Part shown: positions 1-64,000 of the stretch, one piece after another | How positions within the stretch are numbered: the stretch's first letter is position 1 | How the letters are laid out: the number at the start of each line of letters is the position of its first letter | From: Bacteroidia bacterium | GTDB taxonomy: Bacteria; Bacteroidota; Bacteroidia; J057 | Length of the DNA: 64,000 bases | Reading direction: 5' to 3' | NCBI GenBank assembly: GCA_033762375.1 | Contig: JANRLQ010000055.1 | Coordinates: 1 to 64,000, forward strand | The notes under the pieces: model-generated | Databases searched by the model: none | What the model was told of the DNA's origin: nothing | What the model saw: only the letters and a program-made list of their open reading frames with translations | Made by a program: the position numbers and the translations under genes

Positions 1-61
1 TGAACACTACCCAGAAACCGCAAACAACTCAGCCATACAACCCATCTTCTCGTGACAACTT

Positions 62-1459
62 ATGTTAGGTTTTAGAAGATCGTGTCAACTTTTTTCAGTT
101 TTTTATCTATCAACTTGTCAACCAATTTTAGGAAGTGACCACCGCCTTCTCCTCCTCTCCCTGCTCCTCCTCACAGCGCCGGCCCTGGCCCAGCAGCCTA
201 GTCAAAACTATGCTCTCTTTTTTGCGGTTGATACCTACGACAGCACGAACGCCTATCCGCCGCTGCTGAGCCCTGTGGAGGAGGCTCGCTCCCTGGCGCG
301 GGTGCTGGAGCACGAGTACGGCTTCCAGGCTGAGGTGGTCGAAAATCCTACTGCCAGACAGACCGAGGAGAAGCTGGCGGAATATGCTGCACGATTCGCA
401 GACGGCACCTGCGCGCCGGAGGACCAGTTGCTGGTTGTTTTCAGCGGCCGGGGGCTGGAGCAATACAGCCATGGTTATTTCCTGACACGCGACACCCGGC
501 CCACGGAGGTGCACCGTACGGCTTTATCGTTTTTTCTGGCCAGGGTCCTGATTGACAACATTGCCTGCCAACACATCCTCGTGGCGGTGGACGCGCCTTA
601 CAGCCGCTATTTTGATCCGCAGCCGGGAGCGACGCCGGAAAACCTCCAAAGCTTGGAGGCAGGTGAGCAGATGTTTCAGCAGCACCAGGCGACTCAAAGC
701 CGCTTGTTCCTCACCTCCGGCGACAGCCTCGGGCTTACGCCGGACCAGTCGGGCTTTACGGAGAGGCTGAAGGAAGCTCTGGCGCAGTCTGGCGGTGCAG
801 ATAGCACCCTGACTTTTTCCGAGCTGTGCGGCCTGCTGGGGCAGGGAGGGCCGGACATCCACCGGGGCAGTTTTGGCAAACACGAGGCAGGCGGCAATTT
901 CCTGCTTATCAGAAACATCGCCGCCGCCGACTCCCTTGCCTGGCAACGAGCCCTGCGGGCAGATAACTGTGCAGCCGCTCAAAGTTACCTGACAGATTAT
1001 ACCGCCGGAAAATATCGGGAGGCAGCGGCACAGCAGGTAGAAACGAAGTGCGGGCAGACGGATTCCACACAGGTGGAGGCTAATGCACCGATTGGAAATA
1101 CGTACGACAAGGATATGTTGGTTTACTTCGAACGAGATCCTGATATAGATGCTTTCATGTTTGCGGAATTAAAACCCCAAGCGATAAACTATGATGAGGT
1201 TCGGGCCTTAATGGGCGAACCGGTAAAAGGTATCCTTAAACGAGAAGAACATAAAGGGAAAAATATTCGCGTGGTTGCAAGGGTGCTGGTAGATAAATAT
1301 GGCAACTACAAAAGGCACCGCCTTATTAGTATGGGTCATCCGATTTGTAGCAGACAGGTGGAAGCCTATCTTCACCGGCTGATCTTTACGCCTGCGATAC
1401 AGGGAGGTAAACCCGTCAGCTTTTGGGTCAATATGGCTTTTACCTTTCAGGTAGAGTAG
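62..1459 (+). CDS. Secreted caspase-fold (peptidase C14-like) domain protein with a C-terminal TonB-C-like domain. The catalytic dyad appears substituted.
   Basis: The N-terminal half shows the caspase-domain pattern (YALFFAVDTYD...LLVVFSGRG...YFLTRD...ILVAVDAP). A hydrophobic signal-like stretch (LLLLSLLLLTAPALAQQ) precedes it. The C-terminal ~90 aa (KGKNIRVVARVLVDKYGNYK...GKPVSFWVNMAFTFQV) resembles the TonB C-terminal fold. The true start is uncertain. Confidence 0.5.
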   Translation: MLGFRRSCQLFSVFYLSTCQPILGSDHRLLLLSLLLLTAPALAQQPSQNYALFFAVDTYDSTNAYPPLLSPVEEARSLARVLEHEYGFQAEVVENPTARQTEEKLAEYAARFADGTCAPEDQLLVVFSGRGLEQYSHGYFLTRDTRPTEVHRTALSFFLARVLIDNIACQHILVAVDAPYSRYFDPQPGATPENLQSLEAGEQMFQQHQATQSRLFLTSGDSLGLTPDQSGFTERLKEALAQSGGADSTLTFSELCGLLGQGGPDIHRGSFGKHEAGGNFLLIRNIAAADSLAWQRALRADNCAAAQSYLTDYTAGKYREAAAQQVETKCGQTDSTQVEANAPIGNTYDKDMLVYFERDPDIDAFMFAELKPQAINYDEVRALMGEPVKGILKREEHKGKNIRVVARVLVDKYGNYKRHRLISMGHPICSRQVEAYLHRLIFTPAIQGGKPVSFWVNMAFTFQVE

Positions 1460-1585
1460 TTGGCAGCGCCTCCGGATCATCTACTCAGTAAAAATCTGTC
1501 CTCTCATCAACCCCATACCCCCCCCGCCACCTGGCTTGACTCCCAGCCCCGGTAACTGACCCATCCTGAGGTATCTCCACAACCC

Positions 1586-2515
1586 TCACCACCTTCTTGC
1601 GCCGAGATAGTGGCAACGCACCCGGGAGCGCCACGGGCGGATGCCCATCCGTCCTGACAAGCCCGGAGGTTTGGCGACGTTGTACACCAGCTGATCATCT
1701 ACAAATATCAGCAGCGTATCTTCCAGCACCCGGATCAGGAAATGATGGCATGCGCCCGTAGCAAGGGAAAATGCCACTCCGTCATCTACATGGGTGTAAT
1801 CTGAAAAATCATCCATCCCACGGGCACCGACCTGTTCAAGCAGCATTCGCTCCTCGGAACAAAGCAAATGGTAATAGGTCCGGGAGGCAGAGAATTCCTG
1901 CCAGCCCAGCACCAGGCCAAAACTTGCGGGCAAGTCTTTATCGCCTTCATCGAATCGGAGAAAGCAGATGCGGGCCTCCAGAAGGCAGGACGAGCCGTCG
2001 AATGTTTCCTGGCTGAGGAGAAAGCTGTACAGCCCGCCGCCGGTCAGGGTGCGCGCCTCGGCATCGAGGTCCCAGTCGCCGATGATCTCCAGGTCTTGCC
2101 AGTACGGCTTATAGCTGGAGGTTGTTTTTCGGCCTGCTTTCGGTGGTTTTGACGCCGGGGGCAGGCTTTGGGCTATTTCAGGCGAGAGATAGGGAAGCTG
2201 TCCCCACTTTCTGCCGGAAGACATCTCCACAAACCATCCGTCTTCGAAAAGGATCTGGTCCTGTGCTGCCAGATGATCTATCAGCGTACGGGCCAGGCGG
2301 CCGAATCGGGCTTGTTTGGTGGGTGGACGGGCGATCAGGACTTCAGTGCCGACAGGAATATACCAGCCCTTGAGCTTGGACAGATAGCTGGGCGCAATTC
2401 CGCAAAGGCTGGCTATATAACTTTGTTTTTTTTGTTTGACGGATATCGCGATGTACAATGCAGTCTGGAATATCTCCTCATTTTGATTAAGTGCCAATGG
2501 GAGGGACGCTTCCAT
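1586..2515 (-). CDS. Hypothetical protein with an N-terminal HTH-like segment
   Basis: A long ORF on the minus strand. A helix-turn-helix-like stretch (QTALYIAISVKQKKQSYIASLCGIAPSYLSKLKGW) sits near the N-terminus. No recognisable catalytic motifs. The start is taken at the internal Met (MEAS...). Confidence 0.4.
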   Translation of the reverse strand: MEASLPLALNQNEEIFQTALYIAISVKQKKQSYIASLCGIAPSYLSKLKGWYIPVGTEVLIARPPTKQARFGRLARTLIDHLAAQDQILFEDGWFVEMSSGRKWGQLPYLSPEIAQSLPPASKPPKAGRKTTSSYKPYWQDLEIIGDWDLDAEARTLTGGGLYSFLLSQETFDGSSCLLEARICFLRFDEGDKDLPASFGLVLGWQEFSASRTYYHLLCSEERMLLEQVGARGMDDFSDYTHVDDGVAFSLATGACHHFLIRVLEDTLLIFVDDQLVYNVAKPPGLSGRMGIRPWRSRVRCHYLGARRW

Positions 2516-2708
2516 AGTGGATTCCTGGGTTAAAGTCAAGCATAGATACAAAACGGACAACTATACGGGAAATTATACATATTTCCTGACAAGTTTCCTG
2601 ACAGGGTTTGTCCTGCGGCCAAATAAAAATAGGTGCGTAGTATTGTTGACAACACGGCCGCATGATGCGATGCAGCTATTGGGCCTCGACATACCACAAC
2701 TTTAACTC

Positions 2709-4022
2709 ATGATTAACCCTATTATGCTCACCCTCACCACCGCCGCCAACGCCACCTGGCTCGACACCCTGCCGCGGCAGGAGTGGTACCTCTACTTCGA
2801 GATCCAGGGTGCCGACGCGCCGCCTTCCGAGCAGCGTGTGCCGCTCAACCTCGCCCTCGTCCTCGACCGCAGCGGCTCCATGCAGGGCGATAAAATCGCC
2901 TACGTCCGCCGGGCGGCAGCTTTTGTCGTGGATCACCTCAATGCGGACGATACCCTGGCCCTCGTGCAGTATGACGACGTGATAGACGTGCTAAGCCCCG
3001 CCGCGCCCGTGCGGGACAAGGCCGCGCTCAAGCGTCAGGTCCAGGCCATCGAGGCCCGCAACAGCACCAACCTCAGCGGCGGTATGCTCGAAGGCTTTAG
3101 CCAGGCAATAAGCTGCAAGGAACCCAACCGCGTCAACCGTGTGCTGCTACTCACCGATGGCCTCGCGAATCGGGGCGTAACGGACCCCGGCCAGCTCCGC
3201 AAACTCGCACAGGACAAGTTTCGCCAGGAAGGCATCGGGGTGTCCACCTTCGGCGTGGGCGCCGGCTTCAACGAGGCACTGCTCATGGGTCTGGCTGAGC
3301 ATGGTGGCGGCAACTATTACTTCATCGCCAATCCCGACCAGATCCCCGACATTTTCCAGCGCGAGCTGGCCGGACTGCTCACGGTCGTGGCCCAGCAGGC
3401 GGCGCTGACGATCTCCTTTGCGGATACGGGTCTCCGCTGCGAGAAGGTCTTTGGCTATCCGGGGGAAATCTCTGACGGAGTGGTCCGGGTGAATTTTAAT
3501 GATGTATTTGCCAGCGAGAAAAAAGCGGTGCTGCTCAAGCTGGTCGCCGACGCTCCTCTTGCGGCGGAAAGCCTGTCTTTCCACGCAGAACTGAAGTATG
3601 TGGATGCCCTGGCGGGATTTGAAGCGATGGCTGAGCGCAAAACGCTAGAAATGCGCCGCACCACCGATCAGCTGGCCTATGACCAGGGGCTTGATCCCAA
3701 ACTTGCTGAACAAATCGCACTCTTCCTGGTCGTGGACTGGCGGGAACAGGCGCAGGCTTATGCCGACCGCCGGGACTTTCAGGCGGCAAATGCACTTGTC
3801 CAGCAAGCCAAAGCCTACCTCGAAGGGTATTTCAGCAGCCACGCGCCAAGCGAGGACCTGAATAACCTCTATCAGGAACTGCTTACCTACGAAAAAGTGC
3901 TGGCGGCAATGCCGCAGATGGATGAGGAAATGTATCGCTCACACAGCAAGGGATCCAATTATTATGCCTACATGCGGCGCTCGAAGCGGAGGCTCGACTA
4001 CGAGGAAAACAGCAACCCCTGA
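2709..4022 (+). CDS. von Willebrand factor type A (vWA) domain protein
   Basis: A MIDAS motif (LVLDRSGSMQG) is followed by the canonical vWA pattern (TLALVQYDD...TNLSGGM...VLLLTDGLAN...GVSTFGVGAGFNEALL). Confidence 0.8.
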   Translation: MINPIMLTLTTAANATWLDTLPRQEWYLYFEIQGADAPPSEQRVPLNLALVLDRSGSMQGDKIAYVRRAAAFVVDHLNADDTLALVQYDDVIDVLSPAAPVRDKAALKRQVQAIEARNSTNLSGGMLEGFSQAISCKEPNRVNRVLLLTDGLANRGVTDPGQLRKLAQDKFRQEGIGVSTFGVGAGFNEALLMGLAEHGGGNYYFIANPDQIPDIFQRELAGLLTVVAQQAALTISFADTGLRCEKVFGYPGEISDGVVRVNFNDVFASEKKAVLLKLVADAPLAAESLSFHAELKYVDALAGFEAMAERKTLEMRRTTDQLAYDQGLDPKLAEQIALFLVVDWREQAQAYADRRDFQAANALVQQAKAYLEGYFSSHAPSEDLNNLYQELLTYEKVLAAMPQMDEEMYRSHSKGSNYYAYMRRSKRRLDYEENSNP

Positions 4023-4082
4023 CAGGCGGCAGCCTGAAAGTATAGCGGGTGGCCGCAAAAAAACGGGCCATCTCCCGCGCCC

Positions 4083-7000
4083 TCAGGCCTTGTGCTCCCG
4101 GAGGCTTGCTGCGCGGCGCTCCTGGATGTAGTGCCCCCAGTAGGCAAGTTTTTCCCGCAGCTCCCCGATCTGGAAGGGTTTGCTCACGAAGTCACGCATG
4201 CCTGCCTCGTAGCAGGCATGAATATCTTCTTTCATCACCCCTGCTGTAACGGCCAGCACCACTGGGCGCTGCGCAGCGGGGAGTTCCTGGAATAGGATCC
4301 GTGTGGCCTCCAGTCCGTCCATGACGGGCATGTGAACATCCATAAGCAGCAGGTCGTAGGGTCGCTGGCGCAGCGCGTCAAGGGCCTCGGCGCCATTGCT
4401 GGCCAGGTCAGGGGTGTAGCCTTCTTTCTCCAGCACACGTCGGATAAGCTTCTGGTTGACGGGATTGTCTTCTGCTGCCAGGATGCGGAGCGGATACCGC
4501 TGTGCCAGTTTTTCGGCCAGCGTATCGGGCGGGATGGCCGGGACATCATCCGGGTGGACGGCGAGGAGCCTGGCGGCCTTTGTGCGCAGCTTGCTGATAA
4601 CCAATGGGGCTGCATGCAGCTCATCCTGGGCACCTGCTTTTGAGGGGTGGCTGAAAATACTGTCGCGGGGCTGGAGCAGCAGCGCCGGAACTGGCTGCCG
4701 GGCTTGTTTTTCCAGCCAGCACGTAAAGTCCTGGGCAGCCAGGGCGCCAGCGTCGAGCAGGACGAGGTCGGCGGCAGTGGCGAGGCAGAGTGCTTCCGCT
4801 TGGTGGCAGATATAGGTTTCGCAGCCCCAGGCTGTGAGCTGGCCGCTCAGCCATTCGGCGCGGGGGGCACGGGCGTCGAGCAGCCAGACCCGTTTGCCTG
4901 GCCAGGCGGGCGGTGACACTGGCACAGCAGGAGCTGCTTCGACCCGGATATGGAACGTAAATGTACTGCCCTTGCCCGCTTCGCTGTCAAGTGAGATGCC
5001 TCCGCCCATCAGATGCGAAAGGTGGCGGCAGATCGAGAGTCCGAGGCCGGTGCCTCCATACCGCCGGGTGGTCGAGGCATCTGCCTGCGTAAAAGCCGCG
5101 AAGAGCCGTGAGGCCTGCTCGGGCGAAACCCCGATCCCGCTGTCCTGCACAGACAGGTACACTTCCCCTGCTCCCTGTGCAGGCCAGGGCTCCCGCAAGA
5201 AGACCCGGATATGCACATATCCCTGGACCGTAAACTTCAGGGCATTGGAAACCAGGTTGGTCAGAATCTGCTGTACCCGCACCGGGTCGCCCACCATCTG
5301 CGCAGGCAACTCAGGAGCAAGGTCATACAAAAGGTCCAGGTCCTTCTGATACGCTGCCGGGCCAAAAATCTGAACGACATTCTCCACCACTTCCCGCAGG
5401 TCGAAGGGTACTGACTCGATGAGCAGTTTGCCCGACTCAATTTTTGAGAAATCGAGGATGTCGTTGATGATCGCCATCAGGGCCTTGCTGCTGCTGCGGA
5501 TGGTGTCGAGATAGTCGTGCTGCTCGGCATCAAGGGAGGTATCGCCCAGCAAGTCCAGCATCCCGATGACACCGTTCATGGGGGTTCGGATTTCGTGGCT
5601 CATATTGGCCAGGAATAAACTTTTGGCCTCAGAGGCTTCGCGGGCTTCTTCACTTTTGCGGAGCAGCTCCTCCGTGCGTTGCGCGACGAGTTTTTCCAGC
5701 AGGACATTCTGTCGCTTCAGCCGGTAGGACTGTAACCAGATCCCGAAGGCGAACATCGCGATCAGGAGCACACCGTAGACAACAAAAGCACCTGGGGAGA
5801 GATACCAGACCGGATGTACCTCGATATCCCGTGTTACAGGCTCACTCCATCCATACGAATCACCTTGTTTGACCCGTACTTCCAGGGTGTATTTACCGGC
5901 GTCGAGCGGCGGGGTTTCCCACTCCTGCGCCTCCTGGGGCTGTGACCAAGCGTCAGACAACCCCCTGATGCGCGTCTGATAGAGTACGGGTTCTCCTGAG
6001 TAGGCATAGTGGACAACGCGGGAGCGGACGCGGCTTCGGTAGGGATAGACAGTGGCATGGTCCTGATCTGCCCAGCGGGGCCGCTGGCTGCTTGGTGGCA
6101 CGGGATCCGGGCGGCTGGACACAACCAGACCCTCGCGGGTGCCGATCCAGATATAACCCTCGCTGTCGCGGGAGATGGTGGCATATTCTGTCTCATCGGT
6201 CGGCAGACCGGAGGCAACGCCAAACTGTACGAAATCGTTGTGGCGGTAGCAGCCGATACCCTTACTTTTGCTGCTCAGCCAGAGGCTGCCTTCGCGGCCG
6301 GCACACACCGCCCGGATCTCCTCGTTGACAGGCCAGTTGCCTACTTGTATGCGGAGCACGCTTTTGCGGTCGTAGCGGAGCAGGCCATCGGTGGTGGCCA
6401 TCCAGACAGTGTCGCCCCCCCCTAGCTCTAACATATGCACCTCAAAGACAGACGCAGGTATGAAGGACAAGGGCAGGCTCAGGTTCTCAAAGCGCTCTTT
6501 TTCCGGATCATAGCGATACAGGTAAGTTTTCTCACCCACGCCACTGAGCAGCAGGCTGCCGTCAGGGTGCTGCCGGACATCAATGATCCGCGTGTCCAGT
6601 CCTTCTGCCTTGCCAAAATGACGGATGGAGCGGCTGCGTGGGTCCAGGCGCATCACCCCGACCAGGGGGGTGCTGTCAGGGGCCTGGCAAAGCCATATAT
6701 AGCCGGCATGATCCCGCACAGACTGGAAAATCGTACTTCCCTGGCTGCGAAAATCCAGCACGGTGCGCTCCTTGCTGCCGGGACGGGTGCGTAACAGGCG
6801 CCCGTCGTAGTCTCCGATCCAGAGCCAGCCCTCTTGGTCTGCCATCAGGCTGGTGGCACCGCGCCAGGCCCCTATATTGAGGGCTTCTGTCCGGTACTGC
6901 CGGTCCTGGCGGGTAATGCGGTATACATCGCCAGCGGTCGCATAACGCACGCCGGGCTGGGTTTCGTAGTTGGCCCAGAAAGAAACCTCAGGCAAGCCGG

Positions 7001-7964
7001 GTGGGCTGACAAAAAAGGCCGGGGTCAGCAAGTGCGCCCCGTCGGCTGCCGCTACCCAGATCGCCTGACCATCGCTTGCTGGTGCAAAATCGAGTACCTG
7101 CGTTATGCCGAGGGAGTCTATATGTTTTTGCCCCGTCTGGCTGAAGACAGGAAAAGAGCGGAGCGAAGCACCTGATGGCAGCCATTCATAGACGGGATAC
7201 AGGCTGCCCGCAGCGAGCAAGGGGCCACCCGGCGTGCGAAATGCCCTGCTCAGGGGTTCAGGGCTCTGCAAGGTCAGGACCCGCACCTGAAAGGCCAGAT
7301 TTGCCTGGCCAGAAATTTCGCAGGTGCTTTCCGGCCCCCAGGCCAGCCAGCGACTGGAGCCCAGGGCAAGTATGTGGGTATTTCCGCCGGGCAGGGTGAC
7401 AGGCAACAGAAAAAAGGTCTGCGTATCTTCTTGCCAAAGGTACAGATTGCCTGCGGCATCCGCCGCGAGCAGGTGTCCGGCATCGTCGAAGGCCAGTTGT
7501 ACCTCAGCGGTGCCCAGGGGAAATACCCTGAGCTGCCCCTGCCGCCAACGGGCTGCATACCCCGGACCACCCACCCAAAAGGTACCGTCACGGGTGGCGA
7601 TCTGGCTGCCTGTCTGCGGCGGCTGGGGCAGCGGAAAGAGCTCTGCTGCCTCGGTGAGCGCCAGGTCAGGATGCCGCGCCGGAAAAACTGCTATACCACC
7701 GGGGCAGAGAGCGACCATTTTTCCTGCCCCGTATGCCAGATCAAACAGCGGCCCTGGTAAAAACGTCGGCGGCAACTCATGGTATTGCTGGCTGTCGAAG
7801 TAGGCAAGGCCCTTTGCGGTCCCCAGCCACAAGAGACCCGTAGGATCCTGTGCCAGTGCTGTAATCTGCTCCCCTCCTGTCAGGCCCGGAAAACGGGAAA
7901 TACGGTATTGGGTACGCTGGGCAGTCAGCCCTGATACCGTCAGCATGAGAATCGTCCAGGCCAT
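4083..7964 (-). CDS. Hybrid sensor histidine kinase/response regulator with a periplasmic Y_Y_Y/beta-propeller sensor region
   Basis: The protein has a signal peptide ([16 protein letters not shown]). A long N-terminal repeat-rich region has beta-propeller character, followed by a TM segment. The HisKA H-box ([19 protein letters not shown]), an HATPase_c G-box ([13 protein letters not shown]) and a C-terminal receiver ([15 protein letters not shown]...[16 protein letters not shown]) are all present. No AraC/HTH output domain is seen. Confidence 0.85.
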
Positions 7965-8151
7965 GAACGCCCGCCAGCCGCACAATTGCCGGTCCCTGCA
8001 TCCAGGGCCTGTCAACAAAGCATATCGGCCGCAGAAAAAAATCATGTTCTGAGGGGGGTAAGTACTTGCAATATACGTTTTGCCATACACAGATGCCAGT
8101 GTTTCTGGTGGCAGATTATTACAAGATACGTATATTTATCGTCCACTGACG

Positions 8152-8287
8152 CCTCAATCACCCGCTCCTCAAATCCCGGCAGGGGGTGGTAGGCAAAGTC
8201 CATTTTCTACGGGGAGATAGAGTCGCGGCTGACCTCGAGGAAATACTTGTCTTGGCTGAGGCGGGGACGGAAGTCAGTATCGTACCC
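8152..8287 (-). pseudogene. Degraded duplicate of the 3' end (C-terminal ~45 codons) of the nucleoside hydrolase gene found at 12343-13317
   Basis: About 135 bp aligns by eye at ~85% identity to 12350-12485. The pattern gcctcaatcacc..ctcctcaaa.cccggcaggg...ggtaggcaaagtcca...cgcggctgac.tcgaggaa.ta.ttgtc.tggc.gaggcggggac is shared. The upstream part of the gene is absent. Confidence 0.5.
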
Positions 8288-8436
8288 GACCATAGCGGCG
8301 CGACGCAGGGCATACAATCACCTGTGTCTGCCAGGCGGCAGCCTTATGACAAGCGGCAGTCAAAAATCACACAGAGCTACACCGAGACCATCTCTGTGAA
8401 ACGCTGTGCCTCCTTCTTTTTGTGGGAAAACCCTGC

Positions 8437-9012
8437 TCACCCCCACACCACGCCTCGGTACAGATCCCGCATGGCGATTTCAGCGCCCATACTGGGGAGG
8501 CTGATGGTCGTTTCCAGTCCTTCATAGGCCCGGAACTGCCACAGGCCGCTCTCGTCGCGGGAAAACACTTCTACTAAGGGCTGCTTTTGCGAGATAAGCA
8601 CGTAGTCGCGCAGGGAAGACAGGGTACGGTAGAGCCGGAACTTTTCGCCCCGGTCATAGGCTTCGGTGCTGTCGGAGAGCACCTCAGCGATCAGCACGGG
8701 GTTTACGAGGGCGTTGGGGTCGAGGGGCGAATAGTGCTCCGGACCGCAGACCAGCGAGGCTTCGGGATAGAGGAAGCAGTCCTCCGCCTCGATGCGGATG
8801 CGCAGATCGCCGTTGAAGGAAGTGCAACCGCTGCGGCGGGCCAGGAGATTGAACTCTGTTACTATGTTGCCTCCCAGCATGCTGTGGTTACGTGTGCCGC
8901 CTGCCATCGCAAACAGCTCGCCCCGGTGGTACTCATGCCGGACATCGGCGCTGCGCTCCAGCTCCAGGTAATCGGCCACGTTCAGGCGGAGGCTTATGGC
9001 TGCTTCTCCCAT
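8437..9012 (-). CDS. Uma2 family (DUF820) putative restriction-endonuclease-like protein
   Basis: The ~190-aa protein fits the Uma2 pattern (ADYLELE...RHEYHRGELFAMAGGTRNHSMLGGNIVTEFNLL...PVLIAEVLSDSTEAYDRGEKFRLY). The start is taken at the internal Met (MGEAAISL). Confidence 0.7.
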   Translation of the reverse strand: MGEAAISLRLNVADYLELERSADVRHEYHRGELFAMAGGTRNHSMLGGNIVTEFNLLARRSGCTSFNGDLRIRIEAEDCFLYPEASLVCGPEHYSPLDPNALVNPVLIAEVLSDSTEAYDRGEKFRLYRTLSSLRDYVLISQKQPLVEVFSRDESGLWQFRAYEGLETTISLPSMGAEIAMRDLYRGVVWG

Positions 9013-9070
9013 AGGATGATTCTTTGAGGAAATATACGGGTTTTTGGGAAAAAAGTAGCAGGATGCTCGC

Positions 9071-10513
9071 TTACACCTGCCTAAATAGCGCATCCAGCGT
9101 GAGCTGGCTGTCAACCAGCCCCAGGCTGTGGGCATTATGGCGCAGGCCAAAGGGGGTAATGAGGGTGAGCCATACTTGCTTGCGGGTGCCTGTAGCTTCC
9201 TTGAAGGCAGCTACCCGGTTGCGGAGCCGGAGGGCTTCCTCTTTTGTGAGGCTGAATTCCCCGGCGTAAAACTTGAGCTCGAATACATGAATCACATGGT
9301 CGCTTCGCTCCAGCAGCAAATCCACCTGAAGTCCTGGTTGAGAATCAGTTCCGCGCTGAATATAAGATCCTGCCTGGGTCAGCACGCCCGAAATGCCCAG
9401 CGCCTGTTTGATGGAGGGGAGGTGCTTCAGGCACATGTTTTCAAAGGCATAACCTGACCAGCTTACAAAACCTTGTTCTTTAGCGAGTTGCTGCCACTGC
9501 TCCACCCCACGCTCCAGATACGGCTCCATAAATTGCAGGTAAAACAGAGAAAACTCATCCGTGAGGCGATAAAGTCTGTCTTTTTTCTTCTTTTCAAAAG
9601 GGGCTATGCGGGAAATAAAGTCAGAATGCAGTAGTTCTTCGAGCACCGTGCTCAGGCTTCCGCCATCTGAAAGTCCCGTTGTGTGGGCTATTTCAGTGTA
9701 TGTCAACCCCTTTTTCCGGGTTGCCAGGGCCTTTACAATGGCGAGATGTGTTTTGGGTGACTCAAATAGCGCTGCAAAAAGCTTGGGAAACTCATCGCGC
9801 AAGAGTCCGTTGGGAGAAAAACAAATAGCCTCGATGTTTTGGGCAGCGCTGCGGCCGCCGGTCACTTCGTTGAGGTAGAGCGGCACCCCGCCCAAAACCA
9901 TATACAAGTGTGCAAGCTGGTAACGGTCAAACTGAATGTGGCGGGATTCGAAAAAAGCCTCCGTTTCAGCCAGCGTAAAGGGCTGCAAATGAATACGGCG
10001 TGTGATACGGTTGTGCAATCCCCCTTTGTGATTCACCACATGTTTGATCATCCAGGATGCGGCTGAGCCGCAGATCACTACCACGACGGGCTGGTTGACT
10101 GCCCAACTGTTCCAAAACCAGCTTAGTCCCTTCAAAAAGCCTGATCCATGCGTGGCCAGCCAGGGCAATTCATCCAGAAACACGACCCATTTGCCTTCTT
10201 TGGGTTTGTTTTCCAGGGCCTGCGATAATTGAAAGAAGGCATCAAGCCAATCACGAGGCTCAGGCCCTAAGGCAGAAAACCCACCCAGTCGAGCCATCTG
10301 AAAAGAAAAATTCCGGAGTTGCTCGCTTCGGCTGGCGTGTTGAATACCCGTAATTTCGAAATCGAGTTGTTGCTGGAAAAAGGATTTGACGAGAAAGGTT
10401 TTCCCAACCCTCCGCCGACCAACTATAGCTACCAGCTCTGCGCCAGGCGATCGAAGCGTTTGATGGAGGACTTGCTGCTCTGCCGTGCGACCAACGAGTG
10501 GGTAAGGAGTCAT
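9071..10513 (-). CDS. ATP-binding protein of the archaeal-ATPase/DUF234 family (AAA-like)
   Basis: Walker A (VGRRRVGKTFLV) and Walker B-like (VVFLDELPWL) motifs are present. The C-terminal DUF234-like region carries a winged-helix segment (LAIVKALATRKKGLTYTEIAHTTGLS). Confidence 0.8.
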   Translation of the reverse strand: MTPYPLVGRTAEQQVLHQTLRSPGAELVAIVGRRRVGKTFLVKSFFQQQLDFEITGIQHASRSEQLRNFSFQMARLGGFSALGPEPRDWLDAFFQLSQALENKPKEGKWVVFLDELPWLATHGSGFLKGLSWFWNSWAVNQPVVVVICGSAASWMIKHVVNHKGGLHNRITRRIHLQPFTLAETEAFFESRHIQFDRYQLAHLYMVLGGVPLYLNEVTGGRSAAQNIEAICFSPNGLLRDEFPKLFAALFESPKTHLAIVKALATRKKGLTYTEIAHTTGLSDGGSLSTVLEELLHSDFISRIAPFEKKKKDRLYRLTDEFSLFYLQFMEPYLERGVEQWQQLAKEQGFVSWSGYAFENMCLKHLPSIKQALGISGVLTQAGSYIQRGTDSQPGLQVDLLLERSDHVIHVFELKFYAGEFSLTKEEALRLRNRVAAFKEATGTRKQVWLTLITPFGLRHNAHSLGLVDSQLTLDALFRQV

Positions 10514-10552
10514 GCTAAATGGAGCTATGCGCAGGAACTCTCAAAGAAAGTA

Positions 10553-10736
10553 AGATTCCGCGAGTATTCCTAATAAACCTTGGCGGAATCTTACTTTTAA
10601 AACCACATTCCGCTAAAATTTTATGTGAACCTTAGCGGAATCTCATTTTTTTACCCACATTCCGCGAGCATTCCAAGTGATCACGCGCGGAATCTTGTCT
10701 TTTGCCCATATTCCGCTGGCATCCGCTGCGAGAAAG
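10553..10736. repeat. Three tandem ~52-bp direct repeats plus a partial fourth copy, in the divergent promoter region between the ATPase and the Crp/Fnr gene. Each unit contains an inverted repeat GCGGAATCT-N~21-ATTCCGC.
   Basis: The units sit at 10581-10632, 10633-10684 and 10685-10736. A partial unit carrying attccgcgag lies at 10553-10562. The sequence is read directly. Confidence 0.6.
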
Positions 10737-10774
10737 CTTGATTTTTCATACTTTGACAGCTACAACTCCCTCCC

Positions 10775-11371
10775 ATGACCCTCTCCGACCAACTCCTCCA
10801 GCTCAAAAAAGCCATTCAGCAGATTGTGCCGATTCCCGACGATGAACTCGATGCGGTGAAGGACGATTTTGTGCCGCAGGAGATAGCCAAAGGAGAGCTG
10901 CTGCTGGAGGAAGGGCGCGTCTGCGGGCATTTGGCTTTTGTGAATCAGGGTTTGTTTAAAACCTACCTCCTCCAGGATGGCAAGGAGCATATCCGGCAGT
11001 TTATCGCAGAAAGTGGGTTTGCGATCGAGCTGGGGAGTTTTCTCACCGGCGCACCTTCTGCTTTTTCCATAGAGGCCCTGGAAGATTCGCTGATTCTCAA
11101 AATCGAAGCCCGGCGGCTGAATGCCATTTTTGAAAGTTCCCTGCTTTACATGCAACTCGGCAAAATACTGGCCGAATCTGCTGCCGTCAACCTCACCCGG
11201 CGTAGCGTGTCGCTCATCAAAGACAACGCCACCACCCGTTACCTTGATTTTATCCGCGAAAGGCCCCATCTCCTCCAACGTGTACCGCAGTTTATGATCG
11301 CCTCCTACCTCGGCATCAGCCCCGAAGCCCTCAGCCGCATCCGCAAAGAACTGGCCGCCGGTGCTTCTTGA
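10775..11371 (+). CDS. Crp/Fnr family transcriptional regulator
   Basis: An N-terminal cNMP-binding beta-barrel pattern is followed by a C-terminal HTH (TRYLDFIRERPHLLQRVPQFMIASYLGISPEALSRIRKEL). Confidence 0.85.
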   Translation: MTLSDQLLQLKKAIQQIVPIPDDELDAVKDDFVPQEIAKGELLLEEGRVCGHLAFVNQGLFKTYLLQDGKEHIRQFIAESGFAIELGSFLTGAPSAFSIEALEDSLILKIEARRLNAIFESSLLYMQLGKILAESAAVNLTRRSVSLIKDNATTRYLDFIRERPHLLQRVPQFMIASYLGISPEALSRIRKELAAGAS

Positions 11372-11439
11372 TCTACATCAATGTTCCACCGCCCGTGCGC
11401 CCGCAACTTTGCCTTTGTAATCATTCATCATTACCTCTT

Positions 11440-12306
11440 ATGGCAAAGAAAATAGCTGTCATCGGTGCCACGGGCAGGCTCGCGCCGGTCGTGATTCGTG
11501 AACTGGCAAAAACGCATACGGTTACCGCCATCGTGCGCAATCCGGAGAAAGCAAAGGGGCTTTTGCCGCCAAATGTATCGGTAAAAATAGCTGATTTGCA
11601 GGATATTAACAGCCTGAAGGCAGCCATTCAGGGCGTAGATATGCTCTACCTCAACCTCTCCGCAGAAGCGCCGGGGGCTACCTTCCAGCCAGAACTCGAC
11701 GGGGTCCGAAATGTGCTCAAAGCGGCGGAAGGCAGTACCGTGCAACGCATCCTGAAACTATCGGGCCTGGGCGCGTACCGCCCGGATTTTGCACCGGGAA
11801 AAACGCTCTTCGCCAACGAAATCCGCCGCCAGGGCCAGGAACTGATCCGAAGCAGCGGCATTCCCTATACCTTTTTTCATGCCACCTGGTTTATGGAAAG
11901 CCTGGAGCTCATGCTGAGGCAGGGCGATACCCTCAATGGATTTAAACCGCTGCCATACCCGTTTTACTGGATTGCAGGTGCCGACTATGCCCGTATAGTG
12001 GCCCGCGCCGTGGAGCTTGACCTTCCAGGCAACCGCGACTATATCATACAAGGCCCTGAGCCTGTCCTGATGGCTGATGCCCTGAAACGTTACGCCAGGT
12101 CATTTTCACCTGTTCTCAAGGTCCGCGAAACCCCCATCGGTATGCTGAAATTCATTGGATGGTTTGTTCCTGCATTAAAACAGGTAGCTGCGATGGGTGA
12201 ATATTTTCAAGGATTTCAGGAGCAGTTGGCTGCTGGAGAGACCTGGAAAGAGCTGGGAGCACCGACGCAGCGGATCGAAGAGTTTGCACGGGAGATACAG
12301 CGATGA
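11440..12306 (+). CDS. NmrA-like / NAD(P)H-binding (SDR superfamily) protein
   Basis: A Rossmann GxxGxxG motif is present at the N-terminus (MAKKIAVIGATGRLAPVVIRELAK). The start is at the internal ATG at 11440. Pairing with an adjacent Crp/Fnr regulator is common. Confidence 0.75.
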   Translation: MAKKIAVIGATGRLAPVVIRELAKTHTVTAIVRNPEKAKGLLPPNVSVKIADLQDINSLKAAIQGVDMLYLNLSAEAPGATFQPELDGVRNVLKAAEGSTVQRILKLSGLGAYRPDFAPGKTLFANEIRRQGQELIRSSGIPYTFFHATWFMESLELMLRQGDTLNGFKPLPYPFYWIAGADYARIVARAVELDLPGNRDYIIQGPEPVLMADALKRYARSFSPVLKVRETPIGMLKFIGWFVPALKQVAAMGEYFQGFQEQLAAGETWKELGAPTQRIEEFAREIQR

Positions 12307-12342
12307 GCGGATGGCTGATCAGTCATATAAGCGTTTGTTAGC

Positions 12343-13317
12343 TCAGGGCGCCTTGATCGCCTCAATCACCAGCTCCTCAAACCCCGGCAGGGTCCGGTAG
12401 GCAAAGTCCACTTTCCACCGGGAGATATACTCGCGGCTGACTTCGAGGAAGTATTTGTCCTGGCCGAGGCGGGGACCCAGGTCGGCGTCGTTTTGGCGGT
12501 AGTTGATCACGATGGGGATGTCCCGCTCGATGAGGAAGTACTGCGGATGGGTGAAATACCCCAGCGGGGTCGTATCATACGGGATAAACCCTTCTACCCC
12601 AAACAGATCCAGGGAAAGTTTCATCCAGGGTTCGAGTACACCATAAAGCCAGCGGTCGGCTTTGTTGCCCTGCCGGAGAAACTGCACATCGGCTTTTCCG
12701 AGGTGGAGGTATTCGCTGCACTGGTAGCCGCTCAGGACGACGTGAATGCCTGCGTCGAGGATCACCCGGAAGGACTCGACGTCCAGCTCAAAATTATAGT
12801 CCCATACCGTATGCTGGCGCAGGCCGGGGCGGAAGGGATAACCCGTTGTGCGTCCGGCACAAAAGACGATGGTCCCGATGCGGGCGGCCAGTTCCGGGTG
12901 GTTTTTGAGGACGGTAGCAATATTGGTGGCAGGACCCAGGGCGAGGATGTTGAGTTTCTCCTGGCGCAGGGCAGCGGCCAGGGCGCGGGAGGCATCGGTT
13001 TCTGTCCCGAGGTCATCTCCTTTGGGCGAACCTTTATACACCGGGATCGTCCGCCCCGGCGCGTAGTCGCGGAGCAACTGCTGGGTCACCTGATACCCGT
13101 AATCTATCTCCGTGATCACGCTGATCCCTACGATGTCAAGCTGCGGCTGGGCCAGGGCCATGATGAGGGCGATCCCGTCATCCACCTCGCGGGGGGCGTT
13201 TTCGGGCAGGCCGATCATGATGTCCGTGTCAAGCCAAAGGCGGGTAGGCGAGGTCTGGGCCTGGAGGGGCAGGGTGCTTGCTATCAGGCAGATCAGGTAC
13301 AGGAACAGGCAGCGCAT
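12343..13317 (-). CDS. Secreted nucleoside hydrolase (IUNH family)
   Basis: The signal peptide (MRCLFLYLICLIASTLPLQAQ) is followed by the N-terminal aspartate cluster (LWLDTDIMIGLPENAPREVDDGIALIMAL) typical of inosine-uridine nucleoside hydrolases. Confidence 0.8.
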   Translation of the reverse strand: MRCLFLYLICLIASTLPLQAQTSPTRLWLDTDIMIGLPENAPREVDDGIALIMALAQPQLDIVGISVITEIDYGYQVTQQLLRDYAPGRTIPVYKGSPKGDDLGTETDASRALAAALRQEKLNILALGPATNIATVLKNHPELAARIGTIVFCAGRTTGYPFRPGLRQHTVWDYNFELDVESFRVILDAGIHVVLSGYQCSEYLHLGKADVQFLRQGNKADRWLYGVLEPWMKLSLDLFGVEGFIPYDTTPLGYFTHPQYFLIERDIPIVINYRQNDADLGPRLGQDKYFLEVSREYISRWKVDFAYRTLPGFEELVIEAIKAP

Positions 13318-13539
13318 AAGTGATCAGGATTGGTATCAGGGACTCAAACGCCCGAAGATAGGTCAGAATTGGGAATCAGGAAAAAATTATGTCGGGTCTG
13401 TCGGGCAGCCGTCAAAAAAACAGACGTGAAGGCACACAGGCTTACGGGGGCATCTTGGTACTTATTAGTATGTGCAATGCAAAATGATGTCGCTAGCTGT
13501 AACGAGATTTTCCCATCTTGGGATCAAGTGTAAATCCTC

Positions 13540-13780
13540 TGTCTTTTCCACGCAAAGCCCAAAAACGTCCTGAGTCTTTGCGTACTTTGCGAAAACTTAG
13601 CGCCCTTTGCGTGAACTCTCTTTCGAGAGAATTACCTGTCTTTTTCCACGCAAAGTTCGCAGAGGCCATGCCGCAGAGGGCGCAACGGGAGAAACTATCC
13701 CATACCTTTGCGTGCTTTGCGAAAACTTAGCGCCCTTTGCGTGGACCCTCTTTCGAGAGAGTCCCCTGTCTTTTCCACGC
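13540..13780. repeat. Two ~80-bp near-identical elements (13576-13655 and 13706-13780), each bounded by 9-bp terminal inverted repeats CTTTGCGTG...CACGCAAAG. A partial third tail lies at 13540-13558.
   Basis: Direct reading gives ctttgcgt.ctttgcgaaaacttagcgccctttgcgtg.a.c.ctctttcgagaga....c.tgtcttttccacgcaaag in both copies. The region is intergenic. Confidence 0.55.
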
Positions 13781-13877
13781 CAGGAATGTCAGTTTATTTC
13801 TACCTCGTTCCCTGGGAGGGGTAGATTTGGTATTGGTTTTTTCGTAAAACACGTATTGCGCACTATATCTTATTTCC

Positions 13878-14432
13878 ATGCGCCTCTGGTCCTTACAGTC
13901 AACCGAAGCGGTGGATATCCTGCGCCAAACAGGTATCCTCCGCACCCCCTGGTCCCTCTCTGTTTCAAGCCCTGCGTGGCAACAGGCCTATCAGTGGATG
14001 GCTGACCGCATGGAGTCGGCTGGTATCAACTGCGAAAATCATGCACCCGTCTGGGCCTGGCACTCCTGTGGGAAGTGGAAGCAGGGGCCGACCCGGTTAG
14101 ATGCCTATGCGCTCCTCAGCGACCTGCAAGTGATGGCGGGAGTTCAAACGATTGAGTTTGAATGTCCGGATCATCTGGTCCTGCGGTCCTGGTATCATAT
14201 ATGGTGTGACATCCTGTTTCATTTTCTTGACGGCATGCCTCTTGACGCCCTGGACCCTGCGTGGGTAACACAGTGTTTTAAGGTGCATCCGCGTGGGTTC
14301 AAGTCTCACTACGCGATCCAGGCAGCCCTTCCATATATCCGGTTAGCGTGGGTGCAGGACATCCGCCCCCTCAACCTGACGATGGAGATGCGCACCCACC
14401 ACGAGGGAGTGGATTTTTCAGTTCCGCTCTGA
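13878..14432 (+). CDS. Hypothetical protein
   Basis: A 184-aa ORF, Trp- and His-rich, with plausible coding composition. No motif recognised. Confidence 0.4.
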   Translation: MRLWSLQSTEAVDILRQTGILRTPWSLSVSSPAWQQAYQWMADRMESAGINCENHAPVWAWHSCGKWKQGPTRLDAYALLSDLQVMAGVQTIEFECPDHLVLRSWYHIWCDILFHFLDGMPLDALDPAWVTQCFKVHPRGFKSHYAIQAALPYIRLAWVQDIRPLNLTMEMRTHHEGVDFSVPL

Positions 14433-14445
14433 AGCTGGCGGGGTA

Positions 14446-15525
14446 TCAGGGCATCAGGCACTCCCGCCGGATCAGGTCCACCTCTGCCTGCAGGTACGGG
14501 GTGCCATCCTGCCGGAATATGTCGTGAAACCACAAGGCCGGCTCCGATCCGTCCTGATGGGTGGTATCCGACCAGGCATAGATGGTATTGGTTTTGCCGC
14601 TGACCAGGCCCCAGTTGATGGCGCTGACCTGTTCCCGCTTCAGGATCGGGAGAATGGTTTCGAAGGTACTGCCATTTTTCCGGGCCATATACTCCGAGCA
14701 GAGGAGGGGACGCTCATAGGCCCGGAGGGAGTCTATCGTTGCCTGCATGGAGGCCGGGTCTGTATAGTTGTGAAAGGTAATGATGTCAGACTCCGCAAGC
14801 TGGCGGACATTGAGATCCCGGAGGCTGGCGTTCCAGACGCCAGAGGTGACCGGCTGGGTGGCAGGGGTGCTGCGGGCCCAGGTAAATACTGCCTGGAGGA
14901 GGGGCATCGAGGCATTGCCTTTGCCGGAGTTACCGGGTTCATTATAGAGATCCCAGAGGACGATGCGCTCATCCGTGGCAAAATGGGTCATCACATCCCG
15001 TACGTACCGGGCCAGGATCGGGAAGTACGTAGTATCAGCACTTTCCCGCTGGCCGGGATCCTGGACCCAGCCTGAGTTGTGGATGCCCGGTTTGGGGGCT
15101 GGCTGGAGGCCGGGGGTACTGGTCCCATTCCAGCAGTCATCCATAAACACAAACATCGTGCGGATGCCATATCCATCTGCGAGGGTCAGGTATTGTTCCA
15201 TCCGCGCTTTAAACCCGGTACTATCCTGTTGCCAGGCTTTGTGGTGGAGGTACACCCGCATGAGGTTAAACCCAAGTCCGGCGGCATAACCCAGTTCCCG
15301 GCGGATCGTGGCCGTGTCAAACGTCTCCGCCTGCCACATTTCGAGTTGGTTGATGGCCGTGCTGGGGATAAAATTAGCCCCCCGCATCCAGCCATGCTGG
15401 TTTGCCCAGGTCTGTGCCTGCGCTGGCGTCCAGCGGGTACGGGCTGTGGGAGCAGTTGGCGGGGTAGGGGAGGAGCAGGCTGCGACCAGCAGCAGGACGG
15501 GCAACCAAACAGATACAATACGCAT
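14446..15525 (-). CDS. Lipoprotein glycoside hydrolase, clan GH-A (GH5-like)
   Basis: A lipobox signal (LLLVAACSS) is present. A TIM-barrel glycosidase pattern with the NEP acid/base motif (WDLYNEPGNSG) is seen, plus FNLMRVYLHH and FVFMDDCWNG segments. Confidence 0.65.
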   Translation of the reverse strand: MRIVSVWLPVLLLVAACSSPTPPTAPTARTRWTPAQAQTWANQHGWMRGANFIPSTAINQLEMWQAETFDTATIRRELGYAAGLGFNLMRVYLHHKAWQQDSTGFKARMEQYLTLADGYGIRTMFVFMDDCWNGTSTPGLQPAPKPGIHNSGWVQDPGQRESADTTYFPILARYVRDVMTHFATDERIVLWDLYNEPGNSGKGNASMPLLQAVFTWARSTPATQPVTSGVWNASLRDLNVRQLAESDIITFHNYTDPASMQATIDSLRAYERPLLCSEYMARKNGSTFETILPILKREQVSAINWGLVSGKTNTIYAWSDTTHQDGSEPALWFHDIFRQDGTPYLQAEVDLIRRECLMP

Positions 15526-15695
15526 GCGGGTAGAAGGATAAGGTAAATAGTCCGGGCAGCAAATATAGCCTCAATATACAGGCATTCCCACACGCCGTCA
15601 ACGTTGTTCAAACCATTACAGGGCCTCATAATACACAACGTCAGTCCGGGAGCGAATGACGTTGTGTATTATGAACCGTGCGGTACAGATTGGCG

Positions 15696-18242
15696 TTACC
15701 GTATTTCGATCATGCGTGTTTCTGGGCGTCCGTTGGCAGTGACCCTCAGGATATACCGTCCGGCGGGATAAGCATCTACCGGGATTTCGGCATGATCAGG
15801 GGCCTGTCCCCAGGTGCGGTGCCAGACAGCCTGCCCGTGCAGGGTCATCAGCTCCACCTGTACGGGGCCGGCAAGGGGGGGGAGCCACCGCAGCGTGAGC
15901 TGGTGCCGGGCGGGATTGGGAAATACCGCCAGCGATGACAGGGACAGCGCATCATTTCTGGCAGATGTTTCTGCTGTAAAATCCCAGATCCCCCGCGCAT
16001 ACGTAGCAAACCGTACCGTACGGCTGGCACTCAGGTACTCCACGTCCATATAATGTACCAGCGGGGCATTGCCGGGGATCAGGCTCCAGCCACCGTTTTC
16101 ATAAACAAAAGGGGCAATACTGGATGCGGCAAACAGCTGTGTTTCATCATCGCTGGCGGCCAGGGCTTCTACCAGGCAAGCAGGCATACCTGTATCAAAC
16201 GGGCTGACCGTCAGGCCATGATCAGCGGAGTAATATACCGGCGCATTGGAGTAGCCGCTGCCGCCGACCCATACCTGATTGCGGTCAAGGTGTGACGGAT
16301 AGATCGTCCGGACATACAGATACGGCGACATCAGCCGTTGGGTCCAGGTCAGTCCTGCGTCTGTCGAGCTGAAAAGATACCCGTTTTCCGTGCCCACATA
16401 CCAGTAGTTGCTGTCCACGGGTGAGATCGCTATGGCCGTGATCCGGCCATTTGCCACTGCCTGAAAGTCATACGGAAGTTCTGTGCCGACAGCGTCTGTC
16501 CCTGGTACGGCCTGTACCCGCAGGAGGTGGCTCCCGCTCCCGCCATGAAGGTACCCTGCGGTGTAGCATACATCCGGGCGATGGGTGGACACCCAGATCG
16601 GGGCTTCCCAGTAGTCTATACGACCGTTTTGCAGGTATGGAGACCAGGTGGAGGATACCCCGCTCGTGAGCGGCTGGGTGACATAATTGCAGCCTTCGCC
16701 CCACCACCATACCCAGAAGGTTTCCCCACCGTCGCCGCTGGCCATATTCGTCACATCTCCGCCCCATACGCCTGTAAAGTCCACCGCCTGAGGTTGGGTA
16801 CTGCCGAGGGCCGTGATCGCATACCCATTGTCCTGCGTACCGATGTACATCTCGCCGGGTCTTGCCTGGGTGGTCACCATTTTGTATATCTGGGTACAGT
16901 TCACCCCTGGTACACCCTGCTGCACAAAATGGTCCGTCGCCGCATCACGCTTGTAAATACCGCCATCAGTGCCCATCCAGGTTTCTGCTTTGCTGCTGAG
17001 CGGGTTGATGATACTGAGTGTTTTGGGTACATCGCCATGATACAGCGCATAACTCCCCGTAGGATCCATGTCCGGGAGGGTCCAGGTCGCGCCTCCATCC
17101 GTACTGCGTGACAGGAGGATTGAGCCAAAGTACAGCGTATCAGCCGAGCGGCGCGAGCAGGAGAAGGAGTTGTCCCCAAAGGGACCGTTTTGATACCACT
17201 CCACCAGATCGCCCTGATGCGTCCAGCCCGATGTGAGGCTGCTCCACGCATAAAAACGCCCCAGGCCCTGCGCCCCTGTCCAGGCGCGGAGTTCGACGAC
17301 GCCCTGATGCTCGCGGCCTGTGAGCAGGCAGCCCCAGAGCGTAGGGTCGCCCCCGATCAACCCCCCAAACTGCCGCAAGCCTGACTGTTTATCCACCAGA
17401 AACAAACTGTCCTCCAGCGCAAGGTACAGCGTCGGATGTGTTGCGTTGTCCGGGAGCCACATATCACTTTTGCCGTGGCGGCCCCCATCCCCTGCCGGAA
17501 TCGGGGAGCGGTAGCAGACACTGAAGGCACCCGCCCGGTCCGCCGAGCGATACACGGTGTAATAATCTCTGCCAAGCGCCGGATCATATTCCTGCACAAA
17601 TACATAGGCCGTATCTCCCTGAAACAACATACGCCGGATACCCATCAGCGGGTATGTATCCAGCCCGGTCGGTTGTACCCAGGCGGCACCCAGGTCATCG
17701 CTGTAAAAAATCCCCCAGGCATTAAGGGTTTTTTGCCAACCAGCGACAACAATACGGGGTTGTGCCCCCGGCAGTACCTTCATCTTGGCACCCGTGCCCA
17801 ACCCGAGCGGGTGGTGATCATTCAGGGAAGACCAGGTCTGACAACTCAGGTCACCAGATCGGAAGACCAGCCCGTAATCACTCAGCGCATACACATGGCC
17901 CTGGATATAGTCTATATCAATGTCCGTAATACGTCCCGGTACGTTGGCCGGGCCGCGTTCTGCCCAGGTACCCGTGATTTCGGGTATATGCATATCCCGG
18001 CCCTGGATAAGCGATTGCAGGCTACGGGCTTCTATCGCACGCCAGTCATCTCCCGGAGCAGTGCGGTGTATGAGGCTGTCCCAGGCCACAGGCCGACGTT
18101 TGCCATCCTCGGGCACAAGCGGCGTATAGTCAGCCCGGCGTATAGCCGGCGGGGTAAAGGCCTGTTTGTCAATAGACTGGCTCCAATACCAGATACCACC
18201 TGACAGCAGAATCCCTCCCAAGAGCAGGGGCGATAGACGCAT
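15696..18242 (-). CDS. Secreted BNR/Asp-box repeat protein (sortilin/GH74-like beta-propellers) with a T9SS C-terminal sorting domain
   Basis: Multiple S-x-D-x-G-x-T-W repeats are present (SDDLGAAWVQ, STDGGATWT, STDAGLTWTQ, SADHGLTVS). There is an N-terminal signal/TM. The C-terminal ~80 aa (LAVFPNPARHQLTLRW...GRYILRVTANGRPETRMIEIR) matches the Por_Secre_tail pattern. Confidence 0.75.
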   Translation of the reverse strand: MRLSPLLLGGILLSGGIWYWSQSIDKQAFTPPAIRRADYTPLVPEDGKRRPVAWDSLIHRTAPGDDWRAIEARSLQSLIQGRDMHIPEITGTWAERGPANVPGRITDIDIDYIQGHVYALSDYGLVFRSGDLSCQTWSSLNDHHPLGLGTGAKMKVLPGAQPRIVVAGWQKTLNAWGIFYSDDLGAAWVQPTGLDTYPLMGIRRMLFQGDTAYVFVQEYDPALGRDYYTVYRSADRAGAFSVCYRSPIPAGDGGRHGKSDMWLPDNATHPTLYLALEDSLFLVDKQSGLRQFGGLIGGDPTLWGCLLTGREHQGVVELRAWTGAQGLGRFYAWSSLTSGWTHQGDLVEWYQNGPFGDNSFSCSRRSADTLYFGSILLSRSTDGGATWTLPDMDPTGSYALYHGDVPKTLSIINPLSSKAETWMGTDGGIYKRDAATDHFVQQGVPGVNCTQIYKMVTTQARPGEMYIGTQDNGYAITALGSTQPQAVDFTGVWGGDVTNMASGDGGETFWVWWWGEGCNYVTQPLTSGVSSTWSPYLQNGRIDYWEAPIWVSTHRPDVCYTAGYLHGGSGSHLLRVQAVPGTDAVGTELPYDFQAVANGRITAIAISPVDSNYWYVGTENGYLFSSTDAGLTWTQRLMSPYLYVRTIYPSHLDRNQVWVGGSGYSNAPVYYSADHGLTVSPFDTGMPACLVEALAASDDETQLFAASSIAPFVYENGGWSLIPGNAPLVHYMDVEYLSASRTVRFATYARGIWDFTAETSARNDALSLSSLAVFPNPARHQLTLRWLPPLAGPVQVELMTLHGQAVWHRTWGQAPDHAEIPVDAYPAGRYILRVTANGRPETRMIEIR

Positions 18243-19147
18243 ATGAAAATCTTTATCTACTCAAGTAACACAAAAACCAGCTATCTGCAAATACAGACAT
18301 GAATATCACAGGGTTGAGGTGGCAGGGAGAAGTGGGCGGTCGTGGGGTGAGGCAGATCTTATTCCAAACTGAGCAAACCGCGGCGTACTCCTGCATGGAA
18401 GGCGGCCGGCAACACCATTTATTCTCCCTATTACTGGTGTACCTGATCGAAGCCACAGGACCTGTCCTGAGCCCTTCGAAGGGCCCCCTCAGCAAACCTG
18501 TTCAGGTACTTTTCACCGCAGGCGTACATATCAACAAAAAAGTTGTATATATTTATGGCGCATCTGGCACCAAACTCCACTAGCCTTGTCCTGAGCGCAG
18601 TCGAAGGGTCGAATACGCTGCCACCAACACCGCAGTGAAAACGACTGTGACTTCAGCCATCCAGACTCCTGTGAATGATTCTTATTTTACGATCAGGGGT
18701 GTGGGAAAGAGTGAAATACCTCGGTTTCTTTAGACCACCTGGTAGAGTTTGTTAATGTGAGCCAAGCGGCTAATCGGTATCGTTCAGCGGGTTGAGGTAT
18801 GTCAGTATCCTGGCGGGCCCGGTGGTGTACCGGTTTCTGCCCCGCCCCATCCTGCAAAAAAACGAGTCATCCCGGGCCGGATTGAGACAGAGGTACGGTA
18901 TGGTATCGGCTTACCCTGATGGGTTTCTCGTGCCGGGTTGACAGACCAGCTGTCTTAGGAACACGCTCAGCATACATGCCAGATATTGCGAAGGGATTTT
19001 GTGCGAAGACAAGGAAGGCAACCCGAGTCAGCGCGGACTCAATCACTCCAGAAGGGGGATTAAGGGGCCCCCTTCTGGAGTCCTCTGACGCATCATCTGA
19101 ACAAAAGCCCGAGTCAGCGCGGAATGTATGTTGAGCGTTTTACTTAG

Positions 19148-19219
19148 TGCCCCCGGCAGGAATCGAACCTGCATCTAGCGTTTAGGAAACGCCTGTTCTA
19201 TCCATTAAACTACGGCGGC
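19148..19219 (-). tRNA. tRNA-Arg (anticodon CCT)
   Basis: The reverse complement folds as a cloverleaf. The acceptor is GCCGCCG/CGGGGGC with one G:G mismatch at 4:69. The D-arm is GTTT-AATGGATA-GAAC. The anticodon arm is GGCGT-TTCCTAA-ACGCT with anticodon CCT. The T-arm is GCAGG-TTCGATT-CCTGC and the discriminator is A. CCA is not encoded. Confidence 0.7.
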
Positions 19220-19289
19220 GGAGGGAAAACGGGTGTTTCCCGGGACAAAAGTACGGATTTTCTGGAAAAACCCTAGCGGAAGTGGCGTT

Positions 19290-20345
19290 TTAGCGAGGGC
19301 TGGGGTCGAAGACTTCCCGCCAGGTCTTGTGTCCCCGCAGGAAGTAGGCCCAGACGATGCTGCCCTGATATACCCCCGTCAGGGGCCAGCGGGGCGTGCC
19401 AGAGGCGTGAAGGGTCCTGCGCTGCCGGAGCCAGTATCCCAGTCGTCCAAACACGGCCCAGTGCGCCCGGAGGATGGCGACTGGGGTCTGCCAGTCGCGT
19501 TGCACGAGGGCACGTGCGGCCCAGACACCGTCCAGCAGCAGCCGGGCCAGGAATATAAACATCAGTTGGGGGGCAGGCAGGTTTTTGAGGAGGCAGATGA
19601 GGGAATTACGGGCGTTGAGGTAGGTTTTGCGGGGATTGGCGCGGGCGAGGGTACCCCCGCCTACATGCCAGACGACCGAAGCCGGTACACAGGCGATCTC
19701 ATACCCCCGGTTCCGGGCCCGCCAGCAGAAGTCTATCTCTTCCATGTGCGCAAAAAACGCCGCATCAAACAGCCCGATCTCCCGGATCACCTCCATCCGC
19801 ACGAGACAACAGGCCCCCGTCGCCCAAAAAACAGGCATTGTATCAGGATATTGGCCCTGATCGTGCTCTACCGTATCAAATATCCGCCCCCGGCAGAAGG
19901 GGTACCCCAGCAGGTCCATCCACCCTCCGGCAGCACCGGCGTACTCAAACTGGTCCTGTGCATGCCAGGCCCGGATCGCAGGCTGGACGGCGGCAGCCTC
20001 CGGGTGGGTATCCAGGTAGGCGGCGAGTGGCTCCAGCCAGCCCGGTGAGACAGCTACATCGCTGTTGACCAGGGCTACATACGGGGTCGTGACGTGGGGG
20101 ATGGCCCGGTTATTGCCTTCAGCAAACCCGTAATTCTGGTCCAGCGCCAGGGTGCGCACCTGCGGGAAGCGGGTATGCAGCAGGTCCAGGCTGGTGTCCG
20201 TGGACCCATTGTCGGCGACGAGTACCTCCAGGGCCGGATAGGTCGAGGCCACTACGCTGGGCAAAAACTGCTCCAGCAGGGCTGCTCCGTTCCAGTTGAG
20301 GATGACAGCGGTAACAGGGGTCATGTCAGGAGAGGCCAAGTGCAC
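19290..20345 (-). CDS. Glycosyltransferase family 2
   Basis: The N-terminal GT-A pattern is present (VTAVILNWNGAALLEQFLPSV...VLVADNGSTD...NYGFAEGNNRAI...VALVNSDVAV). Confidence 0.8.
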   Translation of the reverse strand: MHLASPDMTPVTAVILNWNGAALLEQFLPSVVASTYPALEVLVADNGSTDTSLDLLHTRFPQVRTLALDQNYGFAEGNNRAIPHVTTPYVALVNSDVAVSPGWLEPLAAYLDTHPEAAAVQPAIRAWHAQDQFEYAGAAGGWMDLLGYPFCRGRIFDTVEHDQGQYPDTMPVFWATGACCLVRMEVIREIGLFDAAFFAHMEEIDFCWRARNRGYEIACVPASVVWHVGGGTLARANPRKTYLNARNSLICLLKNLPAPQLMFIFLARLLLDGVWAARALVQRDWQTPVAILRAHWAVFGRLGYWLRQRRTLHASGTPRWPLTGVYQGSIVWAYFLRGHKTWREVFDPSPR

Positions 20346-20664
20346 TCAGGTCCAGGCCGGGGATATTGGGCATCATACCTTTGGTGACCCGCTCCAGCTC
20401 TTCGCGGCCCCGTACCTCAGCCTTGTCCAGGGCCTTGTTGACGGCGGCTGTGATGAGGTCGGCCATGAGCTCCGTATCGTTTTTGTCCACGACATCGGGG
20501 TCTATGGTCATCTTGAGGATACGGCGGTTGGCATTGGCGGTGACCCGCACCATACCGCCCCCGGCTTCAGCCTCTACGACAATGTCTTCGAGGGAGTCTT
20601 TGACTTCCTTCAGCCGTTTCTGCATATCCTGAAACCGGCCCATCATATCACCCAGATTAAACAT
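20326..20664 (-). CDS. ybaB: YbaB/EbfC family nucleoid-associated protein
   Basis: The ~110-aa protein matches the YbaB pattern (MFNLGDMMGRFQDMQKRLKEVKDSLEDIVVEAEAGGGMVRVTANANRRILKMTIDP...LITAAVNKAL). Confidence 0.8.
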   Translation of the reverse strand: MFNLGDMMGRFQDMQKRLKEVKDSLEDIVVEAEAGGGMVRVTANANRRILKMTIDPDVVDKNDTELMADLITAAVNKALDKAEVRGREELERVTKGMMPNIPGLDLSALGLS

Positions 20665-20706
20665 AAGCAGCAAATAATCAGATTCTTTTCAGTAACGAAA
20701 AACCCT

Positions 20707-20970
20707 TCAGGAGGTTTGGCCATGGCCATACCGGACTTTTTGGAGGCCGGTCGCAGCGTCTATCATCCGAAGCCAGGATACCCGTTCGCCGGTTTCCAGG
20801 GATTCGTAGGCGGGTCCTTCCGGGGTAGAGACAATCCGGCTTTGGCCCAGCGCGTACCGCAGGGCCGTCACCTCATCTCCTACATGCAGGAGCCTGCCGT
20901 CCAGATCAGCAAACCGGACTACCGGCTCCTCAGCCGGTTTGGCGCGTCGGGATTTCAGCCAGTCAAACAT
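20707..20970 (-). CDS. Small hypothetical protein
   Basis: An 88-109-aa ORF lying between the ybaB and LysM genes on the same strand. No motif recognised. Confidence 0.3.
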   Translation of the reverse strand: MFDWLKSRRAKPAEEPVVRFADLDGRLLHVGDEVTALRYALGQSRIVSTPEGPAYESLETGERVSWLRMIDAATGLQKVRYGHGQTS

Positions 20971-21085
20971 AAGGAAAGGTCTTTGGAGGCAAAGATACAC
21001 ATCTGCTGCGATCCTGCACACCTGCCGCCTAAACAAACGAGCCTGCCGCAGGGCAGGCTCTGGATACGCTATCAGCAGCGGCAGA

Positions 21086-21472
21086 TCAGAAATGTGGGAT
21101 CACCAGTTCCTGGCCTGGGTGGATCATGTTAGGATCTTTCAGGATGCCGGTGTTGGCATTAAAAATTTTCATGTAATCCTTGGCATGCTCGTCACCATAG
21201 TAGTGTTTGGCGATTTTGCTCAGGGAGTCACCAGATTTTACGGTGTGTTTGGCATACACAGACTCGTCTGCAATGGTGAGGTCCACCTGGATATCAGCTG
21301 GGGTCTGGCCACCGACTTCTTTGATTTTGTTCCAGAGGGAATCAAGGTGGTAGCGGTAAGCGGCTTTGCCACCTACTTTCAGGACACCGTTTTCTTCATT
21401 GACATATCCGTCAGCGATGCCGAGTTCTTTACCCAGTTCGAGAACTTCGTTGTATTTGGCTTGCAGGCTCAT
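21086..21472 (-). CDS. LysM peptidoglycan-binding domain protein
   Basis: A C-terminal LysM motif is present (HTVKSGDSLSKIAKHYYGD...YMKIFNANTGILKDPNMIHPGQELVIP). Confidence 0.7.
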   Translation of the reverse strand: MSLQAKYNEVLELGKELGIADGYVNEENGVLKVGGKAAYRYHLDSLWNKIKEVGGQTPADIQVDLTIADESVYAKHTVKSGDSLSKIAKHYYGDEHAKDYMKIFNANTGILKDPNMIHPGQELVIPHF

Positions 21473-21661
21473 GGAAAAAAGAGGTTAAGAGTTGATGTTT
21501 ATGGAGTGGCAAAGTACATATTTCAGGTTACCAAATCATTATGTAACCAATATTTGGAAGCCGGAAATCTGCAAAGTCACTTGATCGGGCCCGAAAAAGT
21601 GACATTTTTTTACCGGACTCCCTGCCACCCGCGATGGAAAGGCATGAGGCCCGCGAAAACA

Positions 21662-22972
21662 TCAGTTGGCATAAGCCAGGTCGGACACCTGTGGGACCTG
21701 TATGAGGTCGAGCCGCGCCTTCAGGCCAGCGGTCTCTGCCATAAACACAGGCAATTGTTCGGGTTTTAGCGGCTCGGCAGCGCCGGTATCCACGGTCAGG
21801 GGATTGACGGGCACCCCATTATGAAAAAACCGGAAATCCAGGTGAGGCCCCGTCGAGTGGCCGGAGGAGCCTACGTATCCGATGACTTGTCCCTGGATGA
21901 CCCGGGTGCCCGGACGGATGTCAGCCCCGTAGCGGGAGAGGTGGAGGTACTGGGTGGTGTAGGTGCCATTGTGCCGGACCTCGACCATGTGGCCTGCCCC
22001 GCCACTGTAGTGCGCTTTGGTGATGGTGCCATCGGCGACAGTATAGACCGGGGTTCCGATGGGGGCAGCATAGTCCACCCCGTGATGCGGGCGGTAGATT
22101 TTCAGGATCGGGTGGAGGCGGCTGTGCGAAAAGTGAGAACTGATCCGCACGTAGTCCAGGGGAGCCTTGAGGAAGGCCCGCCGCAGGCTGTTGCCCTGTG
22201 CGTCATAGTATTTATAGCCTTCGCCATTGTGCCAGCCGAGGGCGACACGTTCTTTGCCACCGTGATACATGGACGCCGCCAGGATGGTGCCGGTACCTAC
22301 GGTTTCACCCTGGACGCAGTACTGCTCGTAGATGACCTTAAACCAGTCTCCGGTCTGAATCTCAAAAAAATCCACCTCGGACTCCATGATCTGTGCCAGG
22401 GCAGAGACCAGCCCGGGGCTCCCGCCGGCTGAGGTCATGGCCACATACAGCGATGAGGTGATGATGCCTGAGATCTCCTGGCGTACCGTGTCCACGGGGT
22501 GGCTGCCTGCCTGGACGGCCAGGCTGTCTCCCAAGTGCATGACCACGTACCGTACCGGATCCACGTAGTAGATCAGGGCGCGGGCAGTCTGGGCAGAGTC
22601 CTGCTCATGGATGACGGTATAGGGTTGGTTGACCCGGAGTTTTCGGAAGTCAAATATCCCTGCAGCCATCTCGCTGAGGCGCTGCACGGTGGGCATGGAG
22701 ACATTGTAGCGGGAGAGGATACCGGCCAGGTTTTCATTGGACTGTACGACAGCCTGCACCACCTGGGTAGAATCCAGGGGGATACCATAGAGGTGTTGTG
22801 GCGTATGCGCAGTATTTTGCGTAGATTCGCCCCGGAAAAAATGGAACCGGTTCAGAACGGGTAAAACCGCTGCCTGATAGACCAAGACCCCGGCGATCAG
22901 CAACAGGGTAAAGCGCAGGTAGGGTGATTGCATGGGAATGAGCGTGGAGAATGTTCGGACAAACTTCGCCAT
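21662..22972 (-). CDS. M23 family metallopeptidase (peptidoglycan DD-endopeptidase-like)
   Basis: The canonical M23 motifs are present (HHGVDYAAPIGTPVYTVADG...VIGYVGSSGHSTGPHLDFRF). An N-terminal TM anchor is also seen. Confidence 0.85.
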   Translation of the reverse strand: MAKFVRTFSTLIPMQSPYLRFTLLLIAGVLVYQAAVLPVLNRFHFFRGESTQNTAHTPQHLYGIPLDSTQVVQAVVQSNENLAGILSRYNVSMPTVQRLSEMAAGIFDFRKLRVNQPYTVIHEQDSAQTARALIYYVDPVRYVVMHLGDSLAVQAGSHPVDTVRQEISGIITSSLYVAMTSAGGSPGLVSALAQIMESEVDFFEIQTGDWFKVIYEQYCVQGETVGTGTILAASMYHGGKERVALGWHNGEGYKYYDAQGNSLRRAFLKAPLDYVRISSHFSHSRLHPILKIYRPHHGVDYAAPIGTPVYTVADGTITKAHYSGGAGHMVEVRHNGTYTTQYLHLSRYGADIRPGTRVIQGQVIGYVGSSGHSTGPHLDFRFFHNGVPVNPLTVDTGAAEPLKPEQLPVFMAETAGLKARLDLIQVPQVSDLAYAN

Positions 22973-23053
22973 TGTCCGGCGAATTCCCAAATTTTTTGCC
23001 AGATTTGCCAGTAAAGGCCGTTTTTTTGCCAAAATTTAAAGTTTAGGGCCCTT

Positions 23054-24073
23054 ATGATTCTCCATAACCGCATCAACCGCGACGTACTCAAAGCTGCCAT
23101 GCAGGCCAGCCAGGAGGCCCGCAGGACGTTGTCGTTTTATAAATACCACCAGCTTCCGGACCCTCATGCTTTCCGGGACTATATGTATGAGGCTTATGCC
23201 CGCCTCGGGGTATTGGGGCGGGTGTATATAGCCAGAGAAGGGGTGAATGCCCAGATCAGTGTGCCGGAGCATCACTGGACTGCCTTCAAGGGCTGGATGG
23301 ATTCAGTGGATTTTCTGCGGGGCGTCCGGCTTAATATCGCTGTAGAAGATGATGGAAAGTCATTTTTTAAGCTAAAAATTAAGGTTCGGGCCAAAATTGT
23401 TGCAGATGGCCTGGATGATGCTGCTTTTGACTCGTCACAGTCCGGGACCCACCTGGATGCTGCAGCCTTTAATGAAATCACCAGCCGCCCCGAGACCCTC
23501 CTCGTGGACATGCGCAACCACTACGAGAGCGAGGTAGGACACTTTGAGGGGGCTATATGCCCTGATGTGGACACCTTCCGGGAGTCCCTGCCAGTGGTTG
23601 TCGAGATGCTGGCCCCCTACAGGGACCGTCCGGTGGTCATGTACTGCACCGGCGGTATCCGCTGCGAAAAAGCCAGTGCCTGGCTTCGCCACAATGGTTT
23701 CCAGGATGTGTATCAGCTCGACGGGGGCATCATCCAGTACGCCCGTCAGGTACAGGCCGAGGGCCTGCCCAATAAATTTAAGGGCACCAACTTTGTCTTT
23801 GACGAGCGCCTCGGCGAGCGGATCAGCGGTGAGATCATCGCGCACTGCCACCAGTGCGGCACCCCCTATGACCACCATGTCAACTGCCGCAATGTCGCCT
23901 GCAACCTGCTCTTCATCCAGTGCCCGTCCTGCGCGGAGGTACACGAGGGCTGCTGCTCACCTGCCTGTCAGGAAGTAATCCACCTGCCGGAAGACCTTCA
24001 GCGTGAGCGCCGCAAAGGCACTGATCCCGGCATCCGTATTTTCTCCAAGGGCCGCATCACCCGCAAAGGGTAG
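23054..24073 (+). CDS. trhO: Rhodanese-domain tRNA uridine(34) hydroxylase (YceA/UPF0176 family)
   Basis: The N-terminal pattern YceA-like (YMYEAYARLGVLGRVYIAREGVNAQIS) is followed by a rhodanese domain with the active-site Cys (VVMYCTGGIRCEKASAWL). A C-terminal Cys-rich segment is present. Confidence 0.8.
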   Translation: MILHNRINRDVLKAAMQASQEARRTLSFYKYHQLPDPHAFRDYMYEAYARLGVLGRVYIAREGVNAQISVPEHHWTAFKGWMDSVDFLRGVRLNIAVEDDGKSFFKLKIKVRAKIVADGLDDAAFDSSQSGTHLDAAAFNEITSRPETLLVDMRNHYESEVGHFEGAICPDVDTFRESLPVVVEMLAPYRDRPVVMYCTGGIRCEKASAWLRHNGFQDVYQLDGGIIQYARQVQAEGLPNKFKGTNFVFDERLGERISGEIIAHCHQCGTPYDHHVNCRNVACNLLFIQCPSCAEVHEGCCSPACQEVIHLPEDLQRERRKGTDPGIRIFSKGRITRKG

Positions 24074-24110
24074 GGGTCCTGCTGATTTCGGACGCGCCTG
24101 TATAGTTGTT

Positions 24111-24608
24111 ATGGTTGAGCTTTACCCTTATCACAGACTTGCCGTGCACTTCCCGGATACCTTCACCCCTGCCGAACTCGATACCCTGGCCAGCCTCGAT
24201 GGCAAAACCCTCCAGAAAGTGATTTACACCGTCTGGAAAAACCTCACCCCCGGAGGCGGGCAGTTTCAGGCCCTGGACTGGATCAGCCTGATCTGGTATG
24301 ACGGGGCACGGACGGACCTGCATGCCGTAGAAGACCAGCCGGGAATCCGGATAGAACCCCTCAACTACGGCCTGGAGCAGACCCGCGTCATACAGTCCCT
24401 GCCCGGACAAGTAGAGATGGAGCAGGTGGACATGACCTTTAGTCCGGTCTGGATGGGATTACAAGGTGTCTCGGTGACCAGCATCGGGCTGGAAGAGGTG
24501 GATGAGGACTTGTTTCGAAACGATGTGTTTCACCTGGAGTTTGAGGATACGACCATTGAGATCAGCCTGGGGGAGGCGGGGATGTCAGCCCGGCGGCTTG
24601 CCGTGTGA
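24111..24608 (+). CDS. Hypothetical protein
   Basis: A 166-aa ORF taken from the internal ATG at 24111. Coding-like composition. No motif recognised. Confidence 0.4.
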   Translation: MVELYPYHRLAVHFPDTFTPAELDTLASLDGKTLQKVIYTVWKNLTPGGGQFQALDWISLIWYDGARTDLHAVEDQPGIRIEPLNYGLEQTRVIQSLPGQVEMEQVDMTFSPVWMGLQGVSVTSIGLEEVDEDLFRNDVFHLEFEDTTIEISLGEAGMSARRLAV

Positions 24609-24756
24609 TGCCTTATTCCGGTTCCAACTTTGTGGATCGCAGGACGTCTTTTAGCTATCAGGTCCTTTCCGGCAGATCTTGCCCGGATTTCTGGCTATGA
24701 TTTCAAAAAAAAGTTGTTGATTACTGCTGAATCCACTCAACCGGCTTTTCTGGTGT

Positions 24757-25413
24757 ATGAATCCTTTTTTCCAGGCTGTTTTTGCCCCCTATAATTTGCC
24801 CTATACCCTGCTGTTATTGCTGTCGCTCTGCTACTGGCTCCTTGTAGTGGCAGGTGCGATAGACGGTCATGGCGGAGACCTGGATGCGGATGCAGACCTG
24901 GATCTGGATGCCGAGGCAGGTGTTGAGGCAGACCTGGAAGCTTCCGGTGCGCCCGGATGGGCTGCCAACATAGCAGCCTTTTTTAACATCGGCTCCGTAC
25001 CGCTGATGGTATTTATCACCCTGCTCACCCTCTCCATGTGGGCCCTGGCGATGATCGCCAACCTGTATCTGATACCCGACCCTGCGGGTTGGGCGGCCCT
25101 GGTGTTGTTTCCGGTGGTACTGGTCGTGTCCCTGTTTGTGGCGCGGCTGCTCTCCACGCCCTTCAAGGGCATGTATCGCCAGATGAATGAAGGGGGCATC
25201 TCCAAGCGCCAACTGGCCGGCAAAACCTGTGTGATCACCGTAGCCGTTGCGCCCGGACGCATCGGGCAGGCCGAGCTGACCTTTGAGGGGCATCATTTCC
25301 TCCTGAACGTCCGCACGGCCGATGATGAATCACTCGCGCGTGATACCGCTGCCCTGCTCGTAGAGTATGAGCCAGATACAGATTGTTTTGTGGTGACCCA
25401 GTTTGACGTTTGA
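24757..25413 (+). CDS. NfeD/YqiJ-like membrane protein (DUF1449-like): acidic N-terminal region, two TM helices, and a C-terminal OB-fold
   Basis: The N-terminal region has an acidic low-complexity stretch (DGHGGDLDADADLDLDAEAGVEADLEAS). Hydrophobic segments follow. The C-terminal beta-rich segment (GKTCVITVAVAPGRIGQAELTFEGHHFLLNV) resembles an NfeD OB-fold. The gene sits immediately upstream of the flotillin gene, as in yqiJ-yqiK. Confidence 0.6.
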   Translation: MNPFFQAVFAPYNLPYTLLLLLSLCYWLLVVAGAIDGHGGDLDADADLDLDAEAGVEADLEASGAPGWAANIAAFFNIGSVPLMVFITLLTLSMWALAMIANLYLIPDPAGWAALVLFPVVLVVSLFVARLLSTPFKGMYRQMNEGGISKRQLAGKTCVITVAVAPGRIGQAELTFEGHHFLLNVRTADDESLARDTAALLVEYEPDTDCFVVTQFDV

Positions 25414-25471
25414 TACTTCCGGCCCTGCTTAAGCTGTAAAAACCTTTGTATCCCCCTATATTTTTTCTCCC

Positions 25472-27637
25472 ATGATTCTCCAGATTTTATTGACAGTCGT
25501 GATCATCCTGGCCTCAGTGGTGATCGGCTATTTCCTGCTCATCGCCCTGTTTTACCGCAAAGTAACCCAGGGTAAAGCCATCGTGCGTACAGGCATGGGG
25601 GATACCCGTGTCAGCCTTAAGGGTATCTACGTCATTCCGGTCCTGCACAATGCGGAGGTGATGGATATCTCGCTCAAGCAGGTACAGCTCAGCCGTGAGG
25701 GCAAGGATGGGCTGATCTGTAAGGACAACCTCCGGGCAGACATCAAAGTCGCCTTTTTTGTGCGGGTGAGCCCCAATGAAGATGACATAAAAAAGGTCGC
25801 ACAGACCATCGGATGTGCCCGTGCTTCTGACCCTGAGTTGCTGCGCAGCCTGTTTGAGGCCAAGTTTTCAGAAGCGCTCAAAACAGTCGGCAAGCGGTTT
25901 GACTTCGTCGAACTCTACAGCACCCGTGAAGCCCTCAAGACAGAGCTGCTGCAGGTGATCGGCAAGGACCTCAACGGGTATATGCTGGACGATGCCGCGA
26001 TTGACTACCTGGAGCAGACTCCCTTGCAATTTCTTGACGAAAACAACATCCTCGACTCAGAGGGTATCAAAAAAATACGGGACCTCACCGCACGCCAGAT
26101 TACGGAGGCTAACAAAATCCAGCGGGACCGGGAGAAGGAAATCAAACGCCAGGATGTAGATGCACAGGAGGCCATCCTGCAACTGGAACGTCAGCTGGCA
26201 GAAAAACAGGAAGTACAGAAACGCGAGCTGGCTACAATCCGGGCACGGGAAGAGGCTGAAACACGACGTATCCAGCAGGAAGAGCTGACCAAGTCCGAGC
26301 GGGCCCGTATCGCACGCGAGCGGGAAATCAACATCGAGGAAGAAAACAAACTCCGGGACGTGATGGTCGCCCAAAAAGGAAAAGAACGCTCCGAAGCCAT
26401 TGAAAATGAGCGGGTACAGCGGGACCGGGAGCTGGAAGCCACAGAGCGGGAGCGCATTGTGTCCATTGCCCAGATAGCCAAAGAAAAAGCCCTGGAGGAA
26501 GAAAAGAAAAATATCCAGGACGTGATCCGGGACCGTGTGATGGTAGAAAGGGCCGTGGTGGAGGAAAAAGAAAAAATCAAAGACACGGAAGCCGTTGCGT
26601 CAGCTGAGCGGGTGAAAAAAGTAGCCCTGCTGGAGGCTGAACAAAAAGCCCAGGAGCAATTGGTCCAGACGATCAAAGCAGCAGAGGCGGCCAAAGCGGC
26701 AGCTGAGCTGGATGCACAGCGCCGTATCATCGAGGCCAATGCTGAGCGTGAAGCAGTGGACAAGGAGGCGGCTTCCCGCAAGATCATGGCAGACGCTATC
26801 GCCGAAGAAAATGCTGCCCTCGGCCTGTCTGAGGCACGTGTGATCGAGGCCAAGGCTGCCGCACATGAAAAAGAAGGTATGGTCGAGGTCTCGATCATGG
26901 AGCACAAAGCGGCGGCTGAGGCACGTGCCCTCCAGCTCAAAGGAGAGGCCAACGCCGGAGCCGAAAAAGCCCAGGGCCTCTCCATCGCCGCTGTCACCAT
27001 CGAAAAAGGCCTGGCTGATGCCAAAGTCCTCGAAGCCAAGGCCCTTGCCACCCAGCAGATGGGCCAGGCTGAAGCCCAGGTCATTGAGCTCAAGGCTGTT
27101 GCAGAAGCCAAAGGGATGGAGTCCAAAGCCGATGCCATGAAAAAAATGGACGGAATCGGACGCGACCACGAGGAGTTCAAACTCCGCCTCGAAAAAGAAA
27201 AAGCCGTGGACCTGGCCCGTATCAGCACCACTTCCGAGCTGGCAGCCGCCCAGGCAGGCGTATTGGCCGAGGCCCTGCGCGTAGCCAAGATCGAGATTAT
27301 CGGTGGCGAGCAGGCCTTTTTTGACCGGCTCTCCGGGGCTGTCGTTAATGCCCGGTACGTGGATCAGCTAATGGACAAGAGCCATCACCTCCAGGACTTC
27401 AAACAAGCCCTGCTCAGCTCAGATACCAGCGGCAATACCCTGATGAGCAGTATCAGCCAGTTTCTGAGCCAGTTTCCGGTGAGTCCTGAAGACTTAAAAA
27501 ACCTGAGCCTCACAGCCCTGATCGCCCGGCTGATGGCCCAGACCACGGACCCCGGCAAACTGGACGCACTGCGGCATATGCAGGGGCTGGCGACGGCCCT
27601 GGGCATCGGGGCGGAGGAGAAACCTGCTAACAAATAA
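25472..27637 (+). CDS. Flotillin family (SPFH/band 7) protein with a greatly extended Ala/Glu-rich coiled-coil
   Basis: An N-terminal TM is followed by an SPFH domain (KAIVRTGMGDTRVSLKGIYVIPVLHNAEVMDISLKQVQL). A ~450-aa coiled-coil with EA/KA repeats follows. At 721 aa it is longer than YqiK/FloT-like proteins. Confidence 0.85.
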   Translation: MILQILLTVVIILASVVIGYFLLIALFYRKVTQGKAIVRTGMGDTRVSLKGIYVIPVLHNAEVMDISLKQVQLSREGKDGLICKDNLRADIKVAFFVRVSPNEDDIKKVAQTIGCARASDPELLRSLFEAKFSEALKTVGKRFDFVELYSTREALKTELLQVIGKDLNGYMLDDAAIDYLEQTPLQFLDENNILDSEGIKKIRDLTARQITEANKIQRDREKEIKRQDVDAQEAILQLERQLAEKQEVQKRELATIRAREEAETRRIQQEELTKSERARIAREREINIEEENKLRDVMVAQKGKERSEAIENERVQRDRELEATERERIVSIAQIAKEKALEEEKKNIQDVIRDRVMVERAVVEEKEKIKDTEAVASAERVKKVALLEAEQKAQEQLVQTIKAAEAAKAAAELDAQRRIIEANAEREAVDKEAASRKIMADAIAEENAALGLSEARVIEAKAAAHEKEGMVEVSIMEHKAAAEARALQLKGEANAGAEKAQGLSIAAVTIEKGLADAKVLEAKALATQQMGQAEAQVIELKAVAEAKGMESKADAMKKMDGIGRDHEEFKLRLEKEKAVDLARISTTSELAAAQAGVLAEALRVAKIEIIGGEQAFFDRLSGAVVNARYVDQLMDKSHHLQDFKQALLSSDTSGNTLMSSISQFLSQFPVSPEDLKNLSLTALIARLMAQTTDPGKLDALRHMQGLATALGIGAEEKPANK

Positions 27638-27660
27638 CAAGATACCTCCCGCCCGATCTC

Positions 27661-28329
27661 ATGCCCAGAAGCACTGCCTGGTTCATACTGTTGCTGATGA
27701 CGGCCTGTGGCCGTCATCAGACCCTGTTTGACCGGAGTGCGCCGGAAGACCTGCCGCCCCAGCTCCGGGAACTGGCGATTGCTGCTGCTGCCTATGGAGA
27801 CCCATCGTATGTCCGGACCTATACCTTCACGGATGGTAACCAGCCGGTGCGGACTGAGGTTACCTGGCTCCGGCTCGATCCGGGCCAGCGTATCCGGCAG
27901 CGGGAGGTGTATCATGTATTTGACTCCCGCGCCCTGGACACCCGCGAGTACTACGTGACAGAGATGCGCCTGGACTTGCAAGATACCGTTTCCCGCCAGC
28001 TGTTTCTGGACTTCAGGATCGTGGCTGACCGGGATACGGCCCGTGTGGTGATCGCAGACCGGCAAGAGGTGCGGGTGAACCGGATTGATACCCTGGTTGT
28101 AGGAGGCGAGTCAGAGGTAGTGGCACGCCTGCTCGGATATGCACACGAGGGAGATGACCGCCCGGGCCACCACAAATATTGGTCCCCACGGTACGGCACA
28201 CTTCTCGTCTGGTATGGAAACGGAACCCGGCTCACCCTGACAGATGCCCCGCCTGCCCAGCGAGATCAGGCCCTGGCCCTCGTTGCGGCCGTAAGCGCCA
28301 CCCTTGATACAACCCTGACCGACCCTTGA
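27661..28329 (+). CDS. Lipoprotein, hypothetical
   Basis: A lipobox is present (FILLLMTACG). There are 23 bp downstream of the flotillin gene and 43 bp upstream of the giant ATPase gene. Confidence 0.5.
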   Translation: MPRSTAWFILLLMTACGRHQTLFDRSAPEDLPPQLRELAIAAAAYGDPSYVRTYTFTDGNQPVRTEVTWLRLDPGQRIRQREVYHVFDSRALDTREYYVTEMRLDLQDTVSRQLFLDFRIVADRDTARVVIADRQEVRVNRIDTLVVGGESEVVARLLGYAHEGDDRPGHHKYWSPRYGTLLVWYGNGTRLTLTDAPPAQRDQALALVAAVSATLDTTLTDP

Positions 28330-28372
28330 TGGTGACTTGAGCTGATGCACCGCTATTTTACCGCTTTTTTTC

Positions 28373-31300
28373 ATGGCTGACTCCACCCCCCAGACCATTT
28401 CTGCCCAGCCTACGCTTGATACAGGGACTTACGAGCTCCTGCGCCGGCGTATGCTTGATCAGGCCACAGAGCTAAGCACCCGGCTCGACCGGCTGAATGC
28501 GGCCCGGCAGGCAATATTTGGTGCCTCCGAAAGCCGGCTCCTGGCGACCCGCCATATCACCACTGAAAACAACTGTATCCCGCGGGATATGGCAGCCTTT
28601 GGGCAGCACTTTTTATTCGGCTACAATGTCCATATCGGGTTGCGGGCCGGGATGCGGCTGGAGGATGTGTTCAGCTTGTTCCGGTTTGAGCCTCAGGATC
28701 ACTCGTTCCATGAGCTACCCCTGGAAATGCTGCGCCAGGGGCGGTTTGAAGAAAACTTCCGCAACCTCTTCACCTATTATAAAGACACGACCTTTGCCCG
28801 GTTTGCCCTGATCGGTCCCAGCCTGTTTATGGTTTTCCAGACTGGCAAACAAGTTTCCGACATCAAGACATTCAAATGGACCATCCGGGAGGATACACTT
28901 GTGTACGAGGGCGACCGGTTTGACCACGAGTACCGCCTGCCGGAGCAGTTTGCCTTTACCTGGAAACGCACCGGCCGGGAGATGCAGCGCCGGGGGATTT
29001 ATCCACATATTTCGATTGAAGACCGGTTATTTGTAGAATGTATTGGCGGAGACCTCACCATCAAAGTGGAGGACAATACCGATACAGGATTGGGTATCTA
29101 TGCCGAACCCGTCGAGGTAGCCGACCAGACCCTGGACGATGCCGAGATTTCCTATGCCCTGGCAGGAAACCTGATTGTCCTCAAAATCAGGCCTTACCAG
29201 GAAAAACAAACCCGCTACATAGTCGTCAGCGACAAGCTGAAGCACGCCTTGCGGGTAGATGCCCTGGAGCAGGCCTGCGTCCTGCTGCCGGAGTCTCAGG
29301 GTATTATTTTTCCCAATGGGTACTACCTCCAGACGGGTGCCTACAAACTGTTTGACAAGCTGGCGGCAGGTCTTCAGTACGAAAAACGCATTCAGTCTGC
29401 GGCAGGAGAGGATTTTCTGTATGTGTTTTCCCAGCCCCAAACCGGCGAGTACGTATTGATGCCCTACAACCTTGTCGCCCAGCAGGTGACGACGCCGGTG
29501 ATATGTCACGGGTATTCGTTATTTGATCAGGGAGAGTTGTGTTTTTTCAGGGCCGAATCAGAACCGGGGCGGCACCACGTGATCCAGGTATGGCATACGC
29601 CTTATGGTCGGCGGCCTGTGATCGCCAGCGGTGCAGAGGACAGTTATATCTATAAGGTCGGGAGCAAAGACCTGGTCCGGGGCATGGCCGAGTGCCGTGC
29701 CCTTCTGACCCTGGCCCAGCAGGAGACCCCTTATGATGCCTTGTATGCGGACCTGGTACACCAGGCCAGCAGCATGCTCGATGCGTACTATTGGCTGAGT
29801 CATCCGGAGGCAGGCGAACTGTCAGTACCGCTGGCAGGTCTGCGGGATGCTGCTGCTGCTACCATTGAGGCATTTGAAAGTACCCGCCGCCTGCAGCGCC
29901 ACGCACAGCAGGCCCTGGCAGACTTTACGCATCGCGTGCGGTCACTGCTCGACAAAATCCGCCGTCGGCGGGCGGAGTCCCTGGAAACTTTTGTGGGGTA
30001 TCTGACAGAGCTGCGGACTCTGCGGGGCGAGGCCATCTCCCTGCGCGAACTGCGGTATGCAGATACAGCTGCTTTTGCAGCGCTGGAGGCCCAGTTGCTG
30101 GAAGGACAGACCGATACCGGGATCAAGTGTGCGACTTTTCTCGCAGACCCTGCTTCACTCACTCCCTATGCGCGGGAGATTGAAGCCCTCAAGCAGCAGA
30201 CGGAATCTTTTGCGACTGTAGCTGCCTCCAAATCTGTGCAGGAGGCTGCCGATAAGGTCGGTAGCAGCCTGTCGCTGCTCACAGAGACCGTCGGTAACCT
30301 GCCGATCACCGATACCACCGAATCCACCCGGATCGTAGAGCAGATCGCGGCCCTGTATGCAGCCCTCAATGGCGTACAGGCCCGTATCCGGCAGCGCCGT
30401 ACCACCCTGCAGACCACGGAGTCGTCCGCTGCTTTTTTTGCTCAGATGCAGCTTCTCGCCCAGTCTGTCACCCATGCCCTGGATACCAGCCAGACCCCGG
30501 AGGCCTGCGAAGCAAGCCTTGGGCTGCTGACGGTGCAGTTGGAGGAGCTGGAAGGAAAGTTTGGTGAAACCGACACCTTCCTGCCCGAGCTCACCCGCCA
30601 GCGGGAGGAGATACACCAGGCATTTGAATCCCGGCGGTTGCAATTGCTGGAGGCACGGAATAAGCGGGTCACGACCCTCATGCAGGCAGCCGAGCGCCTG
30701 CTGGACTCCCTGCAATCCCGGGCCCAGCGCGAAGACGATCCGGCTGCATTGCGGGCTTTTTTTGCCTCCGACCTGCTCGCTGGCAAGGTCCGCACCATTA
30801 TGACCCAGTTGGAGGCCCTTCAGGATGCCGGCAAGGCCGATGACCTCCGAAACCGACTCCGGGCCCTCGAAGATACCTCCCTGCGCGCCCTCCGTGACCG
30901 GAAAGACCTTGCCTCCGAGACCGCTGGGGGCATCCGGCTGGGGCGGCATACTTTTTCAGTCGTAGGACAGCCTCCGGAGTTGTCCCTGGTACCCCGTGAC
31001 GGGGAGATGTACCTGCACCTGACGGGCACCCGCTTTTTTGAGAAAGTGACCGATCCGGCATTTCTGGAGACCCGGGCCACCTGGGAGCAGGTTTTTGTCA
31101 GTGAAAATACGCAAGTATATCGGGCGGAGTATCTTGCCTGGCAGGTATTACACCACGGCAACCTGCCCCCGGTACTTCCTGCTGCTGAGATACAGGCAGC
31201 CGTCAGGACATTTGCGGCGAGCCGTTATGAAGAGGGGTATGTCAAAGGGGTACACGACCAGGATGCAGCCCTGATCTATACGGCCCTGCGGGAGGTGCAT

Positions 31301-33232
31301 GAGCTGGCCGGTGCCCTGCGTTACCTGGCCGGTGCACGCGCCCTGGCATTGCTCTGGTGGGAGCGTTTTTTGCCGGAGGAATCCCGAAAAAGGTGGCTGA
31401 TCAGGCTGGAAGCTGCTGCCCTGGCCCGTGAGACCTTAGGTGTACATACCCAGGCGGCCGCCCTGATTGCCGCCCTTACCCAACACCTGGAAACCTTCGC
31501 CACCGACACCGGTATCGGCGCCGCTGCCCATGCTGGAGAAGCTGCTGCGTATTTGCTGGCAGTACGGGGGCGGGATTGGGTCGTGAGCAAGGGGGCCGCT
31601 ACCGGACGGGAGCAGTTTGAAGCATATCTGAAGCAGCATAAAGCCGCCACACACTGGCAGACGGCATTTAAGGCCCTGGCGGATCACCCCGCTGAGCAGG
31701 CTGATATGGTCAGGACCTGGGTACAGGGATTTGTGCAGACACCGGGTGCTCCCGCCCTGCTGCCCGGCGAAGACGCCGAAATCATGGCCATGCTGATGTG
31801 TAATGCTCCTGTCTGGACGGTCCCCCAGATCTCACTGACACGGGAACTGACCGGCTTGCAGGGCGAACATCCCGTCCTCAACCAGGGACATTATACCTTT
31901 TCTTACCCGGTATTTACCCATCGCCTGCGCACCTATGAGGCGGAAACCGTACCCGTATTCCGGGCGTATCAGGCCCAAAAAACAAAGCTCCTCGCAGCGG
32001 CAGGAGAGCGGATCAAGCCTCACCAGCTCCGGCCACAGCCGATGGCTTCCTTTGTGCGGAATCAGCTCATTGACAAGGTATATCTGCCCCTGATCGGCGA
32101 CAACCTCGCCAAACAAATCGGCACCAGTGATGCCAGCCGCGCTGACCGGATGGGGATGCTCCTGGTGATCTCTCCGCCGGGATATGGCAAAACCACCCTG
32201 ATCGAGTATGTCGCGCACCGGCTGGGACTCATTTTCCTCAAGGTGAATGGCCCCGCGCTCGGGCGGGAGGTGACCTCCCTGGATCCGGCTGCCGCCCCCA
32301 ATGCTGCCGCCCGCGAAGAACTGGAGCGTCTCAACCTGGCCTGGGAGATCGGCGACAACGTAATGTTGTATCTGGATGATATTCAGCACTGTAACCCGGA
32401 GTTTTTACAAAAGTTCATCTCCCTCTGTGATGCCCAGCGCAAAATCGAAGGGGTCTACCGGGGGGTATCCCGCACGTATGACCTGCGGGGAAGGCGTTTT
32501 GCAGTGGTCATGGCAGGCAACCCCTATACCGAGAGCGGCGAAGCCTTCAGTATTCCGGACATGCTCGCCAACCGGGCCGATACCTATAACCTGGGGGACA
32601 TTCTCGGCAATACCCGGGACCTGTTCGGTCTGAGTTACCTCGAAAACGCCATTACTTCCAACCCTGTTTTGCAGCCCCTCGGCAGCAGCCCGCCGGAAGA
32701 CTTGCAGACCCTCTTCCGGATCGCCGCTACCGGCAACCGGGAAGGTGTGCAGTGGGTGTCCAATATCGGTGAGTCAGAGGTCAATGAAGCCGTAACCGTT
32801 CTGCAAAAACTGGCCCGTATCCGGGATGTGGTGATGCTGGTAAACCAGGCGTATATCCAGTCGGCAGCCCAGGCAGAGGCCTACCGGACCGAACCCCGTT
32901 TTTTGATGCAGGGCTCTTACCGGAACATGAACAAAATGGCCGAAAAAGTCCTGGCTGCCATGAATGATACGGAGTTAGATACCCTTATTCTCAGTCACTA
33001 TACGTCGGAGTCACAGACCCTGACCCGAGATGCAGAGGCCAATCTGCTCAAGTGTAAGATGATCTGCGGGTACGCTACACCCGAGGATGAAGCCCGTTGG
33101 CAGCAGATTCTGGAGACCTTTCGCCGCAACCATCTTCTGTCTGCCGACCGGATGGGACAGATTGTGCAGCAGCTCGGACTTCTTGCCGAAAACCTCGCCG
33201 GTATCCGCACCCGGTTTGAGGCGGAGGCGTAA
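28373..33232 (+). CDS. Giant (1619 aa) cytoplasmic multidomain protein with a C-terminal MoxR/AAA_5-like P-loop ATPase domain
   Basis: A single uninterrupted ORF with no signal peptide. Walker A (ISPPGYGKTTLIEY, ~32176-32205), Walker B (VMLYLDDIQHCN) and sensor-1 (VVMAGNPYTE) motifs are followed by an arginine-containing tail (DMLANRADTYNL). A central ~350-aa Ala/Leu/Glu/Arg-rich helical region is present. Confidence 0.8.
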   Translation: MADSTPQTISAQPTLDTGTYELLRRRMLDQATELSTRLDRLNAARQAIFGASESRLLATRHITTENNCIPRDMAAFGQHFLFGYNVHIGLRAGMRLEDVFSLFRFEPQDHSFHELPLEMLRQGRFEENFRNLFTYYKDTTFARFALIGPSLFMVFQTGKQVSDIKTFKWTIREDTLVYEGDRFDHEYRLPEQFAFTWKRTGREMQRRGIYPHISIEDRLFVECIGGDLTIKVEDNTDTGLGIYAEPVEVADQTLDDAEISYALAGNLIVLKIRPYQEKQTRYIVVSDKLKHALRVDALEQACVLLPESQGIIFPNGYYLQTGAYKLFDKLAAGLQYEKRIQSAAGEDFLYVFSQPQTGEYVLMPYNLVAQQVTTPVICHGYSLFDQGELCFFRAESEPGRHHVIQVWHTPYGRRPVIASGAEDSYIYKVGSKDLVRGMAECRALLTLAQQETPYDALYADLVHQASSMLDAYYWLSHPEAGELSVPLAGLRDAAAATIEAFESTRRLQRHAQQALADFTHRVRSLLDKIRRRRAESLETFVGYLTELRTLRGEAISLRELRYADTAAFAALEAQLLEGQTDTGIKCATFLADPASLTPYAREIEALKQQTESFATVAASKSVQEAADKVGSSLSLLTETVGNLPITDTTESTRIVEQIAALYAALNGVQARIRQRRTTLQTTESSAAFFAQMQLLAQSVTHALDTSQTPEACEASLGLLTVQLEELEGKFGETDTFLPELTRQREEIHQAFESRRLQLLEARNKRVTTLMQAAERLLDSLQSRAQREDDPAALRAFFASDLLAGKVRTIMTQLEALQDAGKADDLRNRLRALEDTSLRALRDRKDLASETAGGIRLGRHTFSVVGQPPELSLVPRDGEMYLHLTGTRFFEKVTDPAFLETRATWEQVFVSENTQVYRAEYLAWQVLHHGNLPPVLPAAEIQAAVRTFAASRYEEGYVKGVHDQDAALIYTALREVHELAGALRYLAGARALALLWWERFLPEESRKRWLIRLEAAALARETLGVHTQAAALIAALTQHLETFATDTGIGAAAHAGEAAAYLLAVRGRDWVVSKGAATGREQFEAYLKQHKAATHWQTAFKALADHPAEQADMVRTWVQGFVQTPGAPALLPGEDAEIMAMLMCNAPVWTVPQISLTRELTGLQGEHPVLNQGHYTFSYPVFTHRLRTYEAETVPVFRAYQAQKTKLLAAAGERIKPHQLRPQPMASFVRNQLIDKVYLPLIGDNLAKQIGTSDASRADRMGMLLVISPPGYGKTTLIEYVAHRLGLIFLKVNGPALGREVTSLDPAAAPNAAAREELERLNLAWEIGDNVMLYLDDIQHCNPEFLQKFISLCDAQRKIEGVYRGVSRTYDLRGRRFAVVMAGNPYTESGEAFSIPDMLANRADTYNLGDILGNTRDLFGLSYLENAITSNPVLQPLGSSPPEDLQTLFRIAATGNREGVQWVSNIGESEVNEAVTVLQKLARIRDVVMLVNQAYIQSAAQAEAYRTEPRFLMQGSYRNMNKMAEKVLAAMNDTELDTLILSHYTSESQTLTRDAEANLLKCKMICGYATPEDEARWQQILETFRRNHLLSADRMGQIVQQLGLLAENLAGIRTRFEAEA

Positions 33233-33354
33233 TACAGCCCGAAACAGCTTAGGAATCTGCACATGACACATTAATCCCTGTTGCTTAATCCGGAATGTGG
33301 CGTATATTAGGGGAGAATCAACCCGCTCATCAACCGCTAACGATCCGTTTGCTG

Positions 33355-34506
33355 ATGAAGTTTTTTGTAATCCGTAAGCCTGCCTTCGCTCGTTCTTATT
33401 GTCTGGGGCTGCTCATGCTGCTGCTGCCTGCTGCCCGGTCTCAGCCTGCCTTTTCTTTTTTTTGCGAACTGGACAGTACGGCATTTCTCCAACTGACCCG
33501 GGACACCAGCGTGATCCGGGACTTACAGGCCATCCGGGCTGCTGTCAGGGTAGGGCTGCTGGACCTGAGCCAGACCCGCGCAGAGGGCGTTCGTAACCTC
33601 AATGCGGCAGGTATCCCGGTAGTGGCCTGGTTACTTCTGCCCGCAGACTCAGGATATTGGTTTAATATGTACAACGCTGAGCAGGCCCAGCGGCGGTACG
33701 ACGCATTCAAAACCTGGTCAGCCGCCGACTCACTCCGCTGGATCGGGGTAGGCCTGGACCTGGAACCCCGCATGGCGGATATGCAGGAAGCCGTGCACGA
33801 TCCCTGGCTAGGTGCCCGGAAGGCATGGGGCAGGCTCTATGAGCAAGACCAACTCACCCGCGCACGTGAGACCTACACAGAGCTGATCCGGCGCATGCGG
33901 GCTGATGGGTTCCGGACGGAGAGTTACATTATCCCGCCTGTGCTGGATGATCGCCTGACGGGCACGACCTCATTTCAGCTCCTGATGGAGCTGGTAGATA
34001 TCGAAACAGACCTGGAGATTCCGATGTGTTATTCCAGTGTGCCCGGTTCCTCACCAGCACAGATCCTCTCCTACGGTGCAGGAGCAGCAGCAGTAGCTGT
34101 AGGCAGTACCGGCGGAGGCATCAAAGTAGACGGAATGGATGCCTTGCCCGCCATGAGTTGGGAGATGCTGGAGCGAGACCTGCTGCTGGCCCAGCAGGTG
34201 AGCCGTGAGATACATATTTTCAGCCTGGAAGGTTGTGTGGCACAGGGTTTTTTGCCCCGTATCCGCTCGTTTTATTACTTACAGCCCGTGGACATCAACA
34301 GCCGGGAGCTGGTGTCCGTGCAGCAGTTCCGGAGTCGCCTCCAACTCTTACTCAGGTTCCTGGCATATCCTACCTGGACGGTGGCCGGCATATGCTTAGC
34401 CCTGATCCTGGTCATTGCCTTCCTTGTATGGGGGGTGATAGGCGTGCGGCGTTTTTTCCGGCTTCGGCGCAAGGGCCGTGCCGCCGAGGTATCTTCAGCT
34501 GGCTGA
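33355..34506 (+). CDS. Hypothetical secreted protein with a C-terminal TM anchor
   Basis: A signal peptide (MKFFVIRKPAFARSYCLGLLMLLLPAARSQ) and a C-terminal hydrophobic helix (VAGICLALILVIAFLVWGVIGV) followed by a basic tail. Confidence 0.5.
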   Translation: MKFFVIRKPAFARSYCLGLLMLLLPAARSQPAFSFFCELDSTAFLQLTRDTSVIRDLQAIRAAVRVGLLDLSQTRAEGVRNLNAAGIPVVAWLLLPADSGYWFNMYNAEQAQRRYDAFKTWSAADSLRWIGVGLDLEPRMADMQEAVHDPWLGARKAWGRLYEQDQLTRARETYTELIRRMRADGFRTESYIIPPVLDDRLTGTTSFQLLMELVDIETDLEIPMCYSSVPGSSPAQILSYGAGAAAVAVGSTGGGIKVDGMDALPAMSWEMLERDLLLAQQVSREIHIFSLEGCVAQGFLPRIRSFYYLQPVDINSRELVSVQQFRSRLQLLLRFLAYPTWTVAGICLALILVIAFLVWGVIGVRRFFRLRRKGRAAEVSSAG

Positions 34507-34836
34507 CAGGCAGAAAATTTCCGTCATGGGTGCCCATTTTACCCCATCAGGTGCCTCCGGGACAGGCTCCTGTAAGGTTGTCATGAGGTCTTCCCATTCG
34601 CGGCACCGGGGGTGGAGGTCCAGGTACCGGGGCAGGTCACGGTCCGGGTCAAAATCCACGCCGCCTGTCAGGTACATACACAACCGCCTCCCCAGGATAA
34701 ATATCCGCATATCCTTGACCCCCACTTTTCGCAAGGCGTCTAATACCTCCGGCCACGGCTGGGCATGATAAGCCAGGTATTGCCGGATGGCTTCCGGATC
34801 GTCCCGGAGGTTCAGGGTTTTGGCAAAAATGTTCAT
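34495..34836 (-). CDS. L-rhamnose mutarotase-like (RhaM/DUF718, Dabb fold) protein
   Basis: The 113-aa protein shows the RhaM family pattern (RQYLAYHAQPWPEVLDALRKVGVKDMRIF...MYLTGGVDFDP...PRCREWEDLMTTLQEPVP). Confidence 0.5.
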   Translation of the reverse strand: MNIFAKTLNLRDDPEAIRQYLAYHAQPWPEVLDALRKVGVKDMRIFILGRRLCMYLTGGVDFDPDRDLPRYLDLHPRCREWEDLMTTLQEPVPEAPDGVKWAPMTEIFCLSAS

Positions 34837-35010
34837 CAGCGCATTCAGGTTACAGCCTCAGGCAGCCAGGTATCTCTTCCGTCAGGAAAAAACAAACCCG
34901 GGCGATACACTGGGGACTGAGACATTCGTTTGATACAGGAGGAAAGCCGGGTATAAAAAACATTTTCAAAATACTCCAAAAACCGGGAATATCAGACAAG
35001 TGAAAGTCAC

Positions 35011-35127
35011 TTATCCACAATATCGGGCTTTTTTATCCACAATGTATTGTCAACCTTGTGGATAAATAAAGCAGGAGGCCGCTGGAAGCCTAAATGTCTG
35101 GTGTGCCAAATGTATATTTGTGGATAA
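35011..35127. promoter_or_regulatory. Cluster of four perfect consensus DnaA boxes (TTATCCACA) in an AT-rich intergenic region upstream of dnaB
   Basis: TTATCCACA occurs at 35011-35019 and 35033-35041. The reverse complement TGTGGATAA occurs at 35057-35065 and 35119-35127. An AT-rich stretch flanks them (34940-34985 ggtataaaaaacattttcaaaatactccaaaaacc). Confidence 0.7.
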
Positions 35128-35243
35128 ATAGATAGGACGGTGTATTTCAGGCCTTTATCATCTTTCAAAAATGTGCGGATCAGGTAGTATCTTTAAAGCC
35201 CGGTACCAAAGCAGAAGACCCGATTTGACCCCAAACGCAACAG

Positions 35244-36773
35244 TTGCACATGGATAACACGTTTCGCGACGCACTGCCCACAGACCCATCAGACCGCGAC
35301 AAAGGTAAAGTCCGCAACCTGGCCCAACAGGCAGGGATGGCTGGTGCTAAACTCCCGCCGCAGGCCCTTGATATGGAGGAGGCAGTCCTGGGAGCACTCC
35401 TGCTGGAGAAGGACGCCCTGCACCGTATTATGGACATTCTGCAGCCACCTATGTTTTACAAGGATGCCAACCGGGTCATCTTTGAGGTCATTCTGGAGCT
35501 GTTTCAAAGTTCGTCACCTGTGGACATCCTCACCGTCAAGGATGCCCTTCGCCGGGTCGGTAAACTGGAAATGACAGGCGGGGCTTTTTACCTGACCGAA
35601 CTCACCGCACGGGTCGCTTCTGCTGCGAATATTGAATACCATGCACGGGTCGTCGCCGAAAAATACATCCTCCGCTCGCTGATCAAAGTATCCGACGAGG
35701 TTGTGCGGCAGGCATACGATGAGACCACCGATGTGTTTGACCTGCTGGACAAAGCCGAGCAGAGTCTGTTTGAAATCTCGGAGACCAACCTCCGCCGTAA
35801 CTACCTGGGCATGCCTGAGCTGGTCATCAAAACCCTGGAGCGGCTGGAAGAGATGCGGAGCAAAAGCAGCAGCGTCACGGGTATCCCCTCCGGTATCGCG
35901 GAGCTGGACCAGATTACGGCAGGCTGGCAACGCACAGACCTGGTGATCGTGGCAGCCCGTCCGGCGATGGGTAAAACAGCCTTTACCCTGTCTGTGGCCC
36001 GTAATGCAGCACTTCGGTTCAACCAGCCGGTGGCCTTTTTTTCCCTGGAAATGGCGGCCGTACAGCTCACCCAGCGCTTGATCTGCTCAGAGGCAGAACT
36101 TGACGCCCAGAAGGTCCGTACCGGCCAGCTCGCTGACTACGAGTGGAAACAACTCATCACCCGCATCGGGGCGCTGAGCAAAACCCCACTTTTTATTGAC
36201 GATACACCTGCCCTCACAGTGTGGGATCTCCGCGCCAAATGCCGCCGCCTCAAGGCGGAAAAAGGTATTGGTATGGTCATCATTGACTATCTCCAGCTGA
36301 TGACCGGACAAGCCAGCAAAGGGGGCAACCGTGAACAGGAGATTGCCGGTATCTCCCGTGCGCTCAAGGAACTGGCCAAAGAGCTTGACGTAGTCGTGAT
36401 CGCACTCTCCCAGCTGAGCCGCGCAGTGGAGTCACGCGGCGGCGACAAACGCCCCGTACTGAGTGACCTCCGGGAGTCTGGCTCCATCGAGCAGGACGCC
36501 GACATGGTTATGTTTCTGTATCGTCCGGAATACTACGGGTTTGAAACCGATGATGACGGCAACTCTACCGAAGGATTGGCCGAAATTATCATCGCCAAAC
36601 AACGTAACGGTCCTACCGGTACGGTCAAAGCGCAGTTTATATCCAAATTTGGCCGGTTTACAGACTGGCAGGCAGGGGTCGTGCACGGGGCTGAGTCCTA
36701 TGTGGACACAGGCAATACGATCACCCTCCCGTCCCGTATGAACCAGGAAAACAACTTTGATGTTCCCTTTTGA
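35244..36773 (+). CDS. dnaB: Replicative DNA helicase DnaB
   Basis: The N-terminal DnaB domain (QALDMEEAVLGALLL...) is followed by a RecA-like domain with Walker A (VIVAARPAMGKTAFTLSVARN) and Walker B (MVIIDYLQLM). There is no intein. Confidence 0.9.
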   Translation: MHMDNTFRDALPTDPSDRDKGKVRNLAQQAGMAGAKLPPQALDMEEAVLGALLLEKDALHRIMDILQPPMFYKDANRVIFEVILELFQSSSPVDILTVKDALRRVGKLEMTGGAFYLTELTARVASAANIEYHARVVAEKYILRSLIKVSDEVVRQAYDETTDVFDLLDKAEQSLFEISETNLRRNYLGMPELVIKTLERLEEMRSKSSSVTGIPSGIAELDQITAGWQRTDLVIVAARPAMGKTAFTLSVARNAALRFNQPVAFFSLEMAAVQLTQRLICSEAELDAQKVRTGQLADYEWKQLITRIGALSKTPLFIDDTPALTVWDLRAKCRRLKAEKGIGMVIIDYLQLMTGQASKGGNREQEIAGISRALKELAKELDVVVIALSQLSRAVESRGGDKRPVLSDLRESGSIEQDADMVMFLYRPEYYGFETDDDGNSTEGLAEIIIAKQRNGPTGTVKAQFISKFGRFTDWQAGVVHGAESYVDTGNTITLPSRMNQENNFDVPF

Positions 36774-36846
36774 GAAGGGGTGATGTAAGGTTTCGACGAA
36801 AATTGCTTCGCTCCTGCGCGGTCTTTCATGATAAAAGACGCAATTT

Positions 36847-37806
36847 TTGCCAGGATTTCTCCTACCTTTACGAGAGAATATCCACCGGATTACGCCCCTA
36901 GTTATGAGAACATGCTGTATGGCCTTATGGGTCTGGGTTTCTCTTATATCGGCCAGTGCCGCCCCTTTTCCTGCCTGGCTGCCAGAAGGTCAGTTTGAGC
37001 AGGTCAAAAAACAGGCAGCCACTACCTACCGTCCGTTTCTGGTGTATTTTTTTCACGAGGCAGACCGGGATTCCCGCCGGATGAACCGCCAGACGCTTGA
37101 AGACGCCAACCTGGCCCTGTATATCCGCGAGCACTACCTGGCGATCCGCACGGACGTACTGGCCGAGAATGCTCAGGTAGAGATTATCCAGCAGTACAGT
37201 GTGTATAATTTTCCGGCGGTACTTATTTTCAGCCCGGAAGGCAAACTGATGGGACGTACAGAGGGGTATGTGTCGTCCGAAACTTTACAGGGGATATTGG
37301 CCAAACATCACGGCCGCATTGACCCGACACACCTCCTGCCACAGATCGCCCTGGTACAGCCTGAAGAAGTGGTCGCCATGGCAGAACCCCGTGGCACAGC
37401 ACGCGGCGGGGCCAATGGGGACACCCCCATCAAGGTCACAGACCTGCAGACACCTGCGGGCATGACAGCACGGGACGGAAGCCTCACACCGCTACACCTG
37501 ACCGTCAGCGGATTTGAAGATTACAGCCTCACCCGGCTGGAGCGTACGGAGGACAATGCGGCAGTATTTGGGCTGTTATATGGCTCTTATACCCAAGCCG
37601 ATAAACTCACGACCCATCTCGACCGCCTCAAAAAATTCTGGCGGGGACATATATGGATATTCTGCGAAGAAATCTCCGGCACCCTGGTCTATCGCCTGGC
37701 CCTGGGACAGTATGAAGACCGGGAAACAGCAGAGGTATTTGCGGAGTCTATCCAAAAGCTGGAAAAAGTCTCCTGCCAGGTGCTGGTCCTGAGCCAGTTG
37801 CGGTGA
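36847..37806 (+). CDS. Thioredoxin-fold (DUF255-like) protein with a C-terminal SPOR domain
   Basis: A signal peptide is present. The N-terminal thioredoxin-like pattern (TYRPFLVYFFHEADRDSRRMNRQTLED...YNFPAVLIFSPEGKLMG) is followed by a C-terminal SPOR-like ~80 aa (FGLLYGSYTQADKLTTHLDRLKK...YRLALGQYEDRETAEVF). The start may be the internal Met at ~36904. Confidence 0.6.
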   Translation: MPGFLLPLRENIHRITPLVMRTCCMALWVWVSLISASAAPFPAWLPEGQFEQVKKQAATTYRPFLVYFFHEADRDSRRMNRQTLEDANLALYIREHYLAIRTDVLAENAQVEIIQQYSVYNFPAVLIFSPEGKLMGRTEGYVSSETLQGILAKHHGRIDPTHLLPQIALVQPEEVVAMAEPRGTARGGANGDTPIKVTDLQTPAGMTARDGSLTPLHLTVSGFEDYSLTRLERTEDNAAVFGLLYGSYTQADKLTTHLDRLKKFWRGHIWIFCEEISGTLVYRLALGQYEDRETAEVFAESIQKLEKVSCQVLVLSQLR

Positions 37807-37829
37807 GGATGCTGCAAGCAGCGCATCAC

Positions 37830-37860
37830 AAAAAAAAACGTCCTGCGGACGTTTTTTTTT
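37830..37860. terminator. Bidirectional rho-independent terminator between convergent genes
   Basis: The sequence aaaaaaaaacgtcc-tgc-ggacgttttttttt is a perfect 7-bp stem flanked by an A9 run and a T9 run. Confidence 0.7.
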
Positions 37861-37878
37861 GTGATCAGCGGAGCTGAT

Positions 37879-40059
37879 TTAGCGGTACGAAACCAGGGTC
37901 ATATCTATCGTGCGGCGTCGGAGGTCAGTCCCGGCGATGGTGACGGTGACCGGGTCCCCGAGGCGGAGGACATTGCCGGTAGCGCGGCCGCGCAGGGCAT
38001 AACTTTTTTCGTCAAAGGTATAATAATCGTCCTTGAGGCTGTGGACAGGCACCAGGCCCTCGCACATGTTTTCGTCCAGCATGACAAAAAATCCACTCTC
38101 GATCACCCCGGAGATCAGGCCGGTGAATTGCTGTCCGATTTTGTCTTCGATAAACTCTACCTGCTTGTACTTGACCGAAGCACGCTCAGCCTCAGCTGCT
38201 GTACGCTCCCGCTCAGAGCAGTGTCGGAGTTCGTCCTCCATCTGGACCGGATTGCCCCGGAATTCACCATTCCCGTAGGCCGTCAGCAGCCGGTGGATCA
38301 TCAGGTCCGGATACCGGCGGATAGGGCTGGTAAAGTGGGTATAAAACGGAAATCCCAGCCCAAAGTGACCGATATTATTCGTAGAGTAGATCGCCTTGGC
38401 CATAGAGCGGATCGCAATGTTTTCGATTACGTTTTGCTCAGGGGTGCCGTTGACCTTGCGGAGGAGCTCGTTGAGGCGGGCAGACATATCTCCCGGCGTG
38501 CGCAGGTCTGCCTGGTGTCCAAAGGCCAGCACAAAATCCTGGAGGCTGGCCAGTTTGTCCGGGTCGGGTTTGTCGTGGATCCGATAGACGGAGGGCAGGG
38601 GAGGGTTGTCCTTGATCTTAAACAGATGCTCGGAGACCTTTCGGTTGGCGAGCAACATAAAGTCCTCAATCAGCCGGTTGGTGTCCTGGATTTTTTTGCG
38701 AATAACACCGAGCGGTTTTCCTGTTTCATCCAGGACAAACTTCACCTCATTGGACTCAAACTCGATGCTGCCCTTGCCCATCCGGTTGGCCCGCAGGGTT
38801 TTGGCGAGTTTGTCGAGGATGGTGAGTTCTTCGCGGTAAGGACCTTCCAGGGTGCCGTCCAGGACCTCCTGGGCTTCTTCATAATTGAAGCGGTAGTCTG
38901 AGTGGATGACCGTACGCCCGATCCATTCGCTGTGGATCCGGGCCTCGCTATCCAGCTCAAATACAGCGGAATAGGTGAATTTATCTTCTTTGGGGCGGAG
39001 GCTGCAGAGGAAGTTGGAGAGTTTCTCCGGCAGCATGGGCACCGTGCGGTCCACCAGGTATACCGAGGTGGCGCGGGTGAAGGCTTCTTTGTCTATCTCC
39101 GTGCCGGGGCGTACATACCAGGAGACGTCCGCAATGTGGATGCCGACCTCGTAGTGACCGTTGGGGAGGTGGCGGAAGGACAGGGCATCGTCAAAGTCCT
39201 TGGCATCGTAGGGGTCAATGGTAAAGGTCGTGATGCCGCGGAAGTCCCTGCGGTTGCGGATTTCGTCCTCCGGGAGGGCCTCAGGGATCTGGGCAGCTTC
39301 AGCCTCGACGGTCGCAGAAAACTTGGGCTGGAAGCCATACTGCATCAGGATGGCGTGCATCTCGGTATTGTGTTCACCGGCCTCACCGAGTACACTCACG
39401 ACTTCTACCTCCGGCAGGCGGCGCTCCCAGGTCAGGAATCGTGCCAGGACCTTCTGGCCGGCTTTGGCAGCGCCGAGCGCCTCGGCGGGGATATAAAAAT
39501 CCGTGCGGAGGGTATCGTCATCGGGGATGAGGAAATATTTGCCGGGCAGGCTCTCCTCTACGATCCCGACGAAGGTAGTCCGGCCCCGGGTGACAATCTC
39601 GACGACCTCGCCCTCCCGGCGACGGTCCCGGCTGCGTTGTGGTTTGATCCGTATGCTGACGGTATCACCGTTAAAGGCCTTGCCGAGGGCATTGGGGCTG
39701 ATAAAAATATCGCCGCCCTCTTGCAGCAGAAATCCTGCCCCGCTGCGGGTGACCTGAATCCGGCCTGTAATAAGCCGGGGCTGGTTGAGGTAACGATACT
39801 TGGCCGGGGCTGTTTTGGCGAGGTCTCCCCCGGCAGCCAGCGTTTCCAGTATTTTTCGATACCCTTCTACGTTTTGCTGGCCATGAAATCCTGTCAGACC
39901 AGCGAGCTGCTTGGCAGAAAATTCGACTTCGGGATTTTGACGGAATAACTCCAGAACCTGTTTTTCGAGCGATGTACTTACCGGTGCGGAGGATGTTTTT
40001 TTGCGTCGTGAACTACGCTGGCGGGAGGCGTTTGGTGTTGCTTTTTTCTTTTTAGACAT
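37879..40059 (-). CDS. rnr: Ribonuclease R (RNB-family 3'-5' exoribonuclease)
   Basis: A Lys/Arg-rich N-terminus (MSKKKKATPNASRQRSSRRKK) is followed by an RNB catalytic domain (GFGLGFPFYTHFTSPIRRYPDLMIHR) and a C-terminal S1 domain. The start is taken at MSKKKK. Confidence 0.9.
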   Translation of the reverse strand: MSKKKKATPNASRQRSSRRKKTSSAPVSTSLEKQVLELFRQNPEVEFSAKQLAGLTGFHGQQNVEGYRKILETLAAGGDLAKTAPAKYRYLNQPRLITGRIQVTRSGAGFLLQEGGDIFISPNALGKAFNGDTVSIRIKPQRSRDRRREGEVVEIVTRGRTTFVGIVEESLPGKYFLIPDDDTLRTDFYIPAEALGAAKAGQKVLARFLTWERRLPEVEVVSVLGEAGEHNTEMHAILMQYGFQPKFSATVEAEAAQIPEALPEDEIRNRRDFRGITTFTIDPYDAKDFDDALSFRHLPNGHYEVGIHIADVSWYVRPGTEIDKEAFTRATSVYLVDRTVPMLPEKLSNFLCSLRPKEDKFTYSAVFELDSEARIHSEWIGRTVIHSDYRFNYEEAQEVLDGTLEGPYREELTILDKLAKTLRANRMGKGSIEFESNEVKFVLDETGKPLGVIRKKIQDTNRLIEDFMLLANRKVSEHLFKIKDNPPLPSVYRIHDKPDPDKLASLQDFVLAFGHQADLRTPGDMSARLNELLRKVNGTPEQNVIENIAIRSMAKAIYSTNNIGHFGLGFPFYTHFTSPIRRYPDLMIHRLLTAYGNGEFRGNPVQMEDELRHCSERERTAAEAERASVKYKQVEFIEDKIGQQFTGLISGVIESGFFVMLDENMCEGLVPVHSLKDDYYTFDEKSYALRGRATGNVLRLGDPVTVTIAGTDLRRRTIDMTLVSYR

Positions 40060-40318
40060 GCGAAATGATAAATAAAGTAGCAGCAGGCGTATGGCCTCTG
40101 CCAGATTTTGCTTGACTAAGCATGGCTGCACCGGAGGTGGGGACAGAGATGATCTGTTGTGCAGCAGCCTGTTGGGCGAATATACGTTTTTTACGTAGCA
40201 AATCGAAAAAGGATGTCAGCTATCTATAAGTTAACACTTGCTTATCGGTCCCATAACCTGATACCCCTGACAATCATTGCAGGTAGTTGTGTATCTTCAC
40301 CCCATTAATGTGTTGTGT

Positions 40319-41317
40319 ATGGCCCAGCCTGTTTCAAATGCCTCAGACCAGTCGCCACCCCGTCAGGCGCCGCAGGAGTATAAAGACCTGGGGTTTGGTA
40401 CCAAAATACAGGATGCGCATATCCGGCTCATCAATCCGGACGGGACTTTTAATGTGCGCAAGACAGGCGGGGGCCTGGGGGCTGTCAATCCCTACCAGTA
40501 CCTGATCCTGGCCCCGTGGTGGAAGTTTTTACTGCTGGTCCTGGGGCTGTATGTGGTGGTCAATTGTATGTTTGCGTGTTTGTATCTGGCCGCAGGTATT
40601 GAGAACCTGACGGGTGAGCTGGGAGCTGACGCCCCGATGCCTACTTTTTGGGAGGACTTTTGGCATGCATTTTTTTTCAGTGTGCAGACCTACACGACCG
40701 TCGGATACGGATCTGTATCACCTAAGGGGCTGATGACCAATACCCTGGCTGCTTTTGAAGCAATGTTTGGGGTGATGACCTTTGCGTTGGCGACCGGTTT
40801 GTTGTACGGGCGATTTTCGCGGCCCTCTGCCAAAATCAGGTTCAGCGAAAAAATGATCATTGCACCTTATCAGGACATCAACAGCCTTCAGGTGCGGATT
40901 GTCAACCGCCGTCAAAACCAGCTCATTGAACTGGAAGTACTGCTGACCCTGAGCTGGTATGAAATGGTGCAGGGGGAGCGGAAGCAGCGCTTTTTTACCC
41001 TGGACCTGGAGCGCAGTTCGGTGGCTTTGTTTCCCCTGAGCTGGACAATCGTACACCCCATCACGCGGGAGAGTCCGCTCTATGACATCTCGCCGGAGAT
41101 ACTGGCCAGCCGGCAGGCGGAGGTTTTTGTGATCATCAAGGCGTTTGACGACACCTTTGCCCAGGTCGTACACGTGCGCAGGTCTTACCGGGCCGAAGAA
41201 ATCACCTGGGGTGCCCGGTTTGTACCGGCTTTTTATCCAGACCCGGCCTCTGGTAAAATTATCCTCAACATCAATAAAACCGGCGCCTGTGAGGCCGCCC
41301 AACTGAACAAGTACTGA
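40319..41317 (+). CDS. Inward-rectifier-type potassium channel (KirBac-like)
   Basis: Two TM helices flank a pore helix and the selectivity filter (TTVGYGSVSP). The cytoplasmic Kir-type beta-rich C-terminal domain follows. Confidence 0.8.
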   Translation: MAQPVSNASDQSPPRQAPQEYKDLGFGTKIQDAHIRLINPDGTFNVRKTGGGLGAVNPYQYLILAPWWKFLLLVLGLYVVVNCMFACLYLAAGIENLTGELGADAPMPTFWEDFWHAFFFSVQTYTTVGYGSVSPKGLMTNTLAAFEAMFGVMTFALATGLLYGRFSRPSAKIRFSEKMIIAPYQDINSLQVRIVNRRQNQLIELEVLLTLSWYEMVQGERKQRFFTLDLERSSVALFPLSWTIVHPITRESPLYDISPEILASRQAEVFVIIKAFDDTFAQVVHVRRSYRAEEITWGARFVPAFYPDPASGKIILNINKTGACEAAQLNKY

Positions 41318-41327
41318 GGGTCAGCGG

Positions 41328-41849
41328 CTAGTTGTAGGCAGCCGACCGCACACCGGAAAATACAGTCAGCGCTATGCCCAGTTGCTGTGCCAGTTGGGCC
41401 ATCAGGTGGGCTGTACGTTTGTCCTGGTACTGGGTGGCGAGCATATAGGTCTCCCGCACGGTCTCCAGCAACTGACGTGTGGCGCGCAGGATGCTCCGCA
41501 CGGCATCGTCAAAATGTTGTACCTGTGCAGGCACCTGCATCCGGCTGGGCGAGGGCAGGAGGGTACTGCCCATGACCGAGGGGGTATGTCCCATTGTGAT
41601 CAGGTGCTCCGCTACGACGGTCTTGCCAAACTCGGCAGCGCCGTAGAGTTGCTGGATTTTACCTGAAAAATCAAGGAAGGGCCGCAGACGACGGTCCCAG
41701 CGAAGTTGCTGCACGTACTGCTGATACACCTGATAGTCTTCCAGCAACAATCCTACCTGCCGGGTGATCGCTTCATGTCCGCCCGGGGTAAGTGCATTAA
41801 ATCGGGATAGTTCCATCTCAGACAGGTTTAGTACCTGCGGCAACAACAT
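41328..41849 (-). CDS. Ferritin-like, Dps family protein (tentative)
   Basis: The 173-aa all-helical protein is loosely consistent with the Dps pattern (LLEDYQVYQQYVQQLRW...FGKTVVAEHLITMGHTP). Confidence 0.45.
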   Translation of the reverse strand: MLLPQVLNLSEMELSRFNALTPGGHEAITRQVGLLLEDYQVYQQYVQQLRWDRRLRPFLDFSGKIQQLYGAAEFGKTVVAEHLITMGHTPSVMGSTLLPSPSRMQVPAQVQHFDDAVRSILRATRQLLETVRETYMLATQYQDKRTAHLMAQLAQQLGIALTVFSGVRSAAYN

Positions 41850-41901
41850 ACCGCATGGTATGTTGTCTTAAACGAGACAAGGCTGCCGGATGTTTCGTGT
41901 G

Positions 41902-44448
41902 TCAGCGGACGCGTTTGAGCGCAAACCGGTTACTGGCGCTGTTGACCATCGCCCATGTGCTGAATCGTCCGCCCTCATTCACGGCTTCAAGGGTCTGGGT
42001 GAGATTTTCCAGCATAAAAAACTGTCCCGGGCCGTACTCATACAGGCGTACGGGTTCATTCCCGACGGTCGCCATCTGCTGCATGGTCAGGTGATCCCCG
42101 CTGAGGGCGATTACGATCTGGTAATTTTCATAAGCGTAGGTACCGGTCATACGCTGGTAGCGTGCTGCCCGGGTCTGGTAGTCAGGCATCTGAATCCAGG
42201 CCAGATGTGCCTGCATGCGGCGTATGATCTGGGGCGCTGCACGTTTGCTGAGGGCCGCCTCAATGGCAGGAGCTGCCGCAGCAGGATCAGGCCCCACAAA
42301 TGCCTTAAAAGCTGCCTGGATGTGTTCGTTGACTTTAAGGGCGCCGCCCCGGTATTCATTAGACTGGTAGTACCGGAACCCACGTACGCCTCCTGTGCTG
42401 TCCGGCAGGAGCGAAATATCTGTCCCGAAGGCTGTACAGTACGATACCGAGTCAATGGGATACAACCGCACCCGATACTGTTTGCCGGTTCTCATGTACA
42501 GGTCATTCCCCTCAGCGTCCAGATAACTCCGGATATTGGCATAGGAAGTATTCCAGTATTCACCTGCTATGGCCGCAGGGGCATACACCATCCGGCTGGT
42601 GCCGCCGGCCTCGATATAGTCCAGGTGTTTGATAAACTGGCCAAAAGCTGTTACGTCTGGTGACAAGAGGGCCCCCTGTTCAAATATTTTCCGGGCTTTG
42701 TCCCGCTGTCCCAGGGCCAGGTACATCTGTCCGAGGCCGAGCTGGTTGATATTGTCATCCGGGTGATCCCGGAGGTATGGTTCCAGGAGTTCGATCCCTT
42801 TTTTGTATTGTTTGAGCGAAAAATAGCAGTAGGTGGCAATGGAAGTATAAATCCGGGGATCGTATTGTTGCCGCTTGAACTCTTCGAGGACTTTGAGGGC
42901 ATCCTGGTATTTTTCCTGCCGTACAGCCTCCTGCAGGTAGATCAGCCAATAGTTGATATGCTGGGGATTGGTCTCAGCCAGGAGGCGGGTGAGTTCCAGG
43001 GCTTTGGCGTCGTCTCCGTGCTGGCTGTAGTAAAACTGCCGGATTTCAGCCTCAAATGCACCCGGGAGGCGCTTGCGGTGGCGCATGGCCTGGTCGCTGA
43101 GGGCTGTGATTTTTTGGGGGCTGCGTTGATAGGCTTCATAGACACTGCCCAGCACACGGGCCGCCCAGGCAAAAGTTGAGTCCAGCCGCAGCGCCTCCTC
43201 CAGATCACCGACCCGGTAGTACCCAATCGAGTGGGTCCCCAGGAGCCCGGCAGCAAATGCTTTGTACGCGGGCAGGGAAGACGTAAGGTACTGGGAGACA
43301 GGTAGATCTGCTACGGTGGCCAGGTGCTCTCCGGGTACGCCCAGGTTGAGTTTGACGTCCCGAGAGAGGGTGTCCAGCAGCGAAAAAAAGTCTTTGCCGG
43401 TATAGGTCAGTGATTTTTCTACTGTGCCTGACTGTGTCAGGTAAATGCTCAGGCTGATCTCGTAGCCTTTTTGGGGGGTGTAGGCGTAGGTACCGGTGAG
43501 GAGGCGGGCATGCTGCATCTCCTGCGCTTTGTCGAGCATCTCCTTGAGCGAAAAATTGTTGGTTTCGCCCGGATCGTACTGGTTGTACATATAGGGATCC
43601 TGGTCCCACTCCATCTCCAGGGCATACGGGATGCCGGTGGTCATCCATTCGAGGCTTGTGTCCCGGGTGGTATTGGTGAAGTGGGTCACATACACCGACT
43701 TGACCTCGCTGCGGGGTACCAGGGTCCGGCGTACCACATCGCCGTTTTCATCCCGAAACTCTCCTGCCGGTGAAGCCCCCAGGTTGCCCTGCATGAGGGG
43801 AAAGTAGATGATAGGTGCCAGTATCAGGAACAAGACAAACCCGGCCACATACTGCGCCCATACCGGGAGCTGCTGAAACCAGGCGACAGGTCCCTGTGCA
43901 AACCGCCGGTCAAACTTGCCGGTCATCTTGCGGGGATCCGGGATGGCCAGTCCGGGAACTGACAGTGCAAAAATTTCCAGGGGTTTGGTGACATTTTTAA
44001 ACCCAAATACGCCCAGGCTGCGTACGGTAAATTCAGGCTGGTTTTTGATGTACTCGTACAGGCTCTCTGACAGGAGGATACTCCCCGGTATGGCCAGTGA
44101 CTCTACCCGGGAGGCAATATTCACCCCGTCTCCGATCACCTCGGTATCTGACAACAAGACATCACCTGTATGAAGACCGATCCGGAGCGGTACCCTGGGA
44201 GACTCCTGCAGGGCCAGTTGGATCGCCTGGGCACAAGCTACCGCATCCACGGCACTGTCAAATACGCTCAGGGTTCCATCCCCGTAATATTGGACGATCT
44301 GGCCCCGGTATTGGGTATGGTACTGTTCAAACACCTCGCGGTGCCGTTGCCGGATCACCAGGGCCTGGGCTTCATTTTCCTGCATCAGCGCAGTGTATCC
44401 GACGATGTCGGTAAACATAATGGCAGCAAGGCGGCGGGTCGGATTCAT
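41902..44448 (-). CDS. Class III adenylate/guanylate cyclase with a TM segment and C-terminal TPR repeats
   Basis: The N-terminal CHD domain (AAIMFTDIVGYTALM...YYGDGTLSVFDSAVDAVACA...RIGLHTGDV) is followed by a hydrophobic segment and a long TPR-like region. Confidence 0.8.
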   Translation of the reverse strand: MNPTRRLAAIMFTDIVGYTALMQENEAQALVIRQRHREVFEQYHTQYRGQIVQYYGDGTLSVFDSAVDAVACAQAIQLALQESPRVPLRIGLHTGDVLLSDTEVIGDGVNIASRVESLAIPGSILLSESLYEYIKNQPEFTVRSLGVFGFKNVTKPLEIFALSVPGLAIPDPRKMTGKFDRRFAQGPVAWFQQLPVWAQYVAGFVLFLILAPIIYFPLMQGNLGASPAGEFRDENGDVVRRTLVPRSEVKSVYVTHFTNTTRDTSLEWMTTGIPYALEMEWDQDPYMYNQYDPGETNNFSLKEMLDKAQEMQHARLLTGTYAYTPQKGYEISLSIYLTQSGTVEKSLTYTGKDFFSLLDTLSRDVKLNLGVPGEHLATVADLPVSQYLTSSLPAYKAFAAGLLGTHSIGYYRVGDLEEALRLDSTFAWAARVLGSVYEAYQRSPQKITALSDQAMRHRKRLPGAFEAEIRQFYYSQHGDDAKALELTRLLAETNPQHINYWLIYLQEAVRQEKYQDALKVLEEFKRQQYDPRIYTSIATYCYFSLKQYKKGIELLEPYLRDHPDDNINQLGLGQMYLALGQRDKARKIFEQGALLSPDVTAFGQFIKHLDYIEAGGTSRMVYAPAAIAGEYWNTSYANIRSYLDAEGNDLYMRTGKQYRVRLYPIDSVSYCTAFGTDISLLPDSTGGVRGFRYYQSNEYRGGALKVNEHIQAAFKAFVGPDPAAAAPAIEAALSKRAAPQIIRRMQAHLAWIQMPDYQTRAARYQRMTGTYAYENYQIVIALSGDHLTMQQMATVGNEPVRLYEYGPGQFFMLENLTQTLEAVNEGGRFSTWAMVNSASNRFALKRVR

Positions 44449-44575
44449 ACAATTAGGTTGCTTGGTGCAGCAATTTGGTATTTTTGATACTAAAAGGCAC
44501 TATATGCCCTGAAGAAAACTTTGTCAGGCCGGGATTGTTGAAGGTCTGGTATGCTCAAGCATATCAGGATTACCT

Positions 44576-45490
44576 ATGCAATCAGCGCCTGTCTTCCGGA
44601 TGTTGTACAATCGCCTTCTCTCCCCGGCGGCACGGGAGACCTGTGAGCGGTTGATCCTCATCATTGCCATTGTGAGTTATCTTGTCCACCTCGGGCTGGT
44701 AGGTCTGGTGCACCTGGGGTATTTGCCGTCGCTGGCAGCAGATGCGCTGCTCAAGAATCCGATTGCGGCTATTTATACGCCATTTTCTTTTATCCTGGTG
44801 TACGAGGTGTATTTGTTGGTCTATTATCTGCCCCGTTCTATCACCACCTACGTCAGCAAGCAGTACGAGATCATCACGCTGATCATGATCCGGCGTATTT
44901 TTAAGGACCTCGCCAACCTGGAACTTACTTCGGACTGGTTTCAGATCAAGTATGACCTGATATTTACGTATGATATTGTCGCTTCACTGCTGCTGTTTTA
45001 TATCCTGTATCTGTTTTATGCACAGAGCCAGCAGAGCCGCCGCGACAGCCTGGATGAAAGTGTCTTGCCGGGTAATCTGATCCGGTTTATCAGTTTTAAA
45101 AAAGCGGTAGCCCTATCACTGGTGCCAGTATTGCTGCTGCTGGCCATCTATACGTTTGTGAATTGGACCATCGGCACGCTGGATACCGGCAATCAGGCCA
45201 GTATTTCGTTTAAAAACATCAACAACGTATTTTTTGATGAGTTTTTCACCATCCTGATCATGGTGGACGTCATCCTGCTGCTGGTGTCTTTTTTTCATAC
45301 GGATGAATTTCACAAGGTCATCCGCAACTCCGGCTTTATGATCTCGACCATTCTGATCCGGCTTTCTTTTTCAGTAGAGGGGTTGATCAATACGGTGATG
45401 ATTGTGTCGGCGACCTTGTTTGGGTTGTTAATTCTGGTGATCCACAACCAGTATGAAAACATACATGGCCCTGGCCCCAAACCAGAATAG
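44576..45490 (+). CDS. Multi-pass membrane protein, hypothetical (AT-rich relative to its surroundings)
   Basis: Several hydrophobic helices are present. Ile/Leu/Phe/Tyr-rich. Local GC is visibly lower than in neighbouring genes. Confidence 0.5.
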   Translation: MQSAPVFRMLYNRLLSPAARETCERLILIIAIVSYLVHLGLVGLVHLGYLPSLAADALLKNPIAAIYTPFSFILVYEVYLLVYYLPRSITTYVSKQYEIITLIMIRRIFKDLANLELTSDWFQIKYDLIFTYDIVASLLLFYILYLFYAQSQQSRRDSLDESVLPGNLIRFISFKKAVALSLVPVLLLLAIYTFVNWTIGTLDTGNQASISFKNINNVFFDEFFTILIMVDVILLLVSFFHTDEFHKVIRNSGFMISTILIRLSFSVEGLINTVMIVSATLFGLLILVIHNQYENIHGPGPKPE

Positions 45491-45521
45491 GCTGTTTGGG
45501 GCTCAGAAAAAACAAACAGCC

Positions 45522-47459
45522 CTAGCCACCGGCAAGCATAAGGTCACCTTTGGGATTGACCAGAATCGCTTGTTTGTCAATCAGATGCTGCAGGACATTC
45601 TCCCGCTGGGCTGCTGAGCCGGTCTGCAAGGTTTGTAAAAGTTCACGGTACGAGGCAGGTCCCTGGTGCAGCCTTCGCAGGATCGCCTGTTGTATCTGTG
45701 AAAACAGGTCGCCCGATACCTCACCCCGGAATTGTCCCCGGCAAATATCACAGACACCACACGGGCGGTCGTCCTGCTCACCAAAGTATCGCTGGATCAT
45801 CAGGCTGCGGCATCCTGTGTCAGCCCCTACGTACGTCAGGAGAGCCTCCAGCCGCCGTGCTTGTGTTTCACGGAGGAAGAGGTACTTGTCCCAGTTGACT
45901 TCCTGCCGGGTAATGGGGCGTCTGGGTTTCAAAAACTTGATGCTGGGCTCGCCACGGGCTGGTGTATAATAGACCATATCGTGTAGTTCCAGGCGCAGCA
46001 TACGCTGGTGCAGCTCTTCAGTAGTGAGCTGGAGCCATGCGGCCCATACCGCTGGCAGAAAAGGCCTGGCCCGCACAAACACGTCTCCACCAAGGGTCCG
46101 GAGGATAAAATGCAGGAGTGGTGCCAGGGCAGGATGCTGGCTCTGATAAATATGAACAGCATCCGGGTCTGCGGCCAGCCGGAGATAAGCAAAGTCATCG
46201 CGCTCCTCTACCAGCTCAACAAACCGCTCATTGTGCAGAACCCGGAGGGACGCATGCAAGGCCAGGGCAGACTCTCCACTGGCAGCCGTGAGCTCAGGCA
46301 TCCTGAAAGGCAGGGCCTCCGGCGGAGGCGTCTCCTGCGAAAGCTGGAAGTGCTGACCCAAAAAATGCCAGTGGCGCTGGAGCTGCTCCCAGTCCGGATA
46401 CTTCATGCTGCTCCAGCGCTGGAGCTCCCGGATATCACCCGGCGATCGAAACGCTACGGCAAATGCCCGGTTTCCATCACGCCCGGCGCGGCCAGCTTCC
46501 TGATAATAACTCTCCAGGTCGCCAGGCAGGTGGTAGTGCAGGACAATCCGGACATCAGGTTTGTCTATGCCCATGCCAAAGGCATTGGTCGCTACCATTA
46601 CCCGGACCTCATTGTCCAGCCAGCGCTGCTGGATTGTGGCGCGGTCAGAAGCTGGCAGTCCACCGTGGTAGGCACTGGCAGCAATACCCTGCTGCATCAG
46701 CACTTTGGAGACCTGCTCAGTAGCCCGGCGGGTCCGCGCATATACGATGGCGGAGCCTTTGGTCCGCTGCAGCAGGTCCGTGATCCGCCCGATGACGTTT
46801 TCTTCCTCCAGGATGCCATACCAGAGATTGTCCCGCCTGAATGACCGGGCAAAAACCTGCGGCTGACGCATCCTGAGTTTGTCCAGGATGTCTGCCTGCA
46901 CCTGGGGGGTGGCTGAGGCCGTCAGCGCAATGATCGGAATCTGTGGTTTGATCTCACGTATCTGGCTGATGTCCAGGTAAGGTGGCCTGAAGTCGTACCC
47001 CCATTGACTGATACAGTGTGCCTCATCTATTGCCAGCAGGCTCACCGGCATTTGAGAGAGGCGCATCCGGAACATGTCTACCCTGAGCCGCTCGGGTGCC
47101 AGGTAAAGAAACCGCAGTTTGCCGTCCATGGCTTCCTGGAGGCAGCGGTCCACTTCTTTGCGGTGCATGGCACTGTTGATATAGGCTGCCGGTATTTCCA
47201 TCCGCTGGAGGCGTTCGACCTGGTCCTTCATCAGTGCGATCAGGGGCGAAATCACCAGCGTCAAACCTGGCAGGCACAGGCCCGGTACCTGAAAACAAAC
47301 AGACTTTCCTCCGCCAGTCGGCAGCAATGCCAGGGTGTCCCGCCCTGCCAGTACACTTTGGATGATTTCTTCCTGTTGCGGCCTGAAAGAGGCGTGTCCC
47401 CAGTATCGCTGGAGTACCTCACGCGGGACCAATGGCTGGATCGGTGACATGCTGCGCAT
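45522..47459 (-). CDS. recQ: ATP-dependent DNA helicase RecQ
   Basis: Motif I (LLPTGGGKSVCFQVP), the DEAH box (DEAHCISQWGYDFRP) and the RecQ C-terminal zinc-binding Cys cluster (CGVCDIC) are present. Confidence 0.85.
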   Translation of the reverse strand: MRSMSPIQPLVPREVLQRYWGHASFRPQQEEIIQSVLAGRDTLALLPTGGGKSVCFQVPGLCLPGLTLVISPLIALMKDQVERLQRMEIPAAYINSAMHRKEVDRCLQEAMDGKLRFLYLAPERLRVDMFRMRLSQMPVSLLAIDEAHCISQWGYDFRPPYLDISQIREIKPQIPIIALTASATPQVQADILDKLRMRQPQVFARSFRRDNLWYGILEEENVIGRITDLLQRTKGSAIVYARTRRATEQVSKVLMQQGIAASAYHGGLPASDRATIQQRWLDNEVRVMVATNAFGMGIDKPDVRIVLHYHLPGDLESYYQEAGRAGRDGNRAFAVAFRSPGDIRELQRWSSMKYPDWEQLQRHWHFLGQHFQLSQETPPPEALPFRMPELTAASGESALALHASLRVLHNERFVELVEERDDFAYLRLAADPDAVHIYQSQHPALAPLLHFILRTLGGDVFVRARPFLPAVWAAWLQLTTEELHQRMLRLELHDMVYYTPARGEPSIKFLKPRRPITRQEVNWDKYLFLRETQARRLEALLTYVGADTGCRSLMIQRYFGEQDDRPCGVCDICRGQFRGEVSGDLFSQIQQAILRRLHQGPASYRELLQTLQTGSAAQRENVLQHLIDKQAILVNPKGDLMLAGG

Positions 47460-49165
47460 CAATAGGTAATCTCCTCCATGACACGGCACTCGGTGCCGCA
47501 GAAGACAAAGATCCAGGCCTTGAGGTTTGTGAGTGCCCGTGTATCATCGGAGTGGAGGTAACGCATCATCTGTGCGCGGGCCTCGTGTGTGATGTCGGCT
47601 AGCTGCGTTTCTTTTTCGCGGGACAGGTATTTGAGCTCGATGGCGAATAGGTAAGGCGGAGTATGCGGGGGCCTGCGGAGGAGGAGTATGTCCACATACC
47701 CCTGGCTGGCCTCGTATTCACTTTTGATCAGATAAATACGTGCAGCGTGCAGGAGTGCGATGAGGATGGCTTTGATATGTTTTTCGTCAAACTTGCGCCA
47801 GTCCCGGTTGGAGAGTTGCCGCAGGGTCTCGGATACCATCTCGACCAGCGGCGCGGGGTCGTTGTGCCATGCCAACTGATAGACCTGTTCCCTGATATTC
47901 ACTTCCTCTTTCGGATAGCCCGCTCGCTCTCGTATGACCTGCGAGAAGTAGTCATAATAGAGTTCCCGGATGACGGAGTTGGGGGGTTCAAAGAGGAAAT
48001 CTCCGTACCGGGTTCCCCCTATCGTGATCAGCCCCAGGTAATACAGGAGGCTGATGAAGTCATCCCGGCCAAACTCGCGCTCAAAATTGAACATACGGGT
48101 AAGCTGAGCCGAAATCTGCCCCTGGGTGATGAGCTCGTCGAGCATCTCCAGGTTTTGCTGCTCTTGTCCGCCGATCCGGAGGATCTGCCGGATTTTGCCG
48201 TAGTCAGAGGCGATGTTGGTATCGAGCATGATGTCCGGGTATCGCTTGTGCCTGCCATAGTCAGCGGCAAAATACAATACCATGTCAGGGTTGTACAGGC
48301 GGTGTGGGGCCTCCGGATGAAAAAGGTACCCATTGTACCATCCCTGCAGGTCCTCCATGATGGCAGGCAGCTCTGCTGGTCCAGCTCCCACCCCCGTGAT
48401 GATCTCCTCGACCTCGTGGCGGTGAAATCCCATCATGTCGTAATATCCGCGATCCAGGGAGAGGTTTTTACCAATATTAAACCCCGAGGTGAGGCTGTCG
48501 AGGGTGATGGGCGAGACCCCTGTGATGAAGGTCCGGTCTATCAAACCCTGGCCCACGCCTGTCTTGAGGGTTTCATAAAACTTGCGGACAAATCCATTGC
48601 GGCTGATCATGCCCTGGAAGTCCCCAAACCGGAAGGCCAGCAACTCATTCGCAAAATGATCATACTCGTCTATAAGGACACAGAGTTTGGTCTCAGTCCG
48701 GCTCACGGCCAGCAGCAGTTCCTTGAGCATCGCATCAGGACTAGGCTGGGACAGAATGACTTTTCGTTCTTCCTGCGTACATAGGTGGGAGTAGGTACCG
48801 AGGAAGTGTGCTATAGCTACCTGCACATTTTTGAGAAAGCCATCATAAGTTGATGCTGCTGTTGCGGTATCAATTCTGCTAAACTCCAGTTGGAGTACCA
48901 GGTAGGAGGATACTTTTGGTGTAGGATGTTGCCCTATATAATACGTACCAAACATCTGGGCAAAGACCTCCCGGTGCTCAAGGCCATAGTAATGCGCCAG
49001 GGTGCTGATAAAGAGGCTTTTGCCAAACCGTCGGGGCCGGAGGAAGATCAGGGTTTTCTCGCCGCTGAGTTCCATTTTTTCGATAAAAGCGGTCCTGTCC
49101 ACGAAGTGATACCCCTCGTTGACGATTGTCGGCAGATGACTGATCCCGTACGGAATTTTGATCAT
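47459..49165 (-). CDS. Predicted AAA-ATPase (PF09820-like) with a C-terminal PD-(D/E)xK nuclease-like domain (DUF1703-like)
   Basis: The N-terminal pattern (YHFVDRTAFIEKME...KTLIFLRPRRFGKSLFISTLAHYY) is typical of the Bacteroidetes-abundant AAA-ATPase family. The C-terminal region carries the segment GYVDILLLRR...LFAIELKY. Confidence 0.75.
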   Translation of the reverse strand: MIKIPYGISHLPTIVNEGYHFVDRTAFIEKMELSGEKTLIFLRPRRFGKSLFISTLAHYYGLEHREVFAQMFGTYYIGQHPTPKVSSYLVLQLEFSRIDTATAASTYDGFLKNVQVAIAHFLGTYSHLCTQEERKVILSQPSPDAMLKELLLAVSRTETKLCVLIDEYDHFANELLAFRFGDFQGMISRNGFVRKFYETLKTGVGQGLIDRTFITGVSPITLDSLTSGFNIGKNLSLDRGYYDMMGFHRHEVEEIITGVGAGPAELPAIMEDLQGWYNGYLFHPEAPHRLYNPDMVLYFAADYGRHKRYPDIMLDTNIASDYGKIRQILRIGGQEQQNLEMLDELITQGQISAQLTRMFNFEREFGRDDFISLLYYLGLITIGGTRYGDFLFEPPNSVIRELYYDYFSQVIRERAGYPKEEVNIREQVYQLAWHNDPAPLVEMVSETLRQLSNRDWRKFDEKHIKAILIALLHAARIYLIKSEYEASQGYVDILLLRRPPHTPPYLFAIELKYLSREKETQLADITHEARAQMMRYLHSDDTRALTNLKAWIFVFCGTECRVMEEITY

Positions 49166-49204
49166 GGCCTAAAGATAGTAAAAATCCCCGGAGGCCGGAC
49201 AGGC

Positions 49205-50404
49205 TCAGGCCTTACCCAAATGCGCCAGGGCCTGGTCCAGGTCAGCAATCAGCGTTTCCGGATCTTCCAGACCTGTGTATAGCCTGACAAGGTTCCACGG
49301 CAGTGTATTGTCTGCATAATGGGCAGAGGTGTACAGGACTGCCGCCGGATACACCAGCGACTCATACCCGCCCCAGGAGCAGGCCAGAATGAAGTACTTC
49401 AACTTGTCACAAAACCGGTCTATATCTTCCAGGCGATCTGCTTTCAGGAGGACAGAAAAAAGCCCCGTAGGCTGCTTCAGTTGTCGTAGTGCCAGGTCAT
49501 ACTGTGGGAAGGACGGAGAAAAAGGGTAAATCACTTTTTCTACGGAGGGATGTGCCTCTAAATAACGCACCACCTGCGGGGCCGTCTCAGCGACGCGGTT
49601 CATGCGTATGGGCAGGGTCCGGAGCCCGCGCAGCATCAGCCATGCGTCATGGGGGGAGAGAATCCCGCCCAGGGTCATATATTCAGATGCAAAAATCTGC
49701 TCCGCTTTGGCCCGGCTACAACAAAGTACCCCCGCCACGATGTCACTGTGGCCTCCCAGGTACTTACTGCCAGAGTGGGCTACCATATCTATGCCCAGTG
49801 CGATGGGTTGTTGATTGAGCGGTGTCGCATAACTATTGTCGATCAAGGTCTGAATCCCATGCGCCCGTGCAATGGCAGCGACGGCAGCCAAGTCCTGCAT
49901 CTCAAAGGTCATGGAGTTGGGCGACTCCAGGACAAACAGCCGGGTATTGGGGCGGATCGCCTGCCGGAAGTGCTCAGGGTCAGTCCCGTCTATCATGGTC
50001 GTTTCTATCCCAAAACGTGCCAGGAGTTGGTTGAGGAGTTTGTTCGTCCAGCTATAGGGTTTCTGCACACTCACCACATGATCACCTGCCCGGAGGGCAG
50101 ACATGACGCCGGCTGCGATAGCGGCACTTCCGCTCCCGAATACGAGGCACTCCTCTGCACCCTCCAGGGCAGCCAGTTTTTGCCGCAAGATAGCTACCGT
50201 GGGGTTGTGACCCCGGGTATAAAAGGGGATATCCATCTCCCTGGCCAGCGACTCGCGCATCACCGCGATGGAGGGAAAGGCAAAATTGCTGGACTGCAAC
50301 AGCGGTGGCGCTACCGCATACTGGTAGTGTTCGCGGTCTTCGCCCAGGTGGTTGAGGATATAGGAGACGTCCACGGGAAAAAGGAGGAAAGGGTCAGAAA
50401 TCAA
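49205..50404 (-). CDS. PLP-dependent trans-sulfuration enzyme (cystathionine gamma-synthase / beta-lyase / methionine gamma-lyase family)
   Basis: Cys/Met-metabolism PLP family motifs are present (YTRGHNPTVAILRQKLAALEG; PLP-lysine segment HSGSKYLGGHSDIVAGV). Confidence 0.8.
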   Translation of the reverse strand: MISDPFLLFPVDVSYILNHLGEDREHYQYAVAPPLLQSSNFAFPSIAVMRESLAREMDIPFYTRGHNPTVAILRQKLAALEGAEECLVFGSGSAAIAAGVMSALRAGDHVVSVQKPYSWTNKLLNQLLARFGIETTMIDGTDPEHFRQAIRPNTRLFVLESPNSMTFEMQDLAAVAAIARAHGIQTLIDNSYATPLNQQPIALGIDMVAHSGSKYLGGHSDIVAGVLCCSRAKAEQIFASEYMTLGGILSPHDAWLMLRGLRTLPIRMNRVAETAPQVVRYLEAHPSVEKVIYPFSPSFPQYDLALRQLKQPTGLFSVLLKADRLEDIDRFCDKLKYFILACSWGGYESLVYPAAVLYTSAHYADNTLPWNLVRLYTGLEDPETLIADLDQALAHLGKA

Positions 50405-50472
50405 TTATATAACAAACTGCCAGACGTATCCACCTGCCGGGCAGGCAGGCGGCAATTCCAGGAGACCTCTGC

Positions 50473-50853
50473 TCAGCCCATCCAGGCCGTCACAGAGATC
50501 TCGACCATGACATTTTTAGGGAGCCCGGCTACGGCTACGGTCTCGCGGGCTGGAAACGTACCCGTAAAATAGGTTCCGTACACTTCATTGACGGCCCCGA
50601 AGTCTTCCATATTGCGCAGAAAAATAGTCGTCTTGACCACCTGCTCAAAGGAAGCATCTGCCGCCGTGAGGATCGCAGCGATGTTTCGCATCACCTGCCG
50701 GGCTTCTGCGGCGACCCCGCCTGTTACGACTTCGCCTGTCTCGGGGTTTATCCCTACCTGACCCGATACGTACAGCAGGGAACCGACCTGTACAGCCTGG
50801 CTATAGGGCCCGATAGGCGCTGGGGCATGAGCTGTCTGAATAATATGTTTCAT
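50473..50853 (-). CDS. ridA: RidA family (YjgF/TdcF) reactive-intermediate deaminase
   Basis: The 126-aa protein matches the RidA pattern (APAPIGPYSQAVQVGSLLYVSGQ...TTIFLRNMEDFGAVNEVYGTYF...PARETVAVAGLPKNVMVEI). Confidence 0.85.
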   Translation of the reverse strand: MKHIIQTAHAPAPIGPYSQAVQVGSLLYVSGQVGINPETGEVVTGGVAAEARQVMRNIAAILTAADASFEQVVKTTIFLRNMEDFGAVNEVYGTYFTGTFPARETVAVAGLPKNVMVEISVTAWMG

Positions 50854-50933
50854 AAAACGGGGTTAAGCACTGATAAGCAGCGTACCGGGCAATTATACCC
50901 AAAAACCCACGCAGCTGCAAACAAATTGCGGCC

Positions 50934-51218
50934 TTAGTTCTCTTTGCGGGCTCTGCCGAGCAGCCACCGCAGGAGCTTTTTCTGTTTGTCGTAGAAGTAG
51001 TGAAATTTACCGAAGATAAAAGCATAGCCCAGCAGTAATACCTGATAGATCGGGGTGATCAGCAGGACATAGGCAGTCCAGTATTGCCAGGTGCCTTTGG
51101 CAAATCCCGTAATCGGCATAATCCAGCGCGGAAATATCGCTGCGGTAGTACCGGTCACGGCAAAAATGATGATGATCAGGACATAGTCCTTGGTACGGCT
51201 CCAGGTATCTGCCTTCAT
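50934..51218 (-). CDS. Small membrane protein, hypothetical
   Basis: Two hydrophobic helices. Short ORF with an uncertain start. Confidence 0.35.
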   Translation of the reverse strand: MKADTWSRTKDYVLIIIIFAVTGTTAAIFPRWIMPITGFAKGTWQYWTAYVLLITPIYQVLLLGYAFIFGKFHYFYDKQKKLLRWLLGRARKEN

Positions 51219-51312
51219 ATCGAGGTACTTACAACCCGGCCACAAGTTACGGAATAAGCTGGTAATTATATGGACACGGACTATCTATCCCGATACCAAC
51301 ATAAAAGGAAAA

Positions 51313-51882
51313 CTATTGTTTGACGGAGCTGCGGCTCCGGCGGATGGGGGCTGGAGGTACAGGTGCCGGTGTGGCATATAGCGTAAGACGGGGGCTTGTA
51401 TTCCAGTTATAGTTATCAAAATGCCCTTCATTGACCAGACTCGTGAGGGCCAGAAAAGATGCCGAAAAAAAATTACAGGTAAAAGAACCCGGATAGGCCA
51501 TGTAGTCATAAATATGGATCATGGCTGATATCCGGTTATAAAGCCGGCCAAAATTTTCAATCCGGCTTACAAATAACTCACCACTATTATCCACCAGTCC
51601 ACTCTCCCGAATCACAATCGTACCGTCCGCTGACCGCACTACGATTCCCAGGGCTACTTCACAGATACCATCCACCTCAAGGTCATATCCCTGGAAATAA
51701 GCATCGGCATAGATGATTACCTTGTCCTCAGCAGGGATATGAGCACCAGGATAAGCCGGAAACCAGTTGGCAGGATTTTCATAAAAATGATCCTCACGCG
51801 CCATAAAATAGTACTCCCGGGCCGTCAGGTTGCTGACACCTGTGATCCATAAGCATATGAAAATCAGTATTTTATTCATCAT
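51313..51882 (-). CDS. Secreted hypothetical protein (AT-rich)
   Basis: A signal peptide is present (MMNKILIFICLWITGVSNLTA). Tyr/Asn/Phe-rich. Local GC is lower than in neighbouring genes. Confidence 0.4.
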   Translation of the reverse strand: MMNKILIFICLWITGVSNLTAREYYFMAREDHFYENPANWFPAYPGAHIPAEDKVIIYADAYFQGYDLEVDGICEVALGIVVRSADGTIVIRESGLVDNSGELFVSRIENFGRLYNRISAMIHIYDYMAYPGSFTCNFFSASFLALTSLVNEGHFDNYNWNTSPRLTLYATPAPVPPAPIRRSRSSVKQ

Positions 51883-52189
51883 AGAACAATCAGGGCTGAA
51901 GAACTTACCTGATACACTTACCGTTATCACCTTCCAGACAACGCGCAAACCTAACAGGCGGGGGTATTGTCAAAAATCCAAGCAAATAAAAATTATGAAC
52001 ATGGATTTTTTATACCGGATTTCCCCCAAACCTTTCCGATACCTATATAAAATTACATTACAGCCTCTTATGCCTGCTGTGGGTTGTGCTGGTCTGGTCA
52101 AAAACACGTATCACCGGAGGGCTTGGATGCCTGACCGGAAGCCTTGCAGGATCAGTCAAGCATAACACAATAAGTGTGCCGTTTTTAAA

Positions 52190-52221
52190 CAAAAAAATCC
52201 CGGCTGTTGATACAGCCGGGA
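52190..52221 (-). terminator. Rho-independent terminator downstream of the FKBP gene
   Basis: On the minus strand the sequence reads cccggctgt-atcaa-cagccggg followed by tttttttgttt. Confidence 0.65.
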
Positions 52222-52244
52222 TAGACTATGGCGGCGGAGGGTGA

Positions 52245-52949
52245 TTATTTCACTTCCAGCAGCTCGACTACAAAGATCAGGGTGGCGTACGGCGGGATTA
52301 CCGGAGGTGCACCCCGCTCACCATATCCCAGGTCAAATGGGATATACAGTTCATACTTGGAGCCGGGTGACATCAGCTGTACCCCTTCTGTCCAGCCACG
52401 GATCACCTGGTTGAGTGGGAACTCAATCGGCTCGCCGCGCTTGTAGGAGCTGTCGAATACCGTATCATCAATCAGGCGGCCTTCGTAGTGTACCTTGACC
52501 GTGCTGGTAGCAGCGGGTTTGGCACCGGAGCCTTCCTTGATCACCTTGTATTGCAGGCCACTTGGCAGGGCTACAACGCCGGGCTTGGTTTTGTTGTCAT
52601 TGAGGAAGAGTTGACCTTCCGCTTTGGCTTTTTCTCCTTCCAGTTGCATTTTTTTCATTTGAGCTTCCTGGGCCTCCTGCTGAAAGGCCGTCAGAAGGGT
52701 TTCAATTTGGGATTCGTCCAGCAGGGATTCTGCGCCTCCCATTACGTCACGCAGGCCATGAAAGAAGGCTTCAGAACTCAGGGTCACATCTGCCGTCTTG
52801 AGATTCTGCGCGATATCCATGCCGAGGGCATAAGAGATGCTGTCCAGGCGGGTTTCCAGCTTTACCTTGGGCGCTTTGCTTTTTTTCTGGGCCAGCACCG
52901 ATTGGGGTAAGAGAACTGCCACACATAGGGCAGCAAGGAGGTATTTCAT
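52245..52949 (-). CDS. FKBP-type peptidyl-prolyl cis-trans isomerase (FkpA-like, periplasmic)
   Basis: A signal peptide and an N-terminal dimerisation helix region are present. The C-terminal FKBP domain matches ([15 protein letters not shown]...[39 protein letters not shown]...GYGERG). Confidence 0.85.
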
Positions 52950-53092
52950 ACAGTAGGGATTAACAGCGGGTGAAGTTCAGCCTTCTCCGGCAAATAACCA
53001 AATCGGCGGTTGATCTTTTTGTGAATCTCCCTAAACCAAAAGGAGGCTGCCTCTCAGCAGCCTCCGGACGGTATGAACCTCAACGTTATTAC

Positions 53093-54295
53093 TTATTTGA
53101 CCATGCGGAAGGTCACCGGGAGGGTAAAATAGACAGGTACCGGTTGTCCGCCCTGCTTGCCGGGTGTCCAGCCTGACATGCGGCTGATGATCCGGACGGC
53201 TTCCTCATCACATCCGTACCCGATGCCTTTAATCACCTGAGGCGCACTCACGCTGCCATTGGCATTGACCACAAACCGGACTGTCACGACACCCTGTATA
53301 CCTGCATCAAGTGCGGCGGGCGGATAGGCAGTATTGCGGGAGATATACCGGGCGATGCCTGCCATCCCACCGGGGTATTCTGGCATGACCTCCGCCGCAA
53401 TGAGGGGACCCGTGACGGGTGCGGGTGTGGTAGGCCGTACTTCCGGCTCTGCTTTGCGGGTGATAGACCCGGCGTTTACATTGGTAGCCTCAAGACGGGA
53501 GGCGCCTGACATCATCCCTCCTCCCATGCGGGCTACTGGTTCGGTTGACTGGGTAGTGGGCTGGCTTGCTGGCTGGGCCACCGTATTGTCAGTGATGACG
53601 ACATTGTCCGCAGATACAGGTGCTGCGCCAGGCTCTGTCACCCGTATGGCTCGGGCTGTCACAAACCGGTTGCCCGCCGGATCTGTGGAGATCAGGCGTA
53701 CCGTATAACGCCCCGCCTGCGGATAGGTATAAGCAGCGCGGTCCCGGATCGTGCGGCGATACCCGTTGCCAAAGTCCACCAGGTAGGTGCTCCCCGGATT
53801 GTAATTGCCAACTATAAAAGAAATCTCCTGGCCTGCCACCCGCTCATTGCTGATGTCCAGAAAATAGCCCGGATCCACTACGGTGGCGGCTGAGTCTCCA
53901 CCTGCGCTGACTTCGGTCACGGTCAGGCTATCTGTATCTGTTGTTTCATTGGTCAGAAAAGCAGGCTGCTCCAGATACTCCACCAGGCTCACCAGGCTGG
54001 CATAGTCTTCTACGGAGAAGATGGTATCATTGCCGATGTCAGGGTGTGACACCACGATACCTGCCGGATTTTCCTGGAACAAGGACTCCACCCGGCTGCG
54101 GTCCAGGCTGGCCAGCGCATAGGTACGGAGGGTTGCAGGACCACTCAGCATCCGAAACATGGCAAACCCCGCCACTCCAACAGAAAGCAGGCCAATTCCT
54201 ATAAATAGTTGGCGGCGCTTCTGTTGACGTTCACGGGCTTCGATACGCTCCAGATACGCATCAAACTTGTCTGTGGTAGCATTTACATCTTGCAT
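53093..54295 (-). CDS. TonB C-terminal domain protein with a TM anchor and a PKD-like domain
   Basis: An N-terminal TM is followed by a PKD-like segment (YLVDFGNGYRRTIRDRAAYTYPQAGRYTVRLISTDPAGN). A Pro-rich linker leads into a TonB_C pattern (PEYPGGMAGIARYISRNTAYPPAALDAGIQGVVTVRFVVNANGSV). Confidence 0.65.
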   Translation of the reverse strand: MQDVNATTDKFDAYLERIEARERQQKRRQLFIGIGLLSVGVAGFAMFRMLSGPATLRTYALASLDRSRVESLFQENPAGIVVSHPDIGNDTIFSVEDYASLVSLVEYLEQPAFLTNETTDTDSLTVTEVSAGGDSAATVVDPGYFLDISNERVAGQEISFIVGNYNPGSTYLVDFGNGYRRTIRDRAAYTYPQAGRYTVRLISTDPAGNRFVTARAIRVTEPGAAPVSADNVVITDNTVAQPASQPTTQSTEPVARMGGGMMSGASRLEATNVNAGSITRKAEPEVRPTTPAPVTGPLIAAEVMPEYPGGMAGIARYISRNTAYPPAALDAGIQGVVTVRFVVNANGSVSAPQVIKGIGYGCDEEAVRIISRMSGWTPGKQGGQPVPVYFTLPVTFRMVK

Positions 54296-54685
54296 AATGA
54301 AAAAAAATGAGGTTGGGTAGTAATGTTGGGCACGTTATAGCTCACCCAATAACTCTCCGGGCCCGCCGGATAAGCCGTGGGAAAACAATGGATAACTGTG
54401 AGCGAAAACGATTACGGAAGAGCAGTCTGATCTGAAATGCCTGTGATCGGCGTTCATTCAGGTATCATGATCAAAAACAGTACCGATTCTGGTAGCCCGG
54501 ATCAAAATCGTACGAACAGTAAAATATCAATTCCTAATGGAATATTTCATGTGCCTGTATGGCTTCAGCGCTGTCTGGATGGTACGGCTCCGGCATACCC
54601 CTGAAAAAAAACCTGCCAGCCGTGAGGCTGACAGGCAAGGTTGGTAAAGAACGGCAAGGTACCATTGCGGGTCCTTGCTGGGGCA

Positions 54686-55069
54686 TTAGGGTTCGCGCCG
54701 GATGATGCGGGTCAGGCGGTGGCTGCCTGTCTGTACCTGGAGACGATACACACCGGGTGCAGTCCAGCTCAGATCGGCCTCGACCATCAGCGGCATATAA
54801 GGCCAGGAGCGGCTGTAAACGATCCGCCCGCCCGGTTTGTGAACACTGATCTCTACCGGCTCATGGCTGGCTGGCACCAGCTGGAGCCGCAGCACACCTT
54901 GTTCCCACTGATACGTGAGGGAAGGTGGAGACACAGGCGGTAAAACGGCGGCAGCATTAACCTGGCCCTGAAGCAGGATCCATACCAGCATCCAGGTCAT
55001 CACCAGGCCGCCACCCATATACAGCCAGCCAGCACGAAAAAGTGTGTCAGAAAAAGCACTTCGTTTCAT
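54686..55069 (-). CDS. Small secreted hypothetical protein, possibly a stand-alone T9SS CTD-like beta-sandwich
   Basis: An N-terminal hydrophobic signal is present. The C-terminal segment (PGVYRLQVQTGSHRLTRIIRRE) resembles the ends of T9SS sorting domains. Confidence 0.35.
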   Translation of the reverse strand: MKRSAFSDTLFRAGWLYMGGGLVMTWMLVWILLQGQVNAAAVLPPVSPPSLTYQWEQGVLRLQLVPASHEPVEISVHKPGGRIVYSRSWPYMPLMVEADLSWTAPGVYRLQVQTGSHRLTRIIRREP

Positions 55070-55458
55070 GGATCTCCCGCTTTTTTTTCTAGACCGGGAG
55101 GCTGGCTGTGTATGACAACCAGGCTCCCCCCGTCAGAAAAATTACCTACAGATTAAAGTACAAGCACAATCATACCTGTGTCCGCCTGGGGCAGAAGACG
55201 GTACGGAAGCGGGGGAGGCTGGTCCGGACCGGTGACAGGTGTATCTCTGTTTGCCTGGACCAAAGTAAAGAAGAATATATGAAACAGGTAAGAAAGCAGT
55301 CGTGTGTCTGATGTAGTGATCTGCGCTAAAAAATAATAAAATGGGCTTAATTTGAAAAATTAGGCTTTGTATTGTAAGACTAGCGGGTTGTTATGTTAGA
55401 TACGTGATAAATAAATATGTAAGAAAAAAAGGAAGTTTAATACTGCCTTCGCAATATA

Positions 55459-56364
55459 TCACATATTAAACAGCCACCAGGCCAATGCGGCAACCCCTGC
55501 GGCGATCAGGAGCAGGGTCCTGACCGGAAAGGATTTCTGCTTGCGGCCCAGGGGGGTCTGGGACTCCCAGCCAGATGCAGGTGCAAGCCGTTGTGCTTGT
55601 GCCAGGCAACGCTCCCGGAGCGACTCCGGTATATCAAGGCGGGCGGCCTGCCGCAGGAGCAGGGCTGCCAGTTGGGCACGCTGGTGTGCTTCTTGTACTG
55701 CTTGTGCGACAGCATACAGTGCCTCGGCATATCCCTCCCGTGCGCGGGCGAAGTAAGGCGGGAGGACATTGAGCAGCGCCAGCCAGTTTTCATCCATCAG
55801 TTCCTGCAACTCAGGTCCGGGTGGGCGGGTACGCAGGGTATCCGCCAGGTCCAGCGCCTCGCGTATATGCATATGAAGGTGGCGGTAGGTATCCTGCCAG
55901 GCTGCCGCATGCCAGGCTTCCGGGATCATCAGCGGCTCCCGTGTCATCACCTGTATCTCGGCCGTATCAAGCTGCCGGAAGGCATGAAAAAAACGTTTGT
56001 TGAACTGATGGCTGTAATATGGCGCAATAAACACCCGGAAGTCTTCCGGCTGTGCCGCCAGTTGCAGGACATCACCGCTGTAGAACCACGCTAAGGCAGC
56101 GCTGTCCAGGAAGTCAAGCAGAGATGGCATCTGATACACCCGCAGATGATAAGCCAGGGTGTCTCCCTGTGCTAAGTCTGTAAACAGTTGCAGGATGGCC
56201 GTGCGGTCCAGCTCGTGACTGCCGATGACGATAGCAGACTCGCCGCTGAGCTCCAGCTCAGCCAGGAGGCGGCGTTTTTCCATCCGCAAAAAATCAGCAT
56301 CCAGTCCGGCCCGGAGGCGGTCATCATCCACTTCCAGGATCATCAGGGGATTGAGGTACTTCAT
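55459..56364 (-). CDS. Hypothetical protein with a C-terminal TM anchor
   Basis: A 301-aa ORF ending in a hydrophobic helix (LLLIAAGVAALAWWLF). No motif recognised. Confidence 0.45.
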   Translation of the reverse strand: MKYLNPLMILEVDDDRLRAGLDADFLRMEKRRLLAELELSGESAIVIGSHELDRTAILQLFTDLAQGDTLAYHLRVYQMPSLLDFLDSAALAWFYSGDVLQLAAQPEDFRVFIAPYYSHQFNKRFFHAFRQLDTAEIQVMTREPLMIPEAWHAAAWQDTYRHLHMHIREALDLADTLRTRPPGPELQELMDENWLALLNVLPPYFARAREGYAEALYAVAQAVQEAHQRAQLAALLLRQAARLDIPESLRERCLAQAQRLAPASGWESQTPLGRKQKSFPVRTLLLIAAGVAALAWWLFNM

Positions 56365-56397
56365 GCGGCATTATACGACATATCCGCGCGGGTGTTT

Positions 56398-57627
56398 TCA
56401 CCGGGTGCGCTGGCGGCGTCGCAGCTCACGGGAGAGCAGCTCCATCTCCCGGCTTGACTGGCCTGCGATGGAGGTGTTTTCATTGGCCCGGCGGATCAGA
56501 TAGGGCATTACGGCTTTTACAGGGCCGTATGGGAGGTATTTGGCGGCCTGATACCCATGATGAGCCAGGTTGAAGGAGATGTGGTCTGACATCCCCAGCA
56601 ACTGCGCAAACCATACATGCGGATGGTCAGGCGGGAGACCACGATCGGCCATGAGCTGGGTGAGGTACAGGCTGCTGGCTTCATTGTGGGTGCCTGCACA
56701 GATGGCCACATGATCTATATGCTCCACACAGAGGCGGAGGGCTGCATCATAGTCCCGGTCTGTGCTATCCTTGTCAGGCTGCATAGGGGTAGGGTAGCCG
56801 AGTTGGGCTGCCCGGTCGTTTTCACGCTCAAGATAGGCACCGCGGACGAGTTTCACCCCGAGGATATATCCCTGCTCCCGGCTGCGCCGGATCAGGTTTT
56901 CCAGGTAGGCCAGCCGGTCATGCCGGTAGAGTTGTACCGTGGTATAAACACAGGGAAACTGGGTATTGTACCGGGCCATCACCTCCTCAGCCAGCATATC
57001 TATCGTATCCTGAATCCAGGACTCTTCTGCATCTATAAATAAAGGTGTACGCTGAGCCGCAGCGGTACTGGCCAGCCGGTCCAGCCGGGCACGGACCCGG
57101 TCGAGGGATACCTGCTCGTCAGGTGAGAGGGCTTCACCGCGCTGCATTTTTTCCATCAGGTCAAAGGAGGCCAACCCTGTGAGTTTACACGCGCTGAAGG
57201 CTACCTCATCCATCTGCCCGCCGTGCAGCAGGGTGGCTTCTATCTCCTGGCAGGTCGCATCAAATCCAGCTTCGTTTTTTTCGCCCTCTACCGAGTAGTC
57301 GAGGATGGTTTTCACCCCGTAGGCATGGAGATAACGGGAGGTGGCAGCCGTCTCCGGCAGGGACTCTCCCCCACAGAACACCTCAAACAAGGTATCACGC
57401 ACCAGCCCCTGGACGGGCAGTCCCATCCGCAAGGCGGCAGATAACATCGGCGGGCCGACCTTGGTCAAAAAAGGATTGTCTATCAGCTTGTATATCCAGT
57501 AGGTGCGCAGGAGCCGGGCCTGGGATTTTGCTTTGAAGGCCAGCTCAGTATTGTTAAAGTCGGGTGAAACGGTTGCTACGGGCATAATCGGAGAAAAAGT
57601 AAAAGTTCTTACGAAAAAAACAGCCAC
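56398..57627 (-). CDS. Proline dehydrogenase
   Basis: A proline dehydrogenase TIM-barrel pattern is seen (ILDYSVEGE...LFIDAEESWIQDTIDMLAEE...GVKLVRGAYLERE...ICAGTHNE). An alternative start is at the internal Met (~57585). Confidence 0.85.
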   Translation of the reverse strand: MAVFFVRTFTFSPIMPVATVSPDFNNTELAFKAKSQARLLRTYWIYKLIDNPFLTKVGPPMLSAALRMGLPVQGLVRDTLFEVFCGGESLPETAATSRYLHAYGVKTILDYSVEGEKNEAGFDATCQEIEATLLHGGQMDEVAFSACKLTGLASFDLMEKMQRGEALSPDEQVSLDRVRARLDRLASTAAAQRTPLFIDAEESWIQDTIDMLAEEVMARYNTQFPCVYTTVQLYRHDRLAYLENLIRRSREQGYILGVKLVRGAYLERENDRAAQLGYPTPMQPDKDSTDRDYDAALRLCVEHIDHVAICAGTHNEASSLYLTQLMADRGLPPDHPHVWFAQLLGMSDHISFNLAHHGYQAAKYLPYGPVKAVMPYLIRRANENTSIAGQSSREMELLSRELRRRQRTR

Positions 57628-57830
57628 AGGCGCGGCAGAATATACAAGGACAAGCCGGTGCGGGTCAGGAAGGCAGCACGTGGCGTAAGACGAACTGCAG
57701 GCAGAAAATAAACCTTGTCTGTCAACCAGTTACCAGTGCAGGCGTGAACAGTTAATATCGGCTGCCAGGCTGGTACCTGATGGGTGAGACAGGGGGTATA
57801 TGATATAACTTGTATCAGAGAGGGTTGTTT

Positions 57831-58436
57831 TTACTTGATCGGGATGGCCCTGTCCTCGACCGACTGCAAGGCCTCAGGCGCTACCAGGGCAGGCGGGATG
57901 AAGGAAACGGGACGTGGCGCAGCCGTCACATAAAAGTACTCCAGCGACTTGCGTCCGGGCGTGTAGGTGATTCGTCCGTACCGGGATTTTTCGATCCGGG
58001 TTTTATCCCAAAAGGTCGTGTCCTGTCCGGGCTGGAGGGATATGGCCACATACTCCCAGGTGCGGGAGAGCTGTCGCAGGTCGTGAATGTACAGATAGGG
58101 CTGCTGGTCCTGCTCGACCATGGCCGGGATCAGGGTCGTGTCGCCGTCTCCTGTCCAGAAGTATCTCGTGCGCCGCCACCCGGTATGGAGTGGGTCGGAG
58201 GTCTCCAGGGCCCCGGAGTCGGGAATCGCCACCTGCTCTACGCCATCTGCCTGATCAATGGCCGGTGCTCCCGGTACGCCGTAGCGTATGCTGACCCAGC
58301 CTTCATAGCTGCGCGGGATATAAATGTCCCGGTTAGGGCGTTTATTACAGGCCAGATACCCCAGGAGCAGGATCACACAGTTGACAGTCGAGATCAGAAT
58401 GATGAGTTCTACACGGGTGAGAGGTCGTTTCGCCAT
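57831..58436 (-). CDS. Hypothetical membrane-anchored protein
   Basis: An N-terminal TM (LIILISTVNCVILLLGYLA). No recognisable motif. Confidence 0.4.
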   Translation of the reverse strand: MAKRPLTRVELIILISTVNCVILLLGYLACNKRPNRDIYIPRSYEGWVSIRYGVPGAPAIDQADGVEQVAIPDSGALETSDPLHTGWRRTRYFWTGDGDTTLIPAMVEQDQQPYLYIHDLRQLSRTWEYVAISLQPGQDTTFWDKTRIEKSRYGRITYTPGRKSLEYFYVTAAPRPVSFIPPALVAPEALQSVEDRAIPIK

Positions 58437-58491
58437 AAGCCTGTTTCTGCATCTGGCACAAAGGTACGGCTTCATTTGATCCGAACCAACG

Positions 58492-59166
58492 TCACGCCCG
58501 CGTCACCCGCAGCACGATGTCCAGGAGGAAGTCCGTCAGCAGGTCATAGTCATCTTTTTTGATCTCTGTAAGCCGGGGTAGGTGAGCTGCGAAAAAAAAC
58601 TGATCGTGGGCAGACTCCAGGAGCATGGACGTCAGGGCCGTCGGGTAGGGATACTGTGGATTGATCTCCCGCACCAGGTCCGCGATGTGCCGGCAGAAAC
58701 GTTTGTAGCTCAGAAAATACCCCTCCTGGTTGTTTTGGTCTACTTCCTTACTCAGATATGACTTGGATGATTCCGACACTACGATCCGGTGCAGGGCTGC
58801 CTTGTCAATATCGGCACTGAGCTGTGTCAGGCCATTCTCGATCCGGTGGGGCTGGGTGACGATCTGCATGGCGATCTTGATCCGCTCGACCGGAGAGGCA
58901 ATATTGTGGGTCAGAAACTCCAGCTGGTGTGCCTGCCAGTTCCAGTACCAGGCCACCAGGTAGGTGAGAAGGTTGTGTTTGTTTTCGAAATACCTGTAGA
59001 TAGAGGCCTCCGTGGAGTTGATACGGGCGGCCAATTTCTTGAAGGTAAAGTGTTCAAACCCCATTTCATCTATCAGGTATATTCCGTCCCGGACGATCAT
59101 ACGCCCAAGATCGGTACTATCCGGGTCCTTGAGGTAAACCATTTCGTTTACTTTGATCTGGATCAT
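58492..59166 (-). CDS. TetR/AcrR family transcriptional regulator
   Basis: An N-terminal TetR HTH is present (LGRMIVRDGIYLIDEMGFEHFTFKKLAARINSTEASIYRYFENKHNLL). Confidence 0.8.
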   Translation of the reverse strand: MIQIKVNEMVYLKDPDSTDLGRMIVRDGIYLIDEMGFEHFTFKKLAARINSTEASIYRYFENKHNLLTYLVAWYWNWQAHQLEFLTHNIASPVERIKIAMQIVTQPHRIENGLTQLSADIDKAALHRIVVSESSKSYLSKEVDQNNQEGYFLSYKRFCRHIADLVREINPQYPYPTALTSMLLESAHDQFFFAAHLPRLTEIKKDDYDLLTDFLLDIVLRVTRA

Positions 59167-59333
59167 AGTAATACTTACTTTTTTGAGAGCAAGATAAGTG
59201 AAAACCCGGAGTGAAACTATTAAAGTTGTTATTATTTTTTACCTGCTCATCCTGCGGAGTCTGTAACCAGGGTAACCGGTATTAACCAGAGATAACCTTA
59301 TATTTGCCGCAGCCCCCAATTAACAACAAGCTT

Positions 59334-60962
59334 ATGGAGAAAGGTTTTTTTCACGTCCCCACCCCGCACAATGAGCCATTACGCGCCTATGGACCCGGGA
59401 GTCCGGAGCGTGCCGAGGTGCAGCATACCCTCGCTGCCATGATGGGACAGTCGCTGGAGATTCCGATGTATATCGGCGGCGAAGAAGTATTTACGGAGAC
59501 ACGGATACCGGTCAGCTCCCCGCACAACCACCGGCACATCCTGGGTCACTACGCCCGCGGGGGGGCAGCGCATGTGCAGCAGGCGATCAGTGCCGCCCTG
59601 GCAGCCAAGGCGCAGTGGGAAGCACTGGCCTGGGAACACCGGGCAGCGATATTTCTCAAAGCGGCTGACCTGATCGCCGGACCCTGGCGTGCCCGCATGA
59701 ACGCTGCTACCATGCTGGCCCAGTCCAAAAATATCTACCAGGCTGAGATAGATGCGGTAGCAGAGCTGGCTGACTTTTTCCGGTTTAATGTCGCCTACAT
59801 GGCGCAGATATACCAGCAGCAGCCCGAGTCGTCTCCGGGTATCTGGAACCGGCTGGAGTACCGGCCGCTGGAGGGCTTTGTATTTTGCCTGACCCCATTC
59901 AACTTTACGGCGATCGCTGGCAACCTGCCCGCATCTGCCGCCCTCATGGGCAATGTCTGTGTCTGGAAACCCGCCGAAAGCCAGATTTACTCCGCACACA
60001 TGATCATGCAGGTGCTGCGTGAGGCCGGGCTGCCGGACGGGGTGATCAACCTGATCTACGTGGACGGCCCTACCGTGGGAGAGGTGGTCTTCAGCCACCC
60101 GGACTTTGCGGGGATTCATTTCACGGGTTCTACAGGGGTTTTTCAGCGGATCTGGAAAACCATCGGGGAGAATATTCACCGGTACAAAAGTTATCCCCGG
60201 ATCGTAGGTGAGACCGGTGGCAAAGATTTTATCCTGGTACACCCCTCTGCCCATGTGGAGGCTGCAGCTGTAGCCATATCCCGCGGAGCGTTTGAATATC
60301 AGGGGCAGAAATGTTCTGCCGCCTCCCGCCTCTACCTGCCAGCCTCTCTGTATCAGCCTGTTATGGATCGGGTACTGGCAGATGTGGCGACTTTTACGAT
60401 GGGAGATCCGGCTGATTTTTCACATTTCATCAATGCCGTTATAGACGAGCGGGCTTTTGATAAGATCGCTGCCTATATAGACCAGGCCAAGGCTGATCCG
60501 CAGGTCGAGGTGCTGGCTGGCGGGACCTATGACAAGTCGGTAGGGTACTTTATCGCGCCGACGATCCTCCTCACCCGTCACCCGCAGTCGGTGACCATGT
60601 GCGAAGAGATATTTGGCCCGGTGCTGACGGTGTATGTATATGAGGATGACCAGTTTGAGCAGACCCTGGAGCTGGTGGACAGCACGAGCGGGTACGCCCT
60701 GACCGGCGCTTTGTTTGCCCAGGACCGGTATGTGATCGAGACGGCCTCCCGCCGCCTGCAGCACAGTGCCGGCAATTTTTATATCAATGACAAGCCGACA
60801 GGTGCAGTCGTGGGGCAGCAGCCCTTTGGAGGGGGCCGTGCTTCCGGCACCAACGACAAAGCCGGTTCCTACCTCAACCTGCTCCGATGGGTATCAGCCC
60901 GGACGATCAAGGAGAACTTTGTCCCGCCGGTGGACTACCGGTATCCATTTTTGGCAAAATAA
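59334..60962 (+). CDS. pruA: L-glutamate gamma-semialdehyde (1-pyrroline-5-carboxylate) dehydrogenase, RocA/PruA type
   Basis: Aldehyde dehydrogenase superfamily with a P5CDH-type N-terminus. The catalytic Cys segment (YQGQKCSAASRLY) and the glutamate motif (IVGETGGKDF) are present. Confidence 0.85.
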   Translation: MEKGFFHVPTPHNEPLRAYGPGSPERAEVQHTLAAMMGQSLEIPMYIGGEEVFTETRIPVSSPHNHRHILGHYARGGAAHVQQAISAALAAKAQWEALAWEHRAAIFLKAADLIAGPWRARMNAATMLAQSKNIYQAEIDAVAELADFFRFNVAYMAQIYQQQPESSPGIWNRLEYRPLEGFVFCLTPFNFTAIAGNLPASAALMGNVCVWKPAESQIYSAHMIMQVLREAGLPDGVINLIYVDGPTVGEVVFSHPDFAGIHFTGSTGVFQRIWKTIGENIHRYKSYPRIVGETGGKDFILVHPSAHVEAAAVAISRGAFEYQGQKCSAASRLYLPASLYQPVMDRVLADVATFTMGDPADFSHFINAVIDERAFDKIAAYIDQAKADPQVEVLAGGTYDKSVGYFIAPTILLTRHPQSVTMCEEIFGPVLTVYVYEDDQFEQTLELVDSTSGYALTGALFAQDRYVIETASRRLQHSAGNFYINDKPTGAVVGQQPFGGGRASGTNDKAGSYLNLLRWVSARTIKENFVPPVDYRYPFLAK

Positions 60963-61004
60963 ACCTGCCACCGGCCCGGAGCGTCCCGCTCCGGGCGGCT
61001 TTTT

Positions 61005-61673
61005 ATGTCTGATGATATGCTGCGAGAGATTATTACCCTGATATACAAAGAGTTGCTGCTGGAGTGGAAGCAACGATACGCGTTTAATGGACTCCTGCTC
61101 TACGTGATCAGCATGGTGGTGGTGATCTCGCTGGCATTTGCGGGGCAACTATCGCTCCAGACCTGGAATATCCTGTTCTGGATCATGATCCTGTTTGTCG
61201 CCGTCAATGCGGTCGCCAAAAGTTTTATGGCGGAGCAGGTGGCACACCTGATGTATCTCTATGGCGTGGCCCGGCCTGCCTCAGTCATGATCGCCAAGAT
61301 CATCTACAATACCGTCCTGATGGCCCTGATCGCGCTGCTGACCCTGGGCGTATATATATTTCTGAGCCAGCAGGTACCCGCAGATCCTGCCATGATGGCG
61401 GGGATTGTGGTGCTGGGCAGCAGCAGTTTTGCAGCCAACCTGACCCTGATCAGCGCGATAGCCGCCCGGGCAGACAACAGTACCACCCTGCTCGCTGTGC
61501 TGAGTTTTCCGCTGACCGTGCCGGTGTTATTGTTGTTGATACGGTATTCGCGATATGCGATTGAGGGATTGGCCGTCACAACGGGCGTAAACAACCTCTG
61601 GTACCTGGCGGGTATCACCCTGGCACTGGCTGTCGCCTCGGTACTGTTGTATCCTTTTGTGTGGCGAGAGTGA
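61005..61673 (+). CDS. ccmB: Heme exporter permease CcmB
   Basis: A 222-aa six-TM protein with the CcmB-like N-terminus (IYKELLLEWKQRYAFNGLLLY). Confidence 0.75.
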   Translation: MSDDMLREIITLIYKELLLEWKQRYAFNGLLLYVISMVVVISLAFAGQLSLQTWNILFWIMILFVAVNAVAKSFMAEQVAHLMYLYGVARPASVMIAKIIYNTVLMALIALLTLGVYIFLSQQVPADPAMMAGIVVLGSSSFAANLTLISAIAARADNSTTLLAVLSFPLTVPVLLLLIRYSRYAIEGLAVTTGVNNLWYLAGITLALAVASVLLYPFVWRE

Positions 61674-61811
61674 GGTATCAGAATCTTTCGGTAGATTTTG
61701 CCTGTATTCATCAAAAATACTCCCGATATTTGAAGCCCTGATCTGGAAGTAGCCAGCAAATCGTATGATGCCCGCGCCAACAATCCAGGGAGCAGATAGT
61801 TTAGGTTTCAT

Positions 61812-62585
61812 ATGACACGAATGTCTTCCATACGGATCGCCTACCAGCTGCTGGCAGTCTTGCTGCTGCTGTATGGCATTATATATGGCATGATGGCGAC
61901 CCTGCCGGAGTTGCCCGCACTCCAGCAGAGTGCCCGCATCATGTTTTATCACGTACCGATGTGGTTTTCGATGCTGACCCTGATGGGGATGTCGCTCTAC
62001 CACAGCATCCGGCTCCTGCTGCTGATGGATCCGGATCGTGTACAGACCGAAAACCCGCTGCTGTCAGATATCCGGGCGACAGAGGCGGCCCGGATCGGGG
62101 TGATATTTAATATACTGGGCCTGGCGACAGGGATCATCTGGTCACGCGTATCCTGGGCTGCGGACCGTCCCAGCCATGAGTTTTCGTCCTGGTGGGCCTG
62201 GGATCCGATCCAGGTATGTGCCCTGGTGGGATTGCTGATTTACCTGGCGTATTTTCAGCTCCGGGCTTCCTTCAAAGAACCCAGCCAGCGGGCCCGTATT
62301 GCCGCTGTGTACAATATTTTTGCCTTTGCTACCCTGATTCCGCTGTTTTTTATTGTGCCCAAAATGTTTGAGGGCCTTCATCCGACTGCTGCCAAGGGGT
62401 CTTTTATCTTCAAAAAAGACCAGATCAGCAATGAGTTTCGCCTCATCCTCTATCCGACCATGCTGGGATTTATCCTCATGGGGGTATGGGCATATGAGTT
62501 GCGGACCCGGCTGGTGCACCTCGCCCTGCGGCTGGAAGAATGGCGTGCCCTCAGGGCTTATACCCACCAATCTTCGACCCGATGA
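61812..62585 (+). CDS. ccmC: Heme exporter protein CcmC
   Basis: The Trp-rich WWD motif region is present (SWWAWDPIQ). A multi-pass membrane protein. Confidence 0.85.
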   Translation: MTRMSSIRIAYQLLAVLLLLYGIIYGMMATLPELPALQQSARIMFYHVPMWFSMLTLMGMSLYHSIRLLLLMDPDRVQTENPLLSDIRATEAARIGVIFNILGLATGIIWSRVSWAADRPSHEFSSWWAWDPIQVCALVGLLIYLAYFQLRASFKEPSQRARIAAVYNIFAFATLIPLFFIVPKMFEGLHPTAAKGSFIFKKDQISNEFRLILYPTMLGFILMGVWAYELRTRLVHLALRLEEWRALRAYTHQSSTR

Positions 62586-62773
62586 ATCACCTTACCTCAC
62601 GTTTGCTTCAGGACACGGCCAGGGGCTGGTTGCTGGCCAGTGACAAAGTATATGCCGTCATGGCTGTGATGATCCTGATCCTCGGTCTCCTGACCGGGCT
62701 GATGCTCCTGACCGCCCGTCGCCTCTCTGCGCTGGAAAAACAAGTCGAATCCCTCGAAAAATCTGAATCCTGA
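62582..62773 (+). CDS. ccmD: CcmD-like small single-TM protein
   Basis: The ATG overlaps the ccmC stop (ATGA). A single TM is present (VYAVMAVMILILGLLTGLMLL). Confidence 0.55.
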   Translation: MNHLTSRLLQDTARGWLLASDKVYAVMAVMILILGLLTGLMLLTARRLSALEKQVESLEKSES

Positions 62774-62808
62774 TCTGCCCCAGGGGCGTTCTGATACCTT
62801 TATATCCT

Positions 62809-63189
62809 ATGAAACCAGTCCATATCGTAGTCCTTGTTGTCATGGCGGTGTTTATCGTCGCCCTGGGTCTCAACTTTGCCGGCACTGCCAGCATCTATAC
62901 AGATTTTGAGACCGCCCGGCAGACCGGCCGTGAAGTACACATTGTCGGCACCTGGGTCAACCGCGAGCAGGCGGTATATGATGATACCCGTGACTTGTTT
63001 AGTTTTTATCTCCAGGACACCCTCAGCCGCATGGAGCTGGTGAAATACTACGATCCCATGCCCGAGAACTTCCATCAGGCTGAAAAAATCGTGGTTATAG
63101 GCGGATACAAAAAAGGTGAATTTGTCGCGGACAAAATCATCATGAAGTGTCCTTCTAAGTATGAGCCGGAAACGATCACCGGCAACTGA
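62809..63189 (+). CDS. ccmE: Cytochrome c maturation heme chaperone CcmE, variant type with a CxxxY motif in place of HxxxY
   Basis: An N-terminal TM anchor and an OB-fold are present. The heme-binding motif reads IIMKCPSKYEPE, where E. coli has LAKHDENYTPPE. Confidence 0.8.
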   Translation: MKPVHIVVLVVMAVFIVALGLNFAGTASIYTDFETARQTGREVHIVGTWVNREQAVYDDTRDLFSFYLQDTLSRMELVKYYDPMPENFHQAEKIVVIGGYKKGEFVADKIIMKCPSKYEPETITGN

Positions 63190-63237
63190 TCTACTGGGCG
63201 TACTTGTGACCTCATTTTCAACCTACTGCGAATAACA

Positions 63238-64000
63238 TGGATTGGTTTACCGGCGGGAAAGCAGGTGAAATGTTTGTGTCCCTGGCGTTTTCCGGGGCAC
63301 TGGTGGCTACCATCAGCTACCTGATGGCGGATCGGTATGCGGACGCTGAGCGCCGCCGATGGGAGCAGCTCGGGCAAGGCGGGTTCTGGGCACATGTGGC
63401 CGGGGTGCTGGGGATTGTGGCGACCTTGTTTTACCTGATCTACACCCACCAGTACGAGTACCACTACGTCTGGTCCCACTCCTCCAATGAGTTGCCGGTA
63501 CACTTTATGATCTCCTGCTTTTGGGAAGGGCAGGAGGGTAGTTTTTTGCTCTGGAGCTTCTGGCACTGTATCCTGGGACTGCTGGTCATGCGGAGTCCTA
63601 CGCCCTGGCGCAATATGATCATGGGGCTGCTGGCCTCCGTCGAGATGATCCTGACCTCCATGCTGCTGGGTGTATATACCGGCGAAACCCTGACCTGGGG
63701 CATGTACCTGGTCCTGGCCCTGTTGCCGGCCCTGTACCTCGGCTGGCGCTGGTACCAGGCGCGGACCTCCCTGCCGCTCGGTGGCGCTTACCATCTCGGC
63801 GGTGTCCTGCTGGGAGCCTCCCTGCTGCTGATGCTTGTCCGGGGACAGATGGGCGTACCGTTTGAGCTGATACCTGACTTCAGTACCTTATCGCTGGCTA
63901 CAGCAGGATTTTGGGTTATGGCCCTGGGTTCCATGGGATTTTTGGTGCTGTTTGGGGCATACCTCCGGCAGGCTGCTATCGGCAAACCCTATCAGGTATG
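63238..64000 (+). CDS. ccmF: Cytochrome c-type biogenesis protein CcmF (5' part; continues beyond the window)
   Basis: The open frame starts at ATG 63238 and has no stop before the window end. The N-terminal CcmF pattern is present (HYVWSHSSNELPVHFMISCFWEGQEGSFLLWSFW). Confidence 0.8.

What the first reader, a model, noticed from the sequence alone, without database searches (positions are those of the whole stretch)
10553..10736. Tandem array of three 52-bp units, each an imperfect palindrome GCGGAATCT-N21-ATTCCGC, in a divergent promoter
The period is 52 bp, about 5 helical turns, so the half-sites lie on one face of the DNA. The array sits between the divergently transcribed archaeal-type ATPase gene (start 10513) and the Crp/Fnr regulator gene (start 10775). 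The half-site GCGGAAT is not the classical Crp/Fnr TTGAT-N4-ATCAA. This may be an operator array for a different dimeric regulator, or a phased binding platform. A GCGCGGAAT motif also recurs at 19113-19121 near the tRNA.
Basis: seen in the sequence. Interest (0 to 1): 0.6.

Follow-up and report, generated by a model that had tools for sequence, protein, structure and literature searches.

The report
Binding-site array of neighbouring ATPase-nuclease gene
The repeat is real, but it belongs to the neighbouring ATPase-nuclease gene (a candidate anti-phage gene), not to the Crp regulator: it is an array of palindromic sites that this protein family carries in front of its own genes, and one amino acid in the protein's winged-helix domain changes together with the DNA half-site.

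Summary
The array is real but was partly mis-measured. Seven exact GCGGAAT/ATTCCGC half-sites alternate in orientation over 10555-10716. The unit is GCGGAAT-N16/17-ATTCCGC, the period is 52, and N21 is the gap between units. An eighth, decayed unit (10531-10561) ends 17 nt before the ATPase start.

The array does not belong to the Crp gene, because Crp orthologues lack it. In the closest relative (ATPase 86% identical) the homologous block is exactly array + ATPase + Uma2, next to a different gene. Half-site columns are 53/56 identical there, against 75/135 for the other array columns.

The ATPase is PADLOC candidate PDC-S27. Its model shows an AAA+ domain, a winged helix and a PD-(D/E)xK nuclease.

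- A genome scan found the unit in at least 120 stretches (about 17 expected by chance), mostly Bacteroidota. About 55% lie within about 320 nt of an ATPase homologue, most within 130 nt.
- In 75 homologue loci chosen by protein alone, 73% carry an analogous palindrome upstream, against about 1.4% in controls. The half-sites differ between lineages.
- Protein residue 283, just before the recognition helix, tracks the half-site: D with GCGG, S with GCCA, E with G-A, N with GCT. These switches recur in separate lineages.

Best reading: these are the ATPase's own binding sites, overlapping its promoter, so the gene regulates itself. Neither binding nor regulation has been tested. I found no published description.

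The parts
10531..10561 (-). Gene-proximal, partly decayed unit: an intact left half-site GCGGAAT (10561-10555), a spacer carrying TTTCTTTG (10549-10542, resembling the Bacteroidota -7 box TAnnTTTG), and a degenerate right arm TTCCTGC (10537-10531). It ends 17 nt before the ATPase ATG.
   Evidence: Found with 3 mismatches and read directly. It aligns with the intact proximal unit of L208. Four other arrays (L033, L055, L073, L015) end the same way, with a half-site followed by a -7 box.
10583..10613 (-). Unit 1: GCGGAAT-N17-ATTCCGC. Read towards the ATPase gene it is GCGGAATGTGG...AGATTCCGC.
   Evidence: Orthologous to a unit of L208.
10635..10665 (-). Unit 2: GCGGAAT-N17-ATTCCGC.
10687..10716 (-). 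Unit 3, the most distal: GCGGAAT-N16-ATTCCGC. The block shared with the closest relative ends just beyond it, at 10725.
10547..10597 (.). A perfect 15-nt inverted repeat, AAAGTAAGATTCCGC-N21-GCGGAATCTTACTTT, linking the proximal half-site to unit 1.
   Evidence: I2
9071..10513 (-). The 480-aa ATPase-nuclease gene (PADLOC candidate PDC-S27). It has Walker A GRRRVGKT and Walker B DELPW, a winged helix at about residues 253-317, and a PD-(D/E)xK motif (D398, E412, K414).
9563..9757 (-). The region encoding the predicted winged helix (residues about 253-317; recognition helix 285-296). The D283 codon lies at 9665-9667.
   Evidence: AF2 model, pLDDT 84. Translation check. Covariation of column 283 with the half-site.
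8437..9012 (-). A Uma2-family (putative endonuclease) gene of 191 aa. It travels with the array and the ATPase in the closest relative only.

Best explanation
The array is the set of cognate DNA sites for the protein encoded immediately to its left. That protein is a PDC-S27-type AAA+ ATPase with an internal winged-helix domain and a C-terminal PD-(D/E)xK nuclease domain.

**Shown by comparison of sequences:**
- Each unit is two inverted 7-9-nt half-sites (here NN-GCGGAAT) separated by a 16-18-nt A/T-rich spacer.
- Units repeat every 52-53 bp.
- The last unit overlaps the gene's own promoter.
- A protein residue next to the recognition helix changes together with the half-site.

**Inferred:**
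- Two protomers sit head-to-head on one unit, each winged helix reading one half-site.
- The 5-turn phasing lets dimers on neighbouring units cooperate.
- Occupancy of the proximal unit, which brackets the -7-like box, sets transcription of the ATPase(-Uma2) genes. Repression is the most likely direction.

The Crp gene is only the present neighbour of this module.
For: My own estimate of the chance expectation is about 17. Nearly all hits are in Bacteroidota. Of 130 occurrences, 71 lie within about 320 nt of a homologue of this ATPase, most within 130 nt.
2. **Association found by protein alone.** In 75 homologue loci taken from metagenomes, 73% have an oriented palindrome of the same architecture within 260 nt upstream. 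Shuffled sequence gives 1.4% and coding windows 1.3%. With a looser definition the figures are 94% of 128 upstream regions against 7%.
3. **The half-site differs between lineages** (GCGGAAT, GCGAAAT, GCCAAA[T/A], GCTAAA, TCCAAAT, GAAGAAAT and others), while arm length, spacer (17-18) and period (51-54) stay the same.
4. **Specificity code.** Of 472 protein columns, column 283 has the highest mutual information with half-site positions 5-6 (MI/entropy 0.78 against 0.38 for the next column). It lies 2 residues before the predicted recognition helix.
   - D goes with GG in 38 of 39 cases.
   - S goes with CA in 18 of 19.
   - E goes with GA in 4 of 4.
   - N goes mostly with T-containing half-sites (TA, TT, CT).
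   - The result holds in the protein-chosen subset alone (0 of 5000 permutations reach it).
   - The same pairings recur in separate clades of a neighbour-joining tree.
   - Columns with a similar number of changes reach an MI of at most 0.84, against 1.42.
5. **Fold.** The model (pLDDT 84, pTM 0.82) has an AAA+ domain, a lid and a winged helix, then a nuclease domain. Its nearest solved folds are 2qen, ORC/Cdc6 and STAND NTPases.
6. **Closest relative** (ATPase 86% identical). It has four units of period 52. The homologous block is exactly array + ATPase + Uma2. Half-site columns are 53/56 identical against 75/135 for the other array columns.
7. **Promoter geometry in the GCGGAAT lineage.** A perfect TAnnTTTG box sits either inside the spacer of the proximal unit (12 loci; in the cases read, the ATG follows within about 2-17 nt) or about 18-21 nt downstream of it (16 loci, mainly Bacteroidales).
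Against: - No binding or expression data exist. The direction of regulation is unknown, and in Bacteroidales the unit sits upstream of the -33 region, which would also suit an activator.
- About 45% of the exact-motif hits have no PDC-S27 homologue within the 8-kb locus. Some of these lie beside other ATPase families or unrelated genes.
- 16% of the protein-chosen loci also carry a unit just after the stop codon, and 9 of those 12 share the upstream unit's core. Simple autoregulation does not require this.
- Sequence outside the conserved half-sites is also complementary (6.7 of 10 positions against 2.5 expected). Protein read-out alone does not explain this.
- Half-site centres are about 24-26 bp apart, roughly 2.4 turns. 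That is an unusual geometry for a simple dimer.
- In the window itself the proximal right arm is decayed and the -7-like box is imperfect (TTTCTTTG).
- The covariation rests on related sequences and on my own rule-based extraction of half-sites.
Confidence: 0.68

Rival explanations
1. The palindromes act as hairpins in RNA or single-stranded DNA. They would be a 5'-leader element, a bidirectional terminator or insulator, or a small RNA. The half-site conservation would then reflect a stem, not protein read-out of duplex DNA.
For: - Every unit can fold. The flanks outside the core are complementary but variable in sequence (6.7 of 10 positions).
- In Bacteroidales the whole palindrome is often bracketed by an A-run and a T-run.
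- One terminator-like hairpin is called within the window's array.
- Cognate units occur 4-50 nt after the stop codon in 16% of loci.
- There is a slight excess of G-T over A-C mismatches on the sense strand, 199 against 155.
Against: - No Rfam family matches, even at E up to 10.
- The 7-nt core is conserved in sequence across a phylum while the ATPase falls to 36% identity. A stem maintained only for pairing would drift.
- The core changes together with one winged-helix residue.
- Units work in either orientation relative to the gene.
- In many loci the -7 box lies inside the proximal unit, so that hairpin would not be transcribed intact from this promoter.
- The G-T/A-C asymmetry is weak and can be explained by base composition.
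Confidence: 0.1
2. The sites are ends or recombination sites of a small selfish cassette (array + ATPase-nuclease, with or without passenger genes). The protein would bind them to move, copy or maintain the cassette, and control of transcription would be secondary or absent.
For: - The block shared with the closest relative begins exactly at the distal unit and ends at the Uma2 stop. It sits in a rearranged neighbourhood: the GH5 cellulase gene is on the other side.
- In some Bacteroidales loci (L024, L046, L097) the gene is bracketed by two units in direct orientation. In L024 these share about 100 nt of flanking sequence.
- Solitary units without a gene exist.
- The protein carries a nuclease domain, and its ATPase profile weakly matches TnsC.
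Against: - Most loci have units on the upstream side only.
- I did not look for target-site duplications or empty sites.
- The position of the units relative to the -7 box is fixed. That fits promoter control and is not needed for mobility.
- No recombinase or transposase lies in the shared block.
Confidence: 0.1
3. It is an operator array for the adjacent Crp/Fnr regulator, or for another unlinked transcription factor that controls the divergent gene pair.
For: The array lies between the two divergent genes. Its distal unit ends 59 nt before the crp ATG.
Against: - Crp orthologues at 60-66% identity lack any comparable upstream region.
- The array is not adjacent to crp in the closest relative.
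- The motif's partner across genomes is the ATPase.
- The half-site covaries with an ATPase residue.
Confidence: 0.03
4. It is a replication-origin-like module: an ORC/Cdc6-like initiator next to its repeated recognition boxes, belonging to an integrated element.
For: - Foldseek places the AAA+ and winged-helix part among ORC/Cdc6 structures.
- Repeated inverted boxes with A/T-rich spacers lie beside the initiator-like gene.
Against: - The family is very large: 7416 clusters at E<=1e-40 among the candidates scored. It also occurs in several copies per locus (L065).
- It carries a nuclease domain.
- No helicase or other replication genes lie in the shared block.
- The boxes are positioned relative to promoter elements.
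- I did not test GC skew or look for an unwinding element.
Confidence: 0.03

Closest known systems
Archaeal Orc1/Cdc6 and their origin recognition boxes (ORB)
   Same: An AAA+ protein with a C-terminal-side winged helix whose gene lies next to several inverted copies of its own recognition sequence. The fold similarity was found here. The ORB arrangement is from general knowledge.
   Different: - There is no evidence of replication function.
- The protein has an added PD-(D/E)xK nuclease domain.
- The family is multi-copy.
- The sites are positioned on the gene's promoter.
- The half-site differs between lineages.
Autoregulated defence operons with wHTH repressors (BrxR/CapW-type WYL-wHTH proteins binding inverted repeats upstream of defence genes)
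   Same: A palindromic operator in front of a (candidate) defence gene, read by a winged helix. This comparison is from general knowledge and was not tested here.
   Different: - The DNA-reading domain is part of the ATPase-nuclease effector itself, not a separate repressor.
- The sites come as phased arrays of 1-4 units with an unusually long 17-nt spacer.
DnaA boxes in the dnaA promoter, and plasmid Rep proteins with iterons or inverted repeats
   Same: An ATPase or initiator that binds repeated sites beside or over its own promoter and so regulates itself. Arrays of phased sites are typical.
   Different: The protein family is different. The sites are inverted pairs rather than direct iterons. 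No origin function is indicated.
PADLOC candidate PDC-S27 (ATPase + PD-(D/E)XK; Payne et al., as cited in PMC12988326)
   Same: The window's protein matches the PDC-S27 model end to end (E 5e-185).
   Different: PDC-S27 is defined by protein only and has not been validated. The papers I could search mention no cis-element, DNA sequence specificity or winged-helix read-out.
REP/BIME palindromic units and MITEs
   Same: Short imperfect palindromes in intergenic DNA, sometimes in tandem with alternating orientation.
   Different: These units are not dispersed in the window. They are tied to one gene family and change in step with that protein.

Membership tests
Crp/Fnr operator | Inverted 5-bp arms with a 4-6-bp spacer (TGTGA-N6-TCACA or TTGAT-N4-ATCAA) | tested here: not met
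   The arms are 7-9 nt with a 16-17-nt spacer (21 nt between units).
Crp/Fnr operator | The site is kept upstream of orthologous regulator genes | tested here: not met
   Orthologues P0002, P0004 and P0005 have 10-50-nt or overlapping upstream junctions and no array. The closest relative's array is not next to crp.
PDC-S27 (adjacent gene) | Full-length match to the PADLOC model | tested here: met
   PDLC04984: E 5.1e-185, residues 6-477 matched to model positions 4-473 of 474.
PDC-S27 (adjacent gene) | P-loop ATPase plus PD-(D/E)xK nuclease motifs | tested here: met
   These residues are invariant in alignments A2 and A3: G32-R-R-R-x-G-K-T39, D114-E115, D398, E412 and K414. The architecture is stated in PMC12988326.
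PDC-S27 (adjacent gene) | Protection against phage | not testable with these tools
   The source paper says most PDCs have not been validated experimentally.
Cognate (auto)operator of a DNA-binding protein | The sites lie in the promoter region of the protein's own gene across the family | tested here: met
   73% of the protein-chosen loci against 1.4% and 1.3% in the two controls. Fixed offsets to the TAnnTTTG box.
Cognate (auto)operator of a DNA-binding protein | The protein has a DNA-binding domain | tested here: met
   Predicted winged helix at residues 253-317. ORC/Cdc6- and 2qen-like fold. This is a prediction only.
Cognate (auto)operator of a DNA-binding protein | Site sequence and DNA-reading residues change together | tested here: met
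   Column 283 against half-site positions 5-6.
Cognate (auto)operator of a DNA-binding protein | Physical binding and an effect on transcription | not testable with these tools
   Needs EMSA, footprinting, ChIP and reporter assays.
Rfam RNA families / intrinsic terminator | Match to a curated covariance model, or a G+C-rich short-loop hairpin followed by a T-run | tested here: not met
   No family at the gathering score. Only spurious miRNA hits at E 0.7-7. One weak terminator-like call inside the array, with a 14-pair stem containing 4 G-C pairs.
CRISPR array | Near-identical direct repeats with unique spacers of similar length | tested here: not met
   Copies are only 63-71% identical to the reference copy. 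The unit is itself a palindrome and the linkers are 21 nt. TRF makes no call. I did not search for cas genes.
REP/BIME or MITE | Many dispersed copies that are independent of any one neighbouring gene | tested here: not met
   No other copy in the 64-kb window, even allowing 3 mismatches. Across genomes the partner is one gene family. The rest of the source genome could not be read.
Orc1/Cdc6-ORB replication origin | An unwinding element and replication initiation at the site | not tested
   Only fold similarity was seen. The gene family is multi-copy and carries a nuclease domain.

The most novel reading that the evidence does not exclude
PDC-S27 proteins are sequence-specific ATPase-nucleases whose recognition palindrome is written next to their own gene. 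The array would then be more than an operator. It could be a docking or licensing platform that holds the nuclease inactive on self DNA, or the functional end of a self-propagating cassette (array + gene + passengers such as Uma2). The one-residue code (D/S/E/N at position 283) would then define many mutually exclusive specificities within one defence or selfish-element family.
Probability: 0.15. Interest if true: 0.85.

Novelty: new variant of a known kind. Interest (0 to 1): 0.64.

Why it matters
PDC-S27 and its relative PDC-S01 are among the most common candidate defence genes in bacteria and archaea. One survey counted thousands of instances (PMC12988326), yet nothing is known about how they work.

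This analysis suggests three things about the family:
- The proteins read a specific palindrome with an internal winged helix.
- That palindrome sits as a phased array on the gene's own promoter.
- A single residue tracks the half-site.

That gives direct, inexpensive experiments: EMSA, residue swaps and reporter fusions. It also gives an annotation rule for a recurrent intergenic element in Bacteroidota. For this window specifically, it reassigns the repeat from the Crp gene to the ATPase gene.

Tried and rejected
- **Tandem Repeats Finder:** does not report the array.
- **Rfam:** at the gathering score it finds only the tRNA; at E up to 10 on 10450-10800 it gives only spurious miRNA hits.
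- **NCBIfam:** no family for the ATPase.
- **Source contig:** a look-up by the exact Crp protein returned only a 1.3-kb contig identical to the window, which was uninformative.
- **Crp orthologue contexts:** no array, so the Crp-operator idea was rejected.
- **Exact GCGGAA..TTCCGC upstream of protein-chosen homologues:** only 6 of 80, which at first looked like a refutation. Reading the upstream sequences showed the same architecture with other half-sites.
- **Sigma-70 promoter scan:** not informative, because Bacteroidota use a different promoter type.
- **G-T versus A-C mismatch asymmetry as a test for RNA:** weak and inconclusive.
- **Uma2 as a general partner:** found only in the closest relative.
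- **Viral contigs:** only 2 motif hits, neither next to an ATPase homologue.
- **Neighbours of solitary motifs:** no dominant family. There are small clusters of a 378-aa ATPase_2 protein (Segatella) and of proteins that look like the AAA_14/DUF4143 type.
- **Literature searches** (sequence strings, PDC-S27, PDC-S01, DUF234, DUF4143, PF01637): no description of the element. One search failed on syntax.
- **Formal pair-covariation count on the arms:** not run, because the units were selected for being complementary and the count would be circular.

Full report
**1. The observation**

The intergenic region 10514-10774 contains seven exact GCGGAAT/ATTCCGC half-sites in strictly alternating orientation. 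They lie at 10555-, 10583+, 10607-, 10635+, 10659-, 10687+ and 10710-. The window holds 14 exact matches in all, and shuffles give 9.2, so seven within 162 bp is far beyond chance.

The repeat finder gives three 52-nt copies at spacing 52/52, with 63-71% identity to the reference copy. Tandem Repeats Finder misses them.

The palindrome proper is GCGGAAT-N17/17/16-ATTCCGC.

The half-sites fall into two flavours. One reads GCGGAATCT. The other reads GCGGAAT(G/A)TGG when read outward. A unit is therefore GCGGAATCT-N11/12-CAYATTCCGC.

The leftmost half-site forms a perfect 15-nt inverted repeat with unit 1. It also heads a fourth, decayed unit on the minus strand, GCGGAATCTTACTTTCTTTGAGAGTTCCTGC at 10561->10531. 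That unit ends 17 nt before the ATPase ATG at 10513.

The 'recurrence' near the tRNA is a single half-site at 19119 and is consistent with chance.

**2. The neighbouring genes**

- Left, minus strand: a 480-aa protein with Pfam ATPase_2/AAA_14, followed by a Uma2-family gene.
- Right, plus strand: a 198-aa Crp/Fnr-type protein, followed by an NmrA-like gene.
- The source is a Bacteroidia MAG.

**3. The array is not the Crp gene's element**

The nearest Crp homologues (60-66% identity) keep the crp-nmrA pair. They are preceded by 10-50 nt, or by an overlapping gene, and have no array.

**4. The motif across genomes**

By my own estimate about 17 would be expected by chance. Nearly all hits are from Bacteroidota, including Bacteroidales, Chitinophagales and Saprospiraceae.

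Of 130 occurrences, 71 lie within about 320 nt of a homologue of the window's ATPase, most within 130 nt. They lie mostly upstream, in either orientation.

Outside the conserved core the flanks differ between loci but are complementary: 6.7 of 10 positions against 2.5 expected. Several loci carry tandem arrays like the window's.

**5. The ATPase**

It matches PADLOC candidate PDC-S27 end to end (E 5e-185). NCBIfam has no model for it.

The literature describes PDC-S27 only as an abundant, unvalidated single-gene defence candidate with an ATPase fused to a PD-(D/E)XK domain (PMC12988326).

Alignments show an invariant Walker A (GRRRxGKT), a Walker B (DE), and D398/E412/K414.

An AlphaFold2 model (pLDDT 84, pTM 0.82) shows three parts:
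- an AAA+ domain with lid (residues 1-250);
- a canonical winged helix at about 253-317 (helices 253-265, 272-279 and 285-296, then two strands);
- a C-terminal alpha/beta nuclease-type domain.

Its closest solved folds are the P. abyssi Walker-type ATPase 2qen, ORC/Cdc6 proteins and STAND NTPases.

**6. A test that does not depend on the motif**

I fetched 80 metagenome loci by protein similarity alone. Only 6 carry GCGGAA..TTCCGC.

Reading the upstream sequences showed that almost all carry the same architecture with a different half-site. Examples are GCGAAAT, GCCAAAT/A, GCTAAA, TCCAAAT, GAAGAAAT and TGCGCAA.

With an explicit rule (9-nt arms with at most 1 mismatch, inner ends AA/TT, spacer 15-19), 73% of 75 upstream regions have a unit. 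Shuffles give 1.4% and coding windows 1.3%.

With 7-nt perfect arms the figures are 94% of 128 regions against 7%.

- Spacers between the 9-nt arms are 17-18 nt.
- Unit-to-unit spacing is 51-54 nt.
- Inverted-repeat centres alternate every 26-27 nt.

**7. Who reads the sites**

I aligned 80 non-redundant proteins that have an assigned half-site and computed mutual information between every protein column and half-site positions 5-6.

Column 283 is the clear maximum (MI 1.42, 78% of its entropy; the next-best ratio is 0.38). It lies two residues before the predicted recognition helix.

The table reads like a recognition code:
- D with GCGGAAT: 38 of 39.
- S with GCCAAA or TCCAAA: 18 of 19.
- E with G-A (GCGAAAT, GAAGAAAT, GGAGAAAT): 4 of 4.
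- N mostly with T-containing half-sites (GCTAAA, GCTTAA, GGCTAA).

On a neighbour-joining tree the pairings recur in separate clades. For example, S/CA, E/GA and N/TT members sit inside the D/GG clade. Among 80 columns with a similar number of changes, the best MI is 0.84.

The result holds in the protein-chosen subset alone: MI 1.79, ratio 0.81, and 0 of 5000 permutations reach it. The window's protein has D283 (codon 9665-9667) and GCGGAAT sites.

This is the main reason to conclude that the ATPase's own winged helix reads the half-sites in duplex DNA.

**8. The closest relative**

A genome with an 86%-identical ATPase (GCA_041741415.1; L208) has four units of period 52 upstream. The last ends 17 nt before the ATG.

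The homologous block is window 10725..8439, that is array + ATPase + Uma2 at 77% nucleotide identity. The upstream neighbour there is an unrelated 148-aa ORF. A GH5 cellulase gene that is nearby in both genomes lies on the opposite side.

Within the array, half-site columns are 53/56 identical and the rest 75/135. Selection therefore acts on the half-sites, and the module moves as a unit.

**9. Relation to the promoter**

In the GCGGAAT lineage, 37 of 49 proximal units have a perfect Bacteroidota -7 box (TAnnTTTG) at one of a few fixed offsets:
- inside the spacer, starting 21-22 nt before the unit's end (12 loci; in the cases read, the ATG follows within about 2-17 nt);
- about 18-21 nt downstream of the unit (16 loci, mainly Bacteroidales);
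- 30-31 nt downstream of the last full unit (5 loci). In four of these the array ends with a lone half-site followed by the box, as in the window (GCGGAAT-cttac-TTTCTTTG).

A protein pair bound on both arms would bracket the -7 element, so autorepression is the most natural reading. The Bacteroidales geometry would also allow activation. The identification of TAnnTTTG as the -7 box comes from general knowledge of Bacteroidota promoters. No transcription starts were mapped.

**10. What does not fit simple autoregulation**

- About 45% of exact-motif hits have no PDC-S27 gene within 8 kb. A few sit beside other ATPase families, such as a 378-aa ATPase_2 protein in Segatella and proteins of the AAA_14/DUF4143 type.
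- 16% of protein-chosen loci have a unit 4-50 nt after the stop codon, and 9 of those 12 share the upstream unit's core. In some Bacteroidales loci the gene is bracketed by direct copies that share about 100 nt.
- The flanks outside the core are palindromic. This might reflect cruciform or hairpin function, a terminator role, or correction of quasi-palindromes by template switching (my speculation).
- Half-site centres lie about 2.4 turns apart, which implies a large or DNA-bending assembly.

These points keep the hairpin and cassette-end readings alive at low probability.

**11. Novelty**

No Rfam family matches. No paper in the searchable library describes a cis-element or DNA specificity for PDC-S27, ATPase_2 or DUF234 proteins.

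The general kind is familiar: a DNA-binding ATPase with phased cognate sites on its own promoter, as with DnaA, Rep-iteron systems and Orc1-ORB. The element family, its link to an abundant candidate defence gene and the one-residue code appear to be undescribed.

All conclusions are computational. Binding, the direction of regulation and any role of the nuclease domain at these sites remain to be tested.

Noticed in passing
window 8437-9012 (-) and L208 6503-7078: A Uma2-family (putative PD-(D/E)xK endonuclease) gene follows the ATPase 58-60 nt downstream, both in the window and in the closest relative. It lies inside the shared 2.3-kb block. No other ATPase locus examined had a Uma2 homologue.
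   Followed up: partly
window 10775-12306 (+); L002-L007: The Crp/Fnr-type gene and the NmrA-like NAD(P)-binding gene form a conserved pair in distant relatives (60-66% identity), separated by a 70-180-nt gap. The regulator's real operator is more likely to lie in that gap (window 11372-11439) than in the array.
   Followed up: no
ATPase protein columns 175 and 296 (window about 9989-9991 and 9626-9628, minus strand): After column 283, columns 175 (AAA+ domain) and 296 (end of the recognition helix) have the next-highest mutual information with the half-site. They might be further DNA contacts or simply phylogenetic signal.
   Followed up: no
L027, L068, L085, L099 (Segatella/Prevotella): The same GCGGAAT palindrome, with long complementary flanks and A/T runs, sits 23-24 nt after the stop codon of a different 378-aa P-loop ATPase. 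That protein has a winged-helix-like C-terminus and resembles the ATPase_2 type by eye. No PDC-S27 gene lies in these loci.
   Followed up: partly
L024 4225-4255 and 5773-5803; L046 94-124 and 1616-1646; L097 3570-3600 and 5090-5120: In these Bacteroidales loci the ATPase gene is bracketed by two units in direct orientation. In L024 the two copies share about 100 nt including the outer stems. This could reflect duplication and deletion, DNA looping, or cassette ends.
   Followed up: partly
window 14446-15525 (-) and L208 7991-8932: A GH5 cellulase gene (80% nucleotide identity) lies near the ATPase module in both genomes, but on opposite sides of it. The module or its surroundings have therefore been rearranged locally.
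   Followed up: no
window 62-8090: The neighbourhood to the left holds a caspase-domain protein, a VWA-domain protein and a 1335-aa hybrid sensor kinase with Reg_prop repeats. It is not an obvious defence island.
   Followed up: no
L038 (contig labelled Parachlamydiales) 4908-4938: This is one of very few GCGGAAT-type arrays with an adjacent ATPase on a contig labelled outside Bacteroidota. It is also the one GCGG case where residue 283 is S rather than D. It could be a binning error, a transfer, or a genuine exception to the code.
   Followed up: no

Follow-up and report, generated by a model that had tools for sequence, protein, structure and literature searches.

The pairs yqiJ-yqiK of Escherichia coli and yuaF-floT of Bacillus subtilis consist of genes for an SPFH2 flotillin and a short NfeD protein (Hinderhofer et al. 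2009, PMC2636767). In E. coli K-12 no giant ATPase is encoded 3' of yqiK, where sibD/ibsD are located instead. A larger operon type was described in silico by Ravi, Anantharaman, Aravind, Gennaro et al. (mSystems 2024, PMC11237479), with a Bacteroidetes example included. It encodes a YqiJ-YuaF protein, followed by a protein with Band-7, coiled-coil and flotillin regions and by an AAA-ATPase with beta-propeller and coiled-coil regions, and occurs with and without PspA. The full form reads CesT/Tir, PspA, YqiJ/YuaF, Band-7/flotillin, propeller ATPase. Dokdonia donghaensis ANH61663.1 is the published example, and Table S3 of the same paper lists Dokdonia with PspA. PspA-less abbreviated operons were reported as widespread and may work with PspA encoded elsewhere. 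By independent comparative genomics the authors read the operon as one of "membrane dynamics"; their description was purely computational and gave neither the AAA+ clade and the Asp-Asp Walker B of the ATPase nor linkage counts. A literature search returned no experimental study of this operon, and no papers using the identifiers DUF3686 or PF12458. AAA+ machines or proteases that are housed or regulated by an SPFH cage with an NfeD or paralogous partner are described for FtsH-HflK/C and QmcA-YbbJ.

Within the window, i.e. the whole 64-kb stretch of DNA that was analysed, we found the same three core proteins as in the operon of Ravi et al., with the same order, co-direction and domain architecture. 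The CesT/Tir-PspA dyad and the PLD gene of the full operon are missing here, and a clade-restricted lipoprotein gene is added between the flotillin and ATPase genes. No PspA, CesT/Tir, PLD or rhomboid genes were found in the window, and tblastn with PspA and DUF2170/CesT sequences of Pseudomonas and Hymenobacter gave no significant match to it. The locus therefore represents the abbreviated form. The coupling of flotillin and NfeD to a giant AAA+ protein, which an earlier note on this DNA had considered new, had already been described, and the window thus holds another case of a known, experimentally uncharacterised operon.

Gene order and its conservation

The four open reading frames (24757-33232) all lie on the plus strand and are separated by gaps of 58, 23 and 43 bp, so that the co-directional, tightly spaced arrangement noted before was borne out by the ORF coordinates (Table 1). 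No terminator-like hairpin was found on the plus strand in the three gaps, which is compatible with an operon and no proof of one; we infer operon status in the source organism from gene spacing alone. The region upstream of the first gene may hold the operon promoter; a sigma-70 scan, which does not cover Bacteroidota-type promoters, found nothing there. The locus is flanked by housekeeping genes (GT2, M23 peptidase, rhodanese, DnaB, RNase R).

Table 1. Coordinates of the genes and of their regions in the window.
Feature	Position	Strand	Basis
Intergenic region upstream of first gene, 148 bp; possible promoter	24609..24756	+	inference only
YqiJ/YuaF-type (short NfeD-like) membrane protein, 218 aa	24757..25413	+	hhalign to YqiJ, synteny
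YqiK/FloT-type flotillin, 721 aa, hydrophobic N-terminus (aa 1-27)	25472..27637	+	BLASTP, hhalign
Flotillin, SPFH/Band_7 domain, aa 30-171	25559..25984	+	Pfam PF01145
Flotillin, E/A/K-rich helical (coiled-coil) region, aa ~190-560	26039..27151	+	read from translation
Flotillin, C-terminal region, aa 561-721	27152..27637	+	phmmer, hhalign, conservation profile
Clade-specific lipoprotein, 222 aa, lipobox ...LLLMTAC, Cys16	27661..28329	+	signal peptide, positional homologues
Giant cytosolic protein, 1619 aa; NCBI family name "DNA repair ATPase"	28373..33232	+	homologue search
Giant protein, N-terminal helix and divergent beta-propeller-like domain (Pfam DUF3686), aa 33-473	28469..29791	+	PF12458, AF2, Foldseek
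Giant protein, helical-bundle/coiled-coil region, aa 474-830, including DUF7902 (PF25472, aa 595-677)	29792..30862	+	Pfam for DUF7902
Giant protein, middle region, aa 831-1230: small beta unit (~aa 853-891), then helical domain	30863..32062	+	AF2, conservation
Giant protein, single AAA+ module of MoxR/AAA_5-dynein-midasin type, aa 1231-1453	32063..32731	+	structure model, motifs
Giant protein, C-terminal helical domain, aa 1454-1619, conserved over aa ~1480-1560	32732..33229	+	AF2 C-half, conservation profile

Among 78 related loci, which come from many phyla, 74 have the giant gene directly downstream of genes for a YqiJ-like protein and a flotillin, on the same strand. These comprised 67 of the 69 genome loci in which upstream DNA extended over 3 kb or more, and seven of nine further contigs, the seven belonging to Pontibacter, Hymenobacter, Catalinimonas, Desulfonema, Planctomycetaceae and two Bacteroidota MAGs. 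Four loci (L010, L030, L082, L089) encoded the giant protein without an adjacent flotillin. The association with SPFH and NfeD-type genes, which the earlier note had named as a check on its proposed module, is far above what chance would give. Pairwise distances across 70 taxa were correlated between giant and flotillin (r=0.96) and between giant and YqiJ-like proteins (r=0.95; Mantel p=0.001), a correlation equally expected for any vertically co-inherited genes. Gene clusters flanking the module recurred among Pseudomonas species, which we read as vertical inheritance rather than as a mobile island. The conserved unit consists of three genes, encoding the YqiJ-like protein, the flotillin and the giant ATPase, and their order is kept across many phyla. 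Of the four-gene module proposed before, the conserved module itself was retained, with the lipoprotein gene outside its core.

Membrane-associated proteins

The first gene encodes a protein with one transmembrane segment (TM1), an acidic D/E-rich loop, two further segments (TM2-TM3) and a C-terminal beta-rich domain. An alignment of its family (A3) matched E. coli YqiJ in hhalign with 96.4% probability (E=1e-9); the 137 matched columns take in TM2-TM3 as well as the C-terminal beta (OB-like) domain. In Pfam the protein itself stayed below threshold for YqiJ_N (14.9 bits versus a cut-off of 23, E=0.031); across the family YqiJ_N was matched at E<1e-3 in 1 of 37 members and NfeD in none. Its position directly 5' of the flotillin gene was the same in 67/69 loci.

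The second gene product showed homology to E. coli YqiK (BLASTP 5e-43, 30% identity over 443 aa), and its family profile matched YqiK with 99.9% hhalign probability over aa 11-465, so that the two coiled coils align up to aa ~465. Together with the YqiJ match this confirmed the assignment of the first two genes to the yqiJ-yqiK/nfeD-floT pairing, to which they are homologous and with which they share the order. Homologues of the flotillin were present in all linked loci (E-values 1e-121 to 1e-202). The hydrophobic stretch MILQILLTVVIILASVVIGYFLLIALF (aa 1-27, read from the translation) is the predicted N-terminal membrane anchor. PF01145 was clearly matched by the N-terminal 219 aa alone (E=3e-12, 47.4 bits versus a cut-off of 23.6), whereas a Pfam scan of the full-length protein gave no Band_7 match at E<=0.1, probably owing to a lowering of the score by the E/A-rich coiled coil. 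This coiled coil had been considered unusually long. With 721 aa the flotillin has however a usual length for its family (median 679 aa) and is only moderately longer than YqiK (553 aa), from which it differs by ~170 aa and by an unrelated C-terminal part of 177 aa (hhalign probability of 0.3% for aa 545-721 against the YqiK C-terminus). The C-terminal region is conserved to ~aa 640 among ATPase-linked flotillins; aa 561-721 alone retrieved the flotillins of linked loci in phmmer (E from 1e-7 to 1e-32) and had no match in Pfam. Long antisense shadow ORFs arise from the E/A/K-rich region, and the AT skew reached 0.276 in the composition window 26001-28000.

The third gene was correctly taken for a lipoprotein gene, as its product carries a signal peptide and a lipobox with Cys16. 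In three loci (L083, L084, L085) the same position between flotillin and giant genes is taken by homologues of 25-37% identity; in the alignment of these three Cys16 is invariant, and the motif LLGYAH.GD...HHKYWSP.LGTLL is common to them. The lipoprotein was absent from loci L001-L080, a profile search through 5.8 billion database proteins yielded a family of only five members, and Pfam, NCBIfam and PADLOC gave no match. Judged by this sequence distribution, it is an accessory gene limited to a handful of close Bacteroidota relatives and lies outside the conserved core.

The giant AAA+ protein

No signal peptide or transmembrane segment was seen on reading the translation of the giant protein. 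At least 4650 homologues were found at E<=1e-5; the best 120 of these, from Bacteroidota, Desulfobacterota and Planctomycetota, were 46-54% identical over nearly the full length, and identity was ~40% in Gammaproteobacteria, Myxococcota and Riflebacteria. The C-terminal ATPase had been thought to be the only recognisable domain, but DUF3686 (E=5.7e-173) and DUF7902 are present as well. Membership in this existing Pfam family does not bring with it an assignment to a known function, the case in which the earlier note would have regarded its proposal as refuted. DUF3686 is N-terminal in nearly all listed members (1600-2036 aa). In the AF2 model (pLDDT 86.5) residues 17-49 form a helix, after which come ~28 strands in aa 55-408. 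Foldseek related this domain to the beta-propellers of Sec12 (E=6e-6), the clathrin terminal domain, IFT-A, CyRPA and prolyl oligopeptidase, with low TM-scores of 0.15-0.35. Secondary structure in the middle region and at the C-terminus was taken from an AF2 model of the C-half (pLDDT 85.6). According to a conservation profile across phyla, aa 1001-1160 are the least conserved part of the protein; proteobacterial homologues extend a further 100-400 aa at the C-terminus.

The AAA+ module was matched weakly, though above cut-off, by Pfam AAA/AAA_5 at aa 1263-1386, AAA_5 being marginal with 23.6 bits versus a cut-off of 22. In the structure model its fold is closest to MoxR-clade structures, with CbbQ and NorQ as nearest structural neighbours, in agreement with the earlier assignment as AAA_5/MoxR-like ATPase. 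Its motifs are Walker A (GYGKT, aa 1270-1274), Walker B (YLDDIQH, aa 1333-1339), AGNP (aa 1381-1384) and LANRAD (aa 1398-1403). Walker A, in its extended form PPGYGKT, is invariant among homologues. Walker B is hhhhDD instead of the canonical hhhhDE, with Asp-Asp invariant in 64 sequences, an exchange that may make the giant protein a slow switch and not a motor. MoxR-type ATPases are normally partnered by a VWA protein. A jackhmmer search of limited sensitivity, from two VWA seeds against the ORFs of L001-L080, found nothing, and none of eight recurrent neighbour clusters scanned with Pfam was VWA. The giant protein differs from MoxR-family (CbbQ, NorQ, RavA) and dynein/midasin AAA_5 proteins in its Walker B, in the lack of a VWA partner in these searches, and in the position of the module, which comes last in a chain of 1619 aa that also has propeller and helical arms. 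It differs likewise from FtsH, a membrane-anchored classical AAA protease inside its cage, as it is soluble-looking on reading the translation, five times larger, without a protease domain and of another clade.

Possible functions of the module

We read the locus, with a probability of roughly 0.55, as an abbreviated copy of a widespread membrane-maintenance operon in which the giant ATPase would remodel assemblies of flotillin and perhaps of PspA. The flotillin and the YqiJ-like protein would build an SPFH cage or microdomain on the cytoplasmic side of the inner membrane, by analogy with solved SPFH-NfeD complexes. The giant ATPase, probably a ring oligomer with long propeller-tipped arms, would dock on this assembly, possibly at the family-specific C-terminus of the flotillin, and ATP binding and hydrolysis would serve to assemble, open or dismantle the cage, or to load and extract client proteins. 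Such remodelling might take place during envelope stress or membrane repair; PspA encoded elsewhere in the genome may cooperate, and the lipoprotein would be a lineage-specific periplasmic accessory.

A role in membrane remodelling or envelope stress, suggested already in the earlier note, fits the PspA, rhomboid and PLD neighbours of extended operons. PspA (bacterial ESCRT-III) is encoded together with a CesT/Tir-like gene in the operon of ~31-34 genome loci, almost all from Gammaproteobacteria, and also in Hymenobacter; the Catalinimonas operon encodes PspA without a called CesT/Tir-like (DUF2170/CesT_Tir) gene. Gammaproteobacterial extended operons add a rhomboid and a PLD-like hydrolase, and the gammaproteobacterial and Hymenobacter loci thereby reproduce the PspA, CesT/Tir and PLD extensions of Ravi et al. 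An experimental precedent for a link between SPFH proteins and PspA is given by B. subtilis YdjI (PMC8581546). A bolder reading, less likely than not, is that bacterial membrane scaffolds have in the giant protein the ATP-driven remodeller they seemed to be missing, a member of the MoxR/dynein clade that would open or disassemble flotillin cages and, where co-encoded, PspA/ESCRT-III polymers. If so, bacteria would own an independently evolved functional counterpart of Vps4.

Less probably, the ATPase would primarily remodel PspA polymers, as a functional Vps4 analogue from another AAA+ clade, with flotillin and YqiJ-like protein as a membrane platform only. The PspA-containing operons just described, that of Dokdonia included, speak for this, and reviews state that bacteria are without a Vps4-like ATPase for PspA (PMC7619361). 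The likeness to the Vps4/ESCRT-III systems of archaea and eukaryotes is one of gene context only, an AAA+ protein beside PspA in part of the family; an AAA fold of the classical clade, combined as in Vps4 with an MIT domain at the N-terminus, was not found in the giant protein.

The structural proximity to CbbQ and NorQ might alternatively indicate a maturation chaperone like CbbQ, NorQ or RavA, which would act on a specific membrane enzyme complex confined within the flotillin microdomain, either activating it or inserting a cofactor; flotillins reportedly keep their client membrane proteins stable and organised (PMC11222466). We consider this unlikely, since the neighbourhoods contain neither a VWA/MIDAS partner nor a conserved client enzyme gene, and MoxR proteins possess nothing comparable to the 1200 aa of propeller and helical arms at the N-terminus.

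The earlier note had also considered anti-phage defence or abortive infection on a flotillin scaffold. Conflict systems often contain large NTPases with propeller domains, the extended operons encode membrane-active enzymes (PLD, rhomboid), and two loci (L084, L087) have genes of conflict type (CHAT-nSTAND1-WD40, bAvd, RVT_1, Imm50) a few kb away. However, PADLOC-DB v2 gave for the four proteins only a match to JetC (E=0.018), a coiled-coil artefact, and the flanks are housekeeping genes; a defence role is therefore very unlikely. Orthologues that are 40-55% identical across phyla, the recurrent Pseudomonas flanks and a core without nuclease, protease or toxin effector argue in the same direction.

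A DNA-repair ATPase with coincidental or unrelated flotillin adjacency is the least probable reading of all: the NCBI and Pfam names ("DNA repair ATPase", "ATPase involved in DNA repair"), the only ones so far attached to the family, are unsupported, the weak RuvB_N matches cover ~45 residues around Walker A with 21 bits versus a cut-off of 282, next to a weak JetC/MukB-like coiled-coil match, Pfam, structure models and Foldseek revealed no DNA-binding, nuclease or SMC/ABC-type (split) head domain, and the neighbours in 74/78 loci encode membrane proteins.

Layout and conservation of the flotillin-ATPase module

Four forward-strand ORFs, separated by 58, 23 and 43 bp, encoded for a YqiJ-like protein, a flotillin, a lipoprotein and a giant ATPase, and the coordinates and gaps given in the earlier note were reproduced. 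On this strand the three gaps contained no terminator-like hairpin. A sigma-70 promoter scan, whose consensus does not cover Bacteroidota promoters, was uninformative (two sites against 4.4 expected), and an Rfam scan of the 64-kb window detected neither a leader nor a riboswitch close to the module. On either side lay ordinary chromosomal genes: GT2, M23 peptidase and rhodanese/UPF0176 genes precede the module, and genes for DnaB, a thioredoxin-like protein and RNase R follow it.

Features of the window discussed in the text
Feature	Position	Strand	Remark
Caspase-like Peptidase_C14 protein	62-1459	+	~21-25 kb from module (with VWA gene)
VWA-domain protein	2709-4022	+	~21-25 kb from module (with Peptidase_C14 gene)
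ATPase_2/AAA_14, 480 aa	9071-10513	-	stand-alone P-loop protein, unrelated to module
tRNA gene	19148-19219	-	sole Rfam family at gathering score in the 64-kb window
Gene 1, YqiJ-like	24757-25413	+	ORF, 218 aa
Gene 2, flotillin	25472-27637	+	ORF, 721 aa
Antisense ORF, 365 aa	26191-27288	-	overlaps flotillin gene; low-complexity Ser/Ala/Arg-rich translation
Antisense ORF, 189 aa	26600-27169	-	overlaps flotillin gene
Antisense ORF, 226 aa	27385-28065	-	overlaps flotillin gene and start of lipoprotein gene
Gene 3, lipoprotein	27661-28329	+	ORF, 222 aa
Gene 4, giant ATPase	28373-33232	+	ORF, 1619 aa
ORF, 403 aa	33295-34506	+	62 bp 3' of giant gene; hydrophobic N- and C-terminal segments
AAA-ATPase_like + PDDEXK_9 nuclease, 568 aa	47459-49165	-	stand-alone P-loop protein, unrelated to module

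Gene neighbourhoods were compared using one genome per species from Bacteroidota, Riflebacteria, Myxococcota, Vulcanimicrobiota and many Gammaproteobacteria (including Pseudomonas, Pseudoalteromonas, Colwellia, Methylobacter and Hahella), and loci were counted if they had at least 3 kb upstream of the giant gene. YqiJ-like and long flotillin genes were encoded directly upstream of the giant gene and on the same strand in 67 of 69 genome loci. The same pair was present in seven of nine further contigs, from Pontibacter, Hymenobacter, Catalinimonas, Desulfonema, Planctomycetaceae and two Bacteroidota MAGs. The four loci without the pair beside the giant gene (L010, L030, L082, L089) included two Bacteroidia MAGs close to the protein of the window. 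The case that the earlier note had set against its own proposal, homologues of the giant protein lying mostly apart from flotillin and NfeD genes, was thus reversed. Pairwise distances of the three core proteins were correlated (r=0.95-0.96, 70 taxa, Mantel p=0.001), which fits long co-inheritance as a unit, with some correlation expected of any vertically inherited genes. The module proposed before is real and conserved, but its core consists of three genes, to which the lipoprotein is accessory.

Domain architecture of the core proteins

The earlier note had described an AAA_5/MoxR-like P-loop as the only recognisable domain of the giant protein. Pfam additionally identified PF12458 (DUF3686) at aa 33-473 (E=6e-173) and PF25472 (DUF7902) at aa 595-677, and the AAA/AAA_5 matches themselves were weak. 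The protein is not featureless, and it belongs to an existing Pfam family. DUF3686 comprised about 700 clusters at 50% identity and was N-terminal in nearly all full-length members (1600-2036 aa) among the matches listed, and it is essentially specific to the giant-ATPase family. This family spans Bacteroidota, Proteobacteria including Pseudomonas, Myxococcota, Planctomycetota and Desulfobacterota. A protein from a Bacteroidia MAG was 100% identical to the giant protein of the window, which upholds the Bacteroidota assignment.

Two AlphaFold2 models covered the giant protein (aa 1-830, pLDDT 86.5; aa 791-1619, pLDDT 85.6), and these predicted structures show an architecture of propeller, helical region and MoxR-type AAA+ module. 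The N-terminal part was modelled as a helix leading into some 28 beta strands. For these strands Foldseek returned beta-propellers (Sec12, clathrin terminal domain, IFT-A, CyRPA, prolyl oligopeptidase) at high probability but low TM-scores, and we call this region a divergent propeller-like domain. Residues ~420-830 were predicted to form helical bundles of the spectrin/BAG type. The AAA+ module was the most conserved segment across phyla. It carried a canonical Walker A (GYGKT, aa 1270-1274) and a Walker B (YLDDIQH, aa 1333-1339) whose Asp-Asp was invariant in all 64 aligned homologues. The designation as MoxR-like was upheld at the level of predicted structure. PDB sequence matches of the AAA+ region to Cdc48/VAT/RuvB extended over only ~40-70 residues around Walker A and were superseded by the fold search.

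The whole gene 2 product had no match in the Pfam scan, and its N-terminal 219 aa matched Band_7 well above threshold. Homology to E. coli YqiK (5e-43) extended across aa 11-465 (hhalign, 99.9% probability). The last ~177 residues were conserved within the ATPase-linked family and unrelated to the YqiK C-terminus. Since the median length of the flotillin family was 679 aa, the long coiled coil, regarded as unusual in the earlier note, is a usual family trait rather than a peculiarity of the copy in the window.

In the family alignment the gene 1 product showed one hydrophobic segment at the N-terminus, then an acidic D/E loop and a pair of hydrophobic segments, and at the C-terminus a beta-rich domain. 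Its Pfam YqiJ_N match was sub-threshold, and just one of 37 gene-1 family members matched this model. E. coli YqiJ nevertheless aligned to the family profile with 96.4% probability (E=1e-9), and the protein is a divergent short NfeD protein of the YqiJ/YuaF type. PDB sequence searches gave no meaningful match for the YqiJ-like protein, queried both as a single sequence and as a profile, or for the full-length flotillin.

Relation to a published operon and possible function

Ravi, Anantharaman, Aravind, Gennaro and colleagues described a four-element operon from comparative genomics of PspA (mSystems 2024; PMC11237479). They reported PLD in the operon of some Proteobacteria, listed the Bacteroidetes species Dokdonia donghaensis as an example in their Table S3, and noted widespread abbreviated operons (band-7/flotillin with YqiJ/YuaF, sometimes with the ATPase) that may work with PspA encoded elsewhere (PMC11237479). 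The locus of the window represents this system. The coupling of flotillin/NfeD to a giant AAA+ protein, which the earlier note took to be novel, had therefore already been published as a prediction. The window is a further instance of this known, experimentally uncharacterised operon type, with a minor and narrow lipoprotein variant. In the E. coli K-12 yqiJK locus, unlike in the window, a third gene for the giant ATPase is absent. Our literature search found no experimental study of the operon, no paper containing the identifier DUF3686 or PF12458, and nothing relevant on flotillin together with MoxR; the giant ATPase is not mentioned in the P. aeruginosa PA14 SPFH survey or the 2009 SPFH evolution paper. 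The gain over published work is modest: the linkage is now quantified, the AAA+ module is assigned to a clade, and evidence is given against the name "DNA repair ATPase". The system is an attractive experimental target, and the family is present in tractable hosts such as Pseudomonas.

The current view of bacterial flotillins and PspA/Vipp1 links them, by kinship or by analogy, to the machinery that organises membranes in eukaryotes and to ESCRT-III. According to a recent review, bacteria are without a Vps4-like ATPase (PMC7619361). Because it is almost always encoded in a flotillin-YqiJ operon, the giant ATPase family is an obvious candidate for the dynamic control of flotillin/PspA assemblies. 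By analogy with the solved SPFH-NfeD and HflK/C assemblies, the flotillin and the YqiJ-like protein might build an SPFH cage or a microdomain at the inner membrane. The soluble giant ATPase would dock on this structure, possibly via the family-specific flotillin C-terminus. When the membrane is stressed or under repair, the ATPase would bind and hydrolyse nucleotide in order to assemble the structure, open it or clear it, cooperating with PspA where present. Given its Asp-Asp Walker B, the giant could be a slow switch instead of a processive motor. We assign a probability of roughly 0.55 to this general picture of an ATPase acting on a flotillin/YqiJ-like assembly in membrane stress or repair; the membrane role suggested in the earlier note is plausible.

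The core is recurrently encoded together with PspA, rhomboid and PLD genes. In Gammaproteobacteria, neighbour clustering and Pfam scans revealed a longer operon (DUF2170 (YjfI-type), PspA/IM30, YqiJ-like, flotillin, giant ATPase, rhomboid, and a PLD-like hydrolase or zinc-ribbon protein); Hymenobacter had CesT_Tir_1 and PspA upstream of the core, and Catalinimonas had a PspA gene with it. By tblastn, the 64-kb window contained no PspA, DUF2170/CesT, rhomboid or PLD genes.

That PspA itself is the direct substrate of the ATPase appears rather unlikely. A classical MoxR-style maturation role is less probable still. MoxR ATPases are usually paired with VWA proteins, and no conserved VWA partner was found among neighbouring ORFs of related loci. 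The VWA gene of the window is probably a coincidence, being non-adjacent and not kept beside the module in other genomes. The defence or abortive-infection role considered in the earlier note is unsupported and very improbable, as no module component matched a PADLOC model. A role in DNA repair is least credible of all, and the propagated family name "DNA repair ATPase" is probably wrong.

Lineage-specific genes in and around the module

The gene 3 product contained a lipobox cysteine. No homologue was found in 80 loci searched, and a single-sequence search returned the protein alone. The three closest Bacteroidota contigs carrying the module encoded positional homologues (25-37% identity) that shared an invariant Cys and an HHKYWSP motif, and a profile search of 5.8 billion proteins yielded a family of only five members. 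These similarities indicate a real but narrowly distributed accessory gene. Its product should face the periplasm and would probably be a lineage-specific input or anchoring factor.

Several Pseudomonas-type loci (L012, L060, L074, L078 and others) had a gap of 370-530 bp between flotillin and giant genes and encoded there a small ORF of ~100-115 aa (cluster c63) with sub-threshold Pfam matches only (e.g. EF-hand_7, E=0.009). The same slot contained a 122-aa DUF559 gene in Catalinimonas and a 197-aa gene in Hymenobacter. It seems to accept lineage-specific inserts, the lipoprotein of the window among them.

The 403-aa ORF was rejected as a fifth module member, since none of the related loci had a homologue and Pfam, NCBIfam and PADLOC gave no match; it may be a fifth gene specific to this genome, or have nothing to do with the module. 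For the four module proteins and this ORF alike, the PADLOC and NCBIfam scans yielded nothing useful.

Two genomes had conflict-type genes at a distance of a few kb from the module, namely bAvd/23S_rRNA_IVP with a CHAT-nSTAND1-WD40 protein in the lipoprotein-bearing L084 (11121-16899), and an RVT_1 reverse transcriptase with an Imm50 protein in Hymenobacter L087 (12998-14812 and 18778-19191); they were not conserved across loci. Just downstream of the module in Catalinimonas (L090, 13251-17415, reverse strand, opposite to the module) lay TelA, an unannotated 283-aa ORF, OmpA and VWA genes, another envelope-stress-type cluster.

The three antisense ORFs are read not as genes but as shadow ORFs, produced by the E/A/K-rich sequence that codes for the coiled coil, and similar ones (cluster c5) were picked as ORFs in several other loci. 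Two close Bacteroidota relatives encoded a Band_7-only gene of 188-189 aa between the YqiJ-like and full-length flotillin genes (L083, 2240-2809; L084, 2188-2754). The L083 protein shared 56% identity with the SPFH domain of the flotillin encoded in the window, and this gene looks like a duplicated stand-alone SPFH domain.

Follow-up and report, generated by a model that had tools for sequence, protein, structure and literature searches.

The role of DnaA as a transcription factor for genes of DNA replication is well established. A link between this initiator and dnaB, the gene of the replicative helicase, is already known from the Alphaproteobacteria and the Actinobacteria. DnaA binds upstream of dnaB, in the Rv0057-dnaB region, in vitro in Mycobacterium tuberculosis (IDAP-seq) and also in M. 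smegmatis (ChIP-seq); the dnaB region is one of very few high-affinity DnaA sites on the chromosome there, and the authors note the agreement with Caulobacter (PMC7738170). In Caulobacter crescentus, dnaB is a member of the DnaA regulon and has a predicted DnaA box (Hottes 2005, reviewed in PMC8203912). Escherichia coli DnaA needs a double box with a 2-3-bp gap at nearly all of its chromosomal targets, and dnaB is not reported among these (PMC11317965). High-affinity boxes are also found in the E. coli datA locus, which has five, and non-origin box clusters in Bacillus subtilis regulate adjacent genes and restrain initiation (PMC3245932). For the Bacteroidota, a literature search of incomplete coverage found no DnaA regulon, no dnaB-linked DnaA box and no binding or expression evidence of this kind.

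The DNA analyzed here, a stretch of 64 kb that we refer to as the window, provides a further case of this link with an unusually high number of consensus boxes, and it is only in the number and quality of these boxes that the array is distinctive. The array is located in a divergent intergenic gap of 413 bp (34837-35249, 43.6% GC) that separates a rhaM-like gene on the minus strand (34495-34836), encoding an L-rhamnose mutarotase-like protein (PF05336, 4.5e-23), from dnaB on the plus strand (35250-36773). The product of the latter is 507 aa long when counted from its ATG, and Pfam matches to DnaB_C (1.3e-107) and to the DnaB N-terminal domain (3.4e-31) identify the gene as the chromosomal dnaB, bearing out the initial annotation, which had placed a replicative helicase gene beside the boxes. 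The likely start codon is the ATG at 35250, with a TTG at 35244 in the same frame. An Rfam search of the gap found no RNA family, even with the threshold relaxed to E <= 1.

A motif scan located four perfect copies of TTATCCACA in the gap, two per orientation within a span of 117 bp, as first described. Box 1 (35011-35019, +; extended form TTATCCACAAT) and box 2 (35033-35041, +) form an exact 11-nt direct repeat, 22 bp from start to start or about two helical turns. Box 3 (35057-35065, -) is convergent with box 2 at a spacing of 24 bp, the two being separated by a 15-bp gap and associated with a 17-nt imperfect palindrome (I1). Box 4 (35119-35127, -) lies 62 bp from box 3, with which it shares the exact 13-nt repeat TTGTGGATAAATA. 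When read in box orientation, the 11-mer TTTATCCACAA is common to all four copies, which together occupy the region 123-239 bp 5' of the dnaB ATG.

Across the window, the five perfect copies of TTATCCACA compare with 0.45 +/- 0.66 expected from dinucleotide-preserving shuffles, and none of the 100 shuffles gave five copies. The frequency given earlier for this motif, about once per 130 kb per strand, needs correction, as the chance expectation for a 9-mer is one occurrence per 262 kb on each strand and one per ~131 kb on both strands together; the conclusion is unchanged, and the four-box cluster is real, non-random and far beyond chance. There was no excess of variant boxes in the window: 15 matches with at most one mismatch, including the five perfect copies, compare with 10.2 expected, and the 10 non-perfect one-mismatch matches compare with a total of ~10 expected by chance. 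Within the gap, the sole other site at two mismatches or fewer is the weak two-mismatch box TGATCCGCA (35174-35182). The fifth perfect copy, at 28999-29007 (+), lies 6 kb away from the cluster and inside the DUF3686 ATPase gene; with 0.45 copies expected per window, it can be explained by chance.

The gap also contains a second repeated motif, similar to AAAGCCSGGTA, with copies at 34943(+), 34979(+), 35021-35031(-) and 35195(+) within 34943-35205, and with four to five copies counted across 34894-35205. The copy at 35021-35031 sits precisely between boxes 1 and 2 and is read from the opposite strand. With the pattern AAANCCSGRNA, which was defined post hoc, 4 of the 13 matches in the window fall within the 413-bp gap.

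Comparison with the described systems sets this array apart in several respects. As in Mycobacterium, an initiator site stands beside the helicase gene and apparently away from the origin, but the phylum and the box consensus differ, and binding is experimental there and predicted here. The position of a DnaA box upstream of dnaB is shared with Caulobacter, where dnaB expression is DnaA-dependent and constitutes a feed-forward from initiator to helicase; that system has a single predicted box embedded in an alphaproteobacterial cell-cycle circuit, whereas the window has four consensus boxes and a TAnnTTTG-type promoter. DnaA-regulated promoters of E. coli with double boxes, among them those of dnaA, nrdAB and purH, resemble the window in carrying TTATCCACA boxes at replication-related genes (PMC11317965), and the 11-12-bp pairing of E. 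coli boxes is found in Bacteroidota relatives as well, whereas the boxes of the window are 22, 24 and 62 bp apart. Like datA and the B. subtilis clusters, the array consists of high-affinity boxes that would lie outside the origin, but datA has five boxes and requires IHF, whereas the array has four and is tied to one conserved gene. Finally, the array shares with an oriC the clustering of consensus DnaA boxes next to AT-rich DNA, but it is unlike one in having no skew inversion, no trio or unwinding module, no indicator genes and just one weak box.

To place the locus phylogenetically, we compared its DnaB with those of other bacteria, and all relatives recovered belong to the Bacteroidota. 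The best match among 185,579 species genomes is an unclassified MAG (locus L001) with 77% identity; the remaining relatives reach at most 61% and represent the Sphingobacteriales, Cytophagales, Bacteroidales and Flavobacteriales, and none closer was found above 77% in genomes or 61% in metagenomes. A type IX secretion sorting domain in the window and an enrichment of the Bacteroidota -7 promoter element also point to this phylum, and the window, as judged from its sequence, appears to derive from a sparsely sampled lineage of Bacteroidota.

Near-consensus boxes, defined by at most one mismatch to TTATCCACA, are concentrated directly upstream of dnaB throughout this set. Over the 250 bp preceding the start of dnaB, their density is 4.06 boxes/kb in 80 genome loci and the window itself, compared with ~0.25/kb elsewhere within +/-5 kb, and the result was replicated in 72 metagenome loci (1.94 vs 0.30 boxes/kb, with ten perfect boxes in the -250..0 bin). 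With the window excluded, the 250-bp upstream regions of 151 loci contain 110 boxes, 23 of which are perfect. Scanning with 150 scrambled motifs of equal composition yielded 10.5 +/- 5.4 matches (maximum 29), and context-preserving shuffles of the regions yielded 20.6 +/- 4.3. Since no box at this threshold is present within 500 bp in 60 of 146 relatives, the link between DnaA boxes and dnaB is frequent and not universal. Perfect boxes near dnaB number at most two in any of ~150 relatives, compared with four in the window.

The gene upstream of dnaB varies among the relatives, and the rhaM-like neighbor is not kept there. The closest relative, L001, has a different upstream gene (670 aa, divergent), and upstream of its dnaB are three tandem box-like sites 12 bp apart; its gap aligns with that of the window in the dnaB-proximal part, this single pair being the extent of the phylogenetic footprinting. 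The conservation of boxes at orthologous promoters regardless of neighboring genes was observed in both collections, genomes and metagenomes, and by this comparison the boxes appear to travel with dnaB and not with the neighbor gene. In L001, the gap upstream of dnaB contains a cobalamin riboswitch (RF00174, 109 bits; 9278-9472 of that locus, -), which serves the divergent 670-aa gene.

Other short motifs are also enriched upstream of dnaB in the remaining Bacteroidota (L002-L160, 300 bp upstream of the gene). The top 7-mers are ATTAACA, TTAACAT and GTTAATA, which are TTATTAACA-like and ~9-fold enriched in 28 loci, and ATCCACA (8-fold) and TTATCAACA are enriched as well. The TTATTAACA-like motif is repeated four to five times in the Sphingobacteriaceae loci L008, L009, L076 and L077, and could be a phylum-specific low-affinity variant of the DnaA box or the site of a second factor.

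As Bacteroidota promoters differ from those recognized by a sigma-70 scanner, we searched for the -7 element of this phylum, TAnnTTTG, which is 4.7-fold enriched in the intergenic DNA of the window. Among relatives, the geometry of boxes was evaluated for 86 loci with a TAnnTTTG no more than 70 bp from the start codon, and in none of the 86 does a box overlap the core promoter or lie 3' of it. Counted from the start of the -7 element, the starts of the boxes cluster at two positions one helical turn apart, -49/-50 and -59/-60, and of the 14 boxes in this zone 13 face the same way, reading TGTGGATAA on the coding strand. Partner boxes in the same orientation occur almost exclusively at spacings of 11-12 bp and 19-23 bp; the second spacing (~21 bp) includes the 22 bp between boxes 1 and 2 of the window. 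Such phase-fixed placement upstream of the promoter would be expected of an activator touching RNA polymerase.

Boxes of the window likewise lie in the promoter region, and three candidate -7 elements face dnaB. The first, P1 (TATATTTG, 35113-35120, +), is the only perfect TAnnTTTG in this direction; box 3 starts at -56 and box 4 at +6 relative to it, so that box 4 overlaps its 3' end. P1 implies a dnaB leader of ~120 nt, and L001 carries TATATATG at the aligned position. The second, P2 (CCGATTTG, 35220-35227, +), matches TAnnTTTG at 6 of 8 positions and is held within a start-proximal block, CCGATTTGACCCCAAACG (35220-35237, +), whose core CCnnTTTGAYCCCAWAC is common to L001. P2 occupies the position usual for the -7 element of other Bacteroidota dnaB genes, with box 4 at -101. 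The third, P3 (TATCTTTA, 35188-35195, +), matches at 7 of 8 positions and has box 4 starting at -69 in the orientation seen in relatives, a placement that by inference would fit the helical phase of their -49/-59 ladder. The three candidates thus yield differing geometries, with box 3 or 4 at -56, -69 or -101, and with none of them, P1, P2 or P3, does a box coincide exactly with the -49/-59 peaks of the relatives.

On the opposite strand and back to back with P1 is another perfect -7 element, TACATTTG (35107-35114, -), which is possibly the promoter of the rhaM-like gene. The combined sequence CAAATGTATATTTG (35107-35120) consists of the two perfect elements, TACATTTG (-) and TATATTTG (+), abutting box 4, and may represent a compact divergent promoter pair.

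The initial annotation had proposed this gap as a candidate oriC, with DnaA control of dnaB as the alternative, and the suggestion of an origin is not without basis. Ori-Finder 2022 gives its highest DnaA-box score to a cluster of at least three perfect boxes (Table S1, PMC10225481), and the gap has four such boxes within 117 bp of intergenic DNA. Box 1 has an AT-rich tract (34951-34996, 72% AT, in a window of ~55% GC) 15 bp to its left, the gap is flanked by divergent genes, and dnaA is absent from the window. In this reading, DnaA assembled on the boxes would melt the tract, making the gap a chromosomal or auxiliary origin. The other features of an origin, namely skew inversion, an unwinding module and linkage to indicator genes, were not found. 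Although the AT-rich tract exists as described, the claim that no intergenic stretch of the window is richer in AT does not hold: the tract ranks 3rd to 8th depending on the scale, with richer tracts near 55.3, 51.9 and 59.2 kb. Neither strand of the gap has three or more consecutive DnaA-trio triplets, compared with 37 such runs in the rest of the window. The AT content of the proposed unwinding element is ordinary for the window; the tract is more likely ordinary promoter-region DNA of a divergent gene pair. None of dnaA, dnaN, gidA, rpmH and parAB is among the ~40 Pfam-annotated genes of the window, and the DnaA domain IV signature [KR]DH[ST]T[VI] is absent from six-frame translations of the window and of 160 loci, the expression being strict enough that a divergent DnaA could escape it. 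Most genes to the right of the gap are on the minus strand and would meet a fork that leaves it head-on.

Strand composition was evaluated in the window and in the relatives. Raw plus-strand GC skew is +0.011 to the left and +0.034 to the right of the gap. Because the coding strand biases third-position skew, by -0.046 +/- 0.015 in this window, the GC3 skew of each gene was regressed on gene orientation and on side of 35 kb. The corrected values, +0.032 +/- 0.019 (left) and +0.043 +/- 0.022 (right), have the same sign and differ by 0.011, where a single replichore predicts equal values; their sum is 0.075 +/- 0.029, where an origin predicts ~0, a deviation of ~2.6 standard errors obtained from 64 kb only. 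The regression detected no skew inversion in the window at any split point from 5 to 55 kb. GC skew has the same sign on either side of dnaB in 49 of the 57 genome loci whose flanks each measure 3 kb or more (r = 0.67), and the pattern of an origin, negative on the left and positive on the right, occurs in only 4. Skew sign also agrees across dnaB in 26 of 32 metagenome loci (r = 0.55), giving one sign in 75 of the pooled 89. Even for loci with at least three boxes and adequate flanks, 10 of 12 are without the origin pattern. As the skew keeps its sign in relatives, dnaB is not generally at the origin in Bacteroidota, even where several boxes are present.

The two exceptions, L010 and L018, both from the Cytophagales, differ from all other multi-box loci in combining negative skew on the left with positive skew on the right. 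Each has a 12-bp-spaced TTATGCACA/TTATCCACA double box together with TTTTCCACA, ~100-250 bp upstream of dnaB, and an origin adjacent to dnaB is not contradicted at these loci.

Taken together, four independent tests, of skew, gap anatomy, gene context and the loci of relatives, do not support the candidate oriC, and we consider it very improbable that the gap is an origin. There is a similarly slight chance that an ancestral DnaA-regulated dnaB promoter has grown to four boxes and now fires as a chromosomal or auxiliary origin; if true, such a build-up would put an origin directly beside the helicase gene, but the skew around the gap and its lack of an unwinding module speak against it. The reading put forward originally as the alternative is instead supported, both by comparison (box enrichment and geometry) and by precedent in other phyla: the array is probably a high-affinity DnaA-binding array for the control of the dnaB promoter. 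DnaA would bind the array cooperatively, with boxes 1 and 2 on one face of the helix two turns apart and boxes 2 and 3 as a convergent pair, and the bound protein would modulate RNA polymerase at the dnaB promoter, such that the supply of helicase would follow the level of initiator. The control is probably activation, a sign favored by how boxes are placed in relatives and by the precedent of Caulobacter. Since box 4 overlaps the only perfect -7 element facing dnaB, this box may instead mediate repression when DnaA occupancy is high, or a dual control. The four consensus boxes would also titrate some DnaA as a side effect.

That last property could in principle be the main one. The number of boxes exceeds the need of simple promoter control and that of ~150 relatives at dnaB, it approaches the five high-affinity boxes of datA (PMC3245932), and the gap is nearly free of weak sites (one two-mismatch box), which suits titration. 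The array might therefore act mainly as a DnaA sink or modulator outside the origin, titrating DnaA or altering its nucleotide state and tuning the timing of initiation, with a secondary effect on dnaB transcription. This role would be compatible with promoter control, just as the B. subtilis clusters both regulate their neighbors and restrain initiation (PMC3245932), but we regard it as unlikely to be the primary one, since the feature conserved among relatives is the linkage to dnaB with promoter-phased geometry, which argues that the ancestral role was transcriptional. It is considerably less probable still that the boxes have no role at dnaB, and serve the divergent rhaM-like gene or another factor or are a functionless recent local duplication. 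The gap is common to dnaB and the divergent gene, and it contains the perfect minus-strand -7 element at 35107-35114, exact repeats of 13 nt (boxes 3 and 4) and 11 nt (boxes 1 and 2) that could reflect duplication, and the second repeat AAAGCCSGGTA; however, relatives have other neighbors and retain the boxes at dnaB, the motif matches the DnaA consensus exactly, and the scrambled controls indicate that the enrichment is specific to it.

The region to the left of the gap includes several additional features. A five-gene cluster on the plus strand (24757-34506) ends just before the dnaB gap and encodes proteins of 218, 721, 222, 1619 and 403 aa, three of which have no Pfam match; PADLOC gave no match for this cluster. 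The 721-aa member (25472-27637) is SPFH/flotillin-like with a long Glu/Lys/Ala-rich coiled coil, and an AT-skew spike of +0.28 at 26-28 kb coincides with its gene. The 1619-aa member, a 'DNA repair ATPase', combines DUF3686, DUF7902 and AAA, and the members of 218, 222 and 403 aa are unknown proteins. Further to the left, an ATPase gene (9071-10513, -) matches the PADLOC candidate defense family PDC-S27 (E = 5e-185), and is adjoined and overlapped by a gene for a Uma2-family putative nuclease (8437-9150, -; PDC-S03), so that 8437-10513 (-) is possibly a small defense locus.

These results have implications for both genome annotation and the biology of the phylum. A dnaB-adjacent gap with at least three perfect boxes tops the Ori-Finder box score and could therefore be mistaken for oriC, which calls for caution in automatic origin prediction for draft Bacteroidota genomes. 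The link between DnaA and dnaB appears to run through the Bacteroidota, with a box geometry that is locked in phase and orientation to the unusual -7 element of this phylum, and this locked geometry makes activation of dnaB by DnaA a directly testable hypothesis.
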